The translations under genes were made by a program, and so were the position numbers. Shown piece by piece: positions 1 to 20,000 of a stretch of 20,000 nucleotides of DNA. Below the pieces are notes generated by a model, which saw only the letters and a list, made by a program, of their open reading frames with translations, did not search any database and was not told the DNA's origin. This DNA comes from an uncultured virus (IMG/VR IMGVR_UViG_3300046454_000431) (Duplodnaviria; Heunggongvirae; Uroviricota; Caudoviricetes). The number at the start of each line of letters is the position of its first letter. Within the stretch, counting starts at the first letter, position 1. Location: the IMG/VR virus record IMGVR_UViG_3300046454_000431; one strand, written 5' to 3'.

Positions 1-1485
1 TCTAGCGGTGTGCTAAACCTCACTGCAACAGCGGGCGTGTGGCCGCAGATTTCGCTCAATAAAGCGGCCAGCGGCGTGGGCGCTGTTGTAACTGGCACTA
101 AGGCTGGCGTCGCTCGCTGGCAGGTGTCGCTGGGCGATCAGACCGCTGAAGGCACTGCCAATGCCGGGTCAAATTTCACAATATCCACTTTTTCCGATGC
201 AGGCGCGTACGTAGGCAGTCCGTTTCTTATTGAGCGCGCCTCTGGTTACCTCCGGTTGAACGGCAACGGAGCCACTCCTACCACAGCATCCCCTGCGCCT
301 TTTGGTCACAGTCAGGTTGTGCTCAACAAGGCTGGATCGACAAAAGCATGCAATATTGTTGGTCAAAACAATGCTTTGCCTAGATGGGAAATTGATATTG
401 GAGACACCACCGCAGAGAGTGGCAGCAATGCCGGATCTAATTTTGGCATAGCAAGGTTCAATGATGCTGGTGCAGGCATAGACTATCCGTTCTCCATACT
501 TCGTTCATCTGGGATTGCCACTTTTTCTAAAGCCGTAGTCGTACAAAGCTTCGACAATCTAGGTCAGCTTCGCCTTGTTGGCGGCAACTATGGCGCTGGC
601 ATACGCAATGATGGCGCAAGCTGCTACCTCTTGCAGACTGCGGTGAGCGACCAGTATGGGGCGTTCAGCACTGCCCGTCCGTTCTCGTGGAACCTGTCCA
701 ACGGCGCTGTTAATATCGATGGCGGCGCTGCTGGAACTACATTTGGCGGCGCAATATCTACATCAGGTCAAATATACACTAGCGGAAGCATAATAGGCAG
801 CGGTATTTATGCTTCTGGCGGTCAGATGACCGTACAAACTAGCGGCGCTAACGGGTACATCAATCAATGCGACGCTTCTGGCAATGGCGGGCAGTTCAGA
901 AACCTTACCATACGCGGGTTGGACGCTGGCTATTCTGGGCAAGTCAACTTGAGCGCGATAACCCTCGCTACGGCTCTTGTTACGTCCAACGGGATTATTG
1001 ACGCTACGAATGGTTTTCGGTGCCGCCTTGGCGCTCCCGGCGGCGCGCTGGGCGCAAACGTGTTCAGCTACTTCTGGAACACCGACAACCATCTCTACGG
1101 CTCTGTGGACGCCACCAATCTGGGCTGGATCGCGTGGTCTTCCGACTACCGCATCAAGCGGGACATTGCGCCGCTGCCGTCGATGTGGGACCGCGTCAAG
1201 GCGCTGAAGCCGATCAGCTATTTCCATAAGGATTGGACGCCAGAATGGGAGGCGCCGAAAGAAAATGGCGATGCGCCCGATCCACTGTTCAGGGACGATG
1301 GCGTAGAGAACTGGGGCTTCGTCGCGCACGAGCTTCAAGAGACGCTGATCCAGAGCGCGGCGACCGGCGTCAAAGATGAAGCCGGTCTGGTGCAGGCGCC
1401 CAACCCGTGGACGGTGATCGCGACGCTGACCAAGGCGCTGCAAGAGGCAATGGCGCGCATCGAGGCGCTGGAGGCAAGGCCATGA
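1..1485 (+). CDS. Tail fibre/spike protein with C-terminal intramolecular chaperone (peptidase S74); 5' end lies upstream of the window
   Basis: Frame is open from base 1 (TCT AGC GGT GTG...). It has two ~70-aa repeats (LNKA...RW...GD.TAE...NAGSNF.I..F.DAGA....PF.I.R.SG) and a T-even-fibre-like segment GNYGAGIRNDG...YLL...RPF. The S74 signature SDYRIKRDI...GFVAHELQE is followed by a terminal coiled coil LTKALQEAMARIEALE. Confidence 0.9.
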   Translation, partial: SSGVLNLTATAGVWPQISLNKAASGVGAVVTGTKAGVARWQVSLGDQTAEGTANAGSNFTISTFSDAGAYVGSPFLIERASGYLRLNGNGATPTTASPAPFGHSQVVLNKAGSTKACNIVGQNNALPRWEIDIGDTTAESGSNAGSNFGIARFNDAGAGIDYPFSILRSSGIATFSKAVVVQSFDNLGQLRLVGGNYGAGIRNDGASCYLLQTAVSDQYGAFSTARPFSWNLSNGAVNIDGGAAGTTFGGAISTSGQIYTSGSIIGSGIYASGGQMTVQTSGANGYINQCDASGNGGQFRNLTIRGLDAGYSGQVNLSAITLATALVTSNGIIDATNGFRCRLGAPGGALGANVFSYFWNTDNHLYGSVDATNLGWIAWSSDYRIKRDIAPLPSMWDRVKALKPISYFHKDWTPEWEAPKENGDAPDPLFRDDGVENWGFVAHELQETLIQSAATGVKDEAGLVQAPNPWTVIATLTKALQEAMARIEALEARP

Positions 1486-2087
1486 CAATCGACAGAGAGT
1501 TTTTCTTCGACGCCGTCCGCGACGAACTGTTCAGCGGCGGGATGGCGCAGTCTCAGGTGGACGGCATGAACAATCTGCTCAACATCTGGGAAGCCGACTA
1601 TGCCGCCGCCAACCCGCGCGACGGCAAGATGTGGCTGTCCTACGGGCTGGCGACCGTGTACCACGAGAGCGCGCAGACCATGCAGCCCATCGAGGAGTAT
1701 GGCAAGGGCGAGGGCCACAGCTACGCCGACCCGGACGGCCCCTACGGCCAGTCCTATTACGGGCGCGGCCACGTCCAGTTGACGTGGTTCGAAAACTACG
1801 AAAAGGGCGAGGCTGTCTTCAAGGAAAAATTCGACCGCAATGTGCCGATGGTCAAATACCCGCACCGCATGCTCGAGGAAGAGACGTCGGCGGTGATCCT
1901 GTTCGAAGGCATGATCGACGGCTGGTTTACCGGCGTCGGCCTGCCCGACTTCTTCAGCGCCGAAGAGGGCGAGGAAGATCCCTACAACGCCCGCAAGATC
2001 ATCAACGGCCTCGACAAGGCCTCGACCATCGAGGGCTATTATTGGGTGTTCAAAGAGGCGATTCGAGATGCGGAAAGCAGTGTTTAA
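1482..2087 (+). CDS. Endolysin, glycoside hydrolase family 19 (chitinase-like)
   Basis: Motifs LATVYHES..TMQPIEEYG, YYGRGHVQLTWFENY and ARKIING.D are typical of phage GH19 lysins. ATG at 1482 overlaps the fibre stop (ATGA) and follows a GGAGG RBS, so it is preferred over the ORF-track start at 1407. Confidence 0.88.
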   Translation: MTIDREFFFDAVRDELFSGGMAQSQVDGMNNLLNIWEADYAAANPRDGKMWLSYGLATVYHESAQTMQPIEEYGKGEGHSYADPDGPYGQSYYGRGHVQLTWFENYEKGEAVFKEKFDRNVPMVKYPHRMLEEETSAVILFEGMIDGWFTGVGLPDFFSAEEGEEDPYNARKIINGLDKASTIEGYYWVFKEAIRDAESSV

Positions 2088-2292
2088 TGGATCGGTCATC
2101 GTCGCCGTCCTGACTGCCGCAGCCAACGGCTCCATCGAGTGGCCGGGGGTTCTCGTCACGCCTGAACATATCGTGCAGATCCAGAAGGTGCTGTTCGCCG
2201 CGCTCAGTATTTGGGCGGTCGCATTGCCATTCATCTTGAAGGCGAGCAATGCTATTGATGATGCTGCCGTTAAAAAGGGACCGCCGTCATGA
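2068..2292 (+). CDS. Putative holin / small membrane protein
   Basis: 74 aa with two hydrophobic segments (VIVAVLTAAA; VLFAALSIWAVALPFIL) and a charged C-tail. It directly follows the endolysin and its stop overlaps the next ATG (ATGA 2289-2292). Confidence 0.55.
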   Translation: MRKAVFNGSVIVAVLTAAANGSIEWPGVLVTPEHIVQIQKVLFAALSIWAVALPFILKASNAIDDAAVKKGPPS

Positions 2293-3065
2293 CGGGGATC
2301 AGCGAACCGCTCACCTATAACAGCTACGTCTCTGCCATCGCGACCCTTGCTGTCGTCCCGACGCAGGGAGACAGCGGTGGCGTGATGCATTTCACCGAGC
2401 CGAATCTCGATGGCGTCGTCCCACAGATGCTGAATTACGCGGAGCTTCGCATCCAGCGCGACCTTAATCACCTGGCGTCGCAGAAAATGCGCTCCTACGC
2501 GCTGGCGGATGGCTCCTGGGAATTGGACATCCCCTTCGATGATCTCGTCACCGTCCAAAACATCACTCTCGCGGGGGTGACCGACACCACTGTTTTCTCC
2601 GCATTGACGCCGGTGTCGAAAGAGTTTTGGCAAACCGTTTACATTGATCCCGACTATACCGCCGTCCCGAAATATTTCACGCCTGTCGGCGGCGAGTTAA
2701 ATCCGGCGGGCGCCACATATCACATTTACTCCATTATGCCGAAGCCAGATCAGCCGTATAAGGCTTATGTCACAGGCACCGCGCGCATGCCCTCGCTGTA
2801 CATGAAAAAGAACTCTGAGCCTAACAGCGGAACAACCTTCATTTCGAGCCAGATGCCTGATCTTTTGCTGATGGCGAGCATGGTGTTTTTGAGCGCGTAC
2901 CAGCGCAACTTTAGCTCGGCAGGCTCCGATCCGCAGATGCCGATCAATTACGAGACGCAATACCAGACCCTGCTGAAGGGCGCGATGGTGGAGGAAATGC
3001 GGCGCCGCTTCTTGATGGTGCCAGGGTCGAGCGATGCGCCGTCGCCGGCGAATATGAAGGGCTGA
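2289..3065 (+). CDS. Head-to-tail adaptor (T7 gp11 / P22 gp4-like position)
   Basis: 258 aa. N-terminal LTYNSYVSAIATL...MLNYAELRIQRDL, central P.YF...PKPDQPY and C-terminal PDLLLMASM...YETQYQTLL patterns are typical of podovirus adaptors. Lies directly upstream of the nozzle gene. Confidence 0.7.
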   Translation: MTGISEPLTYNSYVSAIATLAVVPTQGDSGGVMHFTEPNLDGVVPQMLNYAELRIQRDLNHLASQKMRSYALADGSWELDIPFDDLVTVQNITLAGVTDTTVFSALTPVSKEFWQTVYIDPDYTAVPKYFTPVGGELNPAGATYHIYSIMPKPDQPYKAYVTGTARMPSLYMKKNSEPNSGTTFISSQMPDLLLMASMVFLSAYQRNFSSAGSDPQMPINYETQYQTLLKGAMVEEMRRRFLMVPGSSDAPSPANMKG

Positions 3066-3068
3066 CCC

Positions 3069-5255
3069 ATGCCGCACCAGGTTCTCAAAGTCCAGCCCGG
3101 CGTCAACACCAACGAGACGCCTGTCCTGAACATGGCCGGCATTTCGGAATGCGACAAAATCCGCTTCAGGCAAGATCCAGCCGGCTTGGGCCTGGTCGAG
3201 AAGCTGGGCGGCTGGACGCGCTTCTACACCGGCGTTTTCGATTACGCCGTGCGCCATCTCTTCGTGTGGCAGGAAATCGACATCGACAAGTTCGTGGCTG
3301 TCGGGATGGCTGGCCTGGGCGGCGTCGAGCTTTTGCGGGCGCAGGATGAGCTTAATCCGATCACCGGTCTGCCCACGGGTTTCTCGACAGCGACGCCCAG
3401 CGGCGCCCTGCCTCTCACGCCGCTGTTCAGGAATACGGACGCTCCGAACACTACGATCCTGGTTTCGACCGTGGCCGGCAGTCCGTTCGTCTCCATAACC
3501 GATCCATCGCTCGACCAGATCCACACCACGGATTCGGTCTATTTCGCCACCCATGTCGCCGTCGGCGGCCTTGTCCTGTTCGGGCAATATGCGGTCTACG
3601 CGACGACGTCTTTCACCAGCTATCAGATCGTCGCGCGCACGGTGCTCGGCGCGCCGCAGGCGGCATCTACGACTGCGGGTTCGACAACCGCTGTTCCGCC
3701 GCTCTTCACCACGGCGACCAACAGTTATGAAATTACTGTCACGCTGCCGAAACACGGCTACGTGGTTGGTGATGTCTTCCCGCTGCTGATCGCCACCGCC
3801 GTCGCCAACATCACGCTCGCGCCGCGCGAGTACGAGATCCAGCGGATCACCGACGTGGATCACTTCGTCATCCTGGCGAACGAGATCGCGACGTCAGGCG
3901 CGTCGGCCTATCCGAACGGCGGCAACTTCCGCCTGATTTATAATATCGGCGGCGCCCCCAGCAACATCATCAGCGGCTACGGCGCCGGCATTTACGGCGG
4001 CACGGCTGGAGACGGCGGCTATGGCCGAAACAGTGGCGGCGCGCCGACAGCGCCAGGAACGCCGGCCTCGGCCACGGATTGGAACTTCGACAACTGGGGC
4101 AGCATCCTGCTCGCCAGCCCCAGGAACGCCGTCGTCGATGGCATTCCGGTGTCTGGCATCTACCAGTGGGAGGATGAGACAGGCGCCAAGGTGCTCGCGG
4201 TGATCGCGGAGGCGCCGCCTTGCAATGATGGCTTTTTCGTCGGCATGCCGCAGCGCCAGATTATCACTTGGGGTTCCAGCTTCACCGGCATCCCAGACCC
4301 GCTGCTCGTCCGCTGGTGCGACGTCAACGATTACACCGTTTGGGCGGCGACGATCACCAACCAGGCCGGATCTTACCGCATCCCGAAAGGCTCCAAGATC
4401 GTCGGCGCCCTCCAGGCCGCGCAGCAAGGCATCCTCTGGACCGATATCGGCGTCTGGTCGATGCAGTATATCGGCCAGCCCTACATCTACAGCTTCAATG
4501 AACTCGGCACTGGCTGCGGCATGCTTGCGCAGAAGGGGGCGGGGGCGGTCAATGGCGTGGTCTACTGGATCAGCCACCGCCAGTTCTTCATGCTGTCGGG
4601 GGCCGGCGTTCAACCAGTCCCGTGCCCCGTCTGGGACATCGTCTTTCAGAGCATCGACCGCCGTTATTATGACAACGTCCGGGTCGCGCCCAATTCGATG
4701 TTCAATGAGATCTCCTGGTTCTTCACCTCGGTCAATTCCCCAAATCACGAGAACGATTCCTACGTCAAGTTCAACTACGTGCTGAACGCCTGGGACTACG
4801 GCACGATTGCCCGCTCGGCATGGGTCAACCAAAGCGTCCTCGGCTCTCCGATGGGCGCGGGCGTCAGCCCGGAGGATGGTCAGATCCGCCTGTTCCAGCA
4901 TGAGCGGACGCCCGACGCCGACGGTCAGCCAATGCACTCGTGGTTTGCGACCGGCTATTTTGCGATGGCGGAAGGCGACAGCAAGATTTTCGTCGATGAG
5001 ATCTGGCCCGACATGAAGTGGGGCGCCTATGGCGTCACCAAGAATGCGACGGTCGATCTGACGTTCACGGCCAAGGATTTTCCCGCTCAAGACCCGCTGA
5101 TGACGAACAGTTTTTCCTTCACGGTGGGATCGACTTACGTCACGCCGCGCCTTCGCGGGCGCTTGATGCAGGTGACCCTTGGGAGCAATGATCGCGGATC
5201 GTTCTGGCGCCTCGGCGGCATGCGGTATCGCGCAGCGCCAGACGGGAAATACTGA
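3069..5255 (+). CDS. Tail nozzle / packaged-DNA stabilisation protein (P22 gp10 / T7 gp12-like)
   Basis: 728 aa, beta-rich. Contains PGVN...DKIRFR...EKLGGW at the N-terminus, DPLLVRWCD..DY..W.....NQAGSYR, and a C-terminal RLRGR......WRLG.MR....PDG. Size and synteny fit. Confidence 0.78.
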   Translation: MPHQVLKVQPGVNTNETPVLNMAGISECDKIRFRQDPAGLGLVEKLGGWTRFYTGVFDYAVRHLFVWQEIDIDKFVAVGMAGLGGVELLRAQDELNPITGLPTGFSTATPSGALPLTPLFRNTDAPNTTILVSTVAGSPFVSITDPSLDQIHTTDSVYFATHVAVGGLVLFGQYAVYATTSFTSYQIVARTVLGAPQAASTTAGSTTAVPPLFTTATNSYEITVTLPKHGYVVGDVFPLLIATAVANITLAPREYEIQRITDVDHFVILANEIATSGASAYPNGGNFRLIYNIGGAPSNIISGYGAGIYGGTAGDGGYGRNSGGAPTAPGTPASATDWNFDNWGSILLASPRNAVVDGIPVSGIYQWEDETGAKVLAVIAEAPPCNDGFFVGMPQRQIITWGSSFTGIPDPLLVRWCDVNDYTVWAATITNQAGSYRIPKGSKIVGALQAAQQGILWTDIGVWSMQYIGQPYIYSFNELGTGCGMLAQKGAGAVNGVVYWISHRQFFMLSGAGVQPVPCPVWDIVFQSIDRRYYDNVRVAPNSMFNEISWFFTSVNSPNHENDSYVKFNYVLNAWDYGTIARSAWVNQSVLGSPMGAGVSPEDGQIRLFQHERTPDADGQPMHSWFATGYFAMAEGDSKIFVDEIWPDMKWGAYGVTKNATVDLTFTAKDFPAQDPLMTNSFSFTVGSTYVTPRLRGRLMQVTLGSNDRGSFWRLGGMRYRAAPDGKY

Positions 5256-5665
5256 TGACAGCTTCTCTTGGCGACCTCCTCTCCGCAGCCAAAAACATCG
5301 CGCAGGCGATCAATGACGCGGCGCGGGCCTATGTCGGCGTCCAGGGTTCCCAGGTGTCGCTCACGCTAACGGCTCCTACGCAGGTCGTTCATGGCGCGGG
5401 ACGGGTCGCCATGCTCAATGTGCATGCGGCGGGATCGACTTCAGGCAACCTTTGCGACACTACCGATGTCGGCAACAGCAACAACCCCAAGCACATCATC
5501 GCCACGATTCCGATGAGCGTCGGCTTTTATTTTGTCAACACCACCTTCAACGATGGACTGCTCGTTTTGCCTGGGACGGGCCAGTCGGTCACCGTGACCT
5601 ATTCGACCGGATCGGCGGCGGGCAACCAGTCGTCCTCCGCTGCCAACCAGGCGAGAGGACGCTGA
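5255..5665 (+). CDS. Small virion protein (N-terminal helix plus beta-sandwich)
   Basis: 136 aa, translationally coupled to the nozzle gene (TGATG). The C-terminal F.DGLLVLPGTGQSVTVTYS pattern is beta-strand-like. Confidence 0.6.
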   Translation: MTASLGDLLSAAKNIAQAINDAARAYVGVQGSQVSLTLTAPTQVVHGAGRVAMLNVHAAGSTSGNLCDTTDVGNSNNPKHIIATIPMSVGFYFVNTTFNDGLLVLPGTGQSVTVTYSTGSAAGNQSSSAANQARGR

Positions 5666-5666
5666 C

Positions 5667-6356
5667 ATGCCACTGATCAAATCCGGATCCAAGGAGGCCG
5701 TCAGCCAGAATATCAGGACGGAGATCGGCGCCGGCAAGCCGCAGAAACAGGCGGTCGCCATCGCCCTCGATGTCGCGAGGCGCGCACGGGACGCCGGCGG
5801 CGGCATGCCGACGCTCTCAAAACTGGACACGCCGCCTGATGTTCCGAGCACGGTTCACGCGCACCTGTCGGCCAAGGTCCACACCGGCCCGATCCACAGC
5901 GCGGTCGCGGGCCGCACCGATCACCTGCCCGTCCATGTTCCGAGCGGCAGCTATGTCATTCCCGCCGACGTCGTCAGCGGCATGGGCGAAGGAAACACTA
6001 ATGCCGGATTCAAGAACATCAAGCGGATGTTTGGTGGCCTGCCTCGTGGGGCCGGCGAGCAACCCTATGATCATAAAGGCGGACCTTATGGCGCTGGGTC
6101 TGCTCCCTATAACATCGATCCCAGCAAGCCCTATGGCGAACCGCTACCTAGTGGGCATGCTGCTGGCGGGAAAACCGGTAAGGATGTCAAGGTCGTTGTG
6201 GCAGGCGGCGAATACACGCTGACGCCTGAAGAGGTGATGGCGGCGGGCGACGGCGACCTGGATCGCGGCCACCGCGTTCTCGATGATTTTGTCAAACAAA
6301 TGCGCGGCCACATCGTCAAGACGATGTCAAAGCTGCCTGGACCGAAGCGAGACTAG
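5667..6356 (+). CDS. Virion protein with N-terminal 'MPL.K..S...NI..E...GKPQKQAVAIAL' module and two AxGG-associated modules
   Basis: 229 aa. The N-terminus resembles a widespread small phage protein. GRTDHLPVHVPSGSYVIPADVVSGMG and VKVVVAGGEYTLTPEEV resemble the 'D.IPA.LS.GE.V' module that follows A.GG motifs in tape-measure/internal proteins. Confidence 0.6.
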   Translation: MPLIKSGSKEAVSQNIRTEIGAGKPQKQAVAIALDVARRARDAGGGMPTLSKLDTPPDVPSTVHAHLSAKVHTGPIHSAVAGRTDHLPVHVPSGSYVIPADVVSGMGEGNTNAGFKNIKRMFGGLPRGAGEQPYDHKGGPYGAGSAPYNIDPSKPYGEPLPSGHAAGGKTGKDVKVVVAGGEYTLTPEEVMAAGDGDLDRGHRVLDDFVKQMRGHIVKTMSKLPGPKRD

Positions 6357-6360
6357 AGCA

Positions 6361-6864
6361 ATGAGCGACATACGAGTGAGATACGGCGTTCCAGCCGACG
6401 TGCATAATTTCATGGACCTGACATCCATGTGCGCGGAAGAGAACGGGCTGCTCGCGGTGAACACCAGGAAAGTGCTGGAAGAGGTGTGGGCCAGCCTGAA
6501 CTGGGACCACGGCGTGATCGGCGTGATCGAGGGTGACGAAGGCATGCTGGAGGCCGGCATCCTGCTCCGCGTGGACACCACGCCTTATAGCGTCGAGGAA
6601 GTCCTGTGCGAACGCGCGATCTACGTGCGGCCAGAATTTCGCAAAGTGCAGCGCAGCCTTTATCAGGGCGGGCGCGCCAGCTATCTGTGCGAGTTCGCCA
6701 AGAACGCCGCCATGCGCCTCGAATTACCCCTCCTAATCAGTATTTTGTCAACGCACCGCGCTGCTGGTAAGGTGAGACTTTACGAGCGGCATTTCGGGAC
6801 GCCGGCGGGCGCCTATTGGCTTTGGAACGCGAAGACGGGCCATAAGCAAGAAGCTGCGGAGTAG
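6361..6864 (+). CDS. GNAT-fold (acetyltransferase-like) virion morphogenesis protein
   Basis: 167 aa from ATG 6361. IRVRYG...D at the start and IYVRPEFRK (GNAT motif A-like). It sits just before the ejection genes, like T7 gp13 / P22 gp14. Confidence 0.65.
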   Translation: MSDIRVRYGVPADVHNFMDLTSMCAEENGLLAVNTRKVLEEVWASLNWDHGVIGVIEGDEGMLEAGILLRVDTTPYSVEEVLCERAIYVRPEFRKVQRSLYQGGRASYLCEFAKNAAMRLELPLLISILSTHRAAGKVRLYERHFGTPAGAYWLWNAKTGHKQEAAE

Positions 6865-6869
6865 GCGTC

Positions 6870-9800
6870 ATGGGCGGCAAGACACAGCAGGCTTCGTCTC
6901 AGGTCACGATACCGCCGGAAGTCCTGGCGCGCTATAACGCGGTCAACGCCAATGCGCAGCAAGTGGCGCAAACGCCCTTCCAGCAGTATTCGAGCGATCC
7001 GAACGCCTTCGTCGCGCCGATGACCACGGCCCAGAACATGGGCCTCCAACAGACCGCGAACTATGCCAACGCCGCGCAGCCCGGCTTGCAGACGGCGATG
7101 GGCATGACGCAAGGCGCGATGGGGTCAGCGAATCCGTGGGATCTGAACTCCGATCAGATCAACAAATACATGAACCCGTACACTCAGAACGTCACCAATC
7201 AAATGGGCGCTCTGATGAACCAGCAGGCCCAGACGGCGCAGTCGGGCCAACTGGGCAACGCCATCAAGACCGGCGCCTTTGGCGGCGACCGCAGCGGCAT
7301 TGTGGCGGCGAACCTTCAGCAGCAGAATGCGCTGGCCTATGGCAACGCCATGGCGCCGGTGCTCCAGCAGGGCTACAACACGGCGCTCCAGACCGCCACG
7401 GGGCAGCAGGCGCTCGATCTGCAAGCGCAGCAGGCCAACCTGGCGCGGCAGATGCAGGGTGCGGGCCAGTACGGCCAATTGGCCGGCGCGCAGCAGCAGG
7501 CGGGCCTCGCCGGCGCGCAGGCGATGATGGGCGCGGGCCAGGTGCAGCAGCAGACCCAGCAAGCGGGCCTCACTTCGCTCTACAATCAATTCCAGCAGCA
7601 GCAGTCTTATCCGTTCCAGACGGCGCAATTCATGGCGAATATTGCGGAGGGCACCGGTTCGCTGTCGGGCCAGACGACGAACTCCACCCAGCAGGCGCCG
7701 TTCTTCTCCGACCGCAAGTTGAAGGAAAACATCAAGCGAATCGGCACCGCCAAGAACGGTCTGCCGATCCACAGCTTCAACTACAAGGATGATCCGGAAA
7801 AGCTCACCCGCCTCGGCTTCATGGCCGACGAGGTCGAGAAGAAACATCCGGAGGCGGTGGGCCTGGCCGGCGGCTATAAGACCGTCGATCACGAGAAGGC
7901 GATGAAGAGCGCCGGCGGCAGCGTCACTGACTTCGACCAGGGTCGAGCCTATGATCGCGGCGGCTTCGACCTCGGCGGCGCTGCCAGCACCTATGACCCG
8001 TCCTGGCAGTCTGTCGCCCAGCGGCACATGGCGGGGTTGCAGGGTCAGCAGCAGGGCAGCGGCAGCACTTTGTACGGCGGCAAGAGCCGTCACGTTCCAA
8101 CGACGTCTGGCGCTCGCTACAGCCTGCCGAATGCGCCTGGCATGCCGGCGGCAAAGCCGTCAGGTCTGAACCAGGCTGTCGGAACGGCGCAGGCGACCGT
8201 GGGCCTCGGCCAATCGCTTGGCGACGCCTATAATAAGTACACCGGCAAGGATCAGCCTGCCGCCACGACCACCGCGCCTGCTGCTGGCGGTGCGCCTGCC
8301 ACGCCTGCCGCGCCTGTGGTGGCGAACAAAGCGCCTGGCACACCCGATCAACCCGACGTCACATATTTGCGCCGTGGCGGGTTGGCCACCGGCGGCAGCG
8401 AGCCTGTCGTCATCGCTGCGGCGCCGCCTGCCGCCGTCGCTTCATCTCAGGGCCTCGCGGCGCCTGGCGTTGCCGATGTCGTTACGCCGACGGCTCAGTA
8501 CCAAGAAGGATTGGGCAAGGCCCAAGATGCGCAAGTGCGCGCGAACGACATTCAGCAGGCTGACCGCGACGCAGCAGCGAAGGCTGGCATGTCGTTCAAG
8601 CCCGACTGGGACAATGGTTTCCTGGCGCAAGCCGATCTGGCCCGTTCGATGGGCGTCTATGGATCGCTGAACGGCTATCACGACCCAACCCATGGCGGGT
8701 CGTATCTCGGTTTCGCGGATGGCGGCGCGGCCAGCACGGATGAATACAAAGCCCCCGATCCGAACGCCACTCAGGACACGACGAAGCAAAACATTCCGGA
8801 CGTGCATTCAACCTACAAGTTGCCCGATCCGCCCAAGCCGCCAGGCGGCAGTGGAAAGAGCGGAGCCGGCCAGGCGCTGGGCGCCGCCAAATCGCTTATG
8901 GGCCTCGCTTCCCTCATTCCCGGCGTCGGCGCCGTCACTGCTCCCCTTGGCGCCGTAATGGGCGCGGGCGAGGCGTTGGCCGGCGCCAGCGGCGGTCTGA
9001 TGGTCGCTGGCCGGCGCCGCAAGCGCAAGGGCCTGGCCGCTGGCGGTCAGGGCGAGGGCGTCGATTACATGAGCGAAGGTGCGCAGGGGCGTACATACGA
9101 TGACCCAGAGCAGCAAACTGCCCTTAATCTGGATCGCATTAAGGATCTTGAGGGCGAGAACAGTCAAACCGGTCTGGGCGGTAAGGGCAATAGCGTAGAC
9201 AACATGAGCGAGGCCAATCAAGGTCGCATGGCCCCGAATGATACAGAAGCGCAAGACGCATGGCGATTGGAGCATATTCCGCGCGAAGATTTGCACAAGG
9301 AAGTACCGCCGGAAAGGTTGGCAAAACTATTCCCGCCGACGCAGGAAACGCCGCCTCCAGGTGTGCTTGGCCCGTGGTCGAGCCAATCCGCGTCTGCTTC
9401 TGTTCCTAATTCGGGCGAGCGGCTGCTCAACACGCAGCCAACTACGCGCGATGCCCAGACTGGCGCGGCGCCGGTCGAAGGGTCTGGTTTCGACAAGCCG
9501 CTCAATCTCGGAAGCGGGCAGCTATATCAAAGGCCACCGGATGTTCCGGCCACGCCTGAACAGGCTGCGGCGGCGAATGCGTTGCGCAGATCTCCTGAAG
9601 CTGCCGCGCTTGCAGGCGCGGAGGAAGCGCGTCAAGGCAAGGCGGCGGATGCTGTAGCACGGGAGAAGGATTATCAGGCGCGTCATGCGCAATCGTGGAC
9701 GGATTCGCTGACGGGCGTGAAGCCTGATCTGGCGCCTGAAACACCTGAAGAAGAGAAGGCCCGCTTCGCCCGCTACGATTCGACCACGCCGACGACACGC

Positions 9801-11477
9801 GAGGAAGCTACTGCTGGTCCGATCACGCAGCCTGGTCTTAGGCCGTCAGACGTCGCCGCGCTCGCTGACAAGCCGGCAAATCTCGCGACCGCCACGGCTC
9901 CTGCTGCGGTTCAGGCTGAAGTCCCCGCAACTCACGAAGCGGGCCTGGTGCTTCCGCCCGAAGCCAGAGGCGCGCCGCCTCCAGGGGTGACCGACGCCCG
10001 CACGTTCCCGCTGTCGCCGGCGCCGCTTGGCGGCGATGTCGCGCAGCCTGCGGCTCCTGCCCCCGTTGTGAAGCCTGCGGCCCCTGCGGCTCCCGCAAGG
10101 GTGGCGCCGACGCCTGTGGCGCATCCCGCCGCCGGCGCTGGCGTTGCGCCTGCCGGCGCAGCGGCCAGGGCGCCGACCGACGCCAACGGCAATCCCATCG
10201 AGCAGTTCTTTGGGGGCCTCGGTCGCGGTGTGGGCGATTTCTTCCACGGCGTCGGCAACATCTTCACCGGCGGCGCCCAGCAAGTCGGCAACGTCGTCAA
10301 CAGCGCGGGCCAGACGGTCAACAGGGCCGGCCAGGCTGTCGGTAGCGCGGTCAGCAATACAGCCCAGGCTTTCGGCAATGAGATTGGCGGGCGCTACAAC
10401 GAACTGATGAACGGTTCGCCAAAGATGATGTCGCCTGGTGGAAGATTTAACGCCCAAGGCGTCGATCCGCGCCTGCTCAATAACATCACGGAAGCTACGA
10501 GAGGTCTGCCACAAGGTTGGCATGCGCAACTCGAATCCGGCTTCCGCAATAACGATCCGCGCCAGCACGGCAAGGGCGCGGCGGTCGATGTCGCGCTCTA
10601 CAACGAGAAGGGCGAGAGGCTTGCTAATTACCAAGACCCGACCACCTTCCGCGCCTACGAGAAATTTGCACAGGATTTCAGGGCGGCGCAGCAGCACAAC
10701 AATCCCGAACTGGACAAGGCTACGCGCTGGGGCGGCTACTTCAGCGGCAAGGCGGTCCAGCCTGGTCAAAAATACGATGCCGAGCATCCCTACGGCGCCG
10801 TCGATCTGATGCACTTCGACCTCGGCGGGCGGGAAGGCCTCGGCATGCTTGGCGGCTCGTGGGAAGGCGGCATGACAGCGAAGCAGCATGCGCTGTTTCC
10901 CGGCGCCACGTCTGTCGGCATGGGTCAGCGCCCGTCTGGCGGATATCCGACGGCAGTCGCTACCGGCGCCGATGGCTCCAGGACCAGCGCGACGGGGCAG
11001 ATCCAGCCGGGCTATCACAATGGCGTTCAGGGCATCCTCTCGCAGGAGGAATCCTTCCGCGACAAGCCGTACTGGGACAAATCTGCCGGCGGTGGGGGCG
11101 CGTGGGCTATTGGCTACGGCACTCACCAGATCGCGGGCGCCGACGGCAAGATGCGCCCCGTGCAGCAGGGCGATACCATCACGCCACAAGGCGCCGCGCA
11201 GAATATGGTGCAGCGTCTGCAAACGGAGTTTCTGCCGAGAGCGGTGCAGAAAGTCGGGGGCCTCGATACCTGGCGCGCTCTGCCGCGCAATGTCCGCGAC
11301 GGCCTCGGCTCGACCATTTGGAACTACGGCAACCTGCCTGATCGGGTCGCTTTCGTGATCCGGAATGGCGGCGGTCCCAACGAGATTGCGAACGCGGTGT
11401 TGCAACTCGGCGGCAGGACGGAGGCGGCCCGCGAGCGCCGCGCGCGTGAAGCGGCGCACATTCGTGGTGGAGGTTGA
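6870..11477 (+). CDS. Large DNA ejection/internal virion protein: Gln-rich N-domain, internal peptidase S74, low-complexity linker, M15-like peptidase, GH24 lysozyme
   Basis: 1535 aa. The MGGK...TIPPEV start, Q/A/G-rich helices and GAFGGDR motif resemble pilot/DNA-transfer proteins. S74 SDRKLKENI...GFMADEVEK at 7707-7904. M15-like SGFR...QHGKGAAVDV...RWGG...DLMHFD at 10458-10823. Lysozyme-like EESFRDKPYWD...WAIGYG at 11031-11474. Confidence 0.8.
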   Translation: MGGKTQQASSQVTIPPEVLARYNAVNANAQQVAQTPFQQYSSDPNAFVAPMTTAQNMGLQQTANYANAAQPGLQTAMGMTQGAMGSANPWDLNSDQINKYMNPYTQNVTNQMGALMNQQAQTAQSGQLGNAIKTGAFGGDRSGIVAANLQQQNALAYGNAMAPVLQQGYNTALQTATGQQALDLQAQQANLARQMQGAGQYGQLAGAQQQAGLAGAQAMMGAGQVQQQTQQAGLTSLYNQFQQQQSYPFQTAQFMANIAEGTGSLSGQTTNSTQQAPFFSDRKLKENIKRIGTAKNGLPIHSFNYKDDPEKLTRLGFMADEVEKKHPEAVGLAGGYKTVDHEKAMKSAGGSVTDFDQGRAYDRGGFDLGGAASTYDPSWQSVAQRHMAGLQGQQQGSGSTLYGGKSRHVPTTSGARYSLPNAPGMPAAKPSGLNQAVGTAQATVGLGQSLGDAYNKYTGKDQPAATTTAPAAGGAPATPAAPVVANKAPGTPDQPDVTYLRRGGLATGGSEPVVIAAAPPAAVASSQGLAAPGVADVVTPTAQYQEGLGKAQDAQVRANDIQQADRDAAAKAGMSFKPDWDNGFLAQADLARSMGVYGSLNGYHDPTHGGSYLGFADGGAASTDEYKAPDPNATQDTTKQNIPDVHSTYKLPDPPKPPGGSGKSGAGQALGAAKSLMGLASLIPGVGAVTAPLGAVMGAGEALAGASGGLMVAGRRRKRKGLAAGGQGEGVDYMSEGAQGRTYDDPEQQTALNLDRIKDLEGENSQTGLGGKGNSVDNMSEANQGRMAPNDTEAQDAWRLEHIPREDLHKEVPPERLAKLFPPTQETPPPGVLGPWSSQSASASVPNSGERLLNTQPTTRDAQTGAAPVEGSGFDKPLNLGSGQLYQRPPDVPATPEQAAAANALRRSPEAAALAGAEEARQGKAADAVAREKDYQARHAQSWTDSLTGVKPDLAPETPEEEKARFARYDSTTPTTREEATAGPITQPGLRPSDVAALADKPANLATATAPAAVQAEVPATHEAGLVLPPEARGAPPPGVTDARTFPLSPAPLGGDVAQPAAPAPVVKPAAPAAPARVAPTPVAHPAAGAGVAPAGAAARAPTDANGNPIEQFFGGLGRGVGDFFHGVGNIFTGGAQQVGNVVNSAGQTVNRAGQAVGSAVSNTAQAFGNEIGGRYNELMNGSPKMMSPGGRFNAQGVDPRLLNNITEATRGLPQGWHAQLESGFRNNDPRQHGKGAAVDVALYNEKGERLANYQDPTTFRAYEKFAQDFRAAQQHNNPELDKATRWGGYFSGKAVQPGQKYDAEHPYGAVDLMHFDLGGREGLGMLGGSWEGGMTAKQHALFPGATSVGMGQRPSGGYPTAVATGADGSRTSATGQIQPGYHNGVQGILSQEESFRDKPYWDKSAGGGGAWAIGYGTHQIAGADGKMRPVQQGDTITPQGAAQNMVQRLQTEFLPRAVQKVGGLDTWRALPRNVRDGLGSTIWNYGNLPDRVAFVIRNGGGPNEIANAVLQLGGRTEAARERRAREAAHIRGGG

Positions 11478-13084
11478 CAATGGCTGACCCAACGACTGAC
11501 GACGTCATGCTGGGCACTAATGCCGGCGCTCCTGCACCCGTGGCGCCGGCTAAGATCGATTCAGATCCTGTCGTCGCCAAGGCCTTGCCCGTGGCCAGGG
11601 ACGCAGTGTCGCCGCCCTTGCTCGCGCGCAAGCCTGCTGATGCGGCGCCTGCGGACGATAAGGGCGGTGGCCAGAAGGGCGGCGATTGGTTCGGGCAGAA
11701 CCGAAGCTGGCTGATCCCGCTGTTGAGCGGCGTTGGCGGCATGGCCTCTTCGAACAGTCCCTACCTCGGCACCGCCCTTCTGCAAGGACTGGGCAAGGGC
11801 GCGGAGGCTTATGCCGGCGAACAGCAGGCGGAAGGCAACCTGGAGCACACCCAGGCCGGCAATCGCGGCATGAACATCGAAAACCAGCAGCGGGCTGTGG
11901 ATCTCGGAAAGAGCGGCATTTGGACAGACAATGCCGGCTTTGATCGGGTCACCACGGCAGATGGCCGTTCCATGCTTTTTGCTACGTGGCTTCAGAAGGA
12001 CAAAGCAGGAGAACATATCCCGCTTGTTGGCGAAGACGCGGTGCGCAGTTCACGGAAATACCTGGGCGAAACCAAGACGCCTGACGTATATGGCGGCGGC
12101 GCGAAAATCGCTGGCGCTCCTGATGCGCCGGTCGCCCCCAGCGCGCCGGTCGCCCCCAACGCGCCTGGCCCAGCAGGCGGCGCTGATAACGCCGGCGCTC
12201 CTGGCCCAGCAGGCGGCACTGACGGTGGCGGCGGCAGTTTTCTTCCCACAGCCAAGCCCCTTCCGCCGAAGACGGAAGAGGAAGCCGCGACAGCCGTTGG
12301 CGACAAGGGCCGCGCGATCATGGCCGATGCGCAAGATCGCTACATGAGCAACACCAAGGACTACAATACTGCAAAAGCAGGGTCGCAAAAACTTGCCGAT
12401 CAGGTGTCCGCAGAAGCGGATTTCGCCAAGGGCCAGCGCAGCAATGTGTACGCCCTGGGCGATAAGCTTCTTTCGCTGCCCGAAGAAGGCTTTTTGAAGC
12501 CTGACATTGCGGGCGATGTGACCAACAGGGTTGGAAATTACTGGAACGCGGCGATGGACCGTTTCAGCAAATTGTATCCTGATTTGGCGCAATACAAATT
12601 TGATGAGCATGACTTGGGGACTAAAATAGCGGCTGATAAATACTCGAAAGGGCTGGCGTTTCTCCAGGCCCATGGCATGGGTCAGCAGTCTCTCGGCGGT
12701 CTTCAGGAGGCTATCGGCATTGTCCCCAGCGGCGGCATGACCAGAGACGCTGCAATTCAAGTGCTCTCAGGAATGGCCAAGGGCCAGCAGCGAGCCATCG
12801 ACCGCGATGCCTACCTCAATGATTGGGAGAAGACGTCGCAGCATGATAATGCGGGGATGCCACGTTGGACCGCTAAAGACGCCATGCGCGCTTTCGAGGC
12901 CGAGCACGGAGATCGCTACGGCAAAGAGGGTGCGGCGTTTGAAAAAGTGCTCCGCATAAAGCACAACACCACGAAGAAGAGCATGTTCTCCGACATTTAC
13001 AGTGGCGCGACGCCTGCGTCGGAAGCGGACAAGGCGACAGGCATCAAGGCCATGTCTCGTTGGTTCAAAAACTATTCGGGGTAA
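11474..13084 (+). CDS. Putative internal virion/ejection protein
   Basis: About 535 aa (TTG 11474 or ATG 11480, after a GGAGG RBS). Has an amphipathic Gly-rich segment LIPLLSGVGGMASSNSPYLGTALLQGLGKGA, a Pro/Ala linker and a helical C-half. Position is within the ejection cluster. Confidence 0.6.
   Translation: MTMADPTTDDVMLGTNAGAPAPVAPAKIDSDPVVAKALPVARDAVSPPLLARKPADAAPADDKGGGQKGGDWFGQNRSWLIPLLSGVGGMASSNSPYLGTALLQGLGKGAEAYAGEQQAEGNLEHTQAGNRGMNIENQQRAVDLGKSGIWTDNAGFDRVTTADGRSMLFATWLQKDKAGEHIPLVGEDAVRSSRKYLGETKTPDVYGGGAKIAGAPDAPVAPSAPVAPNAPGPAGGADNAGAPGPAGGTDGGGGSFLPTAKPLPPKTEEEAATAVGDKGRAIMADAQDRYMSNTKDYNTAKAGSQKLADQVSAEADFAKGQRSNVYALGDKLLSLPEEGFLKPDIAGDVTNRVGNYWNAAMDRFSKLYPDLAQYKFDEHDLGTKIAADKYSKGLAFLQAHGMGQQSLGGLQEAIGIVPSGGMTRDAAIQVLSGMAKGQQRAIDRDAYLNDWEKTSQHDNAGMPRWTAKDAMRAFEAEHGDRYGKEGAAFEKVLRIKHNTTKKSMFSDIYSGATPASEADKATGIKAMSRWFKNYSG
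12125..12222 (+). repeat. In-frame tandem repeats: 2 x 18 bp, then a 23-bp block repeated at 36-bp period
   Basis: GCGCCGGTCGCCCCCAGC (12125-12142) / GCGCCGGTCGCCCCCAAC (12143-12160). CCTGGCCCAGCAGGCGGCGCTGA (12164-12186) / CCTGGCCCAGCAGGCGGCACTGA (12200-12222). Confidence 0.9.
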
Positions 13085-13090
13085 AACACC

Positions 13091-15199
13091 ATGGCGCAGG
13101 CGTCAGAATACAGCATCGATCCTGTGGCGCCGGCTCCCGTTGACGCTCCTGCGAATGTGACTGCGACTGCTCCGAAACCTGGCGGCAACACTGCCGCTGA
13201 CTACGGCGACGATCCTGTCGATTCCTCGAAATCGGGCGCGAATGCAAAGGTTGCGACGCCCCAGCCGCCGCCCGATTACGCCAATATGTCTGGTTGGGAT
13301 GTCGCCAAAGGCACCGCCAAAGCTCTTATTCCGTCAGCAGCCGCGAAAGTGGGCGACGTAGTTTCAGGCTTGGGCAGCGCGGCCAAGCATGTCTATGACA
13401 CGCATGAGCTTCCCGGCAAAGATCTGGTTCAAGGCGCCGATGCATGGGTTAACAGGAAGCTTTCGGACTATGCTCCCGAAACCATGAAGATGGTCAATAA
13501 GGCGATAGGCTACACGCCGCCTTCAGACGCGGAGTACGAGGCGAAGGTGAAGCCGGCGACCGAAGCCGCTTCTGCTGCTTACCACAGCACCGTGGACCCC
13601 TTCACATCGTGGCCTAAGTTTGCTGAAAAGATGACCACAGATCCTATAGATCCGCTGCTCAACGCCGCCAGCGTGGCGATGCCGGTTCTGCGCGTGGCCA
13701 GAACTGGAGCCGAAATGGCTGGCCTAGCCAAGGGCGCTGGAGCCGCCGCCGATCTCACCAAGGTGACGACCCCCGGCGAGCTAGGCCAGGCTGTCCACGG
13801 CGCCGCGTCTGAGGCGCTCGCCGCGAAAGATCTCGCTTATAAGAAAGCTTTCAGCCACACCGCTACGTTTGATCCTGCTGCGGCTCAACCCATCATGAGC
13901 GAAGTGCAGGCCAACCTTGCGAAGACGCCGAACTTCCCAGGCTTGAACCGTTTCGACAAGAACCCGCACCTCGCGGACGCCAAGGCGGCGTATGACCACC
14001 TGGACAACAGTCTCAAGACCATAGATCCGAATGACTTCACCATGCCGAATATGGAGAACATCCGGCGTGACCTCCAGCAGAAGGCGATGGAGACAGAGAG
14101 CGGCCCCGCTCGATACATGATCGGCCAGATGATCGACGGGATCGACAGCGGCATCAGCAAGGTGGCGACGAAGCCGGGAATGTACGCGGGCGACGGCGCT
14201 GCGGTGGCGAGCGATATGGCCAACGCCCGTAAGCTGAACGTCGATTGGATCAAGCAATTCGGCAATGAAGCGCCATCGAGCTTCAAGCCCACGATGAACA
14301 CGCTCCCGAAAGACTTGGCGACGGCTGATGACAGCCATTTCCACGCCGCCGGCACGGGCCTCGGCAATGCGCTGATGAACGAGGGCAAGGGCGGCGTTCT
14401 CTACAATCACCTCAAGCAATTTGTGCCGAAGGAAACGCTCGACAATTACCTGCGTCAGCCGATGCTGGCGGGCGATTCGGCAACCGTGATGAAGCGGCTG
14501 AACACGCCCATCGCGCAAAACGTCTTTGGCTCCGATCTCGACAGGGCCAAGCGGCTGGCCGCTTCGCAGGACACCAAGACGCTCATGGGCAAGGTGGCCC
14601 CGGTCGCTAAGTGGGGATTGGAGGCAGCGGCGCCTTTCGTTGGCCACGCGCTGCTTCCGGGTGGCGGCGGCGCCTTGGCTGGAGCAGCAGTGAGTGCTGC
14701 CGGGGAGCTTGCGAGCAGGAAGTTTTTCCCGCACGGCGTCGGCAACAGAGCGCCGCTCTTTGAGCGTTACGCGGGCAAGCCGGCGCCTGCGGTGGCCCTG
14801 CCAGATAAAGGGTTGCGCGCTGCGCTCCCGCTGGTGAGGCCAAGCAGTTACACGCAATTCCTCAAGCCTTCGACCTACAAGGGCGGGAGGCTTCCCGTTG
14901 CAGCCATCGCCGGCCATCGCCCGCCTGTCGGCGCCACCGCCACGGCGCCAGGAGAACCGACCGCAGACACGGCGCCGAGCGTCAATCCGCTGGCGGGGAT
15001 GTCCTATGGCTACGACCCCACCGGGCAAAACCGATACGCCAGCGGCGGCGCTGTGAAAGGCCACCAGCATCTGGTAGATCGGCTATTCGCCGCGCATGAG
15101 CGCGCCAAGCGCGAGGAAAAGGCGCATACTGCGGGCATCCTGCACCAGCCTGACGAGGCGGTCGCAAAAGCCCTTCATGTCGCGCAGGCGGCTATCTGA
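13091..15199 (+). CDS. Putative internal virion/ejection protein
   Basis: 702 aa, Ala-rich and helical, with a hydrophobic Gly-rich segment near aa 510-540. C-terminal YASGGAV motif is followed by a short helical domain (LVDRL...ERAK...DEAVAKAL.VA). Synteny supports the call. Confidence 0.6.
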   Translation: MAQASEYSIDPVAPAPVDAPANVTATAPKPGGNTAADYGDDPVDSSKSGANAKVATPQPPPDYANMSGWDVAKGTAKALIPSAAAKVGDVVSGLGSAAKHVYDTHELPGKDLVQGADAWVNRKLSDYAPETMKMVNKAIGYTPPSDAEYEAKVKPATEAASAAYHSTVDPFTSWPKFAEKMTTDPIDPLLNAASVAMPVLRVARTGAEMAGLAKGAGAAADLTKVTTPGELGQAVHGAASEALAAKDLAYKKAFSHTATFDPAAAQPIMSEVQANLAKTPNFPGLNRFDKNPHLADAKAAYDHLDNSLKTIDPNDFTMPNMENIRRDLQQKAMETESGPARYMIGQMIDGIDSGISKVATKPGMYAGDGAAVASDMANARKLNVDWIKQFGNEAPSSFKPTMNTLPKDLATADDSHFHAAGTGLGNALMNEGKGGVLYNHLKQFVPKETLDNYLRQPMLAGDSATVMKRLNTPIAQNVFGSDLDRAKRLAASQDTKTLMGKVAPVAKWGLEAAAPFVGHALLPGGGGALAGAAVSAAGELASRKFFPHGVGNRAPLFERYAGKPAPAVALPDKGLRAALPLVRPSSYTQFLKPSTYKGGRLPVAAIAGHRPPVGATATAPGEPTADTAPSVNPLAGMSYGYDPTGQNRYASGGAVKGHQHLVDRLFAAHERAKREEKAHTAGILHQPDEAVAKALHVAQAAI

Positions 15200-15209
15200 G
15201 GATCTGGCC

Positions 15210-16235
15210 ATGACTGAATTTACACCAGGCAAAGGCCTTAACGTACCGGCTGCAGGGACGCCGAACTGGGACGTGCCGGTGAACACCGACTGGCGCTCCA
15301 TCGATCAGGCCATTGCGGGAGTGCAATACGTTAATGCCGCTGGCTTCACCGGCAACGTCAACCTGTCCAATGCATATCCAACTGGTTCATCCGATCCCGC
15401 CACTACGCTGTCCTGCTTGCCCTCCACGATTGTCATTTACGGAGCTATTGCAGGGGCGGTCAATCTGGTGTTTCCAGACGGCCTTGTGGGCCACTGGATC
15501 ATCAGAAACGCAACCGGCGGGAATTTTGCAGTAAACGTCGTCACGTCTACCGGTACATATAACTATATGTCTGTTCCGCAGGGTGTCTTATCTCACGTCC
15601 ATAGCGACGGCCACACTTTTTATTTTGTCGGCGCGAGCGGCACCACGTCGCAGCTTGCGATGATTGGTGAGATCAAAGCCTGGTCTGGCGGCTGGGTGCC
15701 GACGCAGTGGATGGCTTGCGATGGCCGCTGGCTCGACAGGTTTGCCAACGGAGGGCAGTACGGGCCGCTCTATAACGTTTTTGGCTTCGCCTATGGCGGC
15801 AACGGCTCCAATGCATTCGCCATTCCCGATTTGCGAGGGCGCGTGGTGGCGGGCGCAGACAACATGGGGACGCTAGGCAGCGCCAATCGCCTGAACGGGT
15901 GGGGGATGACGGCTGTCGGCGGCGTGGCGAATCTGGCCTTGACCACCGATCAGTTGCCGTCGCACACGCATTATGATTATGGCCACGGGCACAGCGTGGC
16001 CCAGAACCCGCATCACCACACTATCACCATTCCTGACAATAGCGTCGGGGGACAGCCAGGCGTGGGCTACAGCGGCCAAGGCTGGCCATGGGCTGGAAAA
16101 CCGACGACCGACGAGACTGTCCCCTTGGGGATCTATGCCGGCTACGCCAGCCTCACGAACACCGGCAACGGCAACGCCTTCTCGATCCTGCAGCCGACGC
16201 TCGTCCTGCAATACATCATTTACACGGGCGTCTAG
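15210..16235 (+). CDS. Tail fibre protein with phage tail-collar domain
   Basis: ATG 15210 follows GAGGA. Collar signature IGEIKAW.G...P..WMACDG...Y..LY...G..YGG.G...FAIPDLRGRVVAG, a His-rich tip (LPSHTH..GHGH..PHHH) and C-terminal ILQPTLVLQYII. Confidence 0.9.
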   Translation: MTEFTPGKGLNVPAAGTPNWDVPVNTDWRSIDQAIAGVQYVNAAGFTGNVNLSNAYPTGSSDPATTLSCLPSTIVIYGAIAGAVNLVFPDGLVGHWIIRNATGGNFAVNVVTSTGTYNYMSVPQGVLSHVHSDGHTFYFVGASGTTSQLAMIGEIKAWSGGWVPTQWMACDGRWLDRFANGGQYGPLYNVFGFAYGGNGSNAFAIPDLRGRVVAGADNMGTLGSANRLNGWGMTAVGGVANLALTTDQLPSHTHYDYGHGHSVAQNPHHHTITIPDNSVGGQPGVGYSGQGWPWAGKPTTDETVPLGIYAGYASLTNTGNGNAFSILQPTLVLQYIIYTGV

Positions 16236-16630
16236 GCGGCTCTCGTCTGGTAACAAGCGATCATGTGCTTGGGGCAGTAGATGGTCACGCCGGGTCTATC
16301 GACCGTCTCGCAGCAATAGGTGACGCCCGCCGGCGAGCGCGGATCTCCGAACGGATAACGGCAGGTGAAAGCCGTCAGGCCCATGATCGTCCGATCCTGG
16401 ACAGGCGGCGCAATGGGCGCGGCGATTGTCTTCATCTTGGGCGTCCTCGGCGGTCTGGGTTTACGAGGCGCCAGAACGCTCGCGGCCCGACTGACGTCGA
16501 ATCCGCGAGCGCGGAGCCTGGATATGACACCGATGATCGCGTTCTTGGTTTTACCCAATTTTTCGCCAGCCTCCGTTCCACTGAAGCCGGCTTTCCACAG
16601 GGCCAGGATCGCGACTTCGTCGCTGTTCAT
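16232..16630 (-). CDS. gcrA: GcrA-family cell-cycle transcriptional regulator homolog
   Basis: N-terminal HTH LW..G.S....G.KLG.TKNAIIG...RL, a basic Pro-rich linker, and C-terminal IMGL...TCRYPFGDP....YC......YCPKH. Start is 16630 or 16648. Confidence 0.88.
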   Translation of the reverse strand: MNSDEVAILALWKAGFSGTEAGEKLGKTKNAIIGVISRLRARGFDVSRAASVLAPRKPRPPRTPKMKTIAAPIAPPVQDRTIMGLTAFTCRYPFGDPRSPAGVTYCCETVDRPGVTIYCPKHMIACYQTRAA

Positions 16631-16631
16631 T

Positions 16632-16859
16632 TCAGTTCGTTTGGTCATCTGCCTTTTTCTCGTATCTCACGCCGCAGAACGGGCAGTATGTCGGAACGAT
16701 GAGCGGCATCTTGCTGCGCATGCTGGTGATGATTTTTTCGCTCGCGATCAGCGTGGGGATCACGATCAGATGACCATCGATAACACGAAAGGCGGTCGTC
16801 AGCCTGGCGTTGTTGTCGGCAATCATCTTGTTCATGTCGTCGGCGCAATTGCAGGTCAC
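16632..16859 (-). CDS. Small hypothetical protein with CxC and YCPFCG (putative zinc-binding)
   Basis: GTG at 16859 preceded by GGAG and overlapping the upstream stop (GTGA). Sequence runs TCNC...PTYCPFCG, 75 aa. Confidence 0.7.
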   Translation of the reverse strand: MTCNCADDMNKMIADNNARLTTAFRVIDGHLIVIPTLIASEKIITSMRSKMPLIVPTYCPFCGVRYEKKADDQTN

Positions 16860-17017
16860 GGCGTTCTCCACGTCGCGAGGGGTTTCGGGTTGAAAAGCAT
16901 CGAGGCCTCCACCGTGGCGTTGTGACGGGCCTTGACGCGATGCAGGACATAGGGTGCGGCGAGCGTCGAGGCGCTCCACATTGCTACAGCCAAGCTTAAG
17001 CTTAATTTCTTCACCAT
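16856..17017 (-). CDS. Small hypothetical protein with signal-peptide-like N-terminus
   Basis: MVKKLSLSLAVAMWSASTLA... (53 aa). Fills the gap between neighbours and its stop is coupled to the next start. The start position is uncertain. Confidence 0.4.
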   Translation of the reverse strand: MVKKLSLSLAVAMWSASTLAAPYVLHRVKARHNATVEASMLFNPKPLATWRTP

Positions 17018-17083
17018 AGCGCCACCAGCATCGCAAAGGCGCACACCCCTGATACGGCGCCGATCACATACCCTTTCCAAAAG

Positions 17084-17464
17084 TCACCGCTCATCTTGAT
17101 CTCCCAAATTGTCGATGTTGAATACGGCGTTGTCGATTTTCCTGTCGAGGATCGCCAGAATCTCCGCGTATTCCTGCTGGAGCGCGAGGCGCAGCGCCCG
17201 ATAGGCGTCCGCTTTGCTGGCGTACCAGGGACCGCCGGTGCCCTGGGCGTCGGTCCTGTCGGTCCTGCTGTAGCTGTGGGCGCCGGCCCTAAAGCAGCCT
17301 TGGTTGACTTTTCGGCTGTATGCGTCGAAGTTCCAGCCGGTCTGATTTAGATCGCTGGGGACCAGCCTGTGCAGGACGAAATCGCGAAAGCGCATGGCGC
17401 GCGCTTCGTCCAATTGTTTGACGATGAGGTCGAACGCCGCTTTTTCGGCCTTGGTCATGGCCAT
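17084..17464 (-). CDS. Hypothetical phage protein
   Basis: 126 aa, coupled to the MazG-like gene (TGATG), with codon usage typical of the locus. Confidence 0.7.
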   Translation of the reverse strand: MAMTKAEKAAFDLIVKQLDEARAMRFRDFVLHRLVPSDLNQTGWNFDAYSRKVNQGCFRAGAHSYSRTDRTDAQGTGGPWYASKADAYRALRLALQQEYAEILAILDRKIDNAVFNIDNLGDQDER

Positions 17465-17922
17465 CAGCGCAGCCTCGCTCTGAACCCCAGCTTTTTGCTG
17501 GTGGCGTTGAACTTATCGACGGTCGCCCGCTTCAAATCGATGCCGGCTTTGATGGCGATCAGCGAAACGTAGACTTCCACGTCAGCCAATTCTGTCGCCA
17601 GATCGGCAACGGTGGCGCGCGAGCCATCGAGGCCCAGGCGTTCGCGCTCCAGCTTTTTGATCACGTTGCAGGCTTCGCCCATTTCGCCGGCGGCGGCGTT
17701 GCCGTAATAGGACAGATCGAGCTTGTCGCTGTTCGTCCACTCAAGCTGGCGGGCGATGTTGGCCTCTTCCAGCGTGTCATAATAGATGACAGGCTGGGCC
17801 TTTCTGGGTATGGGCTGCACCTTTTCGAGCACCCCGGTAATCAAGTTGTGGGCGACTGTTTGATCCATGCAAGCTTTATGAGCAAGCAACACGCTCATGG
17901 CTTCGATTTCTTCAGGGGTCAT
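17464..17922 (-). CDS. MazG-like nucleotide pyrophosphohydrolase
   Basis: AGEMGEACNVIKK...ELADV...GIDL...DKFN is the all-alpha NTP-PPase ExxE...ExxD metal-binding pattern. GAGGA RBS. Has a ~50-aa N-terminal extension. Confidence 0.85.
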   Translation of the reverse strand: MTPEEIEAMSVLLAHKACMDQTVAHNLITGVLEKVQPIPRKAQPVIYYDTLEEANIARQLEWTNSDKLDLSYYGNAAAGEMGEACNVIKKLERERLGLDGSRATVADLATELADVEVYVSLIAIKAGIDLKRATVDKFNATSKKLGFRARLR

Positions 17923-17973
17923 GCTTGGGTTCCTCGTTTTTTGAGCGGGGGCGGATCTAGCCGCCCCCTGGGG

Positions 17974-18633
17974 TCAGACGGGTTGACGAAAAGCGACGAT
18001 GCGGCGGATCGACACCATGCCGTAGCCGACATTGTGCCGGTGGTTGCCCGACAGCAGCAGGATCGACGAGGGATAGACTTTGGCGACGATCCCGATGTGA
18101 TGGGGCAGGACGGCGACGGCGCCGACCCTGGGTGCGCTAGGCCGGCCATAGTGGGCGTAGGAGACGGCGGCGAGCGATCCCAGGCGGGAATAGCCGGCCT
18201 CTTTGAGCCACAGGCCCACGGAGGCCGCGCACCAGGGGCCATTGAAGCCGGTGAAATTGCCGCCGCCGACATAACGCTCCGCAACGTGCAGGAGGCGTGT
18301 GTCGCCGCCCAGGGACGCCGTGGGCGTGTAGAAACGAAAGCCGAACAGGCTGAAGCCCTGATCGGGTTCAGGGGCCACCGCCATCGCCGTGCGCGCATAG
18401 ACGCGGCGCTGATAGTGATGGTGGTGCGCAACAGGGCGCCAGCGATGATAGTAGCGGCGAGGTTCACGCCATCGAGGCTTCAGGCTTTCGAAGGATTTCT
18501 CCTGCGCCTCCATGCCAAAAATGCGCCGGATGTTGAAATTTTGACTGGACGTTTGCGGCGGCGGGTCCACACTGGCAAATGCCGGCGAGGAACACGCCAC
18601 GAGTAGAGCCGTGACGGCGAGCAGCTTTCGCAT
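17974..18633 (-). CDS. Exported CHAP/NlpC-P60-like cysteine peptidoglycan hydrolase (TIGR02594-like)
   Basis: Signal peptide MRKLLAVTALLVACSSPAFA (possible lipobox LVAC) and a His/Arg-rich linker. Catalytic-type motifs PWCAA, HIGIV and LLSGN. AAAGGA RBS. Confidence 0.8.
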   Translation of the reverse strand: MRKLLAVTALLVACSSPAFASVDPPPQTSSQNFNIRRIFGMEAQEKSFESLKPRWREPRRYYHRWRPVAHHHHYQRRVYARTAMAVAPEPDQGFSLFGFRFYTPTASLGGDTRLLHVAERYVGGGNFTGFNGPWCAASVGLWLKEAGYSRLGSLAAVSYAHYGRPSAPRVGAVAVLPHHIGIVAKVYPSSILLLSGNHRHNVGYGMVSIRRIVAFRQPV

Positions 18634-18653
18634 CTTGCATCCTTTCTGGACAT

Positions 18654-18688
18654 AAAAAGAGCGCGCCCTGCGCGAACAGGGCGCGCTC
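18654..18688 (-). terminator. Rho-independent terminator after the Gly-rich exported protein gene
   Basis: Perfect 12-bp stem GAGCGCGCCCTG/CAGGGCGCGCTC (18659-18670 / 18677-18688) with a 6-nt loop, followed on the minus strand by TTTTTAT. Confidence 0.85.
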
Positions 18689-18712
18689 GATTACTCAACT
18701 AGGACGTGACGA

Positions 18713-19075
18713 TCAGTGACCGGCGACGCCGCCGCCGACCGCAATCACGCTCGATCCGCCGCTGGAGGTGGCGCCGGCAAGGCCGTTGCCCGAAGATACG
18801 GCGCCCGTGGACGAAACGGACGAAGCCGTGCCGGCTCCCCCGCCGCCAGCCGCAACCGGGCCGAAGAACGTGCCGGTAGCGACGCCGCCGCCACCCGCAA
18901 CGCCGGTCGCGCCAGCGGTGGTGCCGCCAATCGCAGCCGCGTGGCCGAGCGAACCGACGACGGTCGTCGAGTGGGAGTTGGTGATGACGGTGCCGCCACC
19001 CACGCCGAAGTCGAGAGCGAAGGCCGGGGCCGCAAGCATCGACAGGCCGGCGGCGAGAACAAAGATCTTCTTCAT
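18713..19075 (-). CDS. Exported Gly/Ala/Ser/Thr-rich low-complexity protein
   Basis: Clear Sec signal MKKIFVLAAGLSMLAAPAFA. The mature ~100 aa is almost uncharged. GAGGA RBS at 19082-19086 and its own terminator downstream. Confidence 0.8.
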   Translation of the reverse strand: MKKIFVLAAGLSMLAAPAFALDFGVGGGTVITNSHSTTVVGSLGHAAAIGGTTAGATGVAGGGGVATGTFFGPVAAGGGGAGTASSVSSTGAVSSGNGLAGATSSGGSSVIAVGGGVAGH

Positions 19076-19095
19076 GCTATTTCCTCACGTGTGGT

Positions 19096-19376
19096 GCCAG
19101 GGAAACCGCCCTGGCGCGGATTTCAAGACTACCGCCCGCGACCACGAAACCGCTTATGTGACAGGTCGCGGACGGCAGCTTCTTGCTTTCGTGGCTGGGT
19201 CCGTTTGGAGCAAACCCAGGACGCCCCGCTCTCCACGGGGGACGCAAGATCTCTGCATGACCGCCGAGCCGGTGGGGACGAACCCTTCACCTTCCCTCGG
19301 CGGTCAGCTTGCTTTCGTGGCTCGCTGATGAGCAAGGGCCACGCCCGCTCGGTTCGGCGCGCGGGGACGCAAGATC
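19096..19376 (-). ncRNA. Candidate tandem structured RNA: two copies of a three-way-junction motif plus three hairpins; family not recognised
   Basis: Identical blocks CTTGCTTTCGTGGCT (19182-19196, 19308-19322) and GGGGACGCAAGATC (19238-19251, 19363-19376) flank variable but base-paired interiors. Hairpins at 19258-19306, 19128-19179 (G-U pairs only on the minus strand) and 19096-19115. Confidence 0.6.
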
Positions 19377-19998
19377 AGTTGGAGGCCGTCTTGACGCAGA
19401 CGCCGGCGTCAGCAGACTGGCGGGCGCCCTTGGTGCCGCAGGCGGCGACGACGTACTGGTGGCCTTTCTTGTCGAAGTAGCTGGCCGAACGCTTCATGTC
19501 GAGCGTCACGGGCTGCGACTTTTCGCCGGGAACCTTGCCGTGATATTCGCCCTTGAAGACCGGATGGCCGTAAGGCTCGACCACAGCGACCGTCTGCACG
19601 GCATATCGACCGATCCGACAGCGGACGCCAGAGGCGACCAGGGCCGAAGCTACTTCGTCGTCCTGGCACATGACCTGGATCGCGGCGTCACGCTGCCCGA
19701 AAGCCCATAGAGTGCGAGCGTTGAGGCGCTTGTTGCAAGGCCCGTCCTGCCAGGGAAAGCCAAGCGCCCCACCGCCGCCGACAGCGGCGCCGCCCAGGGA
19801 GACGGAGCCATTGCAGCTTTCAATGCCGGCGGCGCTCATGCCGGGGGCGAACACCGACGGCGACTGGCCGGTGGTGGTCGAATTGAAGGTGTTGGTGTTG
19901 GCCGCGCCAGACTGGTTGGCGTTGACGGAGCGGACGCCGACGTTCTGGCTGCTGTTGATGCGGCTGTTGACGTTGGAGTTGGAGCGCGAGGCCGAATT
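19375..19998 (-). CDS. Hypothetical protein (5'-truncated): Asn/Ser-rich N-region plus Cys-containing domain, probably exported
   Basis: Frame stays open to the window edge: ...NSASRSNSNVNSRINSSQNVGVRSVNANQSGAANTNTFNSTTTGQSPSVFAPGMSAAGIESCNGSVSLGG...D.PCNKRLNARTL...G...AAIQVMCQD. The AP......C.GS.S.G...D..C....A..L...MCQ pattern resembles a recurrent phage hypothetical family. Confidence 0.75.
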   Translation of the reverse strand, partial: NSASRSNSNVNSRINSSQNVGVRSVNANQSGAANTNTFNSTTTGQSPSVFAPGMSAAGIESCNGSVSLGGAAVGGGGALGFPWQDGPCNKRLNARTLWAFGQRDAAIQVMCQDDEVASALVASGVRCRIGRYAVQTVAVVEPYGHPVFKGEYHGKVPGEKSQPVTLDMKRSASYFDKKGHQYVVAACGTKGARQSADAGVCVKTASN

Positions 19999-20000
19999 GG

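Follow-up and report, generated by a model that had tools for sequence, protein, structure and literature searches.

The window analysed here is a stretch of 20,000 nucleotides from an uncultured virus (IMGVR_UViG_3300046454_000431) and corresponds to C1:118174-138173 of a virus record with a length of 138,254 bases. The record is labelled 'complete, direct terminal repeat' and has an end repeat of 99 bp. Self-comparison revealed that it comprises two related genomes of about 69 kb arranged head to tail (1-69298 versus 69299-138254, 77-94% identity), which make up either a chimera assembled from two strains or a genuine heterodimer. Because the record joins two genomes, the second copy of the element described below (L002; 97% identity) is the same locus in the sister genome and not a dispersed repeat. 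When the whole record was searched with words of the element, exactly and with one mismatch, four units were found and the words occurred nowhere else.

The element lies between the two genes of a minus-strand cassette (18713-20000) with a terminator at its end. The upstream gene, whose 3' part occupies 19375..20000, encodes an Asn/Ser-rich protein that is 265 aa long in the twin copy (L002), with an N-terminus resembling a signal peptide. It ends in a TGA stop codon at 19377-19375. The protein matched phrog_20531, a PHROG family of unknown function, and had 22 relatives among 5.8 billion proteins, none of which carried a function name. A search of genome contigs with this protein returned one archaeal locus, which was spurious. 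The downstream gene (18713..19075, minus strand) encodes a 120-aa Gly-rich protein, also with a signal-peptide-like start, and is preceded by the SD sequence GAGGAA at 19086-19081. An intrinsic-terminator-like site (18659..18688, minus strand; a 13-bp stem followed by UUUUUAUG) closes the two-gene unit.

The same leftward cluster continues with a lipoprotein-like protein with a weak tail-lysozyme match (17974-18633), a MazG-like protein further downstream (17464-17922) and a GcrA-like regulator (16235-16648; Pfam PF07750, E 1.4e-12), all on the minus strand. The neighbours of the units had no Pfam match, and their PHROG matches were two families of unknown function, a tail lysozyme and a MazG-like protein. 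The two-gene cassette is very rare, and was also found in otherwise unrelated phages, at differing places relative to the MazG-like gene. Apart from the cassette and some tail genes, little is common to the phage carrying locus L034 (G005) and this genome; the cassette therefore moves between phages and behaves like a moron. All 24 public runs holding the stretch were soil or rhizosphere metagenomes, with no RNA runs listed among them.

Two minus-strand units with starts 125 nt apart occupy the spacer between the two genes, letter for letter as a preliminary description of this DNA had placed them. Unit A (19376-19308; fold 19373-19308) has the layout GAU CUUGC GUC (CCCGC..GCGGG)(CGUGGC..GCCACG) AAA GCAAG. 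In its minimum-energy fold, which is also supported by relatives, the closing helix P1 (CUUGC/GCAAG) pairs 19373-19369 with 19312-19308, the junction strands are GUC (19368-19366) and AAA (19315-19313), and hairpin P2 (19365-19344) abuts hairpin P3 (19343-19316). Unit B (19251-19182; fold 19248-19182) has the layout GAU CUUGC GUC (CCCCG..CGGGG)(CGU-C-CUGGGU..ACCCAG-CC-ACG) AAA GCAAG and was assigned in the same way, with P1 at 19248-19244 and 19186-19182, junction strands GUC (19243-19241) and AAA (19189-19187), P2 at 19240-19224 (loop UGGAGAG) and P3 at 19223-19190. The element was said to start at the upstream stop codon and to precede the gene of an exported protein. Consistent with this, the TGA at 19377-19375 overlaps the start of unit A (19376), and the product of the next ORF (start 19075) begins like a Sec signal peptide.

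The three-way junction was both the minimum-energy and the centroid fold of each isolated unit (-28.4 kcal/mol for unit A and -28.3 kcal/mol for unit B). Folding z-scores of the single units were modest (-2.25 for A and -1.94 for B), and the case beyond chance folding rests on relatives. The whole 326-nt spacer had a z-score of -4.5, and 0 of 100 shuffles were equally stable. When the whole spacer was folded, P1 was missing from the centroid and the P1 of unit B was swapped for other pairings in the minimum-energy fold. A P1 of only 5 bp that is lost in the whole-spacer ensemble suggests a regulated rather than a static fold. Past the TGA, the upstream frame stays open for about 80 codons through both units (19377-19129, minus strand). 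As L028 carries TAA at this position, read-through or selenocysteine at the stop was rejected; differences in spacer length that are not multiples of three also make read-through coding improbable. Kissing (loop-loop) contacts of P2 with P3 were seen in some units and missing in others, and were likewise rejected.

Each unit is followed by a long hairpin. Behind unit A, HP1 (19258..19306, minus strand) has an 11-bp stem (UGACCGCCGAG/CUCGGCGGUCA) and is kept in relatives with compensating changes. Behind unit B, HP2 (19128..19179, minus strand) has 16 bp including three G.U pairs and is extendable by CAAG/CUUG, which would take the 3' strand of unit B P1. One long GC-rich hairpin was found behind every unit of the close-relative clade, and behind the units of four further loci described below (L157, L162, L168, and L144). 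Since these hairpins hold the same places with different compensating sequences, the repeating block is the junction plus its hairpin, a module of about 125 nt. Modules were gained and lost as whole blocks among relatives.

A terminator scan of the minus strand of the window returned the site at 18688-18659 and a nested site within it, and nothing else. HP1 and HP2 were rejected as canonical terminators: they have no U-tract (HP1 is followed by UGCAGAG and HP2 by UCUUGAAAU), and only the hairpin of L162 qualified as an intrinsic terminator. A gene-proximal hairpin, HP3 (19096..19119, minus strand; hairpin 19115-19096; GCCAGGG-CGGUUU-CCCUGGC with CCGC before it), adjoins the SD. HP3 was kept with covariation in all relatives, including the unit-less L034 (stem variants: CCAGGG, CCGGGG, CCAAGG, and CCGGGA), and it may be this hairpin that actually serves as operator for the Gly-rich gene. 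The conserved CCGC before HP3 could pair with GCGG of the loop, as an alternative helix or a pseudoknot.

Relatives were gathered from the viral collection by a DNA pattern and by searches with both flanking proteins. The DNA-pattern search returned 21 loci, of which nine were real and 12 looked like chance. Units were present in ten of the 11 loci returned with the upstream protein. In L034, both genes were kept and no unit was present. Altogether, the number of modules at this site was zero (L034), one (L031/L032 and L033), or two (the window, L002/L024, L028, and L030), and the close-relative clade contained 11 distinct units. A covariance model (R1) trained on four A-type units and the L033 unit, with no B-type units, recovered six units left out of training with 31-42 bits (E 8e-7 to 6e-10); unit B was recovered at E 7.8e-7.

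In the alignment of the 11 clade units, 96.5% of 173 cells paired, against 31-44% when partners were slid by one to three columns. Both-sided changes occurred in six of 16 pairs, three in P2 and three in P3, and the observed covariation score was reached by 0 of 500 shuffles. The stems were also checked by eye, because the alignment had been fitted to the model's own structure. The inner helices thus vary in sequence while remaining paired, as had been noticed from units A and B, and covariation among homologs was present in P2 and P3 of the 11 clade units. The distal stems and loops were saturated with changes. The sequences CUUGC, GUC, CC..GG, CGU..ACG, and AAAG were invariant in 11 of 11 units, and GCAAG was present in ten (GUGAG in L033); two G.U pairs in L033 were the only variation in P1 within the clade. 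Conservation of the closing stem CUUGC/GCAAG and of the junction bases GUC and AAA, proposed from the window, therefore extended through the clade, apart from the single GCAAG exception.

Other conserved words proposed from the window did not extend beyond the closest sequences. GAGCGGG and UUGCUC were confined to this phage and its near twin, and the alternative helix suggested for GAGC and GCUC was not maintained elsewhere, where GGGC, UGGC, UUAGCUC, or GCGCUC stood in their place or the word was missing. Units A and B have only the junction core in common. Loop words were instead specific to each type: GCUCAUCAGC in the P3 loop of A-type units, and UGGAGAG (P2) and (G/A)AACGG (P3) in B-type units. 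This indicates that the tandem pair is older than the split of three sublineages and that each copy has been separately constrained.

The sense strand folded more stably than its complement in ten of ten spacers or modules, by a mean of 11 kcal/mol. G.U pairs were more numerous on the sense than on the antisense strand in seven of ten, equal in one, and fewer in two. The sense-strand stability and the G.U excess fit an RNA in the gene sense rather than a palindrome maintained at the DNA level. Together with the distribution of the units, they bear on the idea of a selfish or neutral mosaic DNA repeat of the RIME/BOX/REP kind, whose palindromes would be kept at the DNA level with no RNA function. 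Such a repeat would agree with the modular, mosaic structure, with blocks gained and lost whole, and with the different intergenic sites used in different phages. However, units were confined to one locus per phage record, there was no target-site duplication relative to the empty site in L034, and no copies were present in plasmids, GenBank phages, or metagenome contigs, so that, with the strand asymmetry, a DNA repeat of this type is highly improbable. A match to a dispersed host repeat had been named as one finding that would remove the novelty of the element; searches of phage records, GenBank phages, PLSDB plasmids, and metagenome contigs gave no dispersed copies. The blastn searches against GenBank phages and PLSDB plasmids returned nothing credible. 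Sixty pattern matches in metagenomes were rejected as chance-like, as the closing helix was absent in all of them and 0 of 49 distinct matches had at least two of the three junction pairs.

The element was also compared with known families. Rfam 15 gave no match to the window at the gathering score, nothing relevant in 19050-19450 at E<=10, and nothing at E<=0.1 in eight loci with units from relatives. Neither the window nor L002 contains a tRNA or tmRNA according to ARAGORN. The description of the motif as one of no recognisable family was thus borne out, even at permissive E-values. Full-text literature searches returned no description of the module. A published set of over ten thousand candidate structured RNAs from viruses (PMC10690425) may still list the motif; six record-number strings were absent from its text supplements. 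On the strength of sequence comparison and predicted folding, the element is a genuine three-way-junction RNA, modular in build and so far uncatalogued, that soil phages carry.

The module was next sought outside the clade with a looser pattern that fixed 20 junction letters only, which gave 78 loci with 50 distinct sequences. Each distinct match was scored by whether the three junction-closing pairs formed at the expected positions in an unconstrained minimum-energy fold. Among ten distinct clade units, all three pairs formed in eight, exactly two in none, exactly one in one, and none in one. Among 34 distinct non-clade viral matches, all three pairs formed in three (L157, L162, and L168), two in none, one in seven, and none in 24. 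Among 49 distinct metagenome matches the corresponding numbers were zero, zero, four, and 45. A fourth non-clade type (L144, L191, and L195) had a P3 too short for the script and folded alone as the same junction. In total, at least four other lineages of soil phages or mobile elements carry the module.

The closing helix of these lineages had other, still complementary sequences: GCCAAAGC/GCCUUGGC with one A.C mismatch in L157, GCCGUCGC/GC(U)GGCGGC in L162, UUUGC/GCGAA in L168, and CAUCCAAGC/GCUUGGGUG in L144. P1 therefore covaries across the family. The invariance of the junction letters outside the clade is by construction, because the search pattern fixed those letters. Scores of R1 did not part L157, L162, and L144 from chance pattern matches, since the pattern itself gives most of the score; these loci were judged instead by the junction geometry of the minimum-energy fold and by the following hairpin. 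The following hairpin had played no part in selecting the four lineages, which ranked 2, 7, 10, and 13 of 84 non-clade pattern matches for stability of the next 70 nt. When P1 was fixed as CUUGC/GCAAG and the junction triplets were left free, 68 distinct matches were obtained, none of which folded with three of three pairs except those with GUC/AAA.

The modules stand in front of different genes. In addition to the Gly-rich secreted protein, the downstream genes were a 62-aa ORF after a recombinase/HNH pair, a 78-aa ORF, a hydrophobic ORF, and a 93-aa ORF, and the modules ended 5-60 nt ahead of the SD of the next gene. The L157 module follows a serine-recombinase-like ORF and an HNH-like ORF (names read from translations). 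The L162 unit is flanked by two canonical terminators and precedes a small hydrophobic ORF; the hairpin behind the unit is a canonical terminator. The window phage and the record behind L168 (G008) have most of their genes in common. In G008, the module lies in another spacer, preceded by the MazG-like gene and a small ORF and followed by the 78-aa ORF and the GcrA-like gene. Querying with the ORF that follows the L168 unit returned no relative other than itself. Around MazG-like relatives (57 loci, 400,765 bases), the unit was found only in clade members and G008, and two marginal matches were rejected as coding sequence. No ORF of this genome was found to have relatives in all motif-bearing contigs, most of which are fragments. 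Both the window phage and G008 carry GcrA-like and MazG-like genes. GcrA is an alphaproteobacterial regulator, and from the GcrA-like genes in both phages the hosts are probably Alphaproteobacteria.

On the minus strand of L144, about 110 nt upstream of the full unit, there is a possible degenerate unit (GGCGUC-CCA..UGG-GUGGACGAAAGC) that has no P3. It also has a long hairpin behind it and is possibly a second, decayed module.

The placement of the L162 unit between two terminators, like a small gene, would suit a processed sRNA that acts in trans or as a decoy, such as a mimic titrating an sRNA of the host or one of its defence nucleases. The copy number of the module varies between close relatives, as in pseudo-ToxI expansions, and the conserved loop words UGGAGAG (B-type) and GCUCAUCAGC (A-type) could be read in the same way. 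A 23-nt stretch of unit B (19246-19224; UGCGUC followed by CCCCG UGGAGAG CGGGG) exactly matches two Methylobacterium replicons (L119 and L120, 1501-1523), where it lies antisense inside an Rfam ar45 sRNA match, beside a speF leader; its BLAST E-value was 0.2, and the match may be due to chance. The full covariance model found no unit on the two Methylobacterium replicons. Against action in trans, there is no room for a promoter between the modules, and the letters that are most conserved lie in helices, not in an exposed seed. The divergence of units A and B is also far too great for antitoxin-like repeats of type III systems, and no toxin gene is adjacent. A trans-acting RNA is, on this evidence, very unlikely. 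RNA repeats of a type III toxin-antitoxin system were rejected, as only the junction core is common to A and B and no endoribonuclease toxin was found among the neighbours.

The strict junction and the weak P1 direct attention to a switch, in which a ligand or protein would stabilise P1 and the balance between the folded junction and an alternative pairing would alter the hairpin, termination, or translation. The order of aptamer-like fold, hairpin, and SD resembles riboswitch architecture, tandem aptamers are known, and P1 is lost in the full-spacer ensemble. In several loci, the 3' strand of P1 or adjoining bases can pair with a word after the hairpin (window, CAAG/CUUG; L157, UUGG/CCAA; L168, GCGA/UUGC). 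This pairing is inconsistent, however: the CAAG used in L028 and L024 is a second one that lies outside P1, and no such pairing is present in L144 or L162. The hairpins are not canonical terminators except in L162, those of the window do not sequester its SD, the module is dispensable in L034, and the downstream genes are unrelated in function. A switch operated by a ligand or protein is therefore unlikely. The preliminary description had offered a riboswitch among its candidates, and this part of it lost ground, given the unrelated downstream genes, the absence of the module from L034, and the lack of a consistent mutually exclusive pairing. The module shares with riboswitches a conserved, covarying aptamer-like fold, and it differs in not being tied to genes of one coherent function; a metabolite riboswitch is unlikely.

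The position of the module before hairpins also recalls the put RNAs of phage HK022. Like putL and putR, it is about 70 nt long, has two adjacent hairpins, is located after the end of a gene and ahead of terminators, and requires no phage protein. The likeness is one of general layout: put RNAs are not known to have a closing helix, whereas the module has P1 and the GUC/AAA junction. In put-like processive antitermination, the nascent two-hairpin fold would bind host RNA polymerase and allow it to read through the following hairpin or terminator. The two abutting hairpins after a stop codon and before a terminator-like hairpin (a true terminator in L162), the presence of two diverged copies per phage, and the lack of a phage protein in common would all suit such a function. 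The copies are nevertheless tandem in one spacer and not in two operons, and most of the following hairpins have no U-tract. Antitermination of this kind has a slim chance of being correct.

The letters and shape of the junction further invite comparison with the type III hammerhead. Both are small Y-shaped three-helix junctions closed by a short helix, and both have GUC ahead of the first hairpin, GAAA ahead of the closing strand (in each case on the 5' side), a conserved core with variable stems, and tandem, phage intergenic occurrence. In the module, however, the CUGAUGA strand of the hammerhead is absent and P2 and P3 abut. The P1 of the module ends in C-G, with GUC and AAA unpaired beside it, and there is no A15.1-U16.1 register; read from the sequence, setting U opposite A leaves a G.A or G.G mismatch. 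The complement of the A-type P3 loop GCUCAUCAGC reads CUGAUGAG, which is present only in that form, as the reverse complement of the loop. Membership in the hammerhead family was rejected: the three helices are present, and the CUGAUGA strand, the register, and an Rfam score are all wanting.

If the element belonged to a new class of small self-cleaving ribozymes, or were an extreme derivative of the hammerhead, the junction would be its active site and it would cut the polycistronic mRNA between genes. The conserved core at the junction, the stems free to vary, and the placement of the GUC and GAAA letters would be expected of such a ribozyme. So would the tandem arrangement in variable copy number, always in the gene sense, between unrelated neighbours in phage intergenic regions, with no protein partner in common found. 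Bacterial hammerhead, twister, pistol, and hatchet ribozymes usually occur in such phage intergenic contexts. In all 11 clade units, however, 0 nt separate P2 from P3, at the place where CUGAUGA is required in a hammerhead. No Rfam ribozyme model matched the window spacer at E 10 or the eight loci at E 0.1, six unpaired conserved nucleotides are few for a catalytic core, and the prior for a new class is low. Self-cleavage is accordingly rated as unlikely. If true, a hammerhead-shaped element would be working without the CUGAUGA strand of the hammerhead. In a broader form, the junction GC|GUC|CC..GG|CGU..ACG|AAA|GC would be a new ribozyme core, or an RNA reprogramming host RNA polymerase or RNase, that serves as portable punctuation in phages of soil Alphaproteobacteria. 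We regard this as a long shot.

The reading that we favour, with a rough probability of 0.4, is that the module acts in cis as mRNA punctuation, with host machinery using it as a site of processing and as a barrier to decay. The Y-shaped fold of about 55-75 nt would be transcribed within an mRNA running from the 265-aa gene into the Gly-rich gene. The junction plus hairpin would mark a processing site in this mRNA, and the module structure would shield the new RNA ends from exonucleases. In some copies, the hairpin would double as a terminator, either leaky or full. The flanking cistrons would thereby become uncoupled in stability and expression, with host machinery rather than a phage protein acting on the module. 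From the fold, strand, modularity, and distribution, which the comparisons established, we infer the processing, the protection, and any effect on expression.

The context of the module is a general-purpose one, which fits punctuation: any gene can follow, the orientation is always the gene sense, blocks are gained and lost, and there is no phage protein in common. The lack of a shared phage protein points to host factors or to autonomous action. The module end, 5-60 nt before the SD, is where a protective 5' structure would sit after cleavage. Differential mRNA stability is set by intercistronic hairpins in the Rhodobacter puf operon, and the early mRNA of phage T7 is punctuated by RNase III sites. 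The module resembles T7 RNase III sites, puf hairpins, and REP stabilisers in being a stable sense-strand spacer structure of variable number that would involve host RNases. Those structures, however, are hairpins, plain or bubbled, and lack a three-way junction of conserved sequence.

Punctuation leaves some features of the module unaccounted for. Its approximately 20 invariant junction letters are more than a simple decay barrier or an RNase III duplex needs, and an invariant junction would be better explained by a catalytic core, a pocket for a ligand, or a site bound by a specific protein than by a barrier. The conserved type-specific loop words GCUCAUCAGC and UGGAGAG also count against it. 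Because a plain barrier does not explain a strict junction with a weak P1, the ribozyme, switch, and put-like readings stay alive beside mRNA punctuation. As a stabiliser only, the module would show soil phages tuning neighbouring genes. Should it turn out to be self-cleaving, or to direct an RNase or polymerase of the host, it would be a new natural RNA punctuation device and a compact part for synthetic operons.

Some spacers of the clade contain additional sequence. In the sister genome (L002), an additional insert of about 200 nt lies between HP2 and HP3 (L024, 3040-3240). The insert includes a weak tRNA-like stretch (tRNA-Sec model, E 0.45; T-arm GGUUCGAUCC), where ARAGORN calls nothing. 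In L033, an extra ORF of about 100 codons (2730-3040) lies between the 265-aa gene and the single unit, and its open frame continues through the unit to a TGA beyond the following hairpin. Spacer variants co-occurred in soil DNA runs.

Follow-up and report, generated by a model that had tools for sequence, protein, structure and literature searches.

A three-way-junction unit and its accompanying hairpin form an RNA module between co-directional genes of uncultured soil phages

The window, by which we mean the whole 20,000-nt stretch of viral DNA analyzed here, is part of a 138,254-bp IMG/VR virus record. This record consists of two related genomes of ~69 kb joined head to tail, with blocks ~75-94% identical, and it therefore holds a second, diverged copy of the locus described below. 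The locus is an intergenic spacer of 299 nt on the minus strand (19374-19076), located between two co-directional genes. The upstream gene, of which the window holds the 3' part (19375-20000, minus strand, from the list of open reading frames), ends with a TGA stop codon (19377-19375). Its product is a secreted protein rich in N and S whose C terminus is Cys-rich; in the second genome copy, where the gene is full-length, this product has a signal-peptide-like N terminus. This protein matched PHROG 20531, whose function is unknown, and no Pfam family. The downstream gene (18713-19075, minus strand) encodes a 120-aa secreted Gly-rich protein that is kept in 11 contigs and has no match in Pfam or PHROG.

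From 5' to 3', the spacer contains unit 1, hairpin 1, a 9-nt spacer, unit 2, hairpin 2, hairpin 3, and the Shine-Dalgarno sequence GAGGA (19086-19082) that precedes the ATG (19075-19073) of the downstream gene, these last two signals spanning 19073-19086 on the minus strand. Folded as a whole, it reached -148 kcal/mol (z -4.82) on the minus strand versus -137 kcal/mol (z -2.65) on the plus strand. A scan for promoter-like sites found none in the spacer. The terminator scan returned a sole intrinsic terminator, 3' of the downstream gene (18688-18659, minus strand; a 13-pair stem followed by TTTTTAT), and none at hairpin 1 or hairpin 2, whose tails have no U run and are not U-rich in most variants. 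A coding reading of the spacer was also considered and rejected: the open reading frame that runs from an AUG behind hairpin 1 to a UAA in the hairpin-2 loop exists in spacer forms V1 and V2 (the forms are defined below), stops after two codons in V3, and lies in another frame in V4.

Both units are on the minus (coding) strand. Unit 1 (19308-19373) was identified with model R1 (88.1 bits) and by covariation, and unit 2 (19182-19248) with the same model (29.8 bits, E 5.7e-05). The units are 66-67 nt long and fold into a three-way junction. In unit 1, helix P1 (CUUGC/GCAAG) encloses GUC, then P2, then P3, which starts with CGU and ends with ACG, and finally AAA. Unit 2 has the same junction core and differs in the distal parts of P2 and P3. 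Each type has conserved loop letters of its own: unit 1 carries GCUCAUCAGC in P3, and unit 2 carries UGGAGAG in the P2 loop. On the minus strand, some pairs of the junction helices are G-U.

A long hairpin follows each unit. Hairpin 1 (19258-19306, minus strand) has an outer stem of 11 perfect pairs, formed by UGACCGCCGAG (19306-19296) and CUCGGCGGUCA (19268-19258), inside which are an internal loop, 4 + 3 more pairs, and the apical loop UUCGU (19282-19278). Its folding energy was -31.6 kcal/mol (z -4.51), and none of 200 shuffles was as good. It is separated from unit 2 by UGCAGAGAU (19249-19257, minus strand, read from the sequence); the letters CAUGM 3' of hairpin 1 were found again in relatives. 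Hairpin 2 (19128-19179, minus strand) has a stem of 16 pairs, three of them G-U (19179-19164 with 19143-19128), and a loop of 20 nt; it reached -33.6 kcal/mol (z -6.06), again with 0 of 200 shuffles as good. Hairpin 3 (19096-19115, minus strand), recognized from folds and alignment, pairs GCCAGGG with CCCUGGC around the loop CGGUUU. Re-reading the sequence bore out every letter and position given by an earlier sequence-only reading of this DNA. That reading had also taken G-U pairs to fix the strand, which holds for hairpin 2, where the drop to -23.1 kcal/mol on the plus strand agrees with its three G-U pairs, but is a weak argument for hairpin 1, where the contrast is small (-31.6 kcal/mol on the minus and -29.5 kcal/mol on the plus strand).

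By pattern and protein-guided scans, the locus was found in 11 further viral contigs, which gives seven spacer forms in all, with 0, 1, or 2 copies of unit plus hairpin. Two copies are present in V1 (the window, L127/L128), V3 (L133), V4 (L131/L132), and V2 (the second genome copy, L129/L130), the last of which also carries an insert of ~170 nt. V5 (L134/L135) has one type-2 unit with hairpin 2, and V6 (L136) has an extra open reading frame and one type-1 unit with a hairpin-1-type stem-loop. V7 (L137) is without unit and without long hairpin and has only hairpin 3, which occurs in all seven forms, the unit-free one included. In V1 to V5, a unit begins 1 nt past the stop codon. Two further family members emerged when the matches of a looser pattern scan were scored with the covariance model, and they lie in two new contexts, one flanked by a MazG-like gene and a small Cys-rich gene (L257/L336) and the other by two small open reading frames (three contigs L230/L282/L287, L300). 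In both of these contexts, the unit is on the sense strand of co-directional genes with a long hairpin right after it, so that the sense orientation to the flanking genes is seen in three of three contexts. Each phage record that has any units has them at one locus only, as judged with model R1.

A hairpin accompanies the unit in all 11 distinct modules, beginning 0-5 nt after P1, and the pairing of types is fixed: a type-2 unit always comes with hairpin 2, and a type-1 unit always with a hairpin-1-type stem-loop. At the window locus, all nine distinct hairpins had z values of -4.5 to -6.1 on the sense strand, which was the more stable strand in eight of them. The outer stems, with 11-20 pairs, have almost no letters in common between variants, and the pairing is kept. 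For example, homologous hairpin-1 forms with other stem letters were found in L133, L131, and L136, and the hairpin-2 stems of L129, L133, L131, and L134 are wholly different but still paired. The two hairpins of the window are genuine RNA stem-loops under selection, formed on the minus (coding) strand. Of the two hairpin types, only hairpin 2 keeps a loop motif, with the consensus GYRGUUUCR persisting despite complete stem turnover; it corresponds to the 3' part of the loop (19145-19153, minus strand, from the comparison of variants) and reads GCGGUUUCG in V1, V2, and V5, GCAGUUUCG in V3, and GCGGUUUCA in V4.

Support for the units themselves came from covariation. The core GC-GUC-CC..GG-CGU..ACG-AAA-GC is invariant in all 14 aligned units, from three gene contexts. 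Standard pairs filled 99.5% of 205 cells in the model-guided alignment of these 14 distinct units, two-sided changes were seen at 9 of 16 pairs in three helices, and 0 of 500 shuffles reached the observed values on any of five measures; these figures, like the covariation counts from an 11-unit version, come from alignments fitted to the model structure, which hence favor that structure, and from few independent lineages, because all family members derive from related soil and rhizosphere samples. As a control, sliding the partner strand by 1-3 columns in the 14-unit alignment left only 30%-45% of the cells paired. P1 reads CUUGC/GCAAG at the window locus, UUUGC/GCGAA in L257, CAAGC/GCUUG in L230, and CUUGC/GUGAG in V6. 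The RNA fold of the units is real. Together, a unit and its hairpin (~115-125 nt) make up a real module, which is gained and lost whole in a small set of soil phages, all uncultured. The proposal that the true repeat is the unit plus its hairpin was thus supported by the gain and loss by type in V5, V6, and V7 and likewise by the new contexts. What the present analysis adds is the two further gene contexts, with P1 covarying, the company of a hairpin in 11 of 11 distinct modules, and the test and rejection of a switch between the loop and the 3' strand of the unit, which is presented below.

The module was not matched to any described family. Rfam gave 0 matches at the gathering score over the whole window, and up to E 10 it gave only chance-level matches on 18900-19500, with no ribozyme family among them, and on the V2 spacer. 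Exact-pattern scans of genome contigs returned 109 and 42 stretches, about the estimated chance number; when 100 of the pattern matches were scored with R1, all were at or below 24 bits, and none of the six that were folded forms the junction. The pattern scan of metagenome contigs gave 0 matches. Scans guided by the downstream protein found none in metagenome or genome contigs, and in viral contigs they returned the same 11 contigs. Among 50,697 deposited phage records, none with similar DNA was found. Model R1 found nothing in three named alphaproteobacterial genomes and in 151 sampled genomes of the class, which are weak negatives, and R2, applied to 66 loci (638 kb) around MazG homologs, found only the known units. 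A genome search with R1 also gave no match in the five new records, whose loci do score with cmsearch; its initial filter misses these units. The 24 runs listed for the stretch are all DNA, and the four DNA sequencing runs compared contained only known spacer forms and no new variants. No paper on the motif was found in the literature searches, in which strings of core letters hit only unrelated primer sequences. In six supplementary files of PMC10690425 the motif occurred 0 times, but the catalog as a whole may still hold it.

As a whole explanation, a one-state module on the sense strand with a cis-acting role in a polycistronic mRNA is the one to which we give slightly better than even credence. 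The module would be transcribed inside the polycistronic mRNA, and it most likely has a single folded state in which the junction stands beside the hairpin. The chances are roughly even that, variants included, it has a cis-acting role in processing or stability. The hairpin could be a nuclease barrier or a cleavage site, and the invariant junction could be a recognition site for a protein or could itself be reactive. A generic nuclease barrier would need no invariant junction; such a core speaks for some more specific activity. Likewise, a passive barrier does not explain the retention of GYRGUUUCR in hairpin 2 while its stem turns over.

Some of the same features would also suit an excised, stable small RNA, acting as a decoy or as a trans regulator, in which the junction would be the head, the hairpin a protective 3' stem, and the hairpin-2 loop the recognition element. 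The size of ~120 nt, the combination of a structured 5' domain with a 3' stem-loop, and the conserved single-stranded loop motif of hairpin 2 all fit, and a tRNA-like insert is present in this spacer in one variant, for which reason the spacer may collect small RNA genes. We nevertheless regard such an RNA as unlikely, because no promoter-like site was found in the spacer, a U-run terminator is lacking, and no target could be named: the rest of the phage genome holds complements of the hairpin-2 loop motif at just the expected frequency.

The sequence-only reading had proposed a different behavior for the module, namely a conserved two-state switch or pseudoknot of ~125 nt, in which the loop of the hairpin pairs with the 3' strand of the preceding unit (ACGAA/UUCGU in one case and CCACGAAA/UUUCGUGG in the other) in competition with P3. 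The complementarity is present in both modules of the window. In module 1, ACGAA (19318-19314) is complementary to the hairpin-1 loop UUCGU (19282-19278), and in module 2, UUUCGUGG (19149-19142) is complementary to CCACGAAA (19194-19187). In the second case the complementarity stands, but the last two G residues (19143-19142) are in the stem, and only UUUCGU belongs to the loop. Also in favor of a switch are the presence of UUUCG in four of five distinct hairpin-2 loops despite the turnover of their stems, and a more distant module, L300, that has GUUCG opposite CGAAC.

These matches were compared with shuffles, counting Watson-Crick complementarity of the hairpin interior to the 16 nt at the 3' end of the unit. 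In the window, p was 0.20 for hairpin 1 (5 nt) and 0.059 for hairpin 2 (6 nt). A match of at least 5 nt was found in 6 of 11 distinct modules, with p of 0.06-0.30, that is, at the chance level for each module: 6 nt in hairpin 2 of V1 and V5, and 5 nt in hairpin 1 of V1/V2, hairpin 2 of V2 and V3, and L300. The other five had fewer than 5 nt (p 0.64-1.0), with 4 nt in both hairpins of V4 and 3 nt in hairpin 1 of V3, hairpin 1 of V6, and L336 (p 0.99). Homologs lacking the complementarity, which the original proposal had itself named as evidence against a switch, therefore do exist, in hairpin 1 of V3, V4, and V6 (3-4 nt, p 0.64-1.0) and in L336, and hairpin 2 of V4 lacks it as well. The loop UUCGU, said to be kept in both hairpins, was seen in only one of four distinct hairpin-1 forms and two of five distinct hairpin-2 forms, and what hairpin-2 loops retain is only UUUC(G).

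The substitutions observed between relatives point in the same direction. The loop reads UUUCGG instead of UUUCGU in V2 and V3 and UUUCA instead of UUUCG in V4; both changes leave a shorter pairing, with no compensation in the unit. The target ACGAAAG is invariant across units, so that positive covariation of the loop pairing is impossible. In V5, a change from C to U beside the target is compensated in P3 (G to A) and not in the loop; as P3 covaries at this position (G-C to A-U), it supports P3 rather than the loop pairing.

In terms of energy, the net gain from the switch is about zero. Before any pseudoknot penalty, the duplex plus the cost of opening amounted to +1.3 kcal/mol in module 1, to -0.7 (6 nt) and -0.6 kcal/mol (8 nt) in module 2, and to +1.1 and +3.6 kcal/mol in V2 and V3, respectively. 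For 10 modules out of 11, the nested minimum-energy fold consisted of junction plus hairpin, and mean pair probabilities were 0.76-0.98; the sole exception, V6, is an artefact of the chosen ends of the stretch. Geometry also has to be considered. In H-type pseudoknots and kissing loops, loops of this kind leave no room for a second helix unless the hairpin melts. In hairpin 2, the 3' strand of the stem comes right after UUUCGU (0-nt linker), and in hairpin 1, UUCGU is the entire pentaloop. By this general rule applied to the letters, neither loop should be able to form the proposed helix without melting its hairpin.

Given a chance-level match, uncompensated changes, an energy gain near zero, and a fold in one state, the conserved switch or pseudoknot was not upheld, and we hold it to be improbable. 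The 5-6-nt match of the loops to ACGAAA of the junction is mostly coincidence, and loop-junction pairing is at most a weak tertiary contact in module type 2. When the interiors are read by eye, 6 of the 11 distinct hairpins have the letters UUCG, complementary to the invariant CGAA, inside their outer stems, which is a raw count; with the interior taken from the minimum-energy fold, bulges included, they are present in 3 of 11 compared with 1.03 expected (P 0.07), in hairpins that are related by descent. In view of these counts and the kept loop motif, a weak tertiary contact with CGAAA may exist, at least in module 2. The P2 and P3 loops of the units, when compared with the hairpin interior, gave isolated matches of 5-6 nt (p 0.05-0.11) that were inconsistent across variants. 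The attractive loop-to-strand match is no basis for assuming a riboswitch-like switch.

A new self-cleaving ribozyme or nuclease-resistant RNA, with the junction as the active or blocking part and the hairpin as a required helper, would account for the core that is invariant in 14 of 14 aligned units and three contexts, and for the start of the unit 1 nt past the stop codon in V1 to V5. The phage intergenic site, the tandem copies, and their variable number would also fit, and the letters GUC and CGAAA recall half of the hammerhead core. The hammerhead strand CUGANGA is missing, though, and no ribozyme family of Rfam matched even at E 10, which leaves this reading doubtful at best. We place equally little weight on its most explicit version, in which unit and hairpin would be a new self-processing or nuclease-blocking class of soil-phage RNA, with an active site in the junction and GUU(U)CR of the hairpin docked on CGAAA as a tertiary contact, not as a switch. 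If the module were to have a defined activity, be it cleavage, the blocking of nucleases, or the binding of a protein, it would be a new small RNA class, marked by an invariant and very compact three-way junction with a helper hairpin that is obligatory, and soil phages would be using such an RNA to shape their polycistronic messages.

A riboswitch-like attenuator, with the junction as ligand aptamer and the hairpin as expression platform controlling read-through into the downstream gene, would likewise explain an invariant core with variable peripheral helices, the tandem arrangement, and the strong hairpin after each unit. It is hard to reconcile with the absence of a U run behind hairpins 1 and 2, the lack of a conserved alternative pairing, a junction with just 6 unpaired letters, and a relative (L137) that manages without any unit; moreover, the three gene contexts are unrelated, and therefore no common regulated function is apparent. 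We consider it very improbable. Least credible, and close to negligible, is a DNA-level element or plus-strand signal, be it a recombination hot spot or an antisense terminator composed of a hairpin and the T-rich complement of CGAAAGCAAG: CTTGCTTTCG does come after the hairpins on the plus strand, and hairpin 1 is about equally stable on both strands, but hairpin 2 is much weaker on the plus strand in four of five forms, in keeping with its G-U pairs, the G-U pairs of the junction helices are on the minus strand, no plus-strand gene enters the region, and the module is in sense orientation to the flanking genes in all three contexts.

Among known RNAs, the nearest look-alike of the junction is the type III hammerhead (RF00008 and relatives). 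Both have three helices at a small junction, with GUC between the closing helix and the next one and CGAAA leading back to the closing helix. The position that in the hammerhead belongs to the NUH triplet of the cleavage site, between stems III and I, reads GUC in each of the 14 units, which makes it at most a candidate cleavage site. Hammerheads also occur in phage intergenic regions, sometimes in tandem, as the module does. However, P2 runs directly into P3 (0 nt) in every aligned unit, which leaves no CUGANGA strand such as the hammerhead has between helices I and II, and the module is therefore not a member of this family. Other differences are that P3 pairs the G of the hammerhead GAAA in every one of the 14 units, that the module has no Rfam match, and that it always has an extra downstream hairpin.

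Riboswitches made of an aptamer and an expression platform, tandem ones included, share with the module a conserved junction plus hairpin, the tandem arrangement, and the location in an untranslated spacer upstream of a gene; the module differs from them in having no terminator U run and no conserved alternative pairing, in its three unrelated contexts, and in its very small junction. The xrRNAs of flavivirus 3' UTRs are tandem three-way junctions right behind a stop codon, for which a loop pairing outside the junction is proposed. In contrast, the host of the module is bacterial, its sequence and size are unrelated to those of xrRNAs, and the pairing outside the junction is not conserved.

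As for the one-state sense-strand module that we favor, its closest counterparts are the intercistronic RNase III hairpins of phage T7 and the REP-type 3' stabilizers, which are long, irregular sense stem-loops located between co-transcribed genes, near a stop codon. These elements are without a U run, and their copy number is variable among relatives, as it is in the module. A sense stem-loop between presumed co-transcribed genes is also what was found here, with cleavage or stabilization as its putative outcome. The differences are that REP elements occur as many dispersed copies per genome and the module at one locus per phage genome only, and that the hairpins of the module, unlike RNase III or REP-type elements, are tied to an invariant three-way junction. 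By this comparison, the module would seem to behave most like the intercistronic processing or stabilizer hairpins, to which an unusual, invariant junction has been added.

Hairpin 3, the small hairpin on the 3' side of hairpin 2 (window 19096-19115, minus strand; GCCRGGG / CCCYGGC, loop CGGNUU), is common to all seven forms of the spacer between the two secreted-protein genes, including the form that carries no unit. It is followed, directly 5' of the Shine-Dalgarno sequence, by a short palindrome (19081-19095, minus strand) whose letters differ while its palindromy is kept (CACGUG, CACACUGUGUG, CUCUGCAGAG and others). Within the three-way-junction units themselves, loop letters are conserved across variants by unit type, namely GCUCAUCAGC (complement CUGAUGAG) in the P3 loop of unit 1 (19321-19330, minus strand) and UGGAGAG in the P2 loop of unit 2 (19229-19235, minus strand).

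In spacer form V6, an extra small ORF (L136:1923-2245) lies 5' of the one module and lacks a stop of its own; its frame runs across unit and hairpin and ends at the UGA of CAUGA. The L230-type unit of contig L300 (2700-3075, minus strand) sits in a spacer of about 490 nt with several more strong hairpins. An upstream fragment in that spacer reads GCGUCCC ... GGACGAAAGC, is without the third helix, and received no score from the unit covariance model.

The window occupies positions 118174-138173 of a 138-kb record labelled "complete", with a terminal repeat of 99 nt. The record is a head-to-tail join of two related ~69-kb genomes (identity blocks of about 75-94%), and probably represents two co-occurring strains assembled together rather than a single genome. 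The genes flanking the spacer (window 18713-19075 and 19375-20000, both minus strand) encode low-complexity products with signal peptides, one having N/S-rich repeats and a Cys-rich end and the other being Gly/Ser/Ala-rich. Neither protein was assigned to a Pfam family, and the two may be a phage-borne pair of surface or fibre proteins. Because the window also holds a GcrA-family cell-cycle regulator gene (16232-16648, minus strand; PF07750, E 1.4e-12), an alphaproteobacterial host is pointed to for this phage group.

Spacer form V2, that of the second genome copy, has an insert of ~170 nt between hairpins 2 and 3 (record positions 68253-68426, minus strand; L129:2229-2423 in a related contig). 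A stem of 12 pairs closes this insert, which includes a T-arm-like GGUUCGAUCC. ARAGORN found no tRNA in it, and its top match in Rfam was tRNA-Sec (19.3 bits, E 0.4).
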